Origin: Candidatus Hydrogenedentota bacterium
Lineage (GTDB): Bacteria; Hydrogenedentota; Hydrogenedentia; Hydrogenedentales; SLHB01
Reading direction: 5' to 3'
NCBI GenBank assembly: GCA_963668025.2
Contig: CAXXTH010000023.1
Coordinates: 352,001-416,000, forward strand
Length of the DNA: 64,000 nucleotides
In this document: piece by piece, positions 1-64,000 of the stretch
Layout: the number at the start of each line of letters is the position of its first letter
Numbering within the stretch: position 1 is the stretch's first letter
The notes under the pieces: generated by a model
What the model saw: the letters and a program-made list of their open reading frames with translations, nothing else
What the model was told of the DNA's origin: nothing
Databases searched by the model: none
Position numbers and translations under genes: made by a program

Positions 1-2215
1 CAAGCGTTTGTCCCGGCGACAAGGCCAGCGGCTCGGAGACACCCGCCGCGTATCCTTCGGCCCGCGCGGCCATCTTCACTTCGACAGAACGGGCGCTTAG
101 GGAGGACAATTCAAAGCGGCCTTCCGCGTCGCGGAACCGGGACCAGCGCATAACGGGCCCTGGATACATCACCTCAAAATCGGGTATGGGCGCTTCCGTT
201 TCGGCATCGATAACGGTTCCCTGCACGGCGCACATGCGTAGGATGACGAAATCTACATTCCGGGCGCCCGCGTCCGCCTCAGTACACGAAAAAGCCGGGT
301 CCTGCCAGGATATGCCCTCCGCATTCACTTGATAGGCGCCCGGGCCGAGATCCCCGAGCGTGTAAAAGCCCTGGGCGTCCGTCTTGGCGCTTCGGTACAC
401 GTCTCCGCGTGCGGCGTATACGGAAATCCCTTCAGAGGGAGAGCCCGCGTCATCGGTGACTCGGCCCGAGATAGTCAAGTTGCCGGGAAGCTCGTAGACC
501 AACTGGACATTCTGCAGTTGCTCGCCCTCGGCCAGCTCAATCTCCCCTATATTCGTCAATCGCCGTGTAGAGGTGTCACCCGGAAACAGGATCTGGAATC
601 CATAGCTCGATGCATACAGGCCGCGCAGCTCGAAGCTGCCCGAATCATTGGTGACGGTTACAAAATCTTTTGAGAAATGGGATCCGTTTTGCGGCCAAGT
701 CGTCACTTGCACGCCGGGCAACGGGATTCCATCTTGATCCACCAGGCATCCAGAGATAGCGGATTCGGGTTGCATGGATAGGAGAAGATTGTCGATGCCC
801 TCAGGCGGGATCCTGACTGGCCCGGTCGGCGGCATGGCCAAGCCGGTGGTGGAGTGCGGCCAAAAGAAGGCCGGCAGATCCGTGACAAAACCACGAAACT
901 CGAAGCATCCCTCGCCATCGGTCATGGTCACGGCTTCCACTGCACGTGGCTCTGACCACCCGTTGACAATTACGCCCACCAAGGCGTCACCATGCAGTCC
1001 AACCAAGCGGCCCCGCACGGTTACGCCGCCGAGCACGGCAAAGTTGACATCCGTGACCGAAGCGTTTTCTTTCAACTGGACAATCTGCTCCCTTGTGATG
1101 TTCTGGGAGCGGGGATAATGCCGTGCCAAATCGCCGTCCCATTTCAATGTAGTTGAATACTTTCCGGCTGCCAATCCTTCAAAACAATAATGGCCGCTTT
1201 CATCCGTCCGCGATTCCATTTCCTGCTGGGTGGCGGGGCAGTACAGGCGAATAACGCCATCGACGACTCCATTCCCTGTATCTTCCTCGTACAAGCGCCC
1301 CGCTATGGAGCCGCCTTCCTTCACAATTGCCGGAGACGGCGATTCCGGGCGGACCTGTGCTGCCGCTTTTACTTGGTTCGCAGTCGGCATGGATTCGGCG
1401 ACCGCCTCAACACTCTTGACCGGCGCGACAATAGAGGATGATATGTCGCTTGGGATGGTTGGCTCTCTATGTATACCGAGATAGCCCGTTACAAGCAATA
1501 CAAGAACAGTGCAGCTCATGATAGCGGGTTTCATCATGCCTGCGACTCCCAAGACGCTCCCGGTTCCCACGACGGTATCTTTCCACGGGGGTGTGACTGC
1601 AATCACTGCTGAAGCGATCTGTGAAGCTCGCTGCTCGCGGCGAGCTTTTTCCGCCGGCTCTATTTCGAGAGAAGCAAGCAACGCTTGTCCTAACACGTGG
1701 CGAATACGTTCAAGGCGTTTACGGACAGTGCTGTGTGATAATGAAAGCAACTCAGCGATATCTCGAGTCTTTTTACATCCTTGGTATCGTAAGAGGATGA
1801 GCTCGCGATCGGAATCAGGCAATTTGGACACTAGGCCAGAGAGGAGCTCTCCCATCGCGTCATTTTGATCCATATTGGTATGATTCATCGTCATGGCTGC
1901 GTCCGCCTTATATTGCTCGATATGCTCAGCCTCCCGTCGTTTTCGATTGAATTGAGTTAGTGCGACATTTCTAGCGATGGTAATCACCCACCCGCCAAAG
2001 TGAGAAGGCGCTTGCAGCGTATCGAGTGACAGCCAGGCTTTTAGGAAGGCCTCCTGTGCCGCGTCTTCGGCATCAGCGCGATTCTTAGTGTATGCCATGG
2101 CTACAGATGTCACTGCCGGCATATGTTTATTCACCAATGCCGTGAACGCCATGGTATCGTGGCAAAGCGCTCGCTTCACGAGATGCGCGTCATAGAGTCT
2201 CGGTGCAAATATCAT
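1..2215 (-). CDS. ECF sigma-70 factor fused to a TM helix and extracellular carboxypeptidase-regulatory-like repeats (3' end runs off the window)
   Basis: Manual translation from ATG 2215 (RBS AGGGAG upstream): MIFAPRLYDAHLVKRAL..DAEDAAQEAFLKAW..FGGWVITIARN..LPDSDRELILLRY..DIAELLSLSHSTVRKRL (sigma regions 2 and 4), a hydrophobic segment near 1480-1540, then G-x-V-x-D-x-x-G-x-P type beta repeats. Absent from the ORF track because there is no stop in the window. Confidence 0.85.
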   Translation of the reverse strand, partial: MIFAPRLYDAHLVKRALCHDTMAFTALVNKHMPAVTSVAMAYTKNRADAEDAAQEAFLKAWLSLDTLQAPSHFGGWVITIARNVALTQFNRKRREAEHIEQYKADAAMTMNHTNMDQNDAMGELLSGLVSKLPDSDRELILLRYQGCKKTRDIAELLSLSHSTVRKRLERIRHVLGQALLASLEIEPAEKARREQRASQIASAVIAVTPPWKDTVVGTGSVLGVAGMMKPAIMSCTVLVLLVTGYLGIHREPTIPSDISSSIVAPVKSVEAVAESMPTANQVKAAAQVRPESPSPAIVKEGGSIAGRLYEEDTGNGVVDGVIRLYCPATQQEMESRTDESGHYCFEGLAAGKYSTTLKWDGDLARHYPRSQNITREQIVQLKENASVTDVNFAVLGGVTVRGRLVGLHGDALVGVIVNGWSEPRAVEAVTMTDGEGCFEFRGFVTDLPAFFWPHSTTGLAMPPTGPVRIPPEGIDNLLLSMQPESAISGCLVDQDGIPLPGVQVTTWPQNGSHFSKDFVTVTNDSGSFELRGLYASSYGFQILFPGDTSTRRLTNIGEIELAEGEQLQNVQLVYELPGNLTISGRVTDDAGSPSEGISVYAARGDVYRSAKTDAQGFYTLGDLGPGAYQVNAEGISWQDPAFSCTEADAGARNVDFVILRMCAVQGTVIDAETEAPIPDFEVMYPGPVMRWSRFRDAEGRFELSSLSARSVEVKMAARAEGYAAGVSEPLALSPGQTL

Positions 2216-2629
2216 GTTCAGGTTCTCCCTACTGAACGGCTGTTTATCTTTCTACCATAAAGACTATAAAAAGAAGATTTTGTGACAAACTGGGCGAATT
2301 CATGCATCTCAAAATGGAAAGAAATGTTCCTGCATCAGACAACAAATAGCATCGTTGCCATATGCACATAAACAAACGGATTATTTGAACCTCCTTGTGC
2401 CTTGGTGTGATAGTGTAAAAAGCAGAGCAAGCCCTTCTATTGCCTCATGTTCATCCACTGTTCTCTGCGAGCCAGCGATTCCGCAAGCGAGGGTTTGTGT
2501 GAGGGGGTAAGTTCTTAGGAGCGGCGGGCTTAGGCGGGCTCACCTTTTCCCGATCAGATTCGCATTCATCTTTGACCTTGACTTTTGGCTTCTGTCTTGT
2601 ATATTATAAGGGTACAAGATGGAGGTTGC

Positions 2630-2965
2630 ATGTCGCGTACACAAATGTCCACCCAAGAGCGCCAATTTCGGTCCCGCTTGGCGCAATTGGTTCACGAACG
2701 CCCCCTGATTCGAGCCACGCTCAATCCGCGCTCGGTCACCTGCGGTAAAGCAGGGTGCCGCTGCGCCAAAGGGGAAAGACACCAGGCCCTGTATCTGGTG
2801 TGTACGGTGAAGGGGAAACGGCGGCAGATGTTTGTACCCCCGTCGTTGGAGGAAGAGGTCCGCGCGTGGGTGAGGAACTACCAGACCGTGCAGGAATTGC
2901 TGGAGAAGCTGTCGGAGGACGCGTGGCAGAAGCTCAAGGAGCTTAAGGAACAGCCTGATTCTTAG
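2630..2965 (+). CDS. DUF6788-like IS-associated small protein with CGKxxCxC...H Zn-binding motif
   Basis: GGAGG RBS, ATG 2630; VTCGKAGCRCAKGERH..LYL..GKRRQMFVP..VRNYQTVQELLEKL. Confidence 0.8.
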   Translation: MSRTQMSTQERQFRSRLAQLVHERPLIRATLNPRSVTCGKAGCRCAKGERHQALYLVCTVKGKRRQMFVPPSLEEEVRAWVRNYQTVQELLEKLSEDAWQKLKELKEQPDS

Positions 2966-4202
2966 TCGCCTTCTTAAATATGGGGAAAAGGTCTACGATC
3001 TGCGCAATCAACTCAGGCGGATTACGGACCGGCGTAAGGCCCCGGAAATCCCTACGATGCGGGTAGTCATGGGGGTGTTTTTCACGTTGTGCGTGCGCCT
3101 GGGCAGCTTCAACGGCGTCGAGGAGGCGTTTGGGAACATAGAATCCAAACGCAGCCGGTGGCATGGCTGGATGGACGGAAACCTGCCCAGCGCCGATCGT
3201 CTGGGTGAGGTGTCGGCCCTGATGGATTTGGACACCGTGCGCGGGCTGCTATACGAACACTACCGTCAGCGCAAGCGGAAAAAGACGTTGCGCCCTTTAC
3301 CCGGCAACCTGCAGGTGCTCATCTTGGACGGCCACGAGATGTGCGCCAGTTATCTGCGCTCTTGCCCTGAATGTTCGGAACGCGAAGTAACCTATGGCAA
3401 GGGCAGGGAAAAACGGACTCAATACTACCACCGCTATGTCATGGCCTATCTTTTGTGCGACGGCGGGCGCATGCTGCTGGACTTGGAACTACAGCAGAAA
3501 GGAGAAGGCGAAATCGCCGCCGCCATGCGACTGCTCAAACGGCTGTTGCAGGTTTGTCCGCGCGCGTTCAACGTGGTTGCGGGCGACGCGCTGTATCTCG
3601 ATCCCCACCTATGCACGCTCATTCTGAACCACAAAAAGGATTTCATCGCCGTCCTGAAGAATGAGAACCGCGGCCTGATTCAAGACTTCCGAGCCCTACT
3701 CGAAGCCGGAAAGACGGATCCTGTACCCTTCAGCTATGGCAAAAGACAGTGCGTATGCCACGACATAAAGGGTTTTGACTCCTGGACCCAGCTCGGACGC
3801 AAGGTACGGGTCGTGCGCTCCTTCGAGACATGGACCGTGCGCCGTCAACGAGGCAAAAAGGAAGAGCGAGATCAAACCCTCACCAGTGAATGGCTTTGGG
3901 CCGCCAGTTTGAGTGCTCAAAAGGCCACTACCACTGCGATTGTGCTTATCGGCCACGGCCGATGGGACATCGAAAATCACGCCTTCAACGAACTGGCCGG
4001 ACTTTGGCACGCCGACCACGTCTACCACCACGACCCAAACGCCATCGTGGCGATACTCCTCCTACTCATGCTGGCCTACAATCTGTTCCATGCCTGGCTC
4101 ACTCGTGACATCAAACCCGAACTTCGTCAGGGACATACGGCTCTATACTTCGCCAGACTCATCGCCGCTGAGTTCTACAGCCAGTTGCGCCCGCCCACAT
4201 AG
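2955..4202 (+). CDS. DDE transposase (DDE_Tnp_1-like); probable CTG start at 2955 (first ATG 3057)
   Basis: ILDGHE, VAGDALY, GRWDIENHAFNEL motifs; frame open upstream of the ATG, encoding LILSRLLKYGEKVYDLRNQLRRITDRRK. Confidence 0.85.
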   Translation: MILSRLLKYGEKVYDLRNQLRRITDRRKAPEIPTMRVVMGVFFTLCVRLGSFNGVEEAFGNIESKRSRWHGWMDGNLPSADRLGEVSALMDLDTVRGLLYEHYRQRKRKKTLRPLPGNLQVLILDGHEMCASYLRSCPECSEREVTYGKGREKRTQYYHRYVMAYLLCDGGRMLLDLELQQKGEGEIAAAMRLLKRLLQVCPRAFNVVAGDALYLDPHLCTLILNHKKDFIAVLKNENRGLIQDFRALLEAGKTDPVPFSYGKRQCVCHDIKGFDSWTQLGRKVRVVRSFETWTVRRQRGKKEERDQTLTSEWLWAASLSAQKATTTAIVLIGHGRWDIENHAFNELAGLWHADHVYHHDPNAIVAILLLLMLAYNLFHAWLTRDIKPELRQGHTALYFARLIAAEFYSQLRPPT

Positions 4203-4469
4203 CGGCTTCTCAGCCCACAACCGCTCCGTTCCCAGCCGACCGGCCAACACCCGGACCGCCCTACTATTGCTCCTACGCCCACTTTTCACTCCCCCGCCCC
4301 TGATACGACCCCTCTGGCGCGGCCCCACTGCCTGGCAAAAACGCCCTTGGCGTCTTTCCGAAACTGCTCCGTACTCAAAAACGCCCTTTGCCCCAGCAAA
4401 ATGCGGTCCGTGGCCCCACCTTGCGGAATCGCTGTCTGCGAGCAGGGCCTGCGTCAAAAAAGTGGGTTT

Positions 4470-5815
4470 TCATCCGGTTCTTTGTTCCCAATACTCCTCG
4501 AAGCGATTGGATTGAATAAGGCATCGCAACGCCGTAATGGCATTTGCGCCACGGACGGTCCATTCCATACCGGAGTGCTTCATACGCTGGCCAACGACCG
4601 TCCTGCACGCCGCTTCAATGACTCCCGAGCCAACGAATAGTCCCTTGGCAAAAAATCGTTGTAGCGCATGCGTTCTTTGTTCGTCTCAAAATAGCCGATG
4701 GCGGTAACGGCTTCTTTGGCATCCGGCCCATTGTTTGGCAACAGCACGGCGGCTTCTTCCACGATGGTTTCGATCTTTCCCTCATCCAGATCGTCCCACC
4801 ATTTGCCCTTGTACAAGGCCAAACGTTTTTCGTCGCGTCCAAACAACAATTTGCACAGGTTCCCGAGATGCTCGCGCGCGTGATACAAGTCGACTACGTG
4901 GATGGCGGCGTGAAAATGGGTTTGTACGATGTTTCGTATCCATTCGGCCCCATCGGTGAGGCATACGACGCGTTTGGCCCTGAACAATCCGCGGCGGACG
5001 GCCTCGGCGTAGATGCGCCATTGAAACTGTTCGGACGTCTCGATGGCGCCCACGAAACTGGCGGAGCCCCTATCCCGGATGGGGCGGCCTTTTTCGTTGA
5101 AGGCGGTTTGAGAAAAAACGCATCCGATTTTCACCTCGCGGGTTTTGGGCTTGCCGTTTTGATATTTTCCCTTGCGGCCTTCGAGCGCCTCGGGCACCAT
5201 GGGAACGCCGCTGCCGTCGAACTCGATGTAAAGGGTCTCGATAGTTTTGGCGGCATCGGGAGGCGGCGGTTCCTGGAATCGGATACGGTCCCGTTCTTGC
5301 GCGAACCAGTGGGCGGCTTGCTGGCCGGTCTGTTCCGCGATACGCTCACAGTCCTTGCGGCTGATCACGAGTCCGGCGGCTGCTTTCAGTTGTTGCGACA
5401 CCCTTTTGAATGGGGCGTCGCTGGCGAAATCCGCCACGAGACGCCGCACGCCCGGCGAATAGCGCGTGTTGGCGACATCGAGCTCCTCGTCGCCGGGATA
5501 CCGCCATTTGCCGCACCGGGGGCACCGGTAGGCGGTGCGCGTAAAGCGGATCTTGCCCAAAAGAGTGACGATGGTTTTTGTCTTCAGGCCACGGCTTTTC
5601 ATTACCGCCATGCATGAGCAACGCGCTTTTTCCCCGCGCCGGCCCACGCCCACCTTTCTTAAAAAGGCATCGAGCGCCTTGGCCCCTCCCATGAGGGCCG
5701 CGCCGCGCAGGGCTTGTTCCAATGCTTCGAGATCCGTTCCCGCCGCGCGTTTTGCCGCGTTGAAAATCCGCGTTACTTCGGCGTCTTTTTCGATGGCGGC
5801 TTGCGTTTTTTTTTT
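4470..5815 (-). pseudogene. ISKra4 transposase, frameshifted near its C-terminus
   Basis: YIEFDGSGVP, REVKIG, LTDGAEWI, DLYHAREHL motifs; the conserved tail GSGVIEAAC..QRMKHSGMEW lies in another frame after an A6 run at about 4650. Confidence 0.8.
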
Positions 5816-6155
5816 TGAGGGCGTCTTGTTCGGCGCTCTGCATCCGTTCCAGTTCGCCCAGTTCTTGGGCCACCGACTCGAATTGTCTGCATACATCCCG
5901 GAAACGTTTATAGTTTTCCTCATCCTGACGCGCGCGGTTCAATTCTTGCTCGCCGCAAATGCGTTCGCTCACGGTCTTATTGTTTTTCTTGCTTGTCCAT
6001 AAGTAATAGGGTCCGCGTAACTCTCGCGTTTTTTTCCCGTCCTTGATAGAGGGAAACCATTGTTCATTGAGGGATCCTTTTCTCAAGGTTCGTATTTCGC
6101 CCAATTGATCGAGCAAGTCCAAGCGTTTTTCTTCCAGCGTGCGTTTATTGGCCAT
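5806..6155 (-). CDS. DUF6788-like N-terminal ORF of ISKra4, joined to the transposase frame at an A11 slippery run
   Basis: RKGSL..GPYYLWT..KTVSERI..ENYKRFR; T11 at 5806-5816; AGGAG RBS upstream. Confidence 0.75.
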
Positions 6156-6330
6156 GATTGGTTCTCCTCTCTATTTATTGTAGTAATCTTACTACATACA
6201 TCGGGCCAAAAAAAGGGGGGGGAAAACGAAAACCCACTTTTTTGACGCAGGCCCTCGCGAGCACGAAAAGTGGACACATCCAGGTGCGCTATGCTAGGAT
6301 ATCGACCGATTAACGTTTCGCCAACATAGT

Positions 6331-6406
6331 GCGCCCGTAGCTCAGTGGATAGAGCGCTTGCCTCCGGAGCAAGAAGTCGCGCGTTCGAATCGCGCCGGGC
6401 GCGCCA
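6331..6406 (+). tRNA. tRNA-Arg(CCG)
   Basis: GCGCCCG acceptor stem, TAGCTCAGTGGATAGAGC D arm, CTTGC-ctCCGga-GCAAG anticodon arm, GTTCGAATC T loop, encoded CCA. Confidence 0.97.
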
Positions 6407-6421
6407 TATAACATATTCTTC

Positions 6422-6451
6422 CCCAAGGACTTACGCAAACAAGTCCTTGGG
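6422..6451 (+). terminator. Hairpin downstream of the tRNA
   Basis: CCCAAGGACTT-8 nt-AAGTCCTTGGG followed by TCTTGTTTT. Confidence 0.6.
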
Positions 6452-6517
6452 TCTTGTTTTACTGACAACACTTGCGACAACATCATCTGTCTGCTTGTTG
6501 ACATGGAGGATGTTGTC

Positions 6518-7716
6518 ATGGCCTCATTTCATCAGTGCGGCGGTATCTACTAAGGAGTCGCGTCAAAATAACTTACCGATTTTCTCCCACCACTCGGAAA
6601 GGAAGCGGTAATTCCTATCGCCATGAAAATTGCGTTGAATGCGAAAAAATAGTCAAGTTATTTTGACACGCCTCCTAAGTAAAATTTCGGCATAACGGGA
6701 AATGGGTCTATCGGAGCCTCGACACCAAAAATAAGCGCCAGGCCCTTACCGAAAAAGCACAAATTGAAGCCTCTCTAGCCGAGGAAGCACCCAAGCCTGC
6801 CGTCCACCGGTCCAGCAAACGCGATATTCCCCTAGACGATCTCATCAAAGAGTATACGAAATGGGCCGAGAAACACCGCCGTCCAGCGATCATATATAGC
6901 AGACAACGAGCCGTGAAACTATTCCAGGATGTCCACCCAAACATTTCCACCCTGAAAGCCATAAAACCCGAACATATCGAAACCTTTAAGGCAGCTCTTG
7001 CCAAAGGCCATAAACCCCGCACGCCAAACGAAGCCTTGGGAGCCCTGCGCGCCTTGGTGAGCCGCGCCATCCGTCTTGGCCTCTATTCCGGCCCGAATCC
7101 CTTCACCGGCGTCGAAATGCTACCTGACCGCCGCAAAGCCCCCGAATGGCTCTCTGCCGAACAAATGGAATCGGTTATGGACGCTGCCACCAAACACAGT
7201 CGAAACGCCCTATTCTTCTTTGGCTTATGCATCTTCGCCGGACTCCGCAAAATGGAAGCCATTATGACGCGCTGGGAATGGATTGACTTGCAGGCAGGGC
7301 TACTCCACGTTCGAGGCTCAGAAGACTTCTTCATCAAAGATGGAGAAGACCGCACCATCCCCTTGCATAGCCGGTTACGCGCCATTCTCGAACCATACCA
7401 TGAATCCGAAGGCTATTTGATTGCCCCCGAAAAGTTAAAACTTGGAAAGCATCGGTATCGCTTCGAGATCAGTAAGACCTTCACCGCCGTAACAAAAGCT
7501 GCGGGCGTACACCCCTGGTGCCACCCGCACATCCTTCGCCACACCTTCGCCAGCCAGCTCGTAAGCGCCGGCGTCGAACTCTACAAAGTCAGCAAATGGC
7601 TGGGCCATGCCGATTTCGCCACCACCCAAATCTACGCCCATTTGCGCCCGCAAGACCCCGACATCGAGCGCCTGGCCGCCGCTCCATCACGGCATCTCGA
7701 CCCCGAGCGCCTTTAA
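6518..7716 (+). pseudogene. Tyrosine recombinase/phage integrase interrupted at codon 12 by a MITE
   Basis: GGAGG + ATG 6518 MASFHQCGGIY*; the frame resumes after the MITE (VKFRHNGKW..) in frame with ORF 6913-7716 carrying GLRKME, HILRH, LGH, TQIY. Confidence 0.88.
6554..6675. mobile_element. 122-bp MITE, copy 1
   Basis: 21-bp imperfect TIR GGAGTCGCGTCAAAATAACTT, TAA on both flanks, near-identical to 12311-12432. Confidence 0.9.
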
Positions 7717-8310
7717 CACGGGCGCACACCCCACATCACGCGAGACGGCATGCGGGTCAAATTTCCCGTCCTGCACGTACTTCCCGCGTTTGTAGTGCGT
7801 GCTCCCGCACCAGAGATAGGGCGTGCAAACTCCATGGCTCCTGTACCCGAAACCGTTATACGCTTCCAACTGGTACATCATGCCAACGACGGACCAATCC
7901 GTCCATTTGTCAAGCCCCATATATGTCAGGGCATCCTTCGCGGAATACGCCCAAGTATACGGAGGCGTTCCCGCCACCGGCCTTCCCGACGGCACATGTA
8001 CTGTTTTCCTGGCTAGCGAATCCCCGTTATGCAGATGCCGCGTGAAATTCAGATCCGCCTCCATCATGTGTACAACGGCCGTGAACTGCCACGAAATGCC
8101 CAGCGCATCGCTTGCATCCCCATACTGCGATATGTGCTGCATGATGCGCCTCGCCCAATTCGCCGCGGGCTCAACCGCCCAAGGCTCAATTTCACACGCC
8201 CCCCACATCTCCCCGTAAACGACCCGAATCGAGTCATTCAGCCTGAGTGGAGCCCGCGTCACCGCCTTGGCATATTTCGGCATAGGCCGCGTTTCATCGA
8301 GCATTTTCAT
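7687..8310 (-). CDS. Lysozyme-family endolysin (COG5526-like)
   Basis: VHMMEA, LHNGDSL..TVHVPSGRP, LEAYNGFGY, TPYLW, GKYVQDGKFDP motifs; prophage context. Confidence 0.8.
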   Translation of the reverse strand: MKMLDETRPMPKYAKAVTRAPLRLNDSIRVVYGEMWGACEIEPWAVEPAANWARRIMQHISQYGDASDALGISWQFTAVVHMMEADLNFTRHLHNGDSLARKTVHVPSGRPVAGTPPYTWAYSAKDALTYMGLDKWTDWSVVGMMYQLEAYNGFGYRSHGVCTPYLWCGSTHYKRGKYVQDGKFDPHAVSRDVGCAPVLKALGVEMP

Positions 8311-8322
8311 TCCTCGCGCCTC

Positions 8323-8604
8323 CTATGCCTTCTTAGGCTTTTTCTTCGCATCAAACGGAAGCACCCCATCATTCTTATTCGCTTCCGGCTGTGCTGATTC
8401 CGTCCCCGCTTCCGGCTTCGTTTCCGGCATCGGCGCCGGATTCCCCATCGGCGGAGCCACTATCACCGACAACCTCCTCGCCGCCGCCGCCGTCAATTCG
8501 TGTATCTCCGCTGGCGCTGCCGCTTTCCTCGCCATCGAGAACAGAAGATCCAAGTCCTGCATCGCTTGCGTCATCTGTGGTTGTTGCATCGGTTGTTGAG
8601 ACAT
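8323..8604 (-). CDS. Hypothetical phage protein
   Basis: GAGG RBS before ATG 8604; MSQQPMQQ..DAKKKPKKA. Confidence 0.6.
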   Translation of the reverse strand: MSQQPMQQPQMTQAMQDLDLLFSMARKAAAPAEIHELTAAAARRLSVIVAPPMGNPAPMPETKPEAGTESAQPEANKNDGVLPFDAKKKPKKA

Positions 8605-8821
8605 TATTTGCTTCCTCAAGAATCGTGGCAGCCAGATCACTCCGTCCGGCTTGCTCAGCCAAATCCGCCGCACTCGTCAACAACGTTGCTGCCGGTACTA
8701 GCGGACATAATTCAACTTCCAACGCAGCCACTTCCGCGATCTCGCGGTTGGCCGATATCCATTCCGCCACGCGGCTCGAGGCCTGCCGTACGGCGGAAGA
8801 AAGCTCGTCTAGGGTTGCCAT
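8375..8821 (-). CDS. Hypothetical phage protein (3' half overlaps the next gene)
   Basis: GGAG RBS right after the tail-fibre stop; helical N-terminal half, low-complexity acidic C-terminal half. Confidence 0.5.
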   Translation of the reverse strand: MATLDELSSAVRQASSRVAEWISANREIAEVAALEVELCPLVPAATLLTSAADLAEQAGRSDLAATILEEANNVSTTDATTTDDASDAGLGSSVLDGEESGSASGDTRIDGGGGEEVVGDSGSADGESGADAGNEAGSGDGISTAGSE

Positions 8822-8832
8822 GGTTGATCTCC

Positions 8833-11118
8833 CTATGCCTTGGTGTATTCCAGGCTTATCGACATAACATAAATTGACGTTGTACTATCTGATTGAAAAT
8901 TTAAAGCGCAACACTCATTTGCCGTCAGGCCGGTAGGAGCATTTATGGTTACAAAATCGATATAAATATTATCCTCATCTATGGAGGTAGGAACCGTGGC
9001 AAAATCTGAATACGTAAGAGATTCCGTTCTCGAATCACCGTCGCCTAGGCACCGCAAGCAATACTCCCAATCAATTGCCGTGCCCGGTTGCGCCACAACG
9101 TAATAAGCAACACGTAGAGTAACCGCCTCTCCGTTATAGTCAGAAGGCATTACGAAGGATGTCCCGAATGGTTGAATTCCCGCCAACGCCGGACCAACTT
9201 TTGTATATGCAATCTCTGGATATTCACCAGACGCCCAAGAAGGATTAGGCAAAGGAATCGGTATATACCGCTTGGTTAGCGTCCCCAGTTTCGTATTCGT
9301 GATGGTAAATCCATCATTCTCGACATCTGCTGTTAGAGAAATTCCAGTCCCAGAATTGATGCGCAGAGTATCATCCGCTGCATCAGCAACAAGGGAGGAC
9401 AAACTGTTGAGCGTCACGGTCTTGAAGGCCAGCGCCGCATAGGCGTGAGTATGATCGGCCAAACTTATTGCCGTGCCATCCCCGCTTGTGGTTGGTGTGG
9501 ATGTAGTCACTCGAAGCTCGCCAGCATTACCGATGAAAAGAAAAGTGCTCTTTGCGGAAGTCCAATAGGCATCGAGTTGAATCGATCCAGAATTAATGCC
9601 GCCACGCTTGGCAATGAGACGGCCAGTATTCGTATCATCATCACCGATGGTTAAAATACCATCCGTGGCCATCAATACCTTGCCTGTACCGGCAGATCCA
9701 CTTGCGGGAGCGCTCGTTTTAAAGGCCAGCTTGCCGTAATCATCCACCCAAAGGTAGCCGGTATAGTCCCCATTCGCGGATTGAAGACTTGCATAGGCGC
9801 AATTCGTGGTGCCGCTGCCTCGATAGAGGTTCAACATCCCGCGTTCGGTCCCGGCCACTCCAACCGTGAGCAAACCGCCCAGGACAGTAATATCTCCCGC
9901 GCTGATGATGTTGTTCCCGGTATAGCCCACTGGCTCAAGAGGCCGCTGGGCAAGATACAGCGCCTCGAACTCACCTGCCGTCAAAGCCCTTGACCAACAA
10001 GAGGCCTCGTCCAAAGATCCATGATAGCGTAGAGATGCAGATGTGCTGATTGCGCCCAAGTAAAACGCAACGTTTTCACTACAATCTGCGCTTCCACGAG
10101 TTGCGCTCGCTCGCACAACGCCATCCACGTAAAGGTACACTTTGTTTGAGTCATTATCTGGCCCCTCTGCCGCCAATCCTATTTGGTGCGGAAGGCCGTC
10201 CGTGATGTCCACTGCATATGTCAACGTATCTCGGTCTGACACGGCAGTACCGCGCCCAAATGCAGCGTTTACGTACCCGTTCACGTCAATGTATAGAAAT
10301 ATTCCCCTATAACAGTCAGAAGGATTTGTCCAACCCATGATGTAATGTGCGGCTGTTTTATACGTGCTCTTTATCCAGCAGGCCATTGAAAAGGCCACAT
10401 TGCCATAGGCAAGTGGAATGGCGGTTCCACAAGTCACATACCCGTTTCCGTCAAAAGTTGCTGCCGATCCGAACTTCACAACGCCCGCTGTTGTCCCACT
10501 TCCAGCATGCGTTCCATTTCCACCGTTTGCCGTATAGTCGATGAGGGTTCCAGTGATGGAATCCATGCGCCAAAGTCGAAGCAAGCCCTCAACAGCTACG
10601 CCAAGTGAACTCGCCGGGCGGGCCAGTCCTACCAAACCGTATGTGCTTGCGGGCTTTTCAGCAAGATGGTCAGTCGTGTCAAAGAACGGAACCGTCCCCG
10701 CAGCACCGCCAAGAGCGAGTTGCGCCAGAGTGGGGTCCGCCGCCTGATACGAACCTGATGGCTAGTACACCCCAGTATGAGTATGGTTCCCTGCAGCCAC
10801 ATCATCGGCCCCAGTTCCAACATCCGCCGCTGCCGCTGCGCCAAGTCCAAGGTTATCCCAAGCATCTGCTTCCCAAGCTACGAATACAGGGTCCAATTCG
10901 GTGAATTCAGTGAGATACCCCGCACTTGCATGATTCCCCCAGCCATACGCCGCATCCCAAGCCGTGATATCCCCACTCTCGATCCCCGCCGCCGCCGATG
11001 CCTCGAACACCGGATCCGTCTCATCCGTCAGATACGTCCCAGAAAGCCCAAGCGTGGTCCGCATTGCCGCCTCATCCGCATCATCCAGCAGCGTCTTCGC
11101 AAACGCGCTGGCATATAG
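8833..11118 (-). pseudogene. Phage tail fibre with LamG/concanavalin-like domain; 5'-truncated, with an internal TAG at 10762-10764
   Basis: SAFAKTLLDDADEAAMRTTLGL, ETDPVF and HTH tail-fibre motifs; ORFs 10762-11064 and 8833-10635 share a frame; LamG motifs FSMACWIK, LYVDG, GSLDEA. Confidence 0.8.
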
Positions 11119-11132
11119 CAGGGCAGACGCAT

Positions 11133-12290
11133 CTAAAATCCCAATAATTGCTGGAGAAACGGCATATCAAGTGCGGCGAATATCCTTTTTTGTCGTTGCG
11201 AAATATTCTCTTCCGTGTTCCTCTTGATGAGGTTGAGTGCGATTCGGCGCAGCGTGGCCAGATTCTGTGCGGCGTTTTTGGTCCGGGCGCGGCTTTGGTC
11301 TTCCCGGAAGGTCACGTCGAGAGACCAATGGAGCTGGTTTTCGACACCCCAGTGGCCCCGCACGGCTTTTGCGAAGGCCTCAATATCACGAGGAAGGCTG
11401 GTGAGGAAATAGCGGCGTTCGATGGTGTTTTTGCCTTTGACGCAGCGGATCGACTCGACCATGCCGATGCTGCGCAAGCCCTTCCACCGCTTTTTGTCTG
11501 CCACCCAGTCAATGTCGGTGGATTGCCAGTAGCGGCGCGTTTCCATGCGCCCATGGTCTTTTTCGAGCGTTTTGGAGCAGGCCATGGTGTTGGGGGCAAC
11601 GGTAGTGGCGGGTTCGGAAGCGCAGGGCAAAACAGCGTCGGCAAAGAAATCCTGGACCTCTTGGTGAACCGTAGCATGGTTGCCTTTGAGGGCTAGGACA
11701 TAATCAGCTTTCTTCTCGATGATCTGGGCGGCGATGTCTTTCTGGCATCCCATGGCGTCAATGGTCACGATGCAGCCTTGAAGGGCCAACGCCCGCAACA
11801 GTTCGGGGATGGCGGTGATTTCATTGGACTTATCGTCCACCTTAACCTGTCCCAAGGCCAGCCCGTTTTGCGAAGCCCAGGCGCTGACAATATACGGGAT
11901 TGAATCGCCGTCATCCAAGGCTCGGCGCAACGCCTTTCCATCGATGGCAACGACTTCCCCCTGCAGTGCAGGGCAAATCCTTTGGACCCAGCGCACAAAA
12001 CAGTCCATAAAACAATCGGGGTCGATGGCGGAGAAAACCCGGTTGAAGGTATCGTGCGACGGGATGCCGTGAGGCAACTCGAGAAAGGTCTTGAGCCAGT
12101 CTCGTTTGATCCTTCCAAACAACGCCATGTCGTTGAATCCCTCGCCGCCGGTCAACATCGAACAAAGTCCGATAACCAGAATATCGGCCAGCTTATGGAA
12201 CCGCCTGCGGCGGACACGCGGATCGGGGATTTCCTCCAAGTATTCCATGATGCCGCGCTGTCTCGGAACGGGATGATGCTCATTGCCCAC
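11133..12290 (-). CDS. ISAs1 transposase
   Basis: IPDPR, GIPSHDTFNRVF, AIDGK, KSNEITAIP, IDAMGCQ, HWGVENQLHW; AGGAG RBS then GTG 12290. Confidence 0.95.
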   Translation of the reverse strand: MGNEHHPVPRQRGIMEYLEEIPDPRVRRRRFHKLADILVIGLCSMLTGGEGFNDMALFGRIKRDWLKTFLELPHGIPSHDTFNRVFSAIDPDCFMDCFVRWVQRICPALQGEVVAIDGKALRRALDDGDSIPYIVSAWASQNGLALGQVKVDDKSNEITAIPELLRALALQGCIVTIDAMGCQKDIAAQIIEKKADYVLALKGNHATVHQEVQDFFADAVLPCASEPATTVAPNTMACSKTLEKDHGRMETRRYWQSTDIDWVADKKRWKGLRSIGMVESIRCVKGKNTIERRYFLTSLPRDIEAFAKAVRGHWGVENQLHWSLDVTFREDQSRARTKNAAQNLATLRRIALNLIKRNTEENISQRQKRIFAALDMPFLQQLLGF

Positions 12291-12310
12291 GGCTTTATCT
12301 CCTGAGTTAA

Positions 12311-12432
12311 GGAGTCGCGTCAAAATAACTTACCGATTTTCTCCCACCACTCGGAAAGGAAGCGGTAATTCCTATCGCCATGAAAATTGCGTTGAATGCG
12401 AAAAAATAGTCAAGTTATTTTGACGCGCTTCC
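12311..12432. mobile_element. 122-bp MITE, copy 2
   Basis: Same sequence as 6554-6675 except two bases in the right TIR; TAA flanks. Confidence 0.9.
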
Positions 12433-12474
12433 TAAACGCTGGACTTTTTATATATATTCCTATATCATATTGCC

Positions 12475-12774
12475 ATGAAACAAACAAGCAAAATCCAGCG
12501 GCTGTTAGAAAAGATGGCGGCCATCGAGCGGATGGAACGCGGCAAGATCTGCGCGATGGCCGGCCGGCCCCACTACAACCATCAGACATGGCAAAACGGG
12601 CGTAACGTGGTGCACTACGTTCCCACCGACGAGGTGGAGGCCCTCCAAGAGGCCATTGATGGCTACAACCAATTCCGTAAGCTGGCCGAGGAATATGCCA
12701 ACGAAATCATCCGTCGGACACGCCAGGAAAAAGACAAAAACAAAAAACGGAAAAAGAATGGCAGGACAAGCTGA
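12475..12774 (+). CDS. DUF6788-like small protein inside ISAs1
   Basis: MERGKI..PHYNHQTWQNGRNVVHYVP..AIDGYNQFRKLAEEY, same pattern as the other two IS ORFs. Confidence 0.75.
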   Translation: MKQTSKIQRLLEKMAAIERMERGKICAMAGRPHYNHQTWQNGRNVVHYVPTDEVEALQEAIDGYNQFRKLAEEYANEIIRRTRQEKDKNKKRKKNGRTS

Positions 12775-12987
12775 TAGACATTATCCAGAATTCAGCATTA
12801 TTAGATGCGTCCGCCCTGATTCGTGGTAAAAGATGCTTGTGTCGGCTGCAAAAGAATATATAATAACGGCTCTATTGATCAGAGAGTTTTTTCATTCAGG
12901 AAGGAGGCTGCCAAGAACGTAGCAGGCTGTCACCGTGAAACATCCGTTATTTCGTAACGGCGTAGTAACTAAAAGGAGGAAATAAAT

Positions 12988-14574
12988 ATGAACGCAAAAG
13001 TCGGTGGAAGGGCTTTCGTAGCGGTTCTTTTTGCGGTTACGATGCTCTTTTTAGCGGCACAAGGGAGTGCGGAAGTGAAGGTTCCCCAGATTTTTGGCTC
13101 GAATATGGTGTTGCAGCGTGACATGCCGCTTCCGGTATGGGGATGGGCGGAGCCAGGTGAAGCAATTACGGTTCAATACGGCGATTCCACCGAAAAAACC
13201 ACGGCGGATGCCAAAGGCGAGTGGAAAGTAAAGCTGCCCGCGCAAAAAACGGGCGCTCCCCGTACGCTTACGGTCGCATGCAAAGACAAGACCGTCCAGT
13301 TTGAGAATGTGCTCATTGGCGAAGTGTGGTTCTGTTCCGGCCAGTCGAACATGGAGATGGGCATCCATATGTGCAATGATGCCGATCCGGAAGTCAACAA
13401 CGCCAATTACCCCGATATTCGCCTCTTTCGAGTAGAGCATGCCGTCAGCGGCATTCCTTCCCTTGACTGCGAAGCGCATTGGGATATCTGCTCCCCGCAA
13501 ACCATTAAAACGGGCGGATGGGAAGGCTTTTCTGCTGCGGCCTATTATTTTGGCCGCGAAATCCATAAAACCCTAGGCGTTCCCGTCGGGCTTATCCAAT
13601 CCGCATGGGGCGGCACCCGTGTCGAGCCATGGACCCCGCCCGTGGGTTTTGCCGAAGCGCCCGAGCTTAAGGACCTGGTGGCGGTCATCGATCAAGCCAA
13701 TCAAAAATATGCGGAGGCCATGAAGCCGGTATTCGGTGATTTCCAAGCATGGCTTACTGCGAGCGAACAGGCTGTTGCGGAAGGGAAGCTGTTCCCGCCT
13801 TGCCCGCCGCTTCCAAGGCATCCGCTCGAGCCGGATTTATACGGCGGCCATCCAGACCGGCCGACGGTGTTGTACAACAGTATGGTGTATCCCATTGCGC
13901 CGTTCGCCATTCGGGGCGCTTTATGGTATCAAGGCGAGTCGAACCTAGACGACCCGCTCTATGCCGAGAAAAAGGCTGCATTGATTAACGGCTGGCGCAA
14001 AATCTGGGGCGAGGGTGAATTCCCCTTCTATTTCGTCCAAATCGCCCCCTTTAATGGATATGACGACAAAGGCTGTGCCAATTATGGTGCGGACGCCCTT
14101 CCCATGTTGTGGCAAGAGCAATTAGCGGTCCTTGATGTGCCCAATACGGGCATGATTGGCACCTATGACATCACTGACCTGAACGACATTCATCCTAAAA
14201 ACAAGCAAGACGTCGGCAAGCGCCTGGCCTTGCTGGCTCTTGCGAAAACCTATGATAAAAAGGATGTAGTCTATTCCGGCCCCATGTACAAATCCATGGA
14301 TGTGAAAGACGGCAAAGCCGTTCTTCATTTCGAGCATGTGGGAGCTGGCCTGGTGTCCCGGGATGAAAAGCCCCTTTCGTGGTTCACCATCGCGGGAGAA
14401 GACAAGCAATTTGTTCCCGCCGAGGCCAAAATTGTTGGCGGCACCGTGGTGGTTTCGAGCGAAAAAGTCGCCCAGCCCGCCGCCGTGCGCTTCGGATGGA
14501 GCAAAGTGGCAGAGCCAAATCTTTCTAACAAAGATGGCCTTCCCGCATTGCCTTTCCGCACCGACAAATGGTAA
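12988..14574 (+). CDS. Sialate O-acetylesterase (SASA, SGNH) family, secreted
   Basis: Signal peptide, FGSNMVLQR, GEVWFCSGQSNM, WYQGESN, DIHPKNK. Confidence 0.93.
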   Translation: MNAKVGGRAFVAVLFAVTMLFLAAQGSAEVKVPQIFGSNMVLQRDMPLPVWGWAEPGEAITVQYGDSTEKTTADAKGEWKVKLPAQKTGAPRTLTVACKDKTVQFENVLIGEVWFCSGQSNMEMGIHMCNDADPEVNNANYPDIRLFRVEHAVSGIPSLDCEAHWDICSPQTIKTGGWEGFSAAAYYFGREIHKTLGVPVGLIQSAWGGTRVEPWTPPVGFAEAPELKDLVAVIDQANQKYAEAMKPVFGDFQAWLTASEQAVAEGKLFPPCPPLPRHPLEPDLYGGHPDRPTVLYNSMVYPIAPFAIRGALWYQGESNLDDPLYAEKKAALINGWRKIWGEGEFPFYFVQIAPFNGYDDKGCANYGADALPMLWQEQLAVLDVPNTGMIGTYDITDLNDIHPKNKQDVGKRLALLALAKTYDKKDVVYSGPMYKSMDVKDGKAVLHFEHVGAGLVSRDEKPLSWFTIAGEDKQFVPAEAKIVGGTVVVSSEKVAQPAAVRFGWSKVAEPNLSNKDGLPALPFRTDKW

Positions 14575-14711
14575 ACGTAAATCTATGATGATTAGAGAGG
14601 CGGGCTGCGTCCCGCCTTTCTTTATTTATGCGTATATTTGAAAATATTTGCAAAAGAATTTCCAGGTGAATACCGCTGCTATGGTGTCGAAGCCAAAGAG
14701 GGGGTTATAGA

Positions 14712-16298
14712 ATGAATAAAAACATCAGAGATCAATATAGTTTTGCATTGATATTTTCAATAGGGATGTTTTTACTCGCCATACACGGGAGTGCGGAAGT
14801 GAGAATGCCTCATATTTTCGGCTCGAATATGGTCTTGCAGCAGGGCATGCCGGTTCCGGTTTGGGGATGGGCTGAGCCAGGCGAAGCGGTTTCAGTTCAA
14901 TTCGACGATGTAAATAAAAAAACCACAGCGAATGCAAATGGCGAATGGAAAGTTAAACTACCTTCACGGAAAGTGGGCGAGCCTTGCTCTTTAGTGGCCG
15001 CCGGTAAAGACAACACGCTCCAGTTTGATAACGTACTCGTGGGTGAAGTCTGGTTCTGTTCCGGCCAATCCAACATGGCGATTGGCGTCGGTATGTGCAA
15101 CAATCCCGAACAAGAAATCGCAAACGCCAATTATCCGGATATTCGCCTTTATTCGGTGGAACAGGATGTCAGCGGCATTCCCAATAACGATGCGGGCGGC
15201 GCATGGTATATTTGCACGCCGCAGGCCATTAAAGAAGGTGGAAATCTGAGCTGTGGCGGCTTTTCCGCGGCGGCGTATTATTTTGGCAGGGAACTCCATA
15301 ATGCGTTGGGCGTCCCCGTTGGGCTTATTGAGTCCGCTTGGGGCGGCACTTGCATCGAGCAATGGATTCCGCCGGTAGGATTTGCCGAACAGCCTGGGCT
15401 TGAAGACTTCACAAAAGCCATCAGCCAAGCCAATCAACAATACGCGGAAGACATGAAGCCGTTCTTTCATGATTTCCAGGCATGGAAGAATGAACCGGCC
15501 GGTACGAAAGGGGAGTTTTACATGCCCCGTTTCCGCCTGCCTATACATCCTCTGGAACCTGCATCCTACGGCGGCTTTCCGGCCCAGCCCACGGTCTTAT
15601 TCAACAGCATGGTGAATCCAATACTACCGTTCGCCATACGAGGCGCGCTGTGGTACCAAGGCGAATCGAATAGGGATGACCCATTGTATGGCGAAAAGAT
15701 GCGGGCCCTGATTAACGGCTGGCGCACCGTCTGGGGCGAAGGTGAATTCCCCTTCTATTACGTCCAAATCGCTCCGTTCTCCGGGTATGAAGATACGTAT
15801 GAGCATTTCGGGGCGGACGCCATCCCCATGTTGTGGGAAGATCAAATGTCGGCATTAAATCTGCCCAATACAGGCATTGCTGGCACCTATGACATCACTG
15901 ACTTGAACGACATTCATCCCAAAAACAAGCAAGACGTTGGCAAGCGACTGGCGCTTCAAGCCTTGGCGAAGACCTATGGCCAGAAGGATGTGGTCTATTC
16001 CGGCCCCTTGTATAAATCCATGAAAATGAAAGACGGCAAAGCCGTGCTGCATTTCGACCATGCCGGCGCGGGCTTGATGTCCCGGGATGATAAGCCCCTT
16101 TCGTGGTTCACCATCGCGGGTGAAGATAAGCAATTCGTTCCCGCCGAAGCCCAGATCGTCAAAGACACCGTGGTGGTATCGAGCGATAAGGTCGCCCAGC
16201 CCGCCGCAGTGCGTTTCGGATGGAGCAAAATAGCCGAGCCGAATCTTTCCAACAAAGACGGCCTTCCCGCATTGCCATTCCGCACCGACAAATGGTAA
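14712..16298 (+). CDS. Sialate O-acetylesterase family, tandem paralog
   Basis: Same motifs, also 528 aa. Confidence 0.93.
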   Translation: MNKNIRDQYSFALIFSIGMFLLAIHGSAEVRMPHIFGSNMVLQQGMPVPVWGWAEPGEAVSVQFDDVNKKTTANANGEWKVKLPSRKVGEPCSLVAAGKDNTLQFDNVLVGEVWFCSGQSNMAIGVGMCNNPEQEIANANYPDIRLYSVEQDVSGIPNNDAGGAWYICTPQAIKEGGNLSCGGFSAAAYYFGRELHNALGVPVGLIESAWGGTCIEQWIPPVGFAEQPGLEDFTKAISQANQQYAEDMKPFFHDFQAWKNEPAGTKGEFYMPRFRLPIHPLEPASYGGFPAQPTVLFNSMVNPILPFAIRGALWYQGESNRDDPLYGEKMRALINGWRTVWGEGEFPFYYVQIAPFSGYEDTYEHFGADAIPMLWEDQMSALNLPNTGIAGTYDITDLNDIHPKNKQDVGKRLALQALAKTYGQKDVVYSGPLYKSMKMKDGKAVLHFDHAGAGLMSRDDKPLSWFTIAGEDKQFVPAEAQIVKDTVVVSSDKVAQPAAVRFGWSKIAEPNLSNKDGLPALPFRTDKW

Positions 16299-16302
16299 AG
16301 AC

Positions 16303-16357
16303 AAAAAAAGAAGGGACACCCAAGGCGCTTGCCAAGGATGTCCCTTCTTTTGTTTTT
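16303..16357. terminator. Bidirectional intrinsic terminator
   Basis: AAAAGAAGGGACA...TGTCCCTTCTTTT between convergent genes. Confidence 0.75.
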
Positions 16358-18597
16358 CACTTCGCGGGGCAGTAAATCACCCGCGCGGCGAAAGGCTCGA
16401 GCGCACCCTCGATTATGCCGCTGCCTGCTTCTTTCCAGGATGGATTATCCGGCCAGAGGAGTTCACTCGGTTTTCCCTTGCTCCCCGTATTGAGTTTAAA
16501 GGAAGCCTGCTGGGTCCAGCTTTCATTCAGGAGCACAAAGATATCTCCTTGCTTGCTGCTGAGCCGGCGGCAGACGATAGCGCCTGTGGGCGTGGCGTCG
16601 AGTGTCCAACGAGCCGGCTGGATGTAAGGCTTGAGCACGCTGGCCATGGCTTCATAACATGCCGGATCGGTATTATGCGGCAAGGCCATCATGCCAAATA
16701 GCGTTCCGCTCCACAAGGCGTGGCCCTTGCCAAAGTCGTTGGCGGTGATCAGCGGACGCCCCTTGTAATCGTTGAAAAGTGTCTTGGCCGTGCTGGTTTG
16801 GACGGGTTGCAGCGTATATGTGCACCGCATGGCCGTGGGCTGCCCATTTGCATCAAGGATGGGCTCATTGCCTCGTCCTTCGCCCACTACTTCAAACGTC
16901 TGCGTATGCAGCCCCAGCGCTTCGTCCATGCCTGCGCCCGGCTGGACCCGGAAGGGGTCACCATTGGGCTGCGAGAACGCAGTCAACGCATCGCACAAAA
17001 TCGTTCCGCCTGCTTTGGCATAGCCGCACAAGAGTTCTGCTTCTTCCTTGCTCATGGCCATCATATAGGGCACATAAATGACCTGATACTTCTTTCCGTC
17101 TCCCTCGCGAAGCCCCCGGATGTCAATGAAGTCACAACCTACCCCCGCTTTGCGCATGGCCTTGAAGAAGGCGTAATGATTCTGTGCAAACCAAGTGGAC
17201 TGGGGATCTTTTTTAGTTCGGGCGCGTAATTCGAGGTAAATAGCCCCGTCCATGGAGTCATAAATCGCCACAGGCGCCTGTTCCGGCTTCATGCTAAACA
17301 GCAGGTCGTTGTAGTCCCGCACCATTTTCCCGAACCGGGAAGCCATTTTCGAGCGATCCGTGGGCGAACCATCGAGGTTGCGCAAACTCCACGCCCCTGC
17401 GTTCGGCCCGTCCAGAAGGGGATTCCACAGCCAATACAGGAAACCTTTGGAGCCTTCGGCCAAATGAATGACATCCGTGGCAAGAATCTCATCGGCTGTT
17501 GGGGAATACCGTCGAATGCCTTCTCCGTATTCAGGACCAGCCAGGAATTCGCCCGTGATGGACACGCGGCCCCGCGCAGTAGAATACAGTTTTCGAATGC
17601 ACGCGGCTTGGGCGGAGAAAACATCCAAAGGCATATCGGCCAAATCAAGATGCCAATGGGTTTCCATTTGCATGCTCGGGACATCCAAGGTATCGCTTAT
17701 CCACCACAGATTTCGGGACAAGCTGATCGGCTGATTCGGCAGCACATCGTAAGGCGTGGCTGAAACGGGATGGACTTTGTCCAAATCCCGAACAGCCTGC
17801 ACCTGGTATTCGACCAATTCGTTATTCATGTAACAGTTGAAGGTATACCAATCGTTGGCTGGGCCGAAATTATTCCAGAGCCCCCAGTCGGCGCTGGAGT
17901 ACTCAGGCTCCAGTTTGAGGTTGCCCACGACTGGGGCGAGCACAGGGCCTGTCGGAATGGTTTTGCTGCCCGGATACGAAATCGTGCCGGGGTGGGCCTT
18001 GATGTAATCCTCTAGCGTGGGGTACTTAATTCTGACCCATTGATTGAAGCGATCAACAGTGAGTGGTGAAAGGTTCTCGTCGGCTTTCACATAACGCACG
18101 CCCTCCACATCGGGCGTCCAATACAACAACGCAGGTTCACCTTTGTAGCGCTGGACAAACTGCGTGATATAGTTTTTCCATGCTTCCCGAGGGGCCGGAT
18201 CATCCGCTTTGCCGTAGGCATAGCCATTAACGGAATACAAGGCGAGATTGATCTTAATGCCATGCTTCTTTGCTGCTTTAAAGCACGCATCATATTTGTC
18301 GTACGCCTCTTGGGGCGCCGGTTTATCCAAATCACGCCACATCCACATCGCCAAACGGACAAAGTTGATGTTGTCCTCCTCGGCCATCGTTTTGAAATCT
18401 TTGGCAATCGTCTCTACGGTGGATTCGTCGTTAATCCAATACTGCGTGCCATGAAGCCACCCGAAATCTACATTGCGCGTATAGGGTTTTGCCGTGGGAG
18501 GTTCCCAATTGGGCTGGCCGCCGGCCTGCGCCAGCATGGCGGGGAAGGCCAAGGCGGCGGCTAGTAGAAAGGTAAACGTTTTCTGCCCTGTCGTCAT
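16357..18597 (-). CDS. Secreted GH42-like beta-galactosidase (clan GH-A) with trimerisation domain
   Basis: Signal peptide, INFVRL, putative catalytic DVE and TGE, VAIYDS, GGTILCD, NDFGKG. Confidence 0.75.
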   Translation of the reverse strand: MTTGQKTFTFLLAAALAFPAMLAQAGGQPNWEPPTAKPYTRNVDFGWLHGTQYWINDESTVETIAKDFKTMAEEDNINFVRLAMWMWRDLDKPAPQEAYDKYDACFKAAKKHGIKINLALYSVNGYAYGKADDPAPREAWKNYITQFVQRYKGEPALLYWTPDVEGVRYVKADENLSPLTVDRFNQWVRIKYPTLEDYIKAHPGTISYPGSKTIPTGPVLAPVVGNLKLEPEYSSADWGLWNNFGPANDWYTFNCYMNNELVEYQVQAVRDLDKVHPVSATPYDVLPNQPISLSRNLWWISDTLDVPSMQMETHWHLDLADMPLDVFSAQAACIRKLYSTARGRVSITGEFLAGPEYGEGIRRYSPTADEILATDVIHLAEGSKGFLYWLWNPLLDGPNAGAWSLRNLDGSPTDRSKMASRFGKMVRDYNDLLFSMKPEQAPVAIYDSMDGAIYLELRARTKKDPQSTWFAQNHYAFFKAMRKAGVGCDFIDIRGLREGDGKKYQVIYVPYMMAMSKEEAELLCGYAKAGGTILCDALTAFSQPNGDPFRVQPGAGMDEALGLHTQTFEVVGEGRGNEPILDANGQPTAMRCTYTLQPVQTSTAKTLFNDYKGRPLITANDFGKGHALWSGTLFGMMALPHNTDPACYEAMASVLKPYIQPARWTLDATPTGAIVCRRLSSKQGDIFVLLNESWTQQASFKLNTGSKGKPSELLWPDNPSWKEAGSGIIEGALEPFAARVIYCPAK

Positions 18598-18785
18598 GCC
18601 AAGTCTCCTTTCGGTTGATGGATGATTTCTGCGAACGTGGATCGTGTTTCAGCTATCTCTGCCCAAGCTCCAATCTACATTGGTTGGTGCTTGGATTGCA
18701 ATGTCGCCTGAAGAGATAGGAAGACGGCGGCGGTTTATGAATAGGCAAATACGTAATGGTTTATTTGGGTTCGGCCTCTGTTTTT

Positions 18786-19547
18786 TTAGGATTTGTCGCT
18801 GCTTGGCGAAAATATAGGCGTCCGCACCATCCCCATCCGGGCCAGCCGGAACGTGGCGGCCGTGGACAGGCAGCCGAAGCCATAGCGCACACTACGCCGG
18901 AAGTTGATGGATGACGCCTCCGCGAAATAGAGCGTCGGACAGGTCACCTCCGCAATCGTGTAATCCAGCCACAGGATCTGCGCCAGCATCTGGTTGTCAA
19001 AAACGAAATCATTCGAGTTGGCTTCAAGCGGGAGCCGTTCGAGCAGTTCGCGCGAGAACGCCCGGTAGCCGGTGTGGTACTCCGACAGCTTCGCGCCCAT
19101 CAGCACATTTTCGGCCAGCGTCAGAAACCGGTTCGACACATATTTCCACACTGGCATGCCGTCTCGCATGGCGCGCCCGCCCAGAATGCGCGAACCCAGC
19201 ACGCAATGGTATAGCCCATTCCCGATGAGGCATGCCATGGCCGGGATCAGCTTGGGCGTGTATTGGTAATCCGGATGCACCATGATGATGATATCCGCGC
19301 CGAGTTCAAGGGCCATGCGGTAGCAGGTTTTCTGATTGCCCCCATATCCCAGGTTGTGCTCATGGGTATGGACATGCGTTTGGGGCAGCGTGCGCGCAAT
19401 GTCCACTGTATGGTCCTTGCTTGCGTCATCCACCAGCACCACCTCGTCCACGACGCCTTGCGCCATGACTTCCTCATGCGTCCGCTGGAGTGTGGCCTCG
19501 GCATTATACGCGGGCATCACCACGACAACCTTTTTATTCCCAAACAT
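18786..19547 (-). CDS. Glycosyltransferase family 2 (DPM1-like)
   Basis: VVMPAYN, VDDAS, NLGYGGNQKTCY, HPDYQY; GGAGG RBS. Confidence 0.92.
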   Translation of the reverse strand: MFGNKKVVVVMPAYNAEATLQRTHEEVMAQGVVDEVVLVDDASKDHTVDIARTLPQTHVHTHEHNLGYGGNQKTCYRMALELGADIIIMVHPDYQYTPKLIPAMACLIGNGLYHCVLGSRILGGRAMRDGMPVWKYVSNRFLTLAENVLMGAKLSEYHTGYRAFSRELLERLPLEANSNDFVFDNQMLAQILWLDYTIAEVTCPTLYFAEASSINFRRSVRYGFGCLSTAATFRLARMGMVRTPIFSPSSDKS

Positions 19548-19960
19548 ACCACATCCTCCCGCTACTTCATGCCTGGCTTGTGTTTTTCCCTCACGGAATG
19601 CTGATTCGGCTAAGACTACCCTCTGGGAGAGCCGCGCTGCAAGCCCGCTCGTGAAAAAAATGGGTATTTTCAGCCTAATCTCCGGGCAAGGCCCCTCATT
19701 TTCTGACAAACAGGCGCATTAGCTCGAACAAGCAGGCATCGTTATCGTGTAACATGGAATGCGCAGGCTCCCCTGCTTGGTGGAGTTGAGTCATTTTCAA
19801 CGCACAAGGCGCAAAGAAACTTCGTCATATTCACCCCTTCGCGCGTGAGACTTACTCCAGCAGGCCTGGGCCGAGAGTAGTATGAATGTAGTAGCAGGCG
19901 TCCACGACCGATTTGGCTATTTCATTTTCAGTCATGCCGTCTCTCCCGTCGACTTTTTTA

Positions 19961-20036
19961 TCTCACGCAAAGGCGCTAAGGCGCAAAGAAACCTTGTCAT
20001 GCCCCCCCCTTTGCGCCTTCGCGCCTTTGCGTGAGA
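19961..20036. repeat. Long palindrome built from 9-mers (AAGGCGCAA-like)
   Basis: TCTCACGCAAAGGCGCTAAGGCGCAAAG...CTTTGCGCCTTCGCGCCTTTGCGTGAGA, 27/28 paired; degenerate copies near 19795-19850 and 21970-22002. Confidence 0.8.
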
Positions 20037-20152
20037 AATTCTTTTCGTATCAATTAGCCGGAATAACTCCCGATTTTTTCCATATAACTACCCCTATGCT
20101 TCATCATGGTCTATTATCCATGGATAGAATAAAAGCATCCTTTTCTGTTGGC

Positions 20153-21883
20153 TTATTTGTTCGCTTTTTTCTTTTTTTCTTTGTATTCTTTGTATTCTTT
20201 GTATTCTTTATATTCTTTATATTTTAGGCCATTAGCGTCGGGGTCAGGCGTAATAGCTCCCGATTTTATCAATTCTTCCATTCGTTGATTTGGATGCACC
20301 GCAGATGAAAAATCAAAGTTTAACTCGGTGATTTGTCCATCCCGCAGAATCACGCGCTGGCAAATTGGCTTGGGATCTGCTTCCACCCCTTCTATTATTG
20401 ATATCATTCCAGAACTACAGAACGCAACCACATCATACTCTCCAGGAGGCAGGTTCAGGATCTCGAACTGGCTGCCTCCACCAGCATCCCAAGTTGTAGC
20501 AACGAGCCCTTTGTCATTCTCAGGCCCGGAGTTGGTGGGCGCTGTACCGGCGTCATAGACTTTGATGGTATAAGAGAAGTCATCTGCTTTGGCATAAGTG
20601 CCCCGGATGCCGCATGAGCCCATGATATCTATGTTCGCTCGCACTGTATCTCCCGGCGGCACATTGACTGTCATATGGTTTCCTGATGTCGTATCCGCAT
20701 TGTAGGCATTCGTAAACTGGTATTCCGCTCTAACTAGGTACGAACCAGCAGCTAGATTATCTATAGTAAAGGAGCCATCTGCTAATGTGATGGGCATTGC
20801 TGTTCTTGAACGATGGACGATATTGCCATCGGGATCAAGCTGCTTTATCGAGACCTTCACGTGCTTCGCCAGAGGTATTCCATCTTTTAGCACATCGTCC
20901 TTGAGCGGAACTCCATTCACGGTGACATAACCTTCGATGCGTCCAAATCCATCCAGGTAGATAATGCCCAGGTCGGTGTCTTCGCCGGAGGTTATCGTGA
21001 TGTCCGGCAGTTCCTGGGCCACATAGCCAAATGATGCGACGGATATCTTCGCCACGCCGGGCTCTAGATGGGTGATCTGAAAACGCCCCTCCCCCAAGTC
21101 ACACTTGGGTACGCCCGTTAAACCATCCGCGCCGTCGTTTCGGGTTAATTCCAGCACGCACGAATGAAAATCGTCGAAAGGTTTCTTGGAGTAACTCTTG
21201 CACACCTGCCCGGAGATAGTGCCAAGTTTGATCACATGCACTTGCAACTTTTTGTTGCTGGGCTCCATTCCCGTGAGATGGCCCTCCTGGTATTCCTCAT
21301 GGGTGAAACTCAACGCGAGTTTGCCCTCCGGCAGACCCATCAAGCGGAAATCGCCCTTGGCATTGGTGGTGGTTTTCGCGAATATCCCGTTGGTGCCGCC
21401 TACGAGCGCCACTTGGACGCCTTCGACGGGGGCGTCGGATATAGAGTCCTTCACATTCCCTGCGATAACGCTCTTTTCCGGATTAGGAATGCGCACGTTT
21501 ACGTTCTCGATAGGCTCGTTTTCCCGCAACGTACATGCACGGTTTTGGGCGGGCAGCCGGTACAAGGTGGTGTCTTGCATGCACGACACATAAAACAGAT
21601 ATCTCCCGGGGGCGATATCATGAATGCTGAACCGGCCTTCAGGATCGCACTGGACAGGAATAGAGGCTTGCACGCCCTCGGAACTGGCGAGTTCCACCCA
21701 GACGCCCTCGAGCGCGTTACCCGAGATATCCGTCACCTGGCCCGTCACCCAGGTATCGTCTGGCGTCTCTGGCGAAGCCGTAACTTGCGCGGCTTGCAAG
21801 GTTTCATGCGATGTACAGACCAAGAACGCCAAAAGCCCGGCCGCCGCCACGGTCACCAGCATGGATGCAACACGTAATCGCAT
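20153..21883 (-). CDS. Exported protein with carboxypeptidase-regulatory-like (beta-sandwich) repeats
   Basis: N-terminal signal/anchor; GQVTDISGNALEGVWV, GNVKDSISDAPVEGVQV; C-terminal (YKE)5. Confidence 0.85.
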   Translation of the reverse strand: MRLRVASMLVTVAAAGLLAFLVCTSHETLQAAQVTASPETPDDTWVTGQVTDISGNALEGVWVELASSEGVQASIPVQCDPEGRFSIHDIAPGRYLFYVSCMQDTTLYRLPAQNRACTLRENEPIENVNVRIPNPEKSVIAGNVKDSISDAPVEGVQVALVGGTNGIFAKTTTNAKGDFRLMGLPEGKLALSFTHEEYQEGHLTGMEPSNKKLQVHVIKLGTISGQVCKSYSKKPFDDFHSCVLELTRNDGADGLTGVPKCDLGEGRFQITHLEPGVAKISVASFGYVAQELPDITITSGEDTDLGIIYLDGFGRIEGYVTVNGVPLKDDVLKDGIPLAKHVKVSIKQLDPDGNIVHRSRTAMPITLADGSFTIDNLAAGSYLVRAEYQFTNAYNADTTSGNHMTVNVPPGDTVRANIDIMGSCGIRGTYAKADDFSYTIKVYDAGTAPTNSGPENDKGLVATTWDAGGGSQFEILNLPPGEYDVVAFCSSGMISIIEGVEADPKPICQRVILRDGQITELNFDFSSAVHPNQRMEELIKSGAITPDPDANGLKYKEYKEYKEYKEYKEKKKKANK

Positions 21884-22018
21884 GGCCCGCCCTTTCTGTA
21901 GCAGTTAAATTCTGTTAGCCAGAGTAAAGTGGCTTTTTGATGATGCACAAAGATTAACCGTTTTTTGGGGTTCATGCAAAGGCACAAGGCGCGAACGCAA
22001 AGTATCTTAGCGCTACGT

Positions 22019-22204
22019 AGCAGCAACCATAGATCCAGATTTAACCACGAAATACACTAAATACACTAAAATGTAAAGCGTAGGGTGGGGCTTGCCCCAC
22101 CAGTCAAAGGAAGAGCCGGCCAAAACATCATAAAAGACGTATGCCATAACAACTTGATTCCATTTTACTTACACAGAAAATCCTTGCAAGAAAACAAGAT
22201 TTTG
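22019..22204 (+). repeat. REP-containing dispersed repeat, copy A
   Basis: GTAGGGTGGGGCTTGCCCCACC hairpin (22080-22101) plus TTACACAGAAAATCCTTGCAAGAAAACAAGATTTTG tail. Confidence 0.8.
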
Positions 22205-22538
22205 TTTGGTGGCGTTGCAAAAATACATTCTTCTCTATTTCCGCCAATATAGTTTATTCTCGATTGTGCGAAGAAACTGTTTGAAAGAAAGAATTTCCGA
22301 TTTTGCGGAGCTCCGCGTTTTCCTCACCTCTGTGTTAAAAAAATGATCGTCTATATCGAGTTGTAAAGATATCAAGTATGATACAAACAACCTTATCCGG
22401 CGATTTGGGTTTGTATTTTATGCTGTATGTATCCCCCCCGATTGCCGTATACTGATTCGCTTTGCGGCGTGGCGGGGCATCGTGGCTCATTGCTAGAAAA
22501 ATAAGAACGCCGCAATTTCCAACCACAGGAGAGTTTAC

Positions 22539-23708
22539 ATGAAGATGCACACAAGCAGGCCGTTTGGCGTGCTGCTGGCCGCCGCTGTTATCGGATTCGG
22601 CCTGATAGCCCTGTACGCCAATGCACAAGACGCCGAACCAGCCGCTACTGAATCCGCGCAACCTCCGGCGAGCAATGTCACGGTGGAATCCGCGCCATCT
22701 CCAGCGGGAGATGTCTCGGTGGAATCCGCCGCCCCTGCCATTCCGGATACAGTAGCCGATGTGGGTGGCGATAAAATCACGAGCGAAGAGTTCAAACGCA
22801 TTTTGAACAGCAATAAGCAAAGCATGGAAGCGCAAGGCATGCCTTCTACGCTTTCGGATGAACAACAGCGCAGGCTCGTGAATAGCATGATCGACCAGCG
22901 CGTTCTTCTTAGCTTAGCTGCTAAAGCGAATATCGTGGCGGCGGATGCCGATGTGGAAGCGGAAATCGCCCAAATGAAAACGCAGTTGCCCTCGGAAGAC
23001 ATGTTTCCCGCCGCATTAGCCCAAATGGGCGTTACGGTGGATGAATTTACGGCAACAGTTCGCAAACAATTGGCCGTCGAAAAATATATCGAAAACGCGA
23101 CGAAGGATCTCGCCCTGACGGATCAAGAGATGACGGAAGGGTATGAAAAGCTCAAAGCGAAGGGCCAGCTCGATAGGCCTGAAGAGACATTCGACGTTTC
23201 CCACATCCTCGTGAAAGTGGATGGCAAAGACGAAGCAAAATGGGAAGAAGGCAAGAAAAAAATCGATGCCGCCCGTGAACGGATTACAAAAGGCGAAGCG
23301 TTTGCGGATGTAGCGAAGGAAGTATCGGAAGATCCCGGCTCGGCTAAAGATGGCGGCGCGTATACCGATGTTGCTAAGGGCATGATGGTTCCCGAGTTTG
23401 ATAAGGCCATGGCAGAGACGCCGATAGGCCAGATCAGCGAACCTTTCCGCACCGAATTCGGCTGGCACATTCTCACCGTAACAGGCAAGAATGCCCCTGG
23501 CACGGCGACGATGGAAGAAGTGAAGGACCGGCTTGAGCAGTATCTGATGAATAGCAAGAAAAAAGAAGCCGTGGCCAAACTGCTTTCAGACGCTAAAGCT
23601 GGTATGGACATCAAAGTGTATTATCCGGCTGCGAAGCCTGCGGACGCCGCCCAGCCGGCTCCTGCCGCTGATGCCGCTGCCCCAGCCGCCATGCTCGAAG
23701 CGCAATAA
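22539..23708 (+). CDS. PpiC-type peptidyl-prolyl isomerase (PrsA/SurA-like foldase)
   Basis: SHILVK, FADVAKEVSEDPGS, MVPEF, TEFGWHIL. Confidence 0.92.
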   Translation: MKMHTSRPFGVLLAAAVIGFGLIALYANAQDAEPAATESAQPPASNVTVESAPSPAGDVSVESAAPAIPDTVADVGGDKITSEEFKRILNSNKQSMEAQGMPSTLSDEQQRRLVNSMIDQRVLLSLAAKANIVAADADVEAEIAQMKTQLPSEDMFPAALAQMGVTVDEFTATVRKQLAVEKYIENATKDLALTDQEMTEGYEKLKAKGQLDRPEETFDVSHILVKVDGKDEAKWEEGKKKIDAARERITKGEAFADVAKEVSEDPGSAKDGGAYTDVAKGMMVPEFDKAMAETPIGQISEPFRTEFGWHILTVTGKNAPGTATMEEVKDRLEQYLMNSKKKEAVAKLLSDAKAGMDIKVYYPAAKPADAAQPAPAADAAAPAAMLEAQ

Positions 23709-23734
23709 GCGCACCTCGATTACGTGACAACCGA

Positions 23735-23770
23735 AAGGGAGCCGTCTAGATCCAGACGGCTCCCTTCTTG
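23735..23770. terminator. Intrinsic terminator
   Basis: AAGGGAGCCGTCT-AGATCC-AGACGGCTCCCTT. Confidence 0.75.
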
Positions 23771-23785
23771 CTTGATAGAGCGGAA

Positions 23786-24925
23786 TTATAGGGCCACTGC
23801 CGAGGCCATTTTTTGTGATTCCAGCGCCGCCGTGAACAAGCGGTGGCTCAACGCGGCCTCTTCAGGCGTCGCCACCCCCGCGAACTTCTTCACCGGTTTC
23901 CCATGCACGAGCTCATACAGATATGCCGCCCACATCTGCAAAATGGCATCCGTGAACCCGAACTCGAAAATGCCGCCGGTGATCGCTTTAAAGGCGGATG
24001 CATACCCGGGCAGCACATGCGTCCAATCCTGGCGTTCATTCTCGTACTTCATTACCTCGATACGCGTTGGGCAAGCTGTTGAGAAACGCGCGCAGCCTTC
24101 CAGCCCCTTCACCTCCAGATACCACGTATTCATTTCGCCCGGCGCGATCCGCTGGGTCTTTAGCGTGAGCGGGAACGTGCCGCCCGCCGGGTCCGTGGCT
24201 TCACACAGCAGCGTGGCGTTGTCCCAGGTTTCGCAAGGAACCCGCCCGCCTTTGCCATCAGGGCGTTCGGGGATCAAGTTCGACAGCACGGCGCGTACAT
24301 TCTGAGGAATCCAGCCAGCCCGGAAAGGTACATGGCATACATGCATGCCCAGATCGCCCATGACGCCATATGCGCCATTAAACTGGATCATGCGCTTCCA
24401 ATTGATCGGCTTATCCGGATTCAGATCGCTCGAATGGAGAAATCCCGCGTTCACCTCGATAAGCCGCCCGAAGAAGCCGGATTCGATCAGATCGCCCATG
24501 CGCTGCATGGCGGGATAAAACGGAAACTCGGAACAGCAGCGTACAAACGCATTGGGATGCTCCGCGATGCATGCCATGATGGCGTCATTGGCCGCCTTGT
24601 CGATGCCGAATGGTTTCTCGCCGAAGAGGTGTTTGCCCGCCCGGATGATGTCACAATAGATCTGTTCATGCAGGTTATGCGGCACGGCGCAATAGATGGC
24701 GTCCACATCTGGACTTGCAAGCAGTTCATGGTAGTCGGACGTGTACAGCTTCACGGTGCTGAAATGCCCCCGGAACCAGTCGAACAGGCCTGGATTCATA
24801 TCGCAAGCCGCGACAATCTCCGGTCGCACGTCCATGTCGGTCAGATGGCACCACCGGGCCGCCGCGCTTGCGAACTCGCGCCCCATCAATCCACAGCCAA
24901 TAATCCCAAAACGAATCGTCTTCAT
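23786..24925 (-). CDS. Gfo/Idh/MocA family oxidoreductase
   Basis: GIIGCGLMG, GKHLFGEKP, DLGMH. Confidence 0.92.
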   Translation of the reverse strand: MKTIRFGIIGCGLMGREFASAAARWCHLTDMDVRPEIVAACDMNPGLFDWFRGHFSTVKLYTSDYHELLASPDVDAIYCAVPHNLHEQIYCDIIRAGKHLFGEKPFGIDKAANDAIMACIAEHPNAFVRCCSEFPFYPAMQRMGDLIESGFFGRLIEVNAGFLHSSDLNPDKPINWKRMIQFNGAYGVMGDLGMHVCHVPFRAGWIPQNVRAVLSNLIPERPDGKGGRVPCETWDNATLLCEATDPAGGTFPLTLKTQRIAPGEMNTWYLEVKGLEGCARFSTACPTRIEVMKYENERQDWTHVLPGYASAFKAITGGIFEFGFTDAILQMWAAYLYELVHGKPVKKFAGVATPEEAALSHRLFTAALESQKMASAVAL

Positions 24926-24985
24926 CCTGCATGTCTCCCCTTAATGGCTAAAGCAATCACCTTCACATAACGCATATTCAACGAT

Positions 24986-25729
24986 TTAGCTTACATTGTA
25001 ACCGCGCGCCAGCCAGGCCAGAAATTCCCGGTTGCCTGCTGGCCCTAAGAGTGGAGATGGTATAACACCTTTCGATGTAAAACCCAATGCGGCGGCCCCA
25101 GCCAGCACATCCTGGATAACCTCTTCATGGACCGATGCGTCCCGCACGACTCCGCCTTTGCCCACCCGCTCCGGCCCAGCTTCGAACTGGGGTTTGATCA
25201 AGACGATCCCCTCTGCTTCTGGCGCAATCAATCCCGCCAGTGGCGGAAGAACAAGGCGCAACGAGATGAACGAACAATCCGCCGTAAAAAAGCCCGGTTG
25301 TTCTGGCAAAGCATCTGGTGAGAGGTGGCGGATATTGGTGCGTTCGAGCACCACCACCCGGGGATCCTCGCGCAATTTCCATGCAAGCTGGCCATACCCC
25401 ACATCCACCGCATACACCCGCGCCGCGCCATGCTGGAGGAGGCAGTCGGTGAATCCGCCCGTGGATGCGCCCACATCGATTGCCACTCGTCCTTCGGCGG
25501 CAACAGGGAAAGCCACAAAGGCGGCTTCGAGTTTTTCCCCGCCCCGGCTCACGAACCGGGCCTCATCACGAATGGCGAGCGGCGTATCATCGGGCAGGCG
25601 CATGCCAGGCTTATCGAGTTTGTTTCCGGCCTGATCATACACATAGCCAGTCTGGATCAAGCCTTGGGCTTTAGAACGGCTCACGCCGGCCTGCCGTTGT
25701 ACGAGGATGTCCAGCCGCTCCCGTTCCAT
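24986..25729 (-). CDS. tlyA: TlyA family rRNA methyltransferase
   Basis: S4 domain, FVSRGGEKL, DVGASTGGFTD, LIKPQFEA. Confidence 0.95.
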   Translation of the reverse strand: MERERLDILVQRQAGVSRSKAQGLIQTGYVYDQAGNKLDKPGMRLPDDTPLAIRDEARFVSRGGEKLEAAFVAFPVAAEGRVAIDVGASTGGFTDCLLQHGAARVYAVDVGYGQLAWKLREDPRVVVLERTNIRHLSPDALPEQPGFFTADCSFISLRLVLPPLAGLIAPEAEGIVLIKPQFEAGPERVGKGGVVRDASVHEEVIQDVLAGAAALGFTSKGVIPSPLLGPAGNREFLAWLARGYNVS

Positions 25730-25732
25730 GGA

Positions 25733-26209
25733 TTAACCGGCTGGCAGCAGCAGCGCCACCGCTTGGGCGCTGATGGCTTCTTCGCGCCCTTCCGGCCCCA
25801 CATGCTCATTGGTCTTGGCTTTCACGGATACGCATCCCATCGGCATCCCGAGGCATGCGGCCAGATTCTCACGCATGGCGGGGATATGGGGATTCAGCTT
25901 AGGCCGTTGCGCCACGATATTGGCGTCAATATTACCGATGCGCCAGCCTGCCTGGGCGAGCAATGCGGCGGCCGCCGCCAGCAGCTTCATGCTGTCCGCG
26001 TTCTTATACTGAGGATCCGTGTCGGGGAACAGCATGCCGATATTGCCCAGCGCGGCTGCGCCCAACAGCGCGTCGATGATGGCATGCGCCAGCGCATCCG
26101 CGTCGGAATGCCCCATGAGGCCTTTCTCGAATGGTATCTGCACCCCTCCAAGAATCAGCGCGCGCCCCGCCTCGAGCCGGTGCAGATCATATCCAATTCC
26201 TATGCGCAT
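25733..26209 (-). CDS. ispF: 2-C-methyl-D-erythritol 2,4-cyclodiphosphate synthase
   Basis: GYDLH, GHSDAD..HA..DALLGA, VKAKTNE. Confidence 0.96.
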
Positions 26210-26231
26210 CAAGAACCGCTCTCCATAATCC

Positions 26232-26927
26232 CTATGGCTTCACCAATCCGGCTTGGAATAGGCACCGGGCCATATCGAGATCCCCAGGCGTCGTAACCTT
26301 AAAATTCATGGGGGTTCCTCGGACCAGCTTAACGCGCCCGCCACAACGGCGGACTAATGAGGCGTCATCCGTGCCTGCGAACCCGTCCCGCCGCGCTTGA
26401 GCGTGGGCGGCGCGGATCACTTCGACGCGGAACACCTGGGGAGTCTGGCATGCCCAGAGCATCCGGCGGTCGGGCGTATCGCATAAAAAGCCTTCGGCGT
26501 CCGATACAAGAATGGTGTCAATACTGGGCACGGCCACCGTGGCGGCGCCCCAGCGCGCGGCGGCATCAAGGGCCTCACGCACCGAGTCCATGGATATAAA
26601 AGGCCGGGCGGCATCATGTATGGCCACGACATCCGTGGAAGGCTCGATCATCGCCAAGCCATTTTCCACCGAGAGCTGGCGCTCCGCGCCGCCGCCAGCC
26701 AGATTAAAACAGACGCCGGGAAAAGCGGCCTCGAGTGCGCTCTGAAAATCCTCCCGGTATTCCGAGGGGATCACGATCACGGCATTGTCGATAAGCCCCA
26801 GCGGCGCAAAGCGTTCAAGGGTTCGGACCAGCATGGGCGCGCCCGCTAGGCTGACAAGGGCTTTCGGGCCAGAAGCGCCCAGCCGCAGGCCCATGCCCGC
26901 GGCTGGAATCATCAATTGAGGTTTCAC
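26232..26927 (-). CDS. ispD: 2-C-methyl-D-erythritol 4-phosphate cytidylyltransferase
   Basis: [34 protein letters not shown]. Confidence 0.95.
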
Positions 26928-27967
26928 GACATGATGTTCTGGAGCTTCGTGAAGATCATACGTCCGGCCGATGTCTGGAGGACGCTCGTAACCACCACCG
27001 ATACATCCCGGCCCACATAATTCCGGCCGCCGTCCACGACCACCATCGTGCCGTCATCGAGATACCCCACACCTTGCAGGGCCTCTTTCCCTTGCTTCAC
27101 AATTTTCACTTCCATCATTTCATCCGGAAGCACCGCTGGCTTGAGGGCGTTAGCCAGGTCATTGATATTTAATACATCGACGCCTTCAATCTGGGCGACC
27201 TTATTCAGATTCAGGTCATTGGTGAGGATCTTGGCCCCATATTCCCGGGCCAGTTTCACCAATTTGCCATCCACTTCCTCGACGCCCACGGGGTCGTCTT
27301 CGACTACAATGAGCTTGACGCAACTGGTGGGCTCTTGTAGCTCTTTCAAGATATCGAGCCCCCGGCGTCCGCGCGCCCGCCGCAGCACATCGCTCGAATC
27401 GGCTATGCCTTGGAGTTCTTTCAGCACAAAGCGCGGCACCAGCAGCGTTCCCTCGATAAATCCAGTCAGGCAGATATCAGAAATGCGCCCATCAATAATC
27501 ACGCTCGTGTCGACCAGCTTCAACGATTTGCCACCCATTTCCCTGCGGTGGACGGCGCGGATCAACGATTCCCAATTCGATGCGCGCGTGAGGCCGAGCA
27601 GCGTACCCACAAATCCGAAAATCAGCACCAATGTGAGAATGGTGAATGTCTTGAACAAGGGATCCGTTTCGGGCAGGTAATAATCAAATACGAACTGGCC
27701 AATGGAAAAGCCTGTCACCAGGGCCAATGCAACGGCGATCAGTGCGGGCGAAATCCGTTCAAACATCTCTTGGGTCACATATCGCAAGAGCAAGATGATA
27801 AGAAATCCGGCCGCAAGGCCTACAAGCGCGCCTACCACGCACCACGGCAGGATTTGTGCGATTCGGGCGTCACCGGCTTGAAGCCTGGGCACGAGATAGA
27901 ACGCCCATACGCTGCCCATGATGCCGCATGCGAATACAAATATCGTTCGGATTATTTTGACTGCCAT
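26924..27967 (-). CDS. Membrane PIN/TRAM domain protein (YacL-like)
   Basis: 4 TMs, DTSVIIDGRI, TNDLNLNKVA, YLDDGTMVVV; conserved position before ispD. Confidence 0.93.
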   Translation of the reverse strand: MAVKIIRTIFVFACGIMGSVWAFYLVPRLQAGDARIAQILPWCVVGALVGLAAGFLIILLLRYVTQEMFERISPALIAVALALVTGFSIGQFVFDYYLPETDPLFKTFTILTLVLIFGFVGTLLGLTRASNWESLIRAVHRREMGGKSLKLVDTSVIIDGRISDICLTGFIEGTLLVPRFVLKELQGIADSSDVLRRARGRRGLDILKELQEPTSCVKLIVVEDDPVGVEEVDGKLVKLAREYGAKILTNDLNLNKVAQIEGVDVLNINDLANALKPAVLPDEMMEVKIVKQGKEALQGVGYLDDGTMVVVDGGRNYVGRDVSVVVTSVLQTSAGRMIFTKLQNIMS

Positions 27968-28027
27968 ATATTTTACCTCCTGTATGATTAATTCTATGTA
28001 TGTATGAAAACACAAAGCGCTTTCCGC

Positions 28028-28876
28028 TTACAACTTGCCAATACAGCCCTTTACGATCCGGGTCAATTTAGGCTCGGCCGCATTCGCGATGGCGATGATT
28101 TTATCGATATTCGCCGCTTCAAGGGCGTCCGGCAGGCACATATCGGTGATAGCGGAGAAGCCGAGCACCCGCAGGCCCGCATGCACCGCCACGATCACCT
28201 CCGGTACGGTGCTCATGCCCACGGCGTCCGCGCCGATGATCCGCATGAAGCGGTATTCGGCCCGCGTTTCCAGGGATGGTCCCGGGCATGCAATGTAGAC
28301 GCCCCGCTGGACCTTGATTCCTTCGGCAAGCGCCACCGACTCCGCCAGCGCGATCAACTCGCGCGTATACGGCTCGCTCATATCCGGGAACCGGGGCCCA
28401 AGGCTGTCGTCATTCGGCCCAATCAGCGGATTATCGCCCATAAAATTGATATGGTCCGTGATAAGCATGATGTCGCCGCCTTGGAATTGCGGATTCAATC
28501 CGCCTGCGGCGTTGGACACGATCAGCGTCCGCACCCCGAGCGCCTTCGCCACCCGGATGGGGAAAGTCACTTGCTGCAGCGAATACCCTTCATACGCATG
28601 AAACCGCCCCGACAACGCTACCACGGGATGCCCGTCCAAATGGCCCAGGAGCAATTCACCCGCGTGGGTTTGCACCGTGGAGGTGGGAAAATGAGGTATC
28701 GAGGCGTATTCCAACCGGGCTGTTACTTCGATTTCATCAGCAAGGCCATTGAGCCCTGTCCCGAGCACGATAGCCGTGGCTGGTGCAAGGCCGCAGTTTT
28801 TCCGAATAGACTGTACTGCTTCTTCAATTTGTTGACGTAATTCTGACACGCATATACCCTTTCGCCGCCATGCCAC
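28028..28876 (-). CDS. punA: Purine-nucleoside phosphorylase
   Basis: GRFHAYEG, SNAAGG, GPSLET, VGMSTVPE; start uncertain. Confidence 0.93.
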   Translation of the reverse strand: MAWRRKGICVSELRQQIEEAVQSIRKNCGLAPATAIVLGTGLNGLADEIEVTARLEYASIPHFPTSTVQTHAGELLLGHLDGHPVVALSGRFHAYEGYSLQQVTFPIRVAKALGVRTLIVSNAAGGLNPQFQGGDIMLITDHINFMGDNPLIGPNDDSLGPRFPDMSEPYTRELIALAESVALAEGIKVQRGVYIACPGPSLETRAEYRFMRIIGADAVGMSTVPEVIVAVHAGLRVLGFSAITDMCLPDALEAANIDKIIAIANAAEPKLTRIVKGCIGKL

Positions 28877-28913
28877 GCCTCCGGCGTTGCAGGCCCTTGT
28901 TAATTATAACGCA

Positions 28914-29210
28914 CTACGCCCCTTTGGCCAGCGCCGTGCGCACGGTCTCCATATCTATTCCTGTTATGAGCAGCCTCTTTTCCCGGCTTTTTTCGCCGGA
29001 GACCACTTTGACTGCACGCTTGGCCACGCCGCACAAGCCGGCCACATATACGCATAAAGCCGCATTCGCGGCGCCTTCCACGGGCGGCGCCATCAGCGCG
29101 ATGCGGACTTGGCCATCCGCCTCCATCCGCACGGCATTGCGGGAAGCCCTCGGCTGCACCCGCACTTGCAACTCGACGCCGCCTTCCACCTGGCGGATGG
29201 CGTTTGGCAT
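28914..29210 (-). CDS. DUF167/YggU family protein
   Basis: VRVQPRASR, APPVEGAAN, GEKSREK. Confidence 0.9.
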   Translation of the reverse strand: MPNAIRQVEGGVELQVRVQPRASRNAVRMEADGQVRIALMAPPVEGAANAALCVYVAGLCGVAKRAVKVVSGEKSREKRLLITGIDMETVRTALAKGA

Positions 29211-30311
29211 CTACTTTTCCTTGGCCGTTTTAAACGCCTTGGCTGTGCTGGACGGCGCGGCGCTTTCCTGCCATACGCCCATCCGGCGGAATTTCTCCCG
29301 CCGTTGTTCGAGCGACCATCCGCCTGCCGCCGCAAGCTCGATAAACCGCTCCAGCTCTGCCGCCAGCACTTGGGCTGCTCCATCGGCGTCCCGGTGGGCT
29401 CCGCCCATGGGCTCCGGCAATATGGCGTCAATAACGCCCAGCTCCTTCAACTCCTGGGCGGTCACCCGCAGGGCGGAAGCCGCCAGCTCCTTGCGTTCCG
29501 CATCGCGCCAGAGAATCTCGGCGCAACGCTCGGGCGGGCAAATCACATAAATGGCGTTCTCGAACATTACGATACGGTCGCCTACGGCGATCCCGAGAGC
29601 GCCGCCGCTGCCACCCTCGCCCAGAATCGCACAGAATACCGGCGTATTCATCCGCATGAGCATCCACAAATTCCGCGCGATGGCCGGGCCTTGCCCATGC
29701 TGCTCCGCTTCTATTCCGGGATGGGCCGCTGGCGTATCCACGAACGTTACAATAGGCAAATGCAGCCGTTCCGCCAATTCGCAGATCCGCATGGCCTTCC
29801 GGTATCCCTCGGGATGGGCCATGCCGAAATTCCGCGCCACCTTCTCTTCCGTGCTGACGCCCTTCTGCTGGCCTATGATTGCCACCGTCTGGCCCTTGAA
29901 GCGCCCGAGGCCGCATACCATCGCCGGATCATCGCCAATCGCACGGTCGCCATGAAGCTCCACAAAATCATCGAGAATCCGTGAAGTGTAATCCAGCATG
30001 CGCGGCCGGTTCGGGTGCCTTGCGAGAAGAACGCGCTGCCAGGGCGTTAGGTTGGCAAATACCCGCTCCCGCTCCCGGCCCAGTTCTTTTTCTATAGAAA
30101 GCTTATCCTTTTTATTCGTGGTTTCCTCTAGCTGTTTTTCCAGCTCGAAAATCCGCTTCTCGAAGGGCAGGCATTGTTCCGCCCCCGATTTTTGATTCTG
30201 TGTTCTACTCTGCACCACGTCTCGGGCTCCCCTGGTATCATTCACCCACATGATGTAGCTGCCGGCCCTATTGCCTAGCATTCGCTTAATTATACTTCGT
30301 AGAGCCCTCAT
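29211..30311 (-). CDS. accA: Acetyl-CoA carboxylase carboxyltransferase alpha subunit (true start probably near 30218)
   Basis: ARHPNRP, ELHGDR, PEGYRKA, GEGGSGGALG, EPMGGAH. Confidence 0.95.
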   Translation of the reverse strand: MRALRSIIKRMLGNRAGSYIMWVNDTRGARDVVQSRTQNQKSGAEQCLPFEKRIFELEKQLEETTNKKDKLSIEKELGRERERVFANLTPWQRVLLARHPNRPRMLDYTSRILDDFVELHGDRAIGDDPAMVCGLGRFKGQTVAIIGQQKGVSTEEKVARNFGMAHPEGYRKAMRICELAERLHLPIVTFVDTPAAHPGIEAEQHGQGPAIARNLWMLMRMNTPVFCAILGEGGSGGALGIAVGDRIVMFENAIYVICPPERCAEILWRDAERKELAASALRVTAQELKELGVIDAILPEPMGGAHRDADGAAQVLAAELERFIELAAAGGWSLEQRREKFRRMGVWQESAAPSSTAKAFKTAKEK

Positions 30312-30550
30312 TAAAAAAGAAAGCAGCGTTGTCTGCCTAAAGTAAATCTGATACCAACACGATTAAAACGAAATATACGCAAAATGTCAAGATTGATTCC
30401 ATCTGTGCTGGCAGCCTGCCCGGCAGCGCCATGCAGCACACCGTTTGGGCAAAAAAAAACCTCGACGGGTAAATTGCTTCCGTCGGGGTCGAGCAGTCAT
30501 CCAACATCAGCGGTTGAGGCCTGCTCAAACTAGCAGGTCATCTCGAACCG

Positions 30551-30691
30551 TCACACTTCTTCGAGCACTTCGTCAAAATACTCGGCGTAGCAGTCCAAAT
30601 GCCAATATTCATCGCCGAGCATCTTTACCTCGCCGAACTGAATTTCCTTCTCATCTATGGCCTCATTGCACAGGGGACAGCTATGTGTCAT
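30551..30691 (-). CDS. 46-aa Zn-finger microprotein (C-x2-C...H-x2-C)
   Basis: AAGGAGGTG RBS upstream; MTHSCPLCNEAI..EYWHLDCYAEYF. Confidence 0.65.
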   Translation of the reverse strand: MTHSCPLCNEAIDEKEIQFGEVKMLGDEYWHLDCYAEYFDEVLEEV

Positions 30692-30997
30692 TTCATGGTC
30701 ACCTCCTTTACAAACGAAATTGTATGTGCTTCCCCATGCACAAACGGCGACCTCTATAACACAACACATCAAGGAAGTCAAGAAAAAACGCTGGCCAGTT
30801 ATTCAAAATAGGTTTGACATGCCTAATAGGCATTTGATATTACGCCATATCTTATTGCATCAGGCGAAATGATGCGGCCATTATTTTTAAGCCCACTGAA
30901 TGTCCTGGCGGACAGGCCGGAAGTGGGATTGGAGTTTTCCGCGATGCGTGTATGCCTCTGATGCCGCTTGCCAAGTGATTATGAAAGCCGGTAATAA

Positions 30998-32791
30998 ATG
31001 AAAATGCATACTTCCCATAACGCCGAAGGCACTTTGTCAAACGTTGGATTCTCTATTTGGTTTGCAAGCGCTACGGTGATAGGCGTTGCATTCATGGCCT
31101 TTCGCTGCAAGACCGCTCTTTTGTACCCCTCGATGCCTCTCGAGGATGGGCGGGAATTATATACCTATTTCAGTGAAAACCATTCGTTGAGTTCCCTCTA
31201 CCGTTTTTATGCGGGGTATGTCTCGTTGCTGCCCAACATGGCGGGATACGCGGTAGTGCGCATGCCTCCCGCATGGGCGCCCTATTTTTTGGCCATTCAT
31301 GCCTTGTTTTGGTGTATGGCCGCTCGGATGGTGTTTGGATTGCGTCGGTTCCGGTTTCTCCTGCCGGATGATCGTGTGCGTATATTGATAGGTTTGTATT
31401 TGTGCATTTATCCTATTGGGAATTACGCAAAGACCTCGGTAACAATGTTCCAGCATTTTCATATGCTGTGGGTGCTGGCGCTGCTGCTGATCGCGCCTCT
31501 GCCAAAAAGCCGGCCCAGCATTGGTGTGCAGGCGGCCCTTCAAGCCATAATGGTGTGGTCGCATCCGCTGGCCATCCTTCTGTCTCCGTTAGCGGCGTGG
31601 AATCTGCTGCGCCGCCGCACAAAGTCCTCATGGCTCTGTAATGGCGTATTTTTAGTCGCTGCGGCCAGTTATGCATTGTATGGCGTCCAATTTCAAAGCA
31701 ATCACGAACGGTCTTGGAGCGCTCTGCTGCGAGGAGCGGGCCAATACTTCACCGAACGGGTTTTCGTGGAAGGATTTTTGGGCAATCCATTGCGGATGCA
31801 TCTAGCGTCGCAAGAGGGCCATGCCACTGCGGCGCTTTTATGCGTTGTGCTTATAATGTCATTTATCGCATTGGGTTTTGGGGCGCGCAAGCGGCTGGGC
31901 AGGCGGGGTGTGGGGATCGCCGCATTAGGGATCGTGGGCGTTTTTCTCTTCACGCTCATCGTGGTGTATGCGCGCAATTTGGATACGATGCCTAAATATT
32001 ATGATATGATATGGGGTCAGCGCTATTTCTACATCCAGCACATTGCGTTGATGTCATTGTTTTTAAGCCTGCTGTATTACGCCATATCCGGTTCTTCCTA
32101 TCCCCGTTCCATGGCTGCTCTAGCATCGGTGTTTCTTGTGGGCTGGGCGGTTTATATGAATGTCCGGAATTGGGATCTCTTCGTGGTGTCTCCGGAGCCG
32201 GGCAAGCAGGTAGCCGCGTTCATGCAGCGCGTGGAAGAAATGCGAAGCAAGCCGTCTGAATTTCCGGAAGATAAGCTTGTGTTGAATCGCGGCCGCTGGA
32301 GCATTCAGGTTCCCAATCCCGTTCCGCCAGAATCTCGGTGCAAGATGTTTACTATGGAAGCAGGCGCGCCCCAATGGCTCTCCTCACAGGCGGTTTGTTC
32401 AAAACGGGCTGATTATGCACATTCTGGCAAACAGGGCTTATGGATCACTTCAGCGCAAGACAAGCCTTGGAACACTGCGTTCGGTCTCAACGAAGATGGC
32501 ACTGCTGGCCCGAAAGCGTTTCAATGCAAGCCAGACTCCCTATATGAGATTTCCGCATGGATACGGGGCGTCAAGTTCGCACCTGGGGAGCAGGTAGTGT
32601 TCACCATACGCGGTAATCGCGGCAAAACTCTTGCTTCCGGCTGCCTTGTCATCACGGAAGCCTGGCAGCAGCTTGTCGTGGAGGTTCAAACGGCTCCAAT
32701 AACGGATGCATTTACGCTGGCTTTTTCCACCGAGCCCGCAAGGGGTGGCATTCAATACGCCATTGACGATATAGTTATACAACCAAAATAG
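30998..32791 (+). CDS. Polytopic GT-C-like membrane protein with C-terminal CBM4/9-like domain
   Basis: EDG motif after TM1, YAGY, about 11 TMs, GQRYF; C-terminal AHSGKQGL..YEISAWIRG..IDDI. Confidence 0.65.
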   Translation: MKMHTSHNAEGTLSNVGFSIWFASATVIGVAFMAFRCKTALLYPSMPLEDGRELYTYFSENHSLSSLYRFYAGYVSLLPNMAGYAVVRMPPAWAPYFLAIHALFWCMAARMVFGLRRFRFLLPDDRVRILIGLYLCIYPIGNYAKTSVTMFQHFHMLWVLALLLIAPLPKSRPSIGVQAALQAIMVWSHPLAILLSPLAAWNLLRRRTKSSWLCNGVFLVAAASYALYGVQFQSNHERSWSALLRGAGQYFTERVFVEGFLGNPLRMHLASQEGHATAALLCVVLIMSFIALGFGARKRLGRRGVGIAALGIVGVFLFTLIVVYARNLDTMPKYYDMIWGQRYFYIQHIALMSLFLSLLYYAISGSSYPRSMAALASVFLVGWAVYMNVRNWDLFVVSPEPGKQVAAFMQRVEEMRSKPSEFPEDKLVLNRGRWSIQVPNPVPPESRCKMFTMEAGAPQWLSSQAVCSKRADYAHSGKQGLWITSAQDKPWNTAFGLNEDGTAGPKAFQCKPDSLYEISAWIRGVKFAPGEQVVFTIRGNRGKTLASGCLVITEAWQQLVVEVQTAPITDAFTLAFSTEPARGGIQYAIDDIVIQPK

Positions 32792-32863
32792 AGCCGCCGT
32801 TTCATAAAAGCAGCAAATGTGTAACCGGGCTTTGAAACGCTTGATGAGAAATGGGCCTTAAAA

Positions 32864-34279
32864 ATGGACGAGACCCAGTCCCCCGAACTGAGCATCATTC
32901 TGCCCGTATTCAATGAAATCCGAACGCTGCCCAAAATTCTAAAGGCCATTCAAGAGGCTCCTTTCCTCATTTCCCACGAACTCATTCTCGTGGATGATGG
33001 CTCGACGGACGGCAGCCGGGCGTTTCTTGAACAATACCAGGCTGGGCGTTCCCATGTGCGCCTGGTGCTGCATGAGCGCAACCGGGGCAAAGGGGCCGCC
33101 GTGCGCAGCGGCATACAGGCCGCCACCGGCTCGTGGATTGTCGTGCAAGACGCCGATCTCGAATATGACCCAGCCGACATCAACCAGTTGCTCGAGCCTG
33201 CCCTGCTTGGCCTCGCGGATTTGGTCTTAGGCTCGCGCTTCATGCCCGGCCGTTACCGTCGCGCCATGTATTTTTGGCATGCCCTGGCGAATCATATTCT
33301 AACCACGGCAGCCAATATGCTTGCGGACTTGAACCTTACGGATATGGAAACCTGTCTCAAACTCGCACGCGCAAGCCTGTTGAAAGTGGTGGATCTCCGA
33401 AACGAACGCTTCGACATCGAGCCTGAACTGGTGATCAAACTGAGCCGGTGCCGCGCCCGCATTTATGAGACGCCCGTCACCTATCGGGGGCGCACCTACG
33501 CCGAAGGGAAAAAAATCGGCGGGTGGGATGCCTTCGAGGCCTTTTGGGCTATCCTGCGCGCCCGCTTCACCTCGAGGCTGTCCACCCATCCCGGCTTCGC
33601 AGCTTTACTTGCGATGCAGCGGGCCTCACGAACCAACCGCTGGTTCTTCTCGAAACTTGCTCCCTACGTGGGGAAGGAAGTGCTCGAGGTAGGCTCGGGT
33701 ATCGGAGCGTATACGGAGATGTTTCTAGACCGCGACCGCATTGTATGCGTGGACAACGAGCCTCTTTATTGTGAAAGGCTCGATGGGGCCTACGGCCATC
33801 TCGAGAACATGCACGTGGTCAGGGCGGATATTACCCAAGCGCAGGAATGGGAGCGCATCACCGCCGGAGGGGCGTTCGATACCGTCTTGTGCATCAATAC
33901 GCTCGAACACATCGAGCGCGACGAGGAGGCGCTTCAGCATTTCGCCGAAGCCCTGCAAGAAGGCGGCCGCTTGCTAATCCTTGCACCCCTGAATTCCGCA
34001 TTGCATTCCTCGATAGACACCCACGCCGCGCATTGCCGCCGGTATACGGAAGAAGAGCTGGCTGCGAAAATATCGAGAGCGGGGCTAGAAGTGAAATCGA
34101 TGTTTGGCTTCAACCGGGCAGGTGCGTTGGGCAGGCGCATGTTTGGCCATACAAGACTCCCTGCATCCTGCATTCGGCTTTTCGATTATATGCTGCCGCT
34201 GGCCAAGCTCTTCGAACACATTCCAGTTCATGGTTTTTGCAGCCTGGTTTGCATTGCGGAAAAGCCCAAACGCGCGTAA
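32864..34279 (+). CDS. GT2 glycosyltransferase fused to a class I SAM methyltransferase
   Basis: VDDGSTDG, NRGKGAA, QDADLEYDP, DMETC; LEVGSGIG, NTLEHIE. Confidence 0.9.
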   Translation: MDETQSPELSIILPVFNEIRTLPKILKAIQEAPFLISHELILVDDGSTDGSRAFLEQYQAGRSHVRLVLHERNRGKGAAVRSGIQAATGSWIVVQDADLEYDPADINQLLEPALLGLADLVLGSRFMPGRYRRAMYFWHALANHILTTAANMLADLNLTDMETCLKLARASLLKVVDLRNERFDIEPELVIKLSRCRARIYETPVTYRGRTYAEGKKIGGWDAFEAFWAILRARFTSRLSTHPGFAALLAMQRASRTNRWFFSKLAPYVGKEVLEVGSGIGAYTEMFLDRDRIVCVDNEPLYCERLDGAYGHLENMHVVRADITQAQEWERITAGGAFDTVLCINTLEHIERDEEALQHFAEALQEGGRLLILAPLNSALHSSIDTHAAHCRRYTEEELAAKISRAGLEVKSMFGFNRAGALGRRMFGHTRLPASCIRLFDYMLPLAKLFEHIPVHGFCSLVCIAEKPKRA

Positions 34280-34280
34280 C

Positions 34281-34505
34281 CGCCGCATACAAAGTGTTTC
34301 GTTTTTTTACCGCGAATGGACGCGAATGAACGCGAACATATCCTCTAAAATGTTTTTGCAACTCCCGTGGCATGGGCGTCTCGCCCATGCGAGAAAGGAG
34401 GGGGCGCATACAACGGACTCCTACAACAGCCCCCAAAAAGCATATCTCGTAACGATTTAATATGATTTTCATGCGGAATCTTCACAAGAAAACAACGTTT
34501 TACCA
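34281..34505 (+). repeat. REP-containing dispersed repeat, copy B
   Basis: CGCGAATGGA-like triplet (34311-34337), GTGGCATGGGCGTCTCGCCCATGC hairpin, CAAGAAAACAACGTTTT tail. Confidence 0.65.
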
Positions 34506-34532
34506 GCTAATTGAACATGCGCGGCTCTTGCG

Positions 34533-35303
34533 TTATGGAGAGGAAGCCGGGCTTGTTTCTTCTGTTTTATCGATGACTTCCACTCCTGGCGGCGGCGAAT
34601 ATTGAAATTGGGTTTCCTCGATGGGGGGATTCAACACAATGTGGTTGAATTTGAGCTCCATTAGCGGCTGGCCTTGCGCATTGAGCAAGGCCATGATAAC
34701 AAGAATCGCCGTCTCACGATCAAAATAGAGGAGCATGCGTTCCGCTTCGGGCAACTCTTGACGACTGCCCGCGCGCGGCCTCCCCTCGATTACATAAGCG
34801 GCGCGTTCGCCCAGCATTTTATCTGGAAGACGCTTCAAGTCATATTGCGCCTTCAGTTTTTTCAACTTCTCCGCACCGCCGCCCGGCGTGGAAGCCTCCT
34901 TCTCCGCTTTGCGCAAGGCGCGTGTTTTCGTCACCTTGACGGTATTGCGCACATGGCTTTCCGTATAAGTGGACACGCCATCGGACACCGTCAGCACGCG
35001 GGTATCGACTTGCAGCAAATTCCACGGCCCGCCGCCCACCGTGCCCGACAGTTCACTGCGCTGGCGCGCGCGGCCTTCCTCGATCCGCTGGAAAAGCAGG
35101 GGCCCTTTCATGTCGCTCGTCATGCGGACCCCCGAGCGCGTGATGTCCAAATGCATCTGCATTTCCGCCGAGTAGGCCCCGAGCTGTTCCCATCGGGCCT
35201 CGAGTTCCTTTTCAAAGGCGTCGAGATTCTCATCTTGTCCATGGGCTAAGAATGGAATAAGCAGCCCGAACGCCATTGCTTGTGCGGCACGCGCCTGGTG
35301 CAT
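34533..35303 (-). CDS. LolA-like outer-membrane lipoprotein carrier / sorting-fold protein
   Basis: Signal peptide, VSDG, LYFDRET, LNPPIEETQFQYSPPPGVEVID; AAGGAGG RBS. Confidence 0.75.
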   Translation of the reverse strand: MHQARAAQAMAFGLLIPFLAHGQDENLDAFEKELEARWEQLGAYSAEMQMHLDITRSGVRMTSDMKGPLLFQRIEEGRARQRSELSGTVGGGPWNLLQVDTRVLTVSDGVSTYTESHVRNTVKVTKTRALRKAEKEASTPGGGAEKLKKLKAQYDLKRLPDKMLGERAAYVIEGRPRAGSRQELPEAERMLLYFDRETAILVIMALLNAQGQPLMELKFNHIVLNPPIEETQFQYSPPPGVEVIDKTEETSPASSP

Positions 35304-35507
35304 TTGCGCCTCCTTTCCAGCTTCTTTTTGTATAAATAGAAGCTCTTCATGCGGATATATTTTATGACAGTATATACCCAATCCAGATTGGCAAATGGGC
35401 TCGCGCCGTTTTTTCATTGCGAACAAGATACTTATCCTTGCGGTTAAAGCAAAAATAAAATAATATATAACTCTAAATAGGTGAAATATTGACATGAGGG
35501 ACTCGGC

Positions 35508-37094
35508 ATGCCGGTTTGTTTGTGGACGTTCATGATTGCTGCCGCCACCTTAGGAGCAGTGAATCCGGTTTACTCGCCAGCATGCGATGCATATGGCTAT
35601 TGTGAGCCGCCATATCAGCTAGACAGTGGGCCACACCTCTTTATTGATTGGCGTTATGTGAATGCTGGAAGAGTGCAATGGATGACGCGAGATGGCAGGG
35701 ACGCTGACGCATTTGACAATATTGACCCCGCCAGTGTGGTTGGAGCCAATGATTGCTTGCCGATGGGCATCCGGCTCGAAGCGCAGCCTGCCGTGAAGAT
35801 AGGCCCGATTATCTCCACAGATAAGCCATGGGAGGGCGTCTTCAGTTGTTCCTCTTTGCTCCATGACAAAGGTACATTTCGGCTTTGGTATGAGGTGAAG
35901 CCGGTTAAAAATACGGCGGCCGAGGGCGATAGCCCGTATTATACGTACGTGATTTGTTATGCCGAATCAGACGACGGGCTGAATTGGAAGAAGCCTTCCC
36001 TTGGCCGGTATGAATGGGAAGGCAGTAAGGATAATAATATTGTTTTTGGCGGCTTGATGACGCCAATGGGCATCAATGGATTCTCCATATTCGTTGATCC
36101 AAAAGCGGCGGCTGATGAACTATACAAGATCATCTTTACTTCGAAAACAAACAAAGAAACCCTGGAACACTACCAGCAAAAGTATCCAGCATCCGTGACT
36201 TCTATTGGAGCTGGAAGGCATGGTGCTGTGTATGGAGCGGTTTCCCCAGATGGATTACAGTGGAAGCTCATCGAAGAGCCGCTCCTGATTCACTTGAGCG
36301 ACACGCAATCCATCGCCTATTTTGACGAAATTTTGAATAGATATGTGGGGTACTTCCGGACATTTGTCATGGGCCGGAGGGCTATTTGCCGCGCGGAAAC
36401 AGATGACTTTTATCATTGGCCTTCGCCCGAGCTGCTCCTGTGGAGTGAACCGGGCGAGGATTCATCCTCGGATTATTACATGAACAGCAAGTCGCTATAT
36501 CCAGGAACCCGCACCATGCACCTCATGTTTCCCGCGGTATACGAGCGGCGATATGATTCGATTTCGTTGCGCATGGCTGCGAGCCTTACCGGGCGTGAAT
36601 GGCAGTGGCTGCCTGGGGGATATGTGTTGCAGCCGGGGCCATCGGGAAGCTGGGACGCTGGGCTTATATCAGGAGGCTGTGGGCTCGAGGAAATCCCGGA
36701 TGGCCGCACCGTGCTGCCTTTTACCGGTTATCAATTGCCGCATAAATTCCCACGTTCCGTACCGGTAGGGGCAATCGGCCTCGCCTCATGGAAAAAAGAA
36801 CGCTTAGTGGCCTTGTGCGCGGATGAGATGGGGGAGTTCTACACCATCCCTCTTGCGCCCAAGGGCCGCCGCTTGTTTCTGAACTACGAAACGCGGGGAA
36901 CAGGCTGGATCAAAGCGGGCGTGGTGGGAAGCAACACCCAGAGTGTCGCCAATTGCGACCGGCTGGCGGGTGATGCAGTGAAAGCGCCCGTGACATGGCA
37001 AGGCCAGGATGCTATCGAGCTGGATGAAGATGGCGCCGTGGCGCTCCACGTTCAGATGTGCGCCGCCAAGCTGTATAGTTTCGAGTTTCGTTGA
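35508..37094 (+). CDS. Secreted five-bladed beta-propeller glycosidase-like protein
   Basis: FRLWY, CYAESDDGLNWKKP, SPDGLQW repeats. Confidence 0.65.
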   Translation: MPVCLWTFMIAAATLGAVNPVYSPACDAYGYCEPPYQLDSGPHLFIDWRYVNAGRVQWMTRDGRDADAFDNIDPASVVGANDCLPMGIRLEAQPAVKIGPIISTDKPWEGVFSCSSLLHDKGTFRLWYEVKPVKNTAAEGDSPYYTYVICYAESDDGLNWKKPSLGRYEWEGSKDNNIVFGGLMTPMGINGFSIFVDPKAAADELYKIIFTSKTNKETLEHYQQKYPASVTSIGAGRHGAVYGAVSPDGLQWKLIEEPLLIHLSDTQSIAYFDEILNRYVGYFRTFVMGRRAICRAETDDFYHWPSPELLLWSEPGEDSSSDYYMNSKSLYPGTRTMHLMFPAVYERRYDSISLRMAASLTGREWQWLPGGYVLQPGPSGSWDAGLISGGCGLEEIPDGRTVLPFTGYQLPHKFPRSVPVGAIGLASWKKERLVALCADEMGEFYTIPLAPKGRRLFLNYETRGTGWIKAGVVGSNTQSVANCDRLAGDAVKAPVTWQGQDAIELDEDGAVALHVQMCAAKLYSFEFR

Positions 37095-37153
37095 GCTTCG
37101 CGCTCAAGCATTTCGCTGGCGAAACACATACAGTCCAAGGACGCGGCGTTTCC

Positions 37154-38275
37154 CTAAACCTGCGGCGCACCTCGATGTTTGAGTTCATGGACGGCGGCTT
37201 TCACGTCCTGCGCACGGTCTTTGGGGAGAACCAACACGGCGTCGCCGGTGGCCACCACAATCACATCCGACATGCCGATGACGCTGACAGCCATCTTTTT
37301 CGGCCCTGGTTCGTTATATATGATGCAATTCGAGCAATCTATCGCTACCGGCTCGCCGAAGAGGACATTCCCTTGTGCGTCTCCCTCGAACGTGCGCTCT
37401 AGGGCAGGCCATGCGCCTACATCATCCCATGGGAAATCGGCCCGAACCATTATGACGCGCTGGGCGTGTTCGAGAAGCGCATAATCGATGGAGATATCTT
37501 CGAGCGCTTCAAAAATCGCATTCACCCGTTCGTTGCAGCCCGCGCGCAGCGCCTGCGCCAAATCTTCGACAGCGCGAGCCAGAGAAGGCCGTGCGATGCG
37601 TAATTCATTTAGAAATACGCTCACCCGCCAGAAAAACATTCCGCTGTTCCAATAATACGAACCTGCCGCTAGAAATGTTTCCGCCGTGCCTCGATTGGGT
37701 TTTTCATGGTAAGCATGGACCGCATACGCGGGGACATCGGCTTCACCGCCTGCGATGGCCAGCGGCCCGCCCATGGCCTGGATATACCCATAACCGGTCT
37801 CGGGGCGGTCTGGCACGATGCCCAGGACCACCAGCGCATCTTGCTCTTCCGCCGCCGCCAAAGCCGTGCGGGCTACGGCTTGGAACCGCGCGGCATCTCC
37901 GATGCGGTGGTCCGCGGTGGTTACGGCCAGCAGCAGATCCGAACCGTCGGAATCATGCGTGGCCATGGCATACGCCGCGGTATACGCGAGCGCACCGGAC
38001 GTGTTGCGTTTGCACGGTTCCGCGATGACATGCTCCGAGGGAATGCCCAGCGAGGCCTTTTGTATGGCTTCCACGAGCGGTTTGCCCGTCACCACATAGA
38101 CATGCCCGCCATCCACCACGCCTTTCAGGAGGCCCACGGATTGTTCGAGCATGGACACATGGGGATTAGCCAGCCGCAGCAGTTGCTTAGGCCGTTCCAT
38201 GCGTGACAAGGGCCAGAACCGTTCGCCCGTGCCGCCCGCCAGAATAATGCCGATTCGTGTGCAAGACGGATTCAT
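37154..38275 (-). CDS. manC: Mannose-1-phosphate guanylyltransferase
   Basis: LAGGTGERFWPLSR..PKQ, PETGYGYI, EKP, WNSGMF, SIDYA. Confidence 0.93.
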   Translation of the reverse strand: MNPSCTRIGIILAGGTGERFWPLSRMERPKQLLRLANPHVSMLEQSVGLLKGVVDGGHVYVVTGKPLVEAIQKASLGIPSEHVIAEPCKRNTSGALAYTAAYAMATHDSDGSDLLLAVTTADHRIGDAARFQAVARTALAAAEEQDALVVLGIVPDRPETGYGYIQAMGGPLAIAGGEADVPAYAVHAYHEKPNRGTAETFLAAGSYYWNSGMFFWRVSVFLNELRIARPSLARAVEDLAQALRAGCNERVNAIFEALEDISIDYALLEHAQRVIMVRADFPWDDVGAWPALERTFEGDAQGNVLFGEPVAIDCSNCIIYNEPGPKKMAVSVIGMSDVIVVATGDAVLVLPKDRAQDVKAAVHELKHRGAPQV

Positions 38276-38543
38276 ACATCGGCCTCCTTTTTCGCATGAT
38301 GAGAAAAGTGTCGTATTGATCTCGATTAATACCAGCTTTATGAATAAACCGCAAGAATAAAGGATTGGAGCTATTTGATGTGAATTGGTTTTCATGGCAA
38401 TTTCTCTTGACGCAATGGTGTTTTCCTCAAAAGTGATACAGAATTGTTTTTGAGATTTGAATAGTAAATGAAGTGTTTCTATTCACATCAGTATGAAAAT
38501 CCAGCTAAAAGCTTTTGATGGCGGCCTGCACAGGAGGACACAC

Positions 38544-39137
38544 ATGGGTATCGGCCAATCGGATAATCCAAGCGGCTTGTTTCATATCTGGTTCAATGAG
38601 GCCAAGGCGCACCCAGGCATTCAGGATGCCACAGCCATGGCCCTCGCTACGGCGGACGAGTCGGGCGCGCCAAATGTGCGCATAGTGCTGCTCAAGGAAG
38701 CGGATGAACGCGGTTTTGTCTTTTTTACCAACATCGAGAGCATCAAAGGCCGGGAACTCGAGGCGAATCCCCGCGCGGCGCTCTGTTTTTATTGGGCTCC
38801 CCTCGGACGCCAAGTACGTGTGCGCGGGCCGGTGGCTCCAGTCGACGCCGCAAAAGCCGACGCCTATTTCGCCAGCCGCGAACGCCAATCCTGTGTCGGC
38901 GCGTGGGCGTCAAAGCAGTCGCGTCCCCTTGTAAAAGGGCTCGAACTTGAGACGCGCGTGGCGGCGTATGCCGCCCGGTTCGGCATAGGGCCAATACCGC
39001 GTCCTGCGTTCTGGTCGGGATTCTGCTTGTCTCCTGAAACCATCGAATTTTGGCAAGAAGGCAAAAACCGTTTGCACGAGCGCCTGCTCTATTCGCGAAC
39101 AAACAACGCCTGGGCGGCGAAGCGCTTATATCCTTGA
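38544..39137 (+). CDS. pdxH: Pyridoxamine 5'-phosphate oxidase
   Basis: RIVLLK, FFTN, RQVRVRG, WASKQS, EFWQ..RLHER. Confidence 0.95.
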   Translation: MGIGQSDNPSGLFHIWFNEAKAHPGIQDATAMALATADESGAPNVRIVLLKEADERGFVFFTNIESIKGRELEANPRAALCFYWAPLGRQVRVRGPVAPVDAAKADAYFASRERQSCVGAWASKQSRPLVKGLELETRVAAYAARFGIGPIPRPAFWSGFCLSPETIEFWQEGKNRLHERLLYSRTNNAWAAKRLYP

Positions 39138-39423
39138 ATGAGACAAAAGTGTCCTGCACAACTCTGTGCAATACGCAAACAAAAAGAGGTTTTCGGGAGT
39201 TGTTTTGATCTCGGATGAACGATCTTTCGGATGAAAGACTATACGCCAAGTTGCGCCCCATCTTCGTTAACTGGGCAGGATATGTGGGATTTACCTTCTA
39301 TTTTTCGCGCATTTCACCTATTTCGAGATCGGAGGTTAGTTTTTCTTCCTGATAATGGCCTGTTTTGGCGCAACTCTTGCTCTCCTTTTTTCGTATTCGT
39401 GTTTTGTGAACAGCGGTGATGCG

Positions 39424-39801
39424 ATGGCGCAAATTGTAGTGATAGAAGACGAGCCGGTTTTGCGGCTCACCTTCCGGCATATTCTCGAGTCGGCGGGGCA
39501 TTGTGTCTGGGATGCGGGTAATGGGCGGGACGGCATTGCGCAGTGTCGTGAACACCGGCCTGATCTCGTGATTACCGATGTGATTATGCCCGAATTATCT
39601 GGAAATGAAGCGGTGGCCATTCTACAAGAAGAGTTTCCTAATATGCCGGTGATCGCCATGTCCGGCCTGCCTGTGCGGACTCCCGTTGGCCGTAAAGGCT
39701 TCTGCTTTGTCCTGAAGCCTATCGCTCCGGCCTCCTTGCTCGGCTTAGTGCGGAGCATGCTCTCTCCCAACGCCAATCATTCCACTCCCGCCGCACAATA
39801 A
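39424..39801 (+). CDS. Stand-alone response regulator receiver (CheY-like)
   Basis: IEDE, ITDVIMP, IAMSG, KP. Confidence 0.9.
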   Translation: MAQIVVIEDEPVLRLTFRHILESAGHCVWDAGNGRDGIAQCREHRPDLVITDVIMPELSGNEAVAILQEEFPNMPVIAMSGLPVRTPVGRKGFCFVLKPIAPASLLGLVRSMLSPNANHSTPAAQ

Positions 39802-39936
39802 TCCTTTTCTGTTGCATATCAAATAAAAAAATAACCCAAAAAGCATCAAAAAAGGGGAAGGAGATGCGCATACTCGGTGTTTACATAATAATATGCGGTC
39901 TCAGCCGCATATAACAAAACCAACAACCCATAGGGA

Positions 39937-40149
39937 ATGACGGATATGTTTCACTCGACAGACAGCTTTTTCGCGAACTACGTGATGGCGATAAACCTTT
40001 CGGCGCAAAACCTCCAGAATTTGGCGGAGCTTAGCCCGGAATACCTGAATGAGCAAAACACCCGCAAATCGCGGGGCGGATTGCGCGACAGGCGGCCTTC
40101 GCTGTTCACGAGGCTCAAACAATTCATCCTTGGGATAGGCCATCGGTAA
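39937..40149 (+). CDS. Small hypothetical protein
   Basis: 70-aa ORF after AGGGA in an otherwise empty gap. Confidence 0.45.
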   Translation: MTDMFHSTDSFFANYVMAINLSAQNLQNLAELSPEYLNEQNTRKSRGGLRDRRPSLFTRLKQFILGIGHR

Positions 40150-40163
40150 CGGCCTTCCTGGGC

Positions 40164-40583
40164 TTACAGGTCAAGGATGAGTTCCGCGCGGTATATGCCA
40201 TTCTCCAAGGTGACGTCAAGGCCGTGATACGTGGCGGCTTTCACTTCAGCGGCCCGTTCCTCGGGGAGGTAGGTATATCCGGTAAGAGTAGCGCGTATGC
40301 CCGATGCATCCGCTTGGTGGAAGTTGAATAAGACTCCCACGAAATATTTGACTTCCATCAAATAAATGATCTCTTGCAGCCAGCGGACCAGGGCCTCGCC
40401 TGGTTCGCTGGCGGAAGGATCATATTCCAATGAAATGGCTTGTTCCCGGTCGAAACGCGTTTGGGTCGAGCGAAGCGCCACGGCGTATAACGCCTGCGCG
40501 GCGGATTCCAGCAGTTCTTCGAACGAGCCGCCGTGGCATTCCACCCGCACATCAGCCGTGTGCTCTAGAAAGCGAAATGGCAT
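40164..40583 (-). CDS. Archease
   Basis: FLEHTADV, EVKAATYH, C-terminal ILDL. Confidence 0.93.
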   Translation of the reverse strand: MPFRFLEHTADVRVECHGGSFEELLESAAQALYAVALRSTQTRFDREQAISLEYDPSASEPGEALVRWLQEIIYLMEVKYFVGVLFNFHQADASGIRATLTGYTYLPEERAAEVKAATYHGLDVTLENGIYRAELILDL

Positions 40584-40635
40584 GCAATTGCCCTCGCTGC
40601 CGTATTTCCTTGCCGTTTGAACAGGCAATCAGGTC

Positions 40636-42741
40636 TTACACGCTTTGCCTTAGCGCCGTGAAGATAAACCGGACCGCCAGCAAAAACTCGACCATCACCA
40701 TGCGCGGTATGAGCAGCAAGCTGCGGCCAACCGCCCGGCCAGAGCGGAGCCATTCCAAAAGCTCCTGGCGGTATTGGTTAAATTTCCGGCGCTTGGCCAC
40801 ATACCGGATCGCCAGTTCTTCATAACCCGCTACGATGTTTTGGGAAATATAGTCATGGGCTTTGGCGATGCTGGCCCGCGTCGGAACTTGCTTCTCAAAT
40901 GACTTCAGGTACGCCTCGGCGTCCTGCGCCATTCCGCGCAGTTTGCGGCTGGTCCGCCCGCCAATATCTTTTCCGCTGCCTGCAAGGGTTTGAAGCTTAT
41001 TGGAAGCGGCGCTGAGCATGGTATGCATTTCTTGCGCCGCGACATCACAACGCCCCGCGATGCTGCTCTGCGAGATACGCAACTGCATCTCGGCCCACTG
41101 CATGCGCAATTCCGCCAACGTGGCCCAGCGCGGATCGTCGGGTTTGCGGCTCAGCATCCAAATCTCTTGAAACTCGATGAATAATTGGGCATACACCTTC
41201 GCGCCCCACCATACATCCCCCAAGCGCCGCCATGCATACCGCCACACGCTTTCGCGCGGGAAAATCGGGCGGCGGGATTTGCGGTCTTTCAAACGGAACA
41301 AGCCCGTGCCCATGGGATGGGTATGCACGAACACCGTGGCCCAGCGATACCACAAACTGGTCCAGAACAGCCCCCAATATTCGCTGCGCGGGGCCCGTAT
41401 GAGTATGTGCAGGATGTGCTCTTTGCTGTAAAAAGCGTTCCACGCCTCGTAATAGGCGGCGCGCCATTCGCCCGGCTTAAAATTCGGATGCCGGAAGGTC
41501 TCGTGGTTGCTGTCGAGGTTATTCAGATCGGCGTCTATGGGAATCCCGTTCTGCACCATATTCCGGTGATCTTCCGAACCAGGCAGGGGCGTCAGCATGA
41601 AAAACGACGCTTCATCCACCAGCACATGGTTGCGCAAGGTCTCGACATCCTCGCGGATGGATTCCGTCGTATCGTGGGGCAGGCCGATGATATATCCCAC
41701 GTGGACACGGACATGGGCGTCATGCCACGTCTGGACCATCTTTGCGTAGGTCTCGGTATCGTTTTGGTTTTTTCCGGTGGCCTCGACATTTTTCGGATTC
41801 ACGGTCTCCATGCCGACGAACACCATGTGGCAGCCCGCAGCCTGGGCTTTATCGACAAAATTCGGGATGCGGTACGCCTGGGTGTCCACCTGCATCATGA
41901 ACACGATCTTCTTGCCGCGCTCCGCCATCTCCTTAAGCCCGTCAAACACCTCTTCCCACACATGGGAACGGGAGAGGTTGTCATCGGTGAAGAAATAATC
42001 ACGCACTCCCGCGTCCCAGTTCTCTTCGATGCTCTTTAAAATCGCATCCGCCGAGCGGCACCGCATGCGCTTGCCCTGTACATTAATGATGGTGCAAAAC
42101 GAGCAGCGGAAGGGGCATCCCCGGCTGGTGTCGAGGGTCGCCAAACCAGGCAGTAGAAACTTCTTCAGATAGTTCGGATCGGGCTTGGGCACCATGGCTT
42201 TCGCCAGATCGGGCCATTCCGTGATGTTGTATATAGGCTTCAATTCCAGGGCGACGGCGTCACGCAGGATGGACGCCATGACGCCCGGCCCCTCGACTTC
42301 GCCCTTCACGAGGGTGACGCCCTGATCCAGGAGGCGTTGCAGATCGAGCGAAGGCTCGTCAAACATGGCCAGCATGCCGCTGACATGGAAGCCGCCAATC
42401 ATGACCGGCACGCCTGCGGCGCGCAATTCCAGGGCAAGGTCGCTCGCCCGCATAAACTGGTTGCTCTGTACGCCGACGAATCCCACGAGCACTTGCGCTT
42501 TGCCGCGCTTATGCATGCGGATGATGCGCTTAATAGGCGGCCGCTCGACACAATCGTCGTACGTGGTGACGTTGACCTCGACATCCTCGCCCAATTCGCC
42601 ATTAGCCGCTACGCTCTGCGTAATACTGCGCAGGCACGACAACGAATTCGATGGCACTACGCCGCGCCAATACCGATGGACGTATCCATCGTCGTCATAG
42701 CGGGCCGGTGCGATATATATCACTTCAAGCTTGCGCTTCAT
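40636..42741 (-). CDS. B12-binding-type radical SAM protein with a long helical C-terminal extension
   Basis: VGVQSNQ, IGGFH, TSRGCPFRCSFC, FTDDN, LTPLPGS. Confidence 0.88.
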   Translation of the reverse strand: MKRKLEVIYIAPARYDDDGYVHRYWRGVVPSNSLSCLRSITQSVAANGELGEDVEVNVTTYDDCVERPPIKRIIRMHKRGKAQVLVGFVGVQSNQFMRASDLALELRAAGVPVMIGGFHVSGMLAMFDEPSLDLQRLLDQGVTLVKGEVEGPGVMASILRDAVALELKPIYNITEWPDLAKAMVPKPDPNYLKKFLLPGLATLDTSRGCPFRCSFCTIINVQGKRMRCRSADAILKSIEENWDAGVRDYFFTDDNLSRSHVWEEVFDGLKEMAERGKKIVFMMQVDTQAYRIPNFVDKAQAAGCHMVFVGMETVNPKNVEATGKNQNDTETYAKMVQTWHDAHVRVHVGYIIGLPHDTTESIREDVETLRNHVLVDEASFFMLTPLPGSEDHRNMVQNGIPIDADLNNLDSNHETFRHPNFKPGEWRAAYYEAWNAFYSKEHILHILIRAPRSEYWGLFWTSLWYRWATVFVHTHPMGTGLFRLKDRKSRRPIFPRESVWRYAWRRLGDVWWGAKVYAQLFIEFQEIWMLSRKPDDPRWATLAELRMQWAEMQLRISQSSIAGRCDVAAQEMHTMLSAASNKLQTLAGSGKDIGGRTSRKLRGMAQDAEAYLKSFEKQVPTRASIAKAHDYISQNIVAGYEELAIRYVAKRRKFNQYRQELLEWLRSGRAVGRSLLLIPRMVMVEFLLAVRFIFTALRQSV

Positions 42742-42933
42742 AAACCATTTTCCTTTCAAGATTACTCGCTCGGCAGTATATCATGCCGCCCATAGCCCAT
42801 GCACATTTGCAGAATTCATACTTGAATTACGGAAACTGTTCCATATGCATGTCCAATCAACGACAGGTTCCCGGTTTCCGGGTTTGCAGGCGGCTGGAAG
42901 TGTTAATACCTCATAGCGGCTCTTTTGTTGCAC

Positions 42934-44844
42934 CTAATGTAGAAAAAGGCTTGCTTCACGTGGAAGCCAGATGCGGATAGCTGGCCGGTTTTCCGCGATG
43001 CTCGGCGTTTCTGGGCCAGGCTGGAAGGCGCTCCATTGGCCCGCATTCCATGAGATGGAGGCTATTGGCGGGGCATTGTCCGCATAGGCCAAATGGAACG
43101 CCCATACCGCGCCTTCTCTTGCCTCCCGCCAATATGGGTGCGCCTCACGTGCGTCCGTTGAATTCTGGACTTCAACGGCGCATTGTTCGGCATGCTGCGG
43201 TGTCGCGGCAACCAGTTGAAGCGTCTCGCCATAGGGATTGCTGGCAGCCAGAACAAGCGGAAGCGCTTCATCCGGAAATGCCTCGGGCGAGGGAGAGAAG
43301 ACAGCGCCGCATTGGCGCAACAGGGACACAAGCTCTCCCGCTGGCTGCGCCGCCAAGCGTGGTTCCAGGCCAATCCCGCCCAGTAGAAAATCCAGCGCTT
43401 TCGCCAGTGGGCGGGAATCCATGGCGGTTTTCATTCCCGGTTCGGCCGTTTGGCGCAGTTGCAGGAATCCATATGCGGCGTCTGGCCCATTTTGAACCGC
43501 CAGCAACTGGGTGTAGTCCAATAGCGAAACCTGCTCCGGTGCGCGCGATATGCGATCCCGCAGCTCTTGAAGGAGGGCGGTCCATTGGATGCGGGTAATG
43601 GGAACGAGTGGCGGTGATGCGGACGGGCGGGACGCCAGGAGCCCTTCATGAACAGCGGCGTTTATTTGTGCTTGCGCGAGGGCTGCCCGGGCGCGCCATA
43701 TATGCGTGCCTCTTTCGCCCGGAAGCCGTTTTTCCATGAAATCCATGCGCTGTTCCAGGCGTTCAAAGTGTTTTTCCCGGATGTCGCGCGCCGCCATGGC
43801 GGGATAGTTCCTCGGATCCAGGCGATTACGGGGATAGACCTGGCGTACATTGAGCACGGCAAAAAACACTCCAAGTAGAATGATGGCGGCTATGGCGGCG
43901 GCGGCTTGAGAGCGGGTGAAAACAGGCCTGGGCGCGCCAGCCCGTTGCGGGCAAGCGGCCCCAGCGGCGATGCCTGCCAGGAAAGCGAGTTCCAGCTTTC
44001 CTTCCAAAGGCGTGAGCATGGCGAAAAGAAGGGCCATCCCCACACCGGCGGCATAAAGGTGTAATTCCGGTTCGCGCCGCTCGAAACCGCGCACGGCCAA
44101 TTTGGCGGCAAGCCGGCATAGGAGCCAGGTGATCAATAGCAGCGCCAGCACTTCTGCCGTAGGGAGATCTCCCCAGCCTCGCGGCCGCCATTCTTCCATG
44201 TGGGCGATAGTGGCGTATGCAACCAGAAGCAGCGTGGTAAAAATGGGTATGGCGCATAGAATACCTGCGGGATGAACTGGCAAGCCTTTCCAAAACTTCC
44301 AGCACGGCCACAATGCCGCCAGCAGGCAGAATGAAAGCATTAATACGCCATCGGACATGGCATAGGGTCCATACAAGACCGCACCGGTGGTAGGCGAATA
44401 CGCAGTGGGCAGGGTGCTCCCGCAAAGGAATGGCATACAGCTTGAGATGGCGCTTGCGGCGGCCATGGCGGCCAGGCAAAGGCTTGCGGGAGAGAATCCG
44501 CCAGGCCAGGGGCAGCCATTGGGTTTCCATCGAGGGCCCCGGGCAGTGAGGTGCCCCGCGGTAAGATAAGCGGCCAGAAAGACCATGGGTTCAAAACGCG
44601 ATTCGGGAGTAGCGCCAAACGTGCCGAACAGCGCCGCGCCGCAAGCGGGCCATACCAGCTCGAACGGCAGGCGCAACGGTGAAAAATCCAAAATAAACGC
44701 CAATGCCAGGACGGCCATTAAAAGCACGCGAAAATCGAATCCTCCCAGCAGCGGGAAATAGATATAAACGGATAGCGGCAGCGCCGCGGCCATGCCCGCG
44801 ATGGCGCTCCAGGATAGCAGGGAAAGAGGGCGCTTGCTTTTCAT
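42934..44844 (-). CDS. Hypothetical polytopic membrane protein with a periplasmic domain
   Basis: 636-aa ORF, hydrophobic N-terminal half. Confidence 0.65.
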   Translation of the reverse strand: MKSKRPLSLLSWSAIAGMAAALPLSVYIYFPLLGGFDFRVLLMAVLALAFILDFSPLRLPFELVWPACGAALFGTFGATPESRFEPMVFLAAYLTAGHLTARGPRWKPNGCPWPGGFSPASLCLAAMAAASAISSCMPFLCGSTLPTAYSPTTGAVLYGPYAMSDGVLMLSFCLLAALWPCWKFWKGLPVHPAGILCAIPIFTTLLLVAYATIAHMEEWRPRGWGDLPTAEVLALLLITWLLCRLAAKLAVRGFERREPELHLYAAGVGMALLFAMLTPLEGKLELAFLAGIAAGAACPQRAGAPRPVFTRSQAAAAIAAIILLGVFFAVLNVRQVYPRNRLDPRNYPAMAARDIREKHFERLEQRMDFMEKRLPGERGTHIWRARAALAQAQINAAVHEGLLASRPSASPPLVPITRIQWTALLQELRDRISRAPEQVSLLDYTQLLAVQNGPDAAYGFLQLRQTAEPGMKTAMDSRPLAKALDFLLGGIGLEPRLAAQPAGELVSLLRQCGAVFSPSPEAFPDEALPLVLAASNPYGETLQLVAATPQHAEQCAVEVQNSTDAREAHPYWREAREGAVWAFHLAYADNAPPIASISWNAGQWSAFQPGPETPSIAENRPAIRIWLPREASLFLH

Positions 44845-45044
44845 GGCTGGCCATCGGCCTCGTTGGGGCTTGTAACGGCAATGGGATGGCGGTCTTTTGA
44901 AGGCGCTTGCGGATGCATGCGGCCTGCCGCTAAGTGCGCCAGCGCAAAGAAAACCAATACGGCCGCTAACAATACAAAGGCCACCCTCCGTTCAAGCCGC
45001 ATTCGTTGCACGGCGTCCCGCATATAAGCTCCTGTATGTTCCAA
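44841..45044 (-). CDS. Small single-TM hypothetical protein
   Basis: One TM; ATGA overlap with the downstream gene. Confidence 0.55.
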   Translation of the reverse strand: MEHTGAYMRDAVQRMRLERRVAFVLLAAVLVFFALAHLAAGRMHPQAPSKDRHPIAVTSPNEADGQP

Positions 45045-45077
45045 AGATTGCGATTTACGTGCTTCGTTTGGCTTCGT

Positions 45078-46079
45078 TCAACTATCGGTCCGGCCAAACA
45101 CGGCGAATTGCATGGCCAAATAGCCGATGTAGATGGCTAATAACACAGCACCTTCCCGGCGCGCAAGGCGTTTCCCGCTGATGCCGAATATTAACAGGAG
45201 CGCCGAAAGCGCCAAAGTTACGGGAATATCGAAGAAACGGGTTTGGTTCGTGAGCGGAAGCGGTGTGACGAGGGAGCAAGCGCCAATCACCCAGGCAAGA
45301 TTAAGAATATTCGCGCCGATGATGTTGCCCATGGAAAGGCCCCGTTGCTTTTTGACGATCGCGGCAAGGCTTACAACCAATTCCGGCATGGAAGTGCCCA
45401 AGGCCACCAGCGTTAATGCAATAATGAGCTCCGGCACTCCCATCAGCCGCGCCAGTTTTTCCGCGAAAACAACCACAAGCTGGCTTCCCGCGATGACTCC
45501 TATGGCCCCTGCCGCGAAAAGCAGCGCTAATTTGAGTGGGGCCGTGCCTTTCGGGGCAAGCATTTTTTCGAGAGGGACAGCATTCAAGGCATGGTGGATC
45601 GCGCTTGTGAAGTAAGCGAACAAGCCGGTGAGCATCACTACACCGACCCAGAGGCTTCCGTGGGGGAACAGAATGCTCATTGCGCCGAATACAAGGGCAA
45701 TCACCAGCAAGGAACCGCCATTGCGGCGGAAACTGCGCTGCTCGACCACCATGGGGGAGAGCAGTGCGCATAAACCCAGAATAAGGCCAACATTACAAAT
45801 GGTTGAACCGACGGCGTTCCCCACCGCCATGCCCACCCGGCCAAGCCATGCGGCTTCGTCACCGGAAAGGAGCGCCGCTTTGCCCTTGACTGCCGCCGTG
45901 AATGATACCGCGAATTCAGGAAGCGTGGTGGCAAGGCTGACAAGTGTAGCGCCCACGACAATCTCGGGGATGCGAAAGGTTCGGGCAACCTCCACTGCCG
46001 CGTCGGTGAACAAATCAGACGCTTTAACCAAAATGGCTACGCCCAAGGCCATGAATAGGAGATACAACAATGCGCTCAT
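45078..46079 (-). CDS. Calcium/sodium antiporter (YrbG/CaCA family)
   Basis: Alpha repeats ATTLPE..GNAVGS and GTSMPE..GNIIGANI. Confidence 0.93.
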   Translation of the reverse strand: MSALLYLLFMALGVAILVKASDLFTDAAVEVARTFRIPEIVVGATLVSLATTLPEFAVSFTAAVKGKAALLSGDEAAWLGRVGMAVGNAVGSTICNVGLILGLCALLSPMVVEQRSFRRNGGSLLVIALVFGAMSILFPHGSLWVGVVMLTGLFAYFTSAIHHALNAVPLEKMLAPKGTAPLKLALLFAAGAIGVIAGSQLVVVFAEKLARLMGVPELIIALTLVALGTSMPELVVSLAAIVKKQRGLSMGNIIGANILNLAWVIGACSLVTPLPLTNQTRFFDIPVTLALSALLLIFGISGKRLARREGAVLLAIYIGYLAMQFAVFGRTDS

Positions 46080-46244
46080 GGATGCGAAGTATAGCAGGTT
46101 TTCGATGGCGCTCAAAGGCGCTAAACCGCCGCATACATGCCGAACGCCCCCAATGCTACATTGCTTTACACGAATCAATACCAATGCCTTAGCGCAGCGG
46201 GGCCGCCACATACAAAATTTTCGAGGTCTCCGTACTACCATCTG

Positions 46245-46389
46245 GCAAAACGTTGTTTTCTTGCGAGGATTTTCTGTGTAAACCAATGTATTTTAACTGG
46301 TTATGACCTATGATTTTTGCATGATATTTTGGTCGATGAATCCTTTGAACGGTGGGGCAAGCCCCACCCTACCCATTTGAATTTTAGTG
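46245..46389 (-). repeat. REP-containing dispersed repeat, copy C
   Basis: Exact reverse complement of the 22-bp REP of copy A at 46351-46372, plus the same tail. Confidence 0.8.
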
Positions 46390-46541
46390 CGACCTAGAAA
46401 CCCACGTCCTTTGGACGTGGTCACTGGAGTTTCTACCTTTTTTGGGCGAGGTGGACACGCTTTTTCTCTTGCCATCGCACAGCTTATCGTCTTTGTCGTA
46501 GCTTCCCTTTCGCCGAATAGGCCGGTCATTGAAAAGATATA

Positions 46542-46570
46542 TTGACATACCGACTCGTTTGTGCTACAAT
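46542..46570 (+). promoter_or_regulatory. Near-consensus sigma70 promoter inside the IS left end
   Basis: TTGACA-17 bp-TACAAT with extended -10 TG. Confidence 0.75.
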
Positions 46571-46598
46571 CTTGTTGGCTAGGCAGGAGGGCGGCGCC

Positions 46599-46934
46599 AT
46601 GAATGACGAATTGCGTGACACGATCCTAGAGGCTATGGAAAAAGGGCTTGAGGCGCAGCTTCGGGCGGTGCGCCGTCTGCGTAGGGGGGAAGAATCCAGG
46701 GAGGAGCCACGACCCAGAACAAGTATGTCGCAAGTAGATATGGCATATGACATACTCTTGAGGGCCGCTCATCCCCTTCATGTCAATGAGATCCTGAGTC
46801 GCATTCATGCGGTCTTCGGCATTACGGTGGACCGGGAAAGCCTGGTGTCTTCCCTCACCAAAAAGGTGGCTCGGGAAGACCGCTTTGTCCGCGCGGACAA
46901 GAACACCTTCGGACTCAAAGGAGGCAAGCGATGA
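46599..46934 (+). CDS. Winged-helix protein (HARE-HTH/RNAP delta N-terminal-like)
   Basis: DMAYDILLRAAHPLHVNEIL..FVRADKNTFGL; AGGAGG RBS; ATGA overlap with the transposase. Confidence 0.75.
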   Translation: MNDELRDTILEAMEKGLEAQLRAVRRLRRGEESREEPRPRTSMSQVDMAYDILLRAAHPLHVNEILSRIHAVFGITVDRESLVSSLTKKVAREDRFVRADKNTFGLKGGKR

Positions 46935-48310
46935 GTCTTTTACACGAATGGCTCAACGTTACCGAGCGCTGGCGCGATGCTTTTGCCCAAGAGCGCACCA
47001 CCGTGCGTGCGGTGCGGCAGGGACTTGGGTCACTGGTCTGTTTGGGGCGGCGCACAATCACGCGGACCCTTTGGGCCTGTGGTCGCGAGAATCTGCCGTG
47101 GCAGGCTGAATACCACATGTACGGCCGCGCCAAGTGGGACCCCCAGCAGCTCTTCGACCCTATTTGGGAAGGAGCCCTGCCCCAGTGTGAAGACCCGCTT
47201 GTAGGCGTCGCCGTCGATGATACCAAGCTGCACAAGACCGGCCGGTGCATTGTCCAGGCTTTTCATCAGCGCGACCCCCTGTCCCCGCCGTTCCACACCA
47301 ATCTCATTCTGGGCCTGCGTTTCCTGCAGGCCTCCCTTCTCGTACCGCTTCACCAAGGCGGCGCCTTTAGTTGCCGCGCCTTGCCCGTGCGTTTCGAGGA
47401 GTCTTCCCCCGCCAAGAAGCCTGGCAAGCGCGCAAGCGAGGAGGAGTGGATGGCGTACAAGCAGCGCCGTAAAGAGAAGAACCTTTCAACCCATTGCGTG
47501 GCGATGATGGACTCCTTGCGCGCATCCCTCGACGCCGTCGGCGCCAGGGAGAAAACCTTGGTCATGGCCCTCGACGGCAGCTTTTGCAACCAGACCGTCT
47601 TCGGCGCTGAACGCGACCGCACCCACCTCATCGCCCGTGCCCGCAAGGACGCAGTCCTATGCTTTGGCGCTCCAGAGGGTTCGCGGCGTTTCTATGCCCA
47701 AGAAAAATTCACCCCCGAGCAAGTACGCCAGGACGATAGCATCCCCTGGAAGACTACGAAGCTATTCTACGGCGGCAAACGCCGCAAGGTCCGCTACAAG
47801 GAAATCAAGACCCTCTACTGGCAAGGCGGCGCGCGCCGTCTTCCCCTCCGCCTTTTCGCTATCGCTCCCACCCCCTACCGCAAGCGGAAAAGCAGTAAGC
47901 TTTATTACCGGCAACCAGCCTACCTTCTTTGTACCGACAGGGTTCACGCCGCACAGAGGCTGCTCCAGATCTACTTCGACCGCTGGCAGATTGAAGTCAA
48001 CCATCGCGAGGAAAAGGACACCTTGGGCGTCGGACAAGCTCAGCTCTGGAACCCCAATGCCGTACCCAAGCAGCCCCCGCTTGCCATCGCCGCCTACAGC
48101 GCATTGCTACTGGCCGCCATAAAAACCTTTGGCCCCGAACGAAATAGTGCATACGCCCCGCTGCCACGGTGGCGAAAACACGCCACACGCCCATCGTGCC
48201 TCGCTCTCATCACTCTATTGAGAAAAGAGATGGACGAACAGCCCCATTTGCTCCGTCCACTCGGCATAGAAACCTCCAGAGCAACAATGGCAAGCGCCGC
48301 GGCTGCTTGA
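46931..48310 (+). CDS. DDE transposase (IS701-like)
   Basis: AVDDT, ALDGSF, YFDRWQIEVNHREEK. Confidence 0.88.
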   Translation: MSLLHEWLNVTERWRDAFAQERTTVRAVRQGLGSLVCLGRRTITRTLWACGRENLPWQAEYHMYGRAKWDPQQLFDPIWEGALPQCEDPLVGVAVDDTKLHKTGRCIVQAFHQRDPLSPPFHTNLILGLRFLQASLLVPLHQGGAFSCRALPVRFEESSPAKKPGKRASEEEWMAYKQRRKEKNLSTHCVAMMDSLRASLDAVGAREKTLVMALDGSFCNQTVFGAERDRTHLIARARKDAVLCFGAPEGSRRFYAQEKFTPEQVRQDDSIPWKTTKLFYGGKRRKVRYKEIKTLYWQGGARRLPLRLFAIAPTPYRKRKSSKLYYRQPAYLLCTDRVHAAQRLLQIYFDRWQIEVNHREEKDTLGVGQAQLWNPNAVPKQPPLAIAAYSALLLAAIKTFGPERNSAYAPLPRWRKHATRPSCLALITLLRKEMDEQPHLLRPLGIETSRATMASAAAA

Positions 48311-48478
48311 TAATGGAGAAACTCCAGCGCATGGCCGGGACGGCCATGCCACGGGAAGCTCGGATTTCGCTGGAATGATATTTCTTAGCTCCACGTCGGC
48401 ATAAAAACTTTTTTTTGGAAGGCCCTATTCGCTAGAGTGTTGGGACGATTTCATCCATTAACCAGAAAGGGTATATAC

Positions 48479-49492
48479 GTGGACAGCCGTGAACGAATCA
48501 AGACGATTATTGCCGGACAAGCCGCGGACCGATGCGGCTTTTGGATGGGCAATCCGCACCATGAAACATGGCCTATTTATATGAACCATTTCGCTGCGGC
48601 AAATGAAGAAGCGCTACGAAAAGGATTACGCGATGATTTTCGCTGGATTACCCCGAGCTTATTCCCTTCCTACAAGCATCCCGAAGGCAGGCCCCTATTC
48701 TCGTTGAAGTGGGAAAACTTCAAATCCCATGGCCAGGCGGGTCCTTTCGCGGATTGCGAGGATGTGAACCAAGTGCATGAGGCCGAATGGCCGAATCCGG
48801 ATTACCTGGATTTCACGGAGTGTCTCGATGCGCTCAAGGCGGCCGGACCCCATTACCGCGCAAGCGGCATGTGGACGTGCTTCTATCACGATGTCATGGA
48901 CTTGTTTGGCATGGAATATTACATGACGAAAATGTGCATGAATCCGGAGGTGGTCCATGCCGTGACGGACCACGTATGCGGTTTTTATTACGAAGCCAAT
49001 GAACGGTTTTTCGCCCAAGCGGGTGATTTAGTGGACGCCTTCTTCTTTGGCAATGATTTTGGCACGCAGATGGACTTGATTTGCAGCGTTGATCAATTCG
49101 ATACATACATTCTGCCATGGTTCCGTAAATTCACCGAACAGGGACATCGGTTCGGCCATCAAGTCATCCTGCATTCGTGCGGGGCGATCCACCGGGTCAT
49201 TGATCGCTTGATCGACGCGGGTGTGAACTGCCTGCATCCGTTGCAAGCCAAGGCGGCGAATATGGACGCGGAGACGCTCGCCCGGGATTTCAAAGGCCGT
49301 ATCACGTTCATGGGCGGAGTGGACACCCAGCAATTGCTGGTCGAGGCGAGCCCCGGGGAAGTCAAAGCGGAAGTGCGCCGTCTCAAGGCGCTGCTTGGGC
49401 CATGCTTCATAGTAAGCCCCAGCCATGAAGCTTTGCTGTCCAATGTGCCGCCGGAGAATGTGAAGGCCATGGCGGAGGCCGCCACGGAATAA
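48479..49492 (+). CDS. Uroporphyrinogen decarboxylase family (MtaA/CmuA-like) protein
   Basis: GNDFGTQ, LHSCG, LHPLQ, GGVDTQ, SPSH..NVPPEN. Confidence 0.9.
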   Translation: MDSRERIKTIIAGQAADRCGFWMGNPHHETWPIYMNHFAAANEEALRKGLRDDFRWITPSLFPSYKHPEGRPLFSLKWENFKSHGQAGPFADCEDVNQVHEAEWPNPDYLDFTECLDALKAAGPHYRASGMWTCFYHDVMDLFGMEYYMTKMCMNPEVVHAVTDHVCGFYYEANERFFAQAGDLVDAFFFGNDFGTQMDLICSVDQFDTYILPWFRKFTEQGHRFGHQVILHSCGAIHRVIDRLIDAGVNCLHPLQAKAANMDAETLARDFKGRITFMGGVDTQQLLVEASPGEVKAEVRRLKALLGPCFIVSPSHEALLSNVPPENVKAMAEAATE

Positions 49493-49525
49493 TCCAACGC
49501 TTCAACAGCTATTAGGGGAAGTGCC

Positions 49526-50722
49526 ATGACAGCGATCATCGGGATTGTTACGCTGCTGCTCACGGTTACGCTGGGCCTGCTGGTCACCCGAATCGCCACG
49601 GTCGCACTGATCTTCACGGGATTGTCAAAAGACTTGGCGCGGTTCCAGGCGCGGTCGGCTTTCACCTGTTGCGGATTCACGACCACCGAATCCGAGCGCC
49701 TGGTGGAACACCCTGTGCGGCGGCGCGTCATCATGATGCTGATGTTGCTTGGCAACGGCGTCATTGTCATGGCGGTGTCGTCGATCATTCCTGTCGTGCT
49801 CCAAGCAGGCGCGGAAACGGCGACATTCGCGGGAACGTTGGTCCAGGTTGTTGGGCTTGCATCTGGGCTGGCATTGCTTTGGATGCTCGCCGTGAGCAAA
49901 TGGGTGGACCACCATTTATCGCGGCTTATCGGCTGGGCGCTGACGCATTTCACCCATATCGAGCTTCAAGATTTTCATTCCCTGCTCCACCTCTCCGAGG
50001 GGTATTCGGTAACGGAGCTGCAAGTGTTCGCGGACGACTGGGTGGCGGGTAAAAGTCTGATGGAACTGCGCCTCACCGCCGAAGGCATCCAAGTATTGGG
50101 CATCCACCGCCAGGATGGCGAATTCCTTGGCACGCCTACGGGGACGACGATTATTCATCCGGGCGATACGCTGCTGGTGTATGGACAAGGGCAGGATGCG
50201 GAAGAACTCAAGTCGCGTCCGGCTGGTCAGGAAGGCGATGAAGCCCATCGCAGGCGCGCCAAAGAACAACAGCACGCCATCGCGGAACAAGAACGCCAGG
50301 ACCTAATGGAGGTAAGCAGAAAAGGCGCTCAATTGCCCGATTATCATTCCCTGCTCCGCTTGGTTTCGGGATATAACGTGACGGAGATGAGAGTTGGAGA
50401 AGGGCATTGGATGGCTGGCAAACGCCTCATCGATTTACGCCTGGGCGATGAAGGCATTCAAATCCTCGGCGTCCGGCGCGTGTCCGGTGATTTCATCGCC
50501 ACGCCCGCGGGCGGCATATGCGTGTTGCAGGACGATACACTCATTGCATATGGCCAAATGGAAAACATCGCCGAGCTTCAAGGAAGGCCAGCAGGGCCGG
50601 ATGGAGACGCCGCCCACGAAAAACAAGTCCGCGAACAACGCTTGAGCGCGGAAGAACAGGAGCGTCGGGAACAGCGACTGGCAAAAACGGATGAGAACGG
50701 TACAGATGCGACCGGTCACTGA
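49526..50722 (+). CDS. Putative K+ channel/transporter subunit with two TrkA-C (RCK_C) domains
   Basis: ARFQARSAFTCCGFTTTESE pore-like segment; duplicated GY.VTE..W.AGK.L..LRL..EGIQ.LG. Confidence 0.85.
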   Translation: MTAIIGIVTLLLTVTLGLLVTRIATVALIFTGLSKDLARFQARSAFTCCGFTTTESERLVEHPVRRRVIMMLMLLGNGVIVMAVSSIIPVVLQAGAETATFAGTLVQVVGLASGLALLWMLAVSKWVDHHLSRLIGWALTHFTHIELQDFHSLLHLSEGYSVTELQVFADDWVAGKSLMELRLTAEGIQVLGIHRQDGEFLGTPTGTTIIHPGDTLLVYGQGQDAEELKSRPAGQEGDEAHRRRAKEQQHAIAEQERQDLMEVSRKGAQLPDYHSLLRLVSGYNVTEMRVGEGHWMAGKRLIDLRLGDEGIQILGVRRVSGDFIATPAGGICVLQDDTLIAYGQMENIAELQGRPAGPDGDAAHEKQVREQRLSAEEQERREQRLAKTDENGTDATGH

Positions 50723-50986
50723 TTAGGAGAAGGACACCATTTGGATGGAAATGGCGCGCATCCAGCAATTCTATTCTGCGCCATGTGGTGGGAGAGCTTT
50801 CACGGCCGATCTTCGCAAGAAAAACCGGTTCAACCAAACAGTAATACTCAAGTTACAGCAAAACGTGTCCGCAGACTCGAACTAAAAATACTCCAGAAGA
50901 AATAGGGAAATAGTACCGTCGTTATGTCCAGAGCAGCAACTAGCAAAAGGAATAGTGACGTGCCCTGGATGCCTCCTTTCTGCACG

Positions 50987-51046
50987 ATGCAACGCTCAAG
51001 CTGAAGTGCGCGGCGTAGCCGCATTACCTCCAGCGCATTGTTCGGA
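50987..51046 (-). other. Integron attC site (about 60 bp)
   Basis: TCCGAAC-AATGCGCTGGAG..GCGGCTACGCCGC..TTCAGCTTGAGC-GTTGCAT imperfect palindrome at the gene end. Confidence 0.75.
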
Positions 51047-51586
51047 CCTTTTGAGCTTCTGGATGTAAACAATGGCGGCGATCAGACCAATCAGTCCACC
51101 CAGATAGCTACCGTTGTGGATGTAAGCCACCCGCACAAAATTGCGCATCTCTGAAATGCTAAGCCTTGATGCGAGTGGCCGCCACGCCGAATAATCGGGG
51201 CCGTGTCGCATTCCGAAAATGTAGGCCGCTACGGACGCCATTAGTGCAATGACAAACATAATAACGAATCCACGGAGGGTGTAACGAAATGCCACCGCGG
51301 GTGGAAAGGACGGAACAGTCAGCCGCGCGATGAACCAAGCCCCGATAAAGCCAACCCACCAAGTCGCTAAAAAACCGATTTCCGCTACGAAGACTCGCGG
51401 AGGCCACCCGAAGTCCGCATAGTGGAACTGTGCAAATTTGAACTGCGTGAAATAGTCATGCGATATCGAATAGGTGATTTGGTCATGGATAACGCCATAC
51501 ACACCTGCCAGCAGTCCGCCAAGCACTGCATAGCCGAGCATCTTTGGCAGAAGAGCGAGGCGGATTTTTGGGTATAGAATATTCAT
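50996..51586 (-). CDS. Integron cassette membrane protein of unknown function (4 TMs)
   Basis: ATG 10 nt after GTTCGAT, no RBS, 3' end reads into attC. Confidence 0.8.
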   Translation of the reverse strand: MNILYPKIRLALLPKMLGYAVLGGLLAGVYGVIHDQITYSISHDYFTQFKFAQFHYADFGWPPRVFVAEIGFLATWWVGFIGAWFIARLTVPSFPPAVAFRYTLRGFVIMFVIALMASVAAYIFGMRHGPDYSAWRPLASRLSISEMRNFVRVAYIHNGSYLGGLIGLIAAIVYIQKLKRSEQCAGGNAATPRTSA

Positions 51587-51589
51587 AAT

Positions 51590-51625
51590 ATCGAACAACG
51601 GTTATACGGTTTTTTCATAACACCT
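51590..51625 (-). other. Possible attI-like site
   Basis: GTTATGAAAAAACCGTATAACCGTT-GTTCGAT preceding the cassette. Confidence 0.45.
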
Positions 51626-51875
51626 TTGGGCCGCGCGATTGCGGCATAAGACCCCTCCGGCAACGCTGGCTAAAGCCTGTATTTGCAGAGCATTAAATCC
51701 TGCTCTGCAATGGACGCAGGGGAATATATGGCTTCTGTATAACACCCCCTTCGTTCTCCTCTCTACAATCTGAATGGGCAGATCCATACCAAAATCCTTT
51801 CCCATAATTGCTCCTAATATACCAGACCAAAAAGCAGTGTTCAATTCTTCGGCAGGGCAACTGGTTAAAAAAGTG

Positions 51876-51904
51876 TTGACAAGGAGAAAAGGAAATGATA
51901 TAGT
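51876..51904 (+). promoter_or_regulatory. Strong sigma70 promoter
   Basis: A-tract, TTGACA-17 bp-TATAGT, extended -10 TG. Confidence 0.75.
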
Positions 51905-52024
51905 CCATCCAGTGAGTGAGGAAGAGGTCTTGAGACCTCAAAGCACAGGAAGGAAACTTTTTGTGTATCTTCATTCTTCAAGCTGCTACACGCAGCTAGT
52001 TCGAACGGGAGGGAGGTGAAAGAA

Positions 52025-52486
52025 ATGAAAAAGTTCACAGTGATTGCCATCATGACGTTGTCGGTGGTAGCGATGGCTGGTACCCTTGCGGTGCCGTTCT
52101 TCGCAGACCAAGGCAGTGAGGATCCTGCGACGCTTCGTCCGGCGAGCTCAAACGCATTCCGTTCGTATATCGGTATCAAGAATACGACAGCGGAAGTGTT
52201 GACGGTCTCGATTCAATACTGGACAGCAGCGGGTGTGGATACGACCCCGGATGTAAACACCTTCACTTTGGGTGCTCAGCAGGGTATCGGTTTCCGTCCA
52301 GCAGCGCAGGTAGCGGCCTTCGAAGATACGCGCGTTCCCGCGTGTGACAGCTCGGTGGAAGGTTACAAAGTAGGTTCTGCTTTGATGACGTTCGTCGGCA
52401 GCCGTGGCGACCTTATCGGCCGCGTGTTAACGCTGGACGCAGTCGGTCAGTCGGCTTACTTGCTTCCTAGCGGTCCTGAGGCATAA
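52025..52486 (+). CDS. Secreted beta-rich hypothetical protein
   Basis: GGAGGTG RBS, Sec signal MKKFTVIAIMTLSVVAMA, alternating beta pattern. Confidence 0.85.
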   Translation: MKKFTVIAIMTLSVVAMAGTLAVPFFADQGSEDPATLRPASSNAFRSYIGIKNTTAEVLTVSIQYWTAAGVDTTPDVNTFTLGAQQGIGFRPAAQVAAFEDTRVPACDSSVEGYKVGSALMTFVGSRGDLIGRVLTLDAVGQSAYLLPSGPEA

Positions 52487-52529
52487 GACTAAGATTGGGC
52501 TGGTTTTGCCAGCATGATCTAGATAGACA

Positions 52530-52570
52530 GAAAGGCGAGAATGTCGGATGACATGCTCGCCTTTTTCTTG
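52530..52570 (+). terminator. Intrinsic terminator
   Basis: AAAGGCGAG..CTCGCCTTT followed by a T tract. Confidence 0.75.
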
Positions 52571-52635
52571 TTTTTCCCTTCATCACGTTCTTCTTCTTTT
52601 GTATGATTATTTGGCGCCGCATTCTCTTGAGAGGT

Positions 52636-52662
52636 TAAGTTCCGGAGGCAAACTGCCGATAT
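52636..52662 (+). promoter_or_regulatory. sigma28 (FliA) promoter
   Basis: TAAG-15 bp-GCCGATAT. Confidence 0.75.
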
Positions 52663-52718
52663 ATTAATTGGCAAGGACGCCAGGAACAGAAAAACGGAAA
52701 CGCTAAGGAGAGCATAAA

Positions 52719-53021
52719 ATGGTTGGCATTGAAGGTATGGGAATTACGCCTGTACGTGCCAACAACACGGAACAGGCAAGCAGCCGCACACAAAAGGCTG
52801 CAAGCACTACATTGAGCAGTACCGATGGCGTGTTGTTCAGCACGGAGGCCGAGAAGGCTGCTGAGGTTGTTCGCTTCACCGATATGGCGAGTGAACAGCA
52901 ACAGGAACTCCGCCAAGAACGGATTGAAGAAGCACAGCGTAAAATCGAGGAAAGCACCTATAAAGTGCAATCCGTCATCCAATTCGTAGCTGCCCGGCTG
53001 ACAAAATACGTGGCGGAATAA
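52719..53021 (+). CDS. flgM: Anti-sigma28 factor FlgM-like
   Basis: DGVLFSTEA..LRQERIEEAQRKIEESTYKV..VAARL plus the sigma28 promoter. Confidence 0.7.
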   Translation: MVGIEGMGITPVRANNTEQASSRTQKAASTTLSSTDGVLFSTEAEKAAEVVRFTDMASEQQQELRQERIEEAQRKIEESTYKVQSVIQFVAARLTKYVAE

Positions 53022-53275
53022 TCCGCTTACGCTTTATCGGGCGCTCGAACTGAAAAAGCTTGCCTTTTCGGCGAAATCGAGCTGGAAAAGATGCCTAGTA
53101 GCGCAAGCCGATAATCTCTTTTCATCTTCTGCCTCCATGCGAAAGCGATGGCGGCTGTTTTTTTGTTTCAACGGCGTTTTCTTCATCAAACAAGCAATCC
53201 CCCCCAAACTCGATATTGGCATGCTATTCTCTCAAGACGTACAATAGCGCCGTATACAACGGGATTTGGATGCTC

Positions 53276-54682
53276 ATGCTAAAAAATACGGAACACCCTT
53301 CTGATACATGCATCGAAAAAGCGCGAGAAGCTATTCATCGCTATGCCATGTTTCCGCAGGATGCGCGTGTGTTGGCGGCGGTTTCGGGCGGTCCTGATTC
53401 GATGAGCTTGATTCATGTATTGCGCACGCTGGGTTACCAGGTGGAAGCGGGACATTTCGACCATCAAACACGTTCTGGGGAAAGCGCCCGCGATGCAGCG
53501 TTCGTGCAAGAATGGACCAGCCATGAAGGCATCTCGTGCCATATGGGGACAGCCCCAGTATCGAGCCAAGCGATTACGGAAGGACGCTCGTTTGAGGAAG
53601 CAGCGCGCCGGGCGCGATATGCCTTCTTGTTTGATGTGGCTTCTAGGATAGGCGCGCAGGCGGTCGCTACAGGGCACCATGCAGACGATCAAGCGGAGAC
53701 GGTGCTAATGCGCCTTCTACGCGGAAGCTCGCCCCAAGGCTTAGCGGGGATTCCACCCATTCGTCTAGATGGCCCTGCTCCAGTGGCCAGGCCGCTATTT
53801 ACTTGTACACGGGAAGAAATTCTAGCGTATGCCCAGGCTCACGGGCTGCCTTTCCGGGAGGATGCCTCCAATCAGGACTTTCGCCACTCGCGTAACCGGA
53901 TCCGGCATGAATTATTGCCCCTTCTCGAAGCGGGGTATAATCCGCGCGTCCGCAGCGCATTGGTGCGCCTAGGAGAACTCGAGCGCGCCGAATGCGAACT
54001 CATTACGGAATGGGCGTTTAAGTTGCTCGAGCACTGCCTGTCAGACGCAGATACGCTGATACGGCAATACTTCATCGAAGCGCCTCTCGCATTACGCCGC
54101 CGGGTTTTGATCGAGTGGGGTTATCGGCATGGAGCCGCATTGCCGTTTGCTATCGTTGACGCCGCCGATGCCTTTATTCGAGAAGGCCTGCCGGGGCATT
54201 CTTTTGATCTTGGCGGCGGATGGCTGTTGCATAACGCGCGTGCAGTGACGGAAATGAGCGGCATGCCTGGTCGGGAATCCTCTGTGAAAAACGAAGTGCG
54301 GCTTGATGTGCCGGGCCAAACGACTGCGTTTGGGCAGTTTTTTACGGCGCGTATACTGCTGGAGCCGCCAGGGGGTGATCTGCGGGCATATTGTTCGCCT
54401 CAACGCCAAGTGTTTAACGCGGACGAGGTGGGGACTCATTTCATTCTACGGCGGCGGCGTCCGGGCGACCGTTTCATGCCATTTGGATTGGGTGGAACCA
54501 AGAAGTTGAAAGATTATTTTAGCGGATTGGGATTGCCTCATGGAAAGCGTGACGCCGCAGTGATTTTAGATATCGGCGGCCGGATCGCATGGGTTGCAGG
54601 CATGGCCGTGGATGCGCGGTTTGCCGTCACCCGCCATACCCATCGCATTGTCGAAGTGGAGGTGTCCAATGCGGCTCAGTAG
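53276..54682 (+). CDS. tilS: tRNA(Ile)-lysidine synthetase
   Basis: AVSGGPDS, GHHADDQAETVL, RNRIRH, PGDRF..KKLKDYF. Confidence 0.96.
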   Translation: MLKNTEHPSDTCIEKAREAIHRYAMFPQDARVLAAVSGGPDSMSLIHVLRTLGYQVEAGHFDHQTRSGESARDAAFVQEWTSHEGISCHMGTAPVSSQAITEGRSFEEAARRARYAFLFDVASRIGAQAVATGHHADDQAETVLMRLLRGSSPQGLAGIPPIRLDGPAPVARPLFTCTREEILAYAQAHGLPFREDASNQDFRHSRNRIRHELLPLLEAGYNPRVRSALVRLGELERAECELITEWAFKLLEHCLSDADTLIRQYFIEAPLALRRRVLIEWGYRHGAALPFAIVDAADAFIREGLPGHSFDLGGGWLLHNARAVTEMSGMPGRESSVKNEVRLDVPGQTTAFGQFFTARILLEPPGGDLRAYCSPQRQVFNADEVGTHFILRRRRPGDRFMPFGLGGTKKLKDYFSGLGLPHGKRDAAVILDIGGRIAWVAGMAVDARFAVTRHTHRIVEVEVSNAAQ

Positions 54683-55190
54683 CAGGCCGTTGATTACCAA
54701 ATCGCGGATTGCACGCCGGGTGCGGGAAATGGGTGTTTCTATCACTACAGATTTTGTGGGGAAAGATCTGGTATTGCTGCCCGTGTTAAAAGGGGCGTAT
54801 ATGCTGGCGGCGGATTTGGCCCGTTGCATTAATATTCCATTCACGGTTGAGTTCATTCGCGCCCAAAGCTACATAGGCGTCCGTTCCTCAGGATGCGTGG
54901 AGCTTTCGCATTGGCCTGAAGCGGCACTCGAAGGGAAATGGGTGCTGATCATCGAGGACATACTCGATACGGGGCGCACTACGGCAGCGTTGCGCCAGCG
55001 TTTAAAAGCACAGCATGCAGCAGGCATTTCACTCTGTTGTTTACTTGACAAACCATCCCGGAGGGTGGCGCAGTCTGAAGCAGATTATGTGGGATTCACG
55101 ATAGGCGATGATTTCGTGGTCGGGTATGGATTGGACTATCAAGAACAATACCGGCATTTGCCCGAAATATATGTGCTAGAGTCTGATTGA
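54669..55190 (+). CDS. hpt: Hypoxanthine phosphoribosyltransferase
   Basis: VLKGA, IEDILDTGRT, LLDKPSRR, FVVGYGLDY. Confidence 0.96.
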   Translation: MRLSSRPLITKSRIARRVREMGVSITTDFVGKDLVLLPVLKGAYMLAADLARCINIPFTVEFIRAQSYIGVRSSGCVELSHWPEAALEGKWVLIIEDILDTGRTTAALRQRLKAQHAAGISLCCLLDKPSRRVAQSEADYVGFTIGDDFVVGYGLDYQEQYRHLPEIYVLESD

Positions 55191-55272
55191 CAGCCAAGGT
55201 ATGGTTCAGGATTAGTTTGATGGTGTACACTGTTCTCATCAAAGAAAGCCATAACGCAAAGAGGAGGATAGG

Positions 55273-56241
55273 GTGATGCGAATGTTTTATTCTGCCGTTT
55301 TAGCGGGCCTGCTGGCTGCCGTGTTGATGGGGTGTCCGGAAACGCCGCCAGAACAAGATCCCTCATTGGCGGTCTCCACCACGGATCTGCGATTTGCCCA
55401 AGGGGAAACGGTCAAATATTTACAAGTATGGAATAAAGGCGGCGGGAAGCTCTATTTCGATGTGACCCCGAGCAAGACGTGGATACAAGTGGATCCGTCC
55501 TTAGCCACCAGCACGGGCGCACTGGATATTGCCTCCATTAAGGTCACCCTGTTGGATGTAAAAGCGGAATTTTTCGAGGGTGATATTCAAGTGGAAGCGC
55601 CCGTGGGCGGCTCCGCCACCGTGCATGTAACGGCTGGGCCGGATTATTACACCCAAGACTTCGCACCGGACACCTTCGATTTGCCGTTGCAGTCTATTAC
55701 GTTTACACCAAACGACTCGTATAATTTCTACGCGGCGGAGAAGGCCGTTTCCCTCACGTTGCCCACGAATCCAGAGGGCGGCTCGGATCTGCTTCCGTTC
55801 TTTACGCTAACCGGCGATCCCGCGCCGATCCCGCTCAAGGATAGCAAAACGGTGCTGCTGTATGGCGAAGCGTATGATACCGTTTATGTGAGCAGCGATG
55901 GTTATGTGCTGTTTGGCGCGGCAGCCGCGGCAGGCCGGACGGGATTTTCGGTAGCCAGCCATTTTGCCATCCCGGGCATATCGGGGTATTACACTAATCT
56001 CGATCCCACGGCGGGCGGAGAGGTCTCATGGCGGCAATTGGATGACCGTGTGGCGATCACATATCTAAACGTTCCTCTCGCAAGTGGCGGCTTAATCGGG
56101 AATACGTTCCAGATCGAGTTATTCTTTGATGGACGGATTCGCTTGTCCTATTTCCTGGTGCAATCCGCACAAGCAATCGTGGGCTTGTCGTCCGGAGCCG
56201 CGCCGAGTACGTTCGTATCAAGCGATTTGAGTTCCTATTAG
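55273..56241 (+). CDS. Lipoprotein with BACON/Ig-like and nidogen(NIDO)-like domains
   Basis: Lipobox LMGC; VWNKGGGKL..WIQV; YGEAYDTVYVSSDGYVLF, NTFQIELFFDGRI. Confidence 0.7.
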   Translation: MMRMFYSAVLAGLLAAVLMGCPETPPEQDPSLAVSTTDLRFAQGETVKYLQVWNKGGGKLYFDVTPSKTWIQVDPSLATSTGALDIASIKVTLLDVKAEFFEGDIQVEAPVGGSATVHVTAGPDYYTQDFAPDTFDLPLQSITFTPNDSYNFYAAEKAVSLTLPTNPEGGSDLLPFFTLTGDPAPIPLKDSKTVLLYGEAYDTVYVSSDGYVLFGAAAAAGRTGFSVASHFAIPGISGYYTNLDPTAGGEVSWRQLDDRVAITYLNVPLASGGLIGNTFQIELFFDGRIRLSYFLVQSAQAIVGLSSGAAPSTFVSSDLSSY

Positions 56242-56254
56242 CGCAAGGATTCGG

Positions 56255-56284
56255 GGAGGCAGCCCGTTGATCGGGCTGCCTCCC
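56255..56284 (+). terminator. Hairpin terminator
   Basis: GGAGGCAGCCCG-TTGAT-CGGGCTGCCTCC. Confidence 0.65.
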
Positions 56285-56365
56285 ATCCGTTATCCGGGCA
56301 ATAATCTTTTCCTATCGATTGTTCTCCTCTAAATGGCTGTTAGGCCCCAAAAAGGAGAGATCGAA

Positions 56366-57016
56366 ATGTACAAACACGTAAACTATAAACTGGTTTGGAT
56401 GGGATATGTTCTTGCCATGGCGGCGGGAGCAGGTGTGGCTGGCGCTTGGGGCACCGTATGGGCGGCTTCGGCTCCCGTGACGCTCCAGGTGAAAGTAGGC
56501 GATGCTATGCCCGAATTCGACCTGCCCAATTACGATGGACAGGCGTATTCACTAGCTGCTGTCAAAGGGCAGATTGTAGTGCTCGAATTCAGCTCGCAGG
56601 CATGCCCGTACTCGGCAGGGGTAGCGCCTTCGCTTAACCAGCTTGCCAAGGATTATAAAGAAAAAGGGGTAGTTGTGTGGTCGATTGATTCACATCGCTC
56701 CACGACGCCGGAAGAGATCCAAGCGTATGCCAGCAAAGAAGGCTTGGTTTTTCCTATCCTCAAGGATACGGGGAATGCGTATGCGGATCAGGTAGGGGCA
56801 ACCCGCACCCCAGAAATGTTTGTGCTGGACAAAGCACATAGGATATCGTATTACGGTGCTTTTGATGATCGGAGTGATCCGTCAAAAATAGGCGAAACGC
56901 CGTATGTGCGCAATGCGCTGGACGCGTTGCTGGCAGGCAAGCCCGTGGAGCCTGCCGAAGTGACGCCGTGGGGCTGCACCATTAAGCGCGCGGAGGCTGC
57001 TTCGCAAACCAAATGA
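56366..57016 (+). CDS. Exported redoxin (AhpC/TSA family)
   Basis: VGDAMPEFDL, CPYS, GATRTPE, YYGAFDD, WGCTIK. Confidence 0.88.
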   Translation: MYKHVNYKLVWMGYVLAMAAGAGVAGAWGTVWAASAPVTLQVKVGDAMPEFDLPNYDGQAYSLAAVKGQIVVLEFSSQACPYSAGVAPSLNQLAKDYKEKGVVVWSIDSHRSTTPEEIQAYASKEGLVFPILKDTGNAYADQVGATRTPEMFVLDKAHRISYYGAFDDRSDPSKIGETPYVRNALDALLAGKPVEPAEVTPWGCTIKRAEAASQTK

Positions 57017-57108
57017 TGGAATCAATGGTCCAAATACATGGGGATCACCCGTAGGTGGTCCCCTATTGCTGTAAGCTATGGGGTGCATTTTGGAAAGGAA
57101 GCGGAGAT

Positions 57109-57819
57109 ATGCGGTGGCAATCGTTGTGGACGGCGCGTTATGCCGAATGGCGATGGGTGGTGCTGGGTGTGGCGGTAGCCGCTGGAATAGGGGCATGCTC
57201 GAAAGCGCCTGAGCCATCCTCGCCCAATGCGGCGGCAGGCGGAACGGCCCAGGCCGTCCGTACCGCTCAAGCCGTATATGAAGCCCAAGCATTGTATGAT
57301 GCTGATAGCCTATATTCCGCGGAGAATATGTATGCTTCAAATGAGATATCAATCAGTAGTGTTGACAGCCAAAGCGTGATCGTGTCTGGAGGACTGGGAA
57401 ACCTGTTCAAGGCTATTCAATCCAAGAAAGGTTCGCGGGTGATCGTGGTATTTTGGGCACCATGGGATCCAGCAAGCACCGGGGTAGCTAATGAAGTGAC
57501 CCGACTGGCCAAGATTGTGCAGGCCGATAATGTCGCTTTTTTCAGCGTTGCGGTTCGCACGGATATCGATACGCAAATTAGGCCCTACGCTAAAAACAAT
57601 TTTATGCCCGATAAGCTGTATGTCTTAGATGTAGATGCGCCTGCCCTGAAGCAGTCGCTTCCATGTCAAACTTCATGGGATGGATCCTTGTCGGCCACCT
57701 TTGTGTTTGGAACCGATGGCGCTCTTAAGCAAGAATTCTTGCGGCCTGCAATCGCACAAGAGGTGCTTTCTGCTTTGGGCCCTGTGCAATCCTCGAAAAC
57801 ATTACCTGTAGGCGGCTAA
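57109..57819 (+). CDS. TlpA-like thioredoxin-fold lipoprotein lacking CxxC
   Basis: Lipobox IGAC; VVFWAPWDPAS; WDGSLSATF. Confidence 0.8.
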   Translation: MRWQSLWTARYAEWRWVVLGVAVAAGIGACSKAPEPSSPNAAAGGTAQAVRTAQAVYEAQALYDADSLYSAENMYASNEISISSVDSQSVIVSGGLGNLFKAIQSKKGSRVIVVFWAPWDPASTGVANEVTRLAKIVQADNVAFFSVAVRTDIDTQIRPYAKNNFMPDKLYVLDVDAPALKQSLPCQTSWDGSLSATFVFGTDGALKQEFLRPAIAQEVLSALGPVQSSKTLPVGG

Positions 57820-57897
57820 TTGCTGTCAACAAAAGTGCCGGGAACATCGTTTATCGAGCATGCGCATGAATGTGCGCCAACTCGAAGGATGAAACCG

Positions 57898-58596
57898 ATG
57901 CTCTCAAAAACGCGTAAGCAATACTGTATGGCGTGGTGTTTTCCGGCCCTGATGCTGGTTAGCTTAATCCTGATGGCGGTTCATTCGGAGGAAACGGCGC
58001 GCGCGGAGACGAGTCCAGTGGAAGTGCAAGACACGGCCTCGAGGCAAGCGCGCGCCCTTCAAGAAACCCAAGCGTTGTATGAAGCGCAAGGCCTATACGA
58101 AGCCGGGGCGTTGTATGATGCACAGGGGATTTATACGATAGACACCAGTTCGGCGGATGCGCCCGTCGTTTCAATCGAGCCGAAAGAACTCGCGCAGATT
58201 ATTCAGAGCGCTAAGGGCCGCCAGGTACTGGTTAATTTCTGGGCGCCGTGGTGCGCTCCATGCGTGGAAGAGATGCCCGAATTCGTGTCCTTTTATAAGG
58301 CTTCACGAGATGCGGCTATCCGCTTTGTGAGTGTTGTCGTGCTCTCTGATCTGGAAGAGCGGGTTCGCCCATTTCTCAAAAGCAATCCCTTGCCATTCAC
58401 CGTTTATTATCTAAATGCATCCTCGCCGGGCGATGTGCTCAAATCGTTGCCATGGGCAACCGAGTGGGATGGCGCATTACCCGCCACATTTCTGCTGAAT
58501 GCGCGTGGGGAATTGGCGCAGGAATGGCTAGGCGCTACGAATGCCCAGGAATTAGCGGATGCCGCAAGCCTTGCAGCGGAATCGGAATCGCCTTGA
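57898..58596 (+). CDS. TlpA/ResA-like thiol-disulfide oxidoreductase
   Basis: VNFWAPWCAPCVEEMP; WDGALPATF. Confidence 0.9.
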   Translation: MLSKTRKQYCMAWCFPALMLVSLILMAVHSEETARAETSPVEVQDTASRQARALQETQALYEAQGLYEAGALYDAQGIYTIDTSSADAPVVSIEPKELAQIIQSAKGRQVLVNFWAPWCAPCVEEMPEFVSFYKASRDAAIRFVSVVVLSDLEERVRPFLKSNPLPFTVYYLNASSPGDVLKSLPWATEWDGALPATFLLNARGELAQEWLGATNAQELADAASLAAESESP

Positions 58597-58603
58597 GCAT
58601 TGA

Positions 58604-59365
58604 TTAGATGCGGCGTATGGCAGCCACGGGCCGCGTGATCTCTCCGCAGGTATCAAGCGGCTGTTCGAGATCCCACTCGTTCCACCAGCCGATGAACTCG
58701 AAATCGTCGCGCTGGCGCAGGAACAGCAAGAATTCCTGTGGATATATGGCCCGCTTGATGGCCTTTCCTTCGAAGTGGCGCTTCCCGCCATTATCGTCGG
58801 CATCGAGAATCAGCGTTTCTTCGTAAAGCTGGCATGCCCGGTTCACATTACGGCACACAAGGCTTGCATGAACGGCGATGCCGTCACGCTCTTCTTCCCA
58901 TGCATCCACGATATCCACCGTCGGAGTGAAGTCGATACACCGATCCAAGACATACAGGCCGCCGGGCTTGAGCGCCCGCGCCATGGCGTCGAAATGGCTC
59001 CACAATTCGCCATTGTCCGTGACGTATAGAGAGCCCAAAAAGACGGCCGCTAAATCAACAGGCTCCTGCAAATGAAAATCCACCAGATTGGCTTGTATGA
59101 ACTCCGCGGAGCCGCCATGCGCCTGTGCTTTGGCCTTCGCATATTCCAGCATGGATGGATTCAAGTCCAGGCCAATGTACTCATATCCGCGCGCCAGCCA
59201 TTCCGGGAGATGCGGCGCATTGCCGCATCCAATTTCGAGTATCCGCTGGGGAGGAGCCGCCATATGCCGCTGCGCGATTTCCTCAAGCGCATCGGCCTCT
59301 GCTTTTACATCACGAAACGAGAATGCAATCTCATAGTATTCAGGATGATCAAACGAGCCATGCAT
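58604..59365 (-). CDS. Class I SAM-dependent methyltransferase
   Basis: LEIGCGNA, GLDLNPSML, LKPGGLYV. Confidence 0.9.
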   Translation of the reverse strand: MHGSFDHPEYYEIAFSFRDVKAEADALEEIAQRHMAAPPQRILEIGCGNAPHLPEWLARGYEYIGLDLNPSMLEYAKAKAQAHGGSAEFIQANLVDFHLQEPVDLAAVFLGSLYVTDNGELWSHFDAMARALKPGGLYVLDRCIDFTPTVDIVDAWEEERDGIAVHASLVCRNVNRACQLYEETLILDADDNGGKRHFEGKAIKRAIYPQEFLLFLRQRDDFEFIGWWNEWDLEQPLDTCGEITRPVAAIRRI

Positions 59366-59520
59366 GTGGTATACATTCTCCTTTCCAAAAATAAACGTGT
59401 CCCGCCGCGTATGCATAAGGCACTCCCATGACGCAATGAATAGCTGGTTTCCGTTCTGGATTTCCCAGCCCGTGTACAGTACCATGAGATTTCGTACGTG
59501 GCAACGAGGAGAAACTTACC

Positions 59521-60867
59521 ATGTCTGAAACAATACCTTGTCTTGAAGAGCAACTGAATGACTTTGATCCGTCACGCCGGCGCTCGGCTCTTGAACAGCT
59601 TGCGGCAATGGCGCTCCGTGGCGAAGCCGCCCTGGCTCACGAACGGCCCTGGCTCAACCTGCACAGCCATACGTTTTTTTCGTTCAATGGCTACGGGTAT
59701 TCACCGAGCTACTTTGCGTGGAAAGCGCGCAAGGAAGGCTTGGCGGCTGGGGGCATAGTGGATTTTGATGTCCTGGATGGCGTGGATGAATTTCTGGACG
59801 CCGGGCGCATTCTTGGGTTGCGGGCCTGCGCGGGCATGGAGACGCGCGTTTTTGTGGAAGCGCTAGCGGACAAAGTGATCAATTCCCCCGGCGAACCTGG
59901 GGTGGCGTATTTCATGGCGATGGGATTTCCGAATGGAAACGCGGCCCATCAGGCCGTGCCACAGGAATTGCACGCCATCGCCCAGCGTAGAAACCAAATG
60001 ATGCTTGGCCGGATCAACCCCTTTCTTTCCCCAGTAGAAATCGATTATGAACGCGATGTGCTGCCTCTTACGCCTGCGGGCAATGTAACGGAACGCCACC
60101 TTTGCATGGCGTATGATCAAAAGGCCCGGGCCACTTTCAATGCGGAAAATTTAATAAAGTTCTGGATGGAAAAACTGTCCAGCGACGCCGAAACGGTTCG
60201 AAATGCCCTCGCTTCCCCGCCGGTTATGCAAGGCCTCATTCGCGGCAAGACCATGAAAGCAGGGGGCGTAGGTTATGTGCCCGCCCAAGGGCCTGATTTT
60301 CCCGCGCTCGAACATGTGGCGCGTTTCGCTTTGGATGCGGGCGCTGTGCCGACATACGCCTTCCTGGATGGTTCGAACGAGGGCGAGGCGGACATGGAGC
60401 GGCTGTTTGATGTAATGGGGCAGGCCGGTGCGGCCGCCGTCAACATCATTCCTGACCGCAATTGGAATTTCCGTGACGCCGACACCCGGCGCAAAAAAAC
60501 GGCGCTATTCCACCAATTCACCCGCATGGCGGTTGATCGCGGCATGCCTATCGTCGTAGGCACCGAAATGAACGCCCATGGGCAGCGTTTCGTGGATGAT
60601 TTTGACGCGCCAGAAATGGCGGAGTTCGCCGGTGAATTTCTTAAAGGGGCGTATGTATTTTATGCGCATACGCTGCTTGAAGCGCGCGGCTCCATGGGGT
60701 ATTGCAGCCCATGGGCGGCGAAGTCGTTTACATCAACGGAGGCGAAAAACACATTCTATGAGCGCGTGGGACGCGCTGTCGCGCCAGAAGCTACGCAGGT
60801 GCTCGATGGTGTTGCCCCTGTGATGACAACGGAAGAAGTGTTGCTGATGGCGAAGGCCACTGCATAA
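59521..60867 (+). CDS. PHP-domain-like metal-dependent hydrolase
   Basis: NLHSHTFFS, VDFDVLDG, GMETR, VGTEMN. Confidence 0.75.
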   Translation: MSETIPCLEEQLNDFDPSRRRSALEQLAAMALRGEAALAHERPWLNLHSHTFFSFNGYGYSPSYFAWKARKEGLAAGGIVDFDVLDGVDEFLDAGRILGLRACAGMETRVFVEALADKVINSPGEPGVAYFMAMGFPNGNAAHQAVPQELHAIAQRRNQMMLGRINPFLSPVEIDYERDVLPLTPAGNVTERHLCMAYDQKARATFNAENLIKFWMEKLSSDAETVRNALASPPVMQGLIRGKTMKAGGVGYVPAQGPDFPALEHVARFALDAGAVPTYAFLDGSNEGEADMERLFDVMGQAGAAAVNIIPDRNWNFRDADTRRKKTALFHQFTRMAVDRGMPIVVGTEMNAHGQRFVDDFDAPEMAEFAGEFLKGAYVFYAHTLLEARGSMGYCSPWAAKSFTSTEAKNTFYERVGRAVAPEATQVLDGVAPVMTTEEVLLMAKATA

Positions 60868-60919
60868 AACCGTTCATCCGGATGCTTCGGCCTGTTTTCC
60901 AGGTTGAAACATCCGGGTC

Positions 60920-61729
60920 TTATTCAGAAAGCCGAAATAACCGCCGCGCGTTTTCAACGGTGCGCTGGGCGAGTTCTTCCACGGATTCGCCGCGCGTTTC
61001 AGCCAATGTTTGCAAGGTATAGCAAACATACGCCGGTTCGCATCGTTTGCCCCGCACGGGCTGAGGCGCTAAATAGGGGCTATCCGTCTCGACCAGCAGC
61101 CTCTCCACCGGCACGGCTCGGGCGGCGTCCCGCAATTCCTGGGCTTTAGGAAATGTGACATTGCCCGCGAATGAGATGTGCAATCCCCATCCCAGGGTGC
61201 GTTCCACGAAATCTGGCCCTCCGGCAAAACAATGCATGACGCCGCCAGCGGGCAATGGAGCATATTCATCAAGGATGGCGCTTACATCTTCGTGGGCTTC
61301 GCGGTTATGGATGGCCACCGGCAGAGCCAATTCCCGCGCCAATTCGAGCTGGGCGATGAACGCTTCGCGCTGCGCTTCTTTCGGCGTAGTGCAATAACGG
61401 TAATAATCAAGCCCTGTTTCACCAATACCCACTACGCCCGGCGACAAGGCCAGCTCGCGAAGTGTATCGAGCGCGGAATCGGAGTCCGGGGTCGTTTCGC
61501 CACATAAGAGGGCCGCATGATAGGGATGAACGCCCACTACGGCGTACACACCCGGCCCGCACAGCTCGATGGCGCGGCGGCTTGCTTCCAGGTCATCGCC
61601 CACCACGATAAGAGCCTCGAGGCTATGGCGCGCCCGCTCAAGCACTTCTCCACGATCCGCGTCAAACGCTTCACTCTGGACATGGCAATGCGTATCAATG
61701 AGCAGCGTCTTCACGCAGCTAGAAATCAT
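60920..61729 (-). CDS. tatD: TatD family deoxyribonuclease
   Basis: DTHCH, GVHP, IGETGLDY, HNRE, MHCF, ETDSPYL. Confidence 0.95.
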   Translation of the reverse strand: MISSCVKTLLIDTHCHVQSEAFDADRGEVLERARHSLEALIVVGDDLEASRRAIELCGPGVYAVVGVHPYHAALLCGETTPDSDSALDTLRELALSPGVVGIGETGLDYYRYCTTPKEAQREAFIAQLELARELALPVAIHNREAHEDVSAILDEYAPLPAGGVMHCFAGGPDFVERTLGWGLHISFAGNVTFPKAQELRDAARAVPVERLLVETDSPYLAPQPVRGKRCEPAYVCYTLQTLAETRGESVEELAQRTVENARRLFRLSE

Positions 61730-62676
61730 GATTCATCCGGTTCCGATGTTTCCGGGCTATTGGCGCCTGGGCTGGTGTGTTTGCGTTTGCGGCGGCGTTT
61801 GCGTTTTTTCGGTGCTTCTTGTCCTTGAGCCACAGGGGCGCCAGTGGCGGGAGGGGCGGCGCTTTCGGGCGAAAACGGCTCGTACTCATCCGTGAGGTTA
61901 TTAAGCTCTTCATCGTCGTACGCGATGCTTTCGCCAATATCTATGAGCGCGGATAAATCGTCTTCTTCGAATATCTCTTCGAGCCCTTCTTCACGTACGG
62001 CCTCGCCGCTCGAGGCCAGTGCGCTCGCTATCTTCTTGCCGCCATATTGGTCATTTTCGTATCCCAGGCAGCAGAGCAGGCGTCCGCACTGGCCGCTGAT
62101 TTTGGTGGGATTCAATGACAGATTCTGCCGCTTGGCCATCTTCATCGAGATGGGTTTGAATTCCCGCAGCCAGGATGCGCAGCACAGTTCACGCCCGCAC
62201 ACCCCAAGCCCGCCCGTAAGCCGTGCCGCATCGCGCACTTGGATATGCCGCAGCTCGATGCGCACGCGCAGCGCCTGCGCCAAATCGCGCACGAGCTGGC
62301 GGAAATCCACCCGGTCCGCCGCGGTAAAATAGAAGACGGCTTTATGCTTGTCGAAGGTGTATTCCGCGTCCACCAGCTTCATGGGCAGGTGGCGTTCCCG
62401 GATTTTCTCTTCGCACACCTGCATGGCTTTATGTTCTTCGGTTTGAAGCTCGATGAAGTCCGCCTCATCGCTCAAAGAGGCCTTGCGGACGACTTCCATT
62501 TTGATGCGCTCTCCGGCGTCGTCTGGGCAAGATTCCGGAGGGATAACGCACACGCCATATTCGAGGCCGCGGTCGCTGCGTACAATGCACGGGTCATCCC
62601 GTTGCAGTTCGATGTCCGGGCACAAGAATGTGTACACCCGCGTGGCCCTGCGAATTCGTATTTTCACCGATTGCAT
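61726..62676 (-). CDS. ricT: PSP1/RicT (YaaT) family protein
   Basis: RVDFRQLVRDLA, GVCGRELCC, ISGQCGRLLCCLGYE. Confidence 0.92.
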   Translation of the reverse strand: MQSVKIRIRRATRVYTFLCPDIELQRDDPCIVRSDRGLEYGVCVIPPESCPDDAGERIKMEVVRKASLSDEADFIELQTEEHKAMQVCEEKIRERHLPMKLVDAEYTFDKHKAVFYFTAADRVDFRQLVRDLAQALRVRIELRHIQVRDAARLTGGLGVCGRELCCASWLREFKPISMKMAKRQNLSLNPTKISGQCGRLLCCLGYENDQYGGKKIASALASSGEAVREEGLEEIFEEDDLSALIDIGESIAYDDEELNNLTDEYEPFSPESAAPPATGAPVAQGQEAPKKRKRRRKRKHTSPGANSPETSEPDES

Positions 62677-62707
62677 TTATAACGTCTCCATAGTGGACGG
62701 CCGCCGT

Positions 62708-63796
62708 TTAGGGCGCGGCCAATGCAAAGAATAAGTCTCGAAATACGCGGTCTTCGCTCACAAAGCGTTCGAGGAGCCGCCGGTTTTTCTCGATAGCCAC
62801 GATTTTAGCGCCGGGGTCCGAGGAGCCTTCCCGTTCCAAGCGGCCAATCTGATCCCGGTTAAGCACATGCCCATGATCGCCTGCGGCGGCATAAATTAAC
62901 TGATCGCGGTACCAGGTCTCCAGTAAATACAGGTATTCCTGCAAGTTCCGTTTATGCAGCGCATCCACCGCCGCCATTTGTTCTTCTTTGAGCTGCTCGC
63001 GCTCTTCCGGCGTCATGCTCTGGCGATCCCGGACATCCAGCGCCGCGTCAATACTCGACTCATCAGCCTTGCGCTGCTCGGCCAATTTCTTGATGAACTC
63101 TTCGGAAATAACGACGGGGTCGTCCCCTTGCGCCAGGCGCTCGGTGATGGACAAGATAATAGCGCGTTTGTCGGAATCCACCAGATCAAGGGCTCGAGTC
63201 ATTTGGCCTTGAGACAGGCCCGCGATGGCTTGCGCAAGCTCCACGGGCAAATCGCGCTGGGCTTGGAGGAGTTCGACGATGGTTTCCGTGCGCAAACAGC
63301 GGAAACGCACCTGCTGGCAGCGTGAACGGATGGTCGGCAACAGCATGCGGGGAAATTGTGACAGCAAGATAAAAAGGGTGTTGCCGGGCGGCTCTTCCAA
63401 GGTCTTGAGGAAATGATTCTGGGCTTGCAGATTCATCCGCTCCGCGTCTTGCAAGATCACCACGCGCCATTGGCTTTCATATGGGCGCAGCGCCGCCTGT
63501 CCGGTCACATCTTCAATGACCTCGATGGAAATCTGCCTCGATTTTTTCGCGGGGATGACGATGCGCAAATCCGGGTGGTTGCCGCTGGCCGCTTTGCGGC
63601 ACGACAGACATTCGCCGCAAGAATCATCTTCCTTGTTGCGGCAATTGATGGCTTTCGCCATCTCGATGGCGGCCATGCGTTTGCCCACGCCGTCCGGCCC
63701 GCAAAAGAGCAAGGCGTTCGGCACGCGGCCGCGCCGCAGCACATTGCGCAGCAACCGCAAGGCCGTGTCCTGATCTCGAATGTCCTGAAAACTCAT
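62708..63796 (-). CDS. holB: DNA polymerase III subunit delta'
   Basis: GPDGVGK, C..CGECLSC, NHPD, LKTLEEP, TIRSRC. Confidence 0.93.
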   Translation of the reverse strand: MSFQDIRDQDTALRLLRNVLRRGRVPNALLFCGPDGVGKRMAAIEMAKAINCRNKEDDSCGECLSCRKAASGNHPDLRIVIPAKKSRQISIEVIEDVTGQAALRPYESQWRVVILQDAERMNLQAQNHFLKTLEEPPGNTLFILLSQFPRMLLPTIRSRCQQVRFRCLRTETIVELLQAQRDLPVELAQAIAGLSQGQMTRALDLVDSDKRAIILSITERLAQGDDPVVISEEFIKKLAEQRKADESSIDAALDVRDRQSMTPEEREQLKEEQMAAVDALHKRNLQEYLYLLETWYRDQLIYAAAGDHGHVLNRDQIGRLEREGSSDPGAKIVAIEKNRRLLERFVSEDRVFRDLFFALAAP

Positions 63797-64000
63797 ACTA
63801 TGGATTTCCTGTAAACAGGAGAATCATACCGTGTCGGCGGCATGGCTGTCACATTTTGGCCGGATGCAAGCGCGCAGGGAGAGGCAGAAGCCCGTACCCT
63901 TCTTTTCCCGGCGCAACGGCATACACACCCGTGTCGGCTAGAGGTTGCGCGCACCATATGCAAGCACAAAAAGCGGAAGAGCTTCTCTGGGAACACTCTT

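Follow-up and report, generated by a model that had tools for sequence, protein, structure and literature searches.

In the 64,000-nucleotide window analysed here, a stretch of a Candidatus Hydrogenedentota genome (contig CAXXTH010000023.1), three insertion sequences each carry inside their terminal repeats a small gene of the Pfam family DUF6788, as do IS4_3-type elements, and a lineage-specific palindrome lying over a -10 box is usual upstream of such genes. On balance, we think that the DUF6788 protein is a dimeric DNA-binding autoregulator that acts on this palindrome as an operator and represses the transposase, with operator and gene forming a portable unit. We infer binding, dimerisation, repression and action in trans; since DUF6788 has no fold match, DNA binding rests on context. 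The usual picture of an insertion sequence is of two ends enclosing a transposase, and of regulation peculiar to each family. Here, DUF6788 is found, together with a palindrome resembling a binding site, alongside transposases of no fewer than six named families and of unclassified ones, and between the ISAs1 and IS4 families exchange of the cassette is visible in the DNA itself.

The original prediction was that ORFs at 2630-2965 (+ strand), 6155-5806 (- strand) and 12475-12774 (+ strand) encode related proteins. All three are real ORFs at these coordinates, and their whole-protein scores against the 103-position model PF20586 were 52.4, 50.0 and 28.0 bits, respectively, each above the gathering cut-off of 27.2 bits, which places them in one family. 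The alignments span model positions 5-98 for ORF1 and 3-99 for ORF2, and only 50-95 for ORF3, a marginal match that leaves out an N-terminal helix and first strand visible in the ORF3 AlphaFold model. A Cys/His motif is confined to ORF1, as had been noticed, and its residues C38, C43, C45 and H51 are invariant among 36 relatives. In the best 150 of 3035 family clusters every protein has 98-223 amino acids, a length range that favours a stand-alone protein. The Pfam entry has no described function, and the name DUF6788 had no match in the literature searched. A PDB sequence search gave no real match, fold searches with the models returned nothing at E<=1e-3, and a wide VIA-align search reached a top Z of 5.8, on helical proteins. 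Superposition on double-stranded RNA-binding domains, which share the order helix, three strands, helix, produced weak rows only (ADAR2 dsRBM, E 0.3, TM 0.19; Loquacious dsRBD1, E 1.0).

IS-A (2473..4434, + strand) is a 1962-bp unclassified DDE_Tnp_1 (IS4-like) element with three genome copies, terminal inverted repeats CAGCGATTCCGCAAG and a 9-bp target duplication, TCTGCGAGC, at 2464-2472 and 4435-4443. Its transposase scored 31.1 bits with the best NCBIfam IS4 model, NF033592, below the cut-off of 115, and passes only Pfam DDE_Tnp_1 (38.6 vs a cut-off of 23). A promoter-like site, TTGACT-16-TATATT (2578-2605, + strand), is overlapped by the palindrome TCTTGTA-N11-TACAAGA (2595-2619), whose arm length was reached by 9 of 300 shuffles; the half-site has no second occurrence within the element, and relatives have related arms that co-vary. 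A ribosome-binding site, GGAGG, lies between the palindrome and the ATG at 2630 of the DUF6788 gene (ORF1, 2630..2965, + strand), which encodes 111 amino acids with the motif C38-x4-C43-x-C45-x5-H51 (model pLDDT 87.8). The transposase frame (2958..4202, + strand) is +1 relative to the DUF6788 ORF. ORF1 had been described as upstream of, and overlapping, an IS4/ISAs1-like transposase; the upstream position stands, but mere overlap does not describe the junction. Homology to relatives begins at nucleotide 2958 (ILSRLLKYGEK...), 33 codons before the first ATG (3057), and in one relative, L120, the two are fused in an ORF of 520 amino acids, to residues 110-519 of which the IS-A transposase frame is 57% identical. 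ORF1 is therefore also linked to its transposase by recoding.

IS-B (~4445-6254, - strand) adjoins the IS-A target duplication, has 27-nt perfect terminal repeats, GGGCCTGCGTCAAAAAAGTGGGTTTTC, and belongs to the ISKra4 family (213.8 bits with NCBIfam NF033572, cut-off 205). Its DUF6788 gene, OrfA (5817..6155, - strand), lacks the Cys/His motif and runs up to a slippery A-run (5806..5816, - strand), downstream of which lies the transposase frame (4580..5805, - strand). Across 11 copies of IS-B the run is A9 in nine, which need one extra base, equivalent to a -1 shift; it is A10 in one, where a fused ORF of 524 amino acids results, and A11 in the window copy, which is out of phase. A KK(G/K) position at the recoding site is conserved in relatives. 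The frameshift link between ORF2 and an ISKra4 transposase is thus borne out by the A-run junction and the A10 copy. The palindrome TGTAGTAA-GA-TTACTACA (6179..6196, - strand) lies upstream of OrfA, over a -10-like box, TACAAT; 7 of 300 shuffles reached its arm length, its half-site is unique within the element, and a related half-site, ATGTAGTA, is present in another ISKra4 element (L030).

IS-C (11119..12818, - strand) is a 1700-bp element with 18-nt terminal repeats, CAGGGCAGACGCATCTAA, and five copies, assigned to the ISAs1 family by a score of 416.9 bits with NCBIfam NF033564 (cut-off 70). The transposase gene (11133..12248, - strand) belongs to an ORF open from 12323, with the Met of MEYLEE... 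at 12248 as the likely start. The DUF6788 gene (ORF3, 12475..12774, + strand) encodes 99 amino acids with a shortened loop lacking the zinc motif and with a basic tail. The ORF and repeat bounds confirm that it is divergent and stand-alone within the ISAs1 repeats, and support the earlier argument that it cannot be a fused transposase domain. ISAs1 elements are described as having short terminal inverted repeats, target duplications of 8-10 bp, and a single ORF encoding only the transposase. IS-C agrees with the repeats and duplications of this description but departs from it in having a second, conserved and divergent ORF inside the repeats. Duplications of 9 bp flank two of the five copies, and in a sister element 72% identical to IS-C, the left and right 9-nt flanks overlap by 8 nt in 11 of 22 copies, which we read as 10-bp duplications. 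The small ORF is kept inside the repeats in all five IS-C copies and, as a 99-aa ORF, in 21 of the 22 sister copies, and between the two ISAs1 types it has a pN of 0.29 and a pS of 0.75. Its promoter-like site, TGGACT-17-TATCAT (12440..12468, + strand), contains the imperfect palindrome ATATAT-attc-CTATAT (12450-12465). With 6 nt between the end of the -10 box and the ATG, a leaderless mRNA is probable. A palindromic 122-bp MITE with a TAA duplication (12311..12432) separates this promoter from the transposase start; present in four of five copies and absent from the one in L031, it is a later insert, outside the ancestral element. In those four copies, as a counterpoint, the MITE puts 122 bp between the operator-like palindrome and the transposase gene.

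Three arrangements of the small gene had been claimed, but there are only two: a recoding-linked upstream OrfA in IS-A and IS-B, and a divergent stand-alone gene in IS-C. A survey of partners, which had been suggested as a check, found DUF6788 genes adjoining ISKra4, ISAs1, IS4, IS1634, IS5 and IS630 transposases, plus unclassified ones. The ISAs1-type subfamily is paired divergently with ISAs1 transposases at 21 foreign loci and with IS4-family transposases at seven. The same cassette of palindrome and small ORF also occurs within IS4-family elements with different ends, at 76% nucleotide identity over 274 nt, and nucleotide similarity between the ISAs1 and IS4-family elements is restricted to the palindrome and ORF. 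A cassette common to elements with different ends indicates exchange between families, in agreement with the original prediction of a portable module passed among DDE families. Among the roles then offered for it, regulation is the one for which the operator-like palindromes, lying as they do over the promoter, are evidence; we found nothing for targeting or anti-silencing.

Symmetry at the promoter was evident well beyond the window. The pattern TTGAC-N5-ATATAG-N4-CTATAT was found in 30 of 30 ISAs1-type cassettes (17 perfect, 12 with one mismatch, 1 with two), ending 3-31 nt before the ATG, and 9-10 nt before it in 22 of the 30. Promoter scores of at least 9 of 12 were obtained on the small-ORF strand for 29 of 30 of these elements, but on the transposase strand for only 6 of 30; control of the transposase from the IS-C-type palindrome is therefore a conjecture. 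In 13 of 19 upstream regions from different lineages there was a perfect palindrome that no more than 9 of 300 shuffles matched; for nine of the 13, the number was 0-1 of 300. The arms vary by lineage, yet stay symmetric (TCTTGTATA/TATACAAGA, TCTGACATA/TATGTCAGA, TCTGTTATA/TATAACAGA).

These observations are consistent with a mechanism in which a dimer of DUF6788 (helix, three strands, long helix) would bind the promoter of its own gene at the palindrome that overlaps the -10 box. Where the two genes diverge, as in elements of the ISAs1 type, the palindrome would also hold the -10-like box of a weak transposase-side promoter, and, with the boxes of both genes in one palindrome, a single bound dimer would silence the small gene together with the transposase and keep transposition low. 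In the co-directional elements, IS-A and IS-B, the DUF6788 gene is an OrfA that recoding links to the transposase (a +1 shift at the stop codon for IS-A; a -1 shift or A-run slippage for IS-B), and free OrfA would have the regulatory role known from the IS1 and IS3 families. Operator-like palindrome plus small gene is a portable unit that has been swapped between DDE transposon families.

IS1 InsA and the IS3-family OrfA proteins (IS911 OrfA, IS2 InsA) are small regulators whose N-terminus is common with that of the frameshift-made transposase. DUF6788 resembles them in that IS-A and IS-B have a small upstream ORF from which the transposase is made by recoding, its putative binding site coincides in part with the promoter of the element, and its long C-terminal helix, as modelled, could multimerise. 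Unlike them, it has an unrelated fold in which three strands separate a first helix from a long second one, a C3H zinc knuckle is optional and a helix-turn-helix is absent; its putative site is an internal palindrome rather than a terminal repeat; and the gene is found in a divergent, stand-alone form too, and with several transposase families that are unrelated to one another. The divergent form recalls tnpA-res-tnpR of Tn3 and gamma-delta, whose divergent genes are under the control of one intergenic site, since in ISAs1-type and IS4_3-type elements the small gene and the transposase diverge from a shared symmetric site from which both could be repressed. In contrast to the Tn3 system, DUF6788 has no recombinase domain, a single 16-bp palindrome stands in place of three res subsites, and the elements are simple insertion sequences of 1.6-1.9 kb.

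The domain in IS-A and IS-B is probably also the transposase N-terminus, which fits a positive role too, and a reading in which DUF6788 is a positive cofactor or transposase domain that aids complex assembly, for example through subterminal sites or multimerising long helices, has to be weighed against repression. We regard it as unlikely, although recoding joins DUF6788 to the transposase in both elements, fused ORFs are known (520 aa in L120, 524 aa in the A10 copy of IS-B, and an ISKra4 protein of 559 aa), and one relative of IS-A has at each end a conserved subterminal motif, GAGCAAATTCGCATT. Palindrome half-sites were looked for at the IS ends and found at the promoter only, fusion is never seen in the divergent forms, the ISKra4 relative L030 encodes DUF6788 in an ORF of its own, apart from that of a complete transposase, and the ISAs1 and IS4 transposases have N-terminal DNA-binding domains of their own (DDE_Tnp_1_assoc, IS4_FS_Nterm). 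That DUF6788 is a passenger without a transposition role, acting on the host by anti-silencing, addiction or defence, is improbable: scanned neighbouring ORFs of some DUF6788 genes (L091, L098 and L104, in related genomes) include no recognisable transposase, but the position beside the transposase start is constant across six named families, the putative operator is common to the small gene and the transposase-side -10 box, a PHROGs search gave zero matches, and homologues are mostly on short, IS-sized contigs.

Two further readings would undo parts of the argument, and we give each very little weight. AT-rich promoters are often palindromic, and 4 of the 19 upstream regions have no significant perfect palindrome, including the window's ISAs1 type, whose palindrome is imperfect, so that the symmetry might reflect DNA or RNA hairpins or base composition and be unrelated to DUF6788. 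Against this, the palindromes are mostly upstream of the predicted transcription start, such that one arm only would be transcribed, their symmetry is kept while the arms differ by protein lineage, and they move with the ORF across IS families. A chance HMM match of ORF3, with no homology to ORF1 or ORF2, is equally hard to credit. The match is close to the cut-off and covers half of the model, profile-profile comparison (hhalign) of the ORF1-type and ORF3-type subfamilies was weak (probability 20.9%, E 1.1e-3, 43 columns), and the sister-element protein has no Pfam match at E<=0.01; nevertheless, 30 of 38 ORF3 relatives match PF20586 at E<=1e-3 and no other family, the structural elements predicted for ORF1 and ORF3 have the same order, and genomic role and operator architecture are alike.

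If DUF6788 is a repressor, as we favour, a function would be given to a Pfam family of ~3000 sequence clusters, its DNA-binding fold would be new, and transposition control would be modular and horizontally exchangeable. More tentatively, DUF6788 and its palindromic operator may constitute a self-contained 'transposition-control cassette', with a DNA-binding fold new to solved structures, which unrelated DDE families (ISKra4, ISAs1, IS4, IS1634, IS5, IS630 and unclassified) could have captured repeatedly, in the form of a recoding-linked OrfA or of a divergent repressor gene whose dimer spans a pair of -10 boxes placed back to back. On this view, what passes between insertion sequences would include complete regulatory modules as well as catalytic or end-binding domains. 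Modular control would aid the annotation of insertion sequences, in which second ORFs are often ignored, and help explain copy-number control in IS-rich genomes such as the present one.

The organisation and position of IS-B can be compared with those of known ISKra4 elements, the likeness to the ISMich2/ISKra4 groups being one of organisation and insertion position. As in the two-ORF ISKra4 members (ISMich2 group), as far as the available part of the published account describes them (Guerillot et al., 2014; PMC3942029), a -1 shift from the upstream ORF restores the IS-B transposase; unlike in that part of the account, the upstream ORF here is a separate domain family linked to other IS families. 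The proximity of all three elements to the same tRNA, which had been pointed out, is incidental and is explained for IS-B by promoter targeting, since ISKra4-group elements are reported to insert just upstream of promoter -35 boxes (PMC3942029). Accordingly, IS-B is inserted 16 bp upstream of the -35 box of the tRNA promoter, and 6 of its 11 copies lie 16-18 nt upstream of such boxes.

The three small ORFs, ORF1 (2630-2965, plus strand), ORF2 (6155-5806, minus strand) and ORF3 (12475-12774, plus strand), had been placed in one family, DUF6788, and all three exceeded the cut-off of its Pfam profile, PF20586 (27.2 bits), with 52.4, 50.0 and 28.0 bits, respectively, the match of ORF3 being marginal and covering profile positions 50-95 only. 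Within the ORF3 subfamily, 30 of 38 members matched PF20586 at E<=1e-3 and no other family. Direct profile-profile comparison of the ORF1 and ORF3 subfamilies was weak (20.9% probability, E 1.1e-3), and the small protein of the sister IS, an ISAs1 element of the same genome related to the one that carries ORF3, had no Pfam match at E<=0.01. AlphaFold models of ORF1 (pLDDT 87.8; helix 8-23, strand 29-36, Cys/His loop, strands 51-60 and 63-69, helix 71-107) and ORF3 (pLDDT 88.7; helix 5-15, strands 24-27, 33-40 and 43-50, helix 51-96) displayed an identical order of structural elements. As originally predicted, the zinc-type Cys/His motif was restricted to ORF1 among the three, and its residues C38, C43, C45 and H51 were invariant in 36 sequences.

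The modeled fold had no convincing solved relative. No outstanding match was returned by Foldseek against the PDB (zinc-form ORF1 and ORF3 models), by Foldseek against a viral library (zinc form) or by VIA-align wide (ISAs1 form), and the lists from the fold searches were dominated by the long helix. A sequence search of the PDB with the family profile yielded only two designed mini-proteins (E 0.003 and 0.17), dismissed as chance, and a search of four DUF6788-type proteins against PHROGs matched 0 families. A profile search of 1.84 billion representatives detected 3035 DUF6788 clusters at E<=1e-3; since the best 150 of these were all 98-223 aa in length, DUF6788 is overwhelmingly a stand-alone small protein. 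When longer, fused forms were sought, one protein was found among 7998 scored candidates, which is weak evidence. No mention of 'DUF6788' turned up across the 8.4 million papers and preprints searched.

ORF2 lies in IS-B (about 4445-6254), which has 27-nt perfect repeats and a transposase over the cut-off of the ISKra4 model (213.8 bits vs 205). An A-run is carried by 11 IS-B copies; it is A9 in nine, giving an OrfA of 126 aa, A10 in one, giving a single 524-aa ORF, and A11 in the window copy (5806-5816), giving 269 aa. Since nine of the 11 copies have A9, canonical IS-B depends on either one added base or a -1 shift at A-AAA-AAA, in agreement with the two-ORF ISKra4 relatives of Guerillot et al. 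(PMC3942029). KK(G/K) at the position of the A-run is conserved in IS-B relatives. The length of the run differs among otherwise near-identical copies, reflecting either true slippage-prone variation or homopolymer sequencing error.

ORF1 lies in IS-A (2473-4434), an element with terminal repeats CAGCGATTCCGCAAG, a 9-bp target duplication TCTGCGAGC and three copies in the genome. Its transposase matched Pfam DDE_Tnp_1 as the sole family (38.6 bits) and passed none of the NCBIfam IS4 models, the best of them giving 31.1 of the 115 bits required. Relative to ORF1, the transposase is read in the +1 frame. The IS-A relative at locus L120 encodes one 520-aa protein, residues 1-107 of which are 64% identical to ORF1, while residues 110-519 align to the transposase frame of the window from nt 2958, 8 nt ahead of the ORF1 stop and 33 codons ahead of the first ATG. 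Five IS-A relatives share the junction: one frame ends in ...D-S/T-stop, and the next reads I-L-S/R-R-F. Given the fused L120 protein, the transposase homology from 2958 and the shared junction, ORF1 is, on these alignments, most probably also a recoding-linked OrfA, joined to the IS-A transposase. The junction is conserved (window 2955-2968, and loci L113, L115, L119 and L121): the DUF6788 frame reads GAU-(U/A)CU-UAG where the overlapping transposase frame reads AU(U/A)-CUU-AG, and there is no homopolymer. The stop codon is thus a candidate place for +1 recoding or, possibly, for an AUU/AUA restart.

ORF3 lies in IS-C (11119-12818), an element with 18-nt repeats whose ISAs1 transposase scored 416.9 bits. 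ORF3 is divergent from the transposase and reads in the opposite direction, making fusion impossible, so the original prediction was right that this copy is not a fused transposase domain. It had also described three different arrangements, and we found only two: an OrfA joined by recoding (in IS-B and, probably, IS-A) and a divergent gene (in IS-C).

That the small ORF is part of the ISAs1-type element is borne out by its presence in all five IS-C copies and in copies of the sister IS, which is 72% identical to IS-C over the transposase gene. Among 22 sister-IS copies bounded by both repeats, 21 had kept the 99-aa ORF and 18 had a transposase 380 aa or more in length; in 11 of the 22, the 9-nt flanks of both sides overlap by 8 nt, which we read as 10-bp target duplications. 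Comparison of the IS-C and sister-IS small ORFs gave a pN of 0.29 and a pS of 0.75, values that indicate purifying selection with saturated synonymous sites. A large protein database contained 170 homologues of ORF3 at E<=1e-3, mostly on 1-2 kb contigs, and reference genomes encoded a relative at 50 loci in many phyla. To survey partners at these 50 loci, 46 neighboring ORFs were run against NCBIfam. An ISAs1 transposase, complete or cut by the contig, was divergent from the small ORF and overlapping it or within ~150 nt at 21 loci, and two further loci had a broken ISAs1 gene. At seven loci (L035, L039, L046, L049, L054, L061 and L062), the divergent transposase was of the IS4 family (NF033590, 328-362 bits). 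The ORFs scanned at the other 20 loci included no transposase, and several of these loci are cut by contig ends less than ~500 nt from the small ORF.

The IS4-type elements have their own terminal repeats (CCTCGTTGTTCTACACATC), with the small ORF inside them. When ISAs1-type and IS4-type elements were compared by BLASTN, similarity was confined to a stretch that starts at an operator-like palindrome and takes in most of the small ORF, the top case being 76% over 274 nt (L031 2383-2656 vs L035). A tree of 30 small proteins requires one partner change to account for the seven linked to IS4 (support 70/86), and no number as low arose in 500 label shuffles; a single exchange is therefore sufficient. 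The proposed exchange among transposase families holds for ISAs1-type and IS4-type elements, which have a cassette of palindrome and small ORF in common. 'IS4 family goes genomic' (PMC2266710) mentions a subgroup in which additional DNA and ORFs of unknown nature separate the left repeat from the transposase, and gives no details. Literature searches on accessory or divergent genes in ISAs1, and on small divergent ORFs repressing transposition, found nothing relevant.

Six-frame searching of the genome with PF20586 gave 48 matches at E<=0.01, 43 of them above the cut-off, which fall into IS-A, IS-B, IS-C, two more ISKra4-like elements and one element of 15 copies whose transposase is weakly IS4/IS1380-like. 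In this last element (L028, at C10:746659-746934 and 14 other places), a zinc-type DUF6788 ORF overlaps the transposase. PF20586 matched in 44 of 135 genomes of the same phylum. There, 40 ORFs adjoining 29 matches were scanned, at the level of adjacency rather than of position inside terminal repeats; the neighboring transposases were IS4_1 at six loci, divergent, plus one weak match, ISKra4 at two, and IS1634, IS5, IS630 and ISAs1 at one each. For relatives of ORF1 (23 representative loci of 79), 11 of 16 downstream ORFs scanned matched DDE_Tnp_1, all unclassified. A search of genome contigs with a single ISKra4-type protein as the query found no relative. On a Bryobacterales MAG chromosome (OZ253444.1; L123-L174), an IS with a DUF6788 ORF ~50% identical to ORF1 is present in more than 40 copies, a strong burst of one such element.

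The pattern TTGAC-N5-ATATAG-N4-CTATAT was found in all 30 ISAs1-type cassettes (21 ISAs1 loci, seven IS4-type loci and two elements of the genome that holds the window), perfect in 17, with one mismatch in 12 and two in one. In 22 cassettes, its palindrome ends 9-10 nt ahead of the ATG (range over all 30, 3-31 nt). On the small-ORF strand, the sigma-70 promoter score was at least 9 of 12 in 29 of 30, and the -10 box is in the right arm, ending 6-7 nt ahead of the ATG, which makes a leaderless mRNA likely. The opposite strand has a -10-like box by symmetry and a poor -35 box, and reached at least 9 of 12 in only 6 of 30. A relaxed version of this ISAs1-type pattern matched 35 times genome-wide, 27 of these at small-ORF starts. 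One ISAs1-type locus (L048, Candidatus Uhrbacteria MAG contig) has two ATATAG-N4-CTATAT palindromes, one near each gene start.

Palindromes were also present in the other elements. That of IS-A, TCTTGTA-N11-TACAAGA, covers its -10 box; that of IS-B, TGTAGTAA-GA-TTACTACA, covers TACAAT, the ISKra4-type operator resting on three elements of this genome and locus L084. Ahead of the DUF6788 ORF of the 15-copy element is the perfect palindrome GTACGGAAGTATA|TATACTTCCGTAC (13+13), and in genes linked to IS4_1 the arms are 10-16 nt long. Among relatives of ORF1, the arms vary yet stay symmetric (TCTTGTATA/TATACAAGA, TCTGACATA/TATGTCAGA, TCTGTTATA/TATAACAGA, TCTGGTA/TACCAGA). For 19 upstream regions compared with dinucleotide shuffles, 13 had a perfect arm that no more than 9 of 300 shuffles equaled, and for nine of these the number was 0-1 of 300; two were borderline, and four (L083, L096, L101 and the IS-C type, whose palindrome is imperfect) had no such perfect arm. 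Half-sites as marks of IS ends were rejected, since they are absent elsewhere in IS-A, IS-B and ISAs1 elements, ends included. A separate subterminal motif, GAGCAAATTCGCATT (window 2553-2570), is conserved ahead of the promoter in the majority of IS-A relatives; at L115 it is inverted at both ends (2418-2436 and 4216-4234), ~60-70 nt inside the terminal repeats, and the right end of the window IS-A has only a degenerate version.

We read DUF6788 as a dimeric, sequence-specific DNA-binding repressor of its own promoter, and infer binding, dimerization and repression alike. A putative dimer on this promoter would repress the small-ORF gene and, in divergent elements, the transposase-side promoter as well. 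In co-directional elements, free OrfA might act by analogy with IS1 InsA and IS3-family OrfA, which have a regulatory role in the free form. The main rival is that DUF6788 serves as a positive cofactor, a role that the recoding-linked and fused forms would suit.

The original prediction also noted that all three elements are within about 6 kb of one tRNA; we reject the idea that this neighborhood bears on DUF6788. In the interval 6255-6300, 16 nt separate the orfA-side end of IS-B from the -35 box of TGGACA-18-TAGGAT (6271-6300), a promoter-like site upstream of the tRNA-Arg(CCG) gene (6331-6406). Such a site is 16-18 nt from this end in 6 of 11 IS-B copies (five scoring at least 9 of 12, one 8), and at the other end in only 1 of 11. 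This placement agrees with the promoter targeting reported for ISKra4-group elements (PMC3942029), which explains the co-location; IS-C is 4.7 kb away, and the genome has well over 60 IS copies.

IS-B begins immediately past the IS-A duplication, and one of these two elements inserted into the target that the other had duplicated. Downstream of the tRNA gene is a tyrosine integrase (6913-7716), followed by an opposite-strand 600-aa LamG-domain protein and small unknown ORFs, and the region 6331-11100 resembles a small integrated island or the remnant of a prophage. Right after IS-C are two tandem paralogues of 528-aa SASA (sialate O-acetylesterase-like) proteins (12988-14574 and 14712-16298). 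The flanks of three IS-C copies are cyclically permuted: the right flank in the window (12819-12827) equals the left flank at C10:3165-4738, the right flank there equals the left at C20:36524-40050, and the right flank of the latter equals the left in the window (11110-11118), which points to recombination between IS copies, i.e., genome rearrangements. A 122-bp palindromic MITE with ends GGAGTCGCGTCAAAATAAC and TAA/TTA target duplications is present at 6554-6675 and 12311-12432, among 12 copies in the genome, where no full-length parent was seen. The copy within IS-C separates the start of the transposase from the promoter of the small ORF and is found in four of five IS-C copies; IS-C was therefore still mobile after the MITE inserted.
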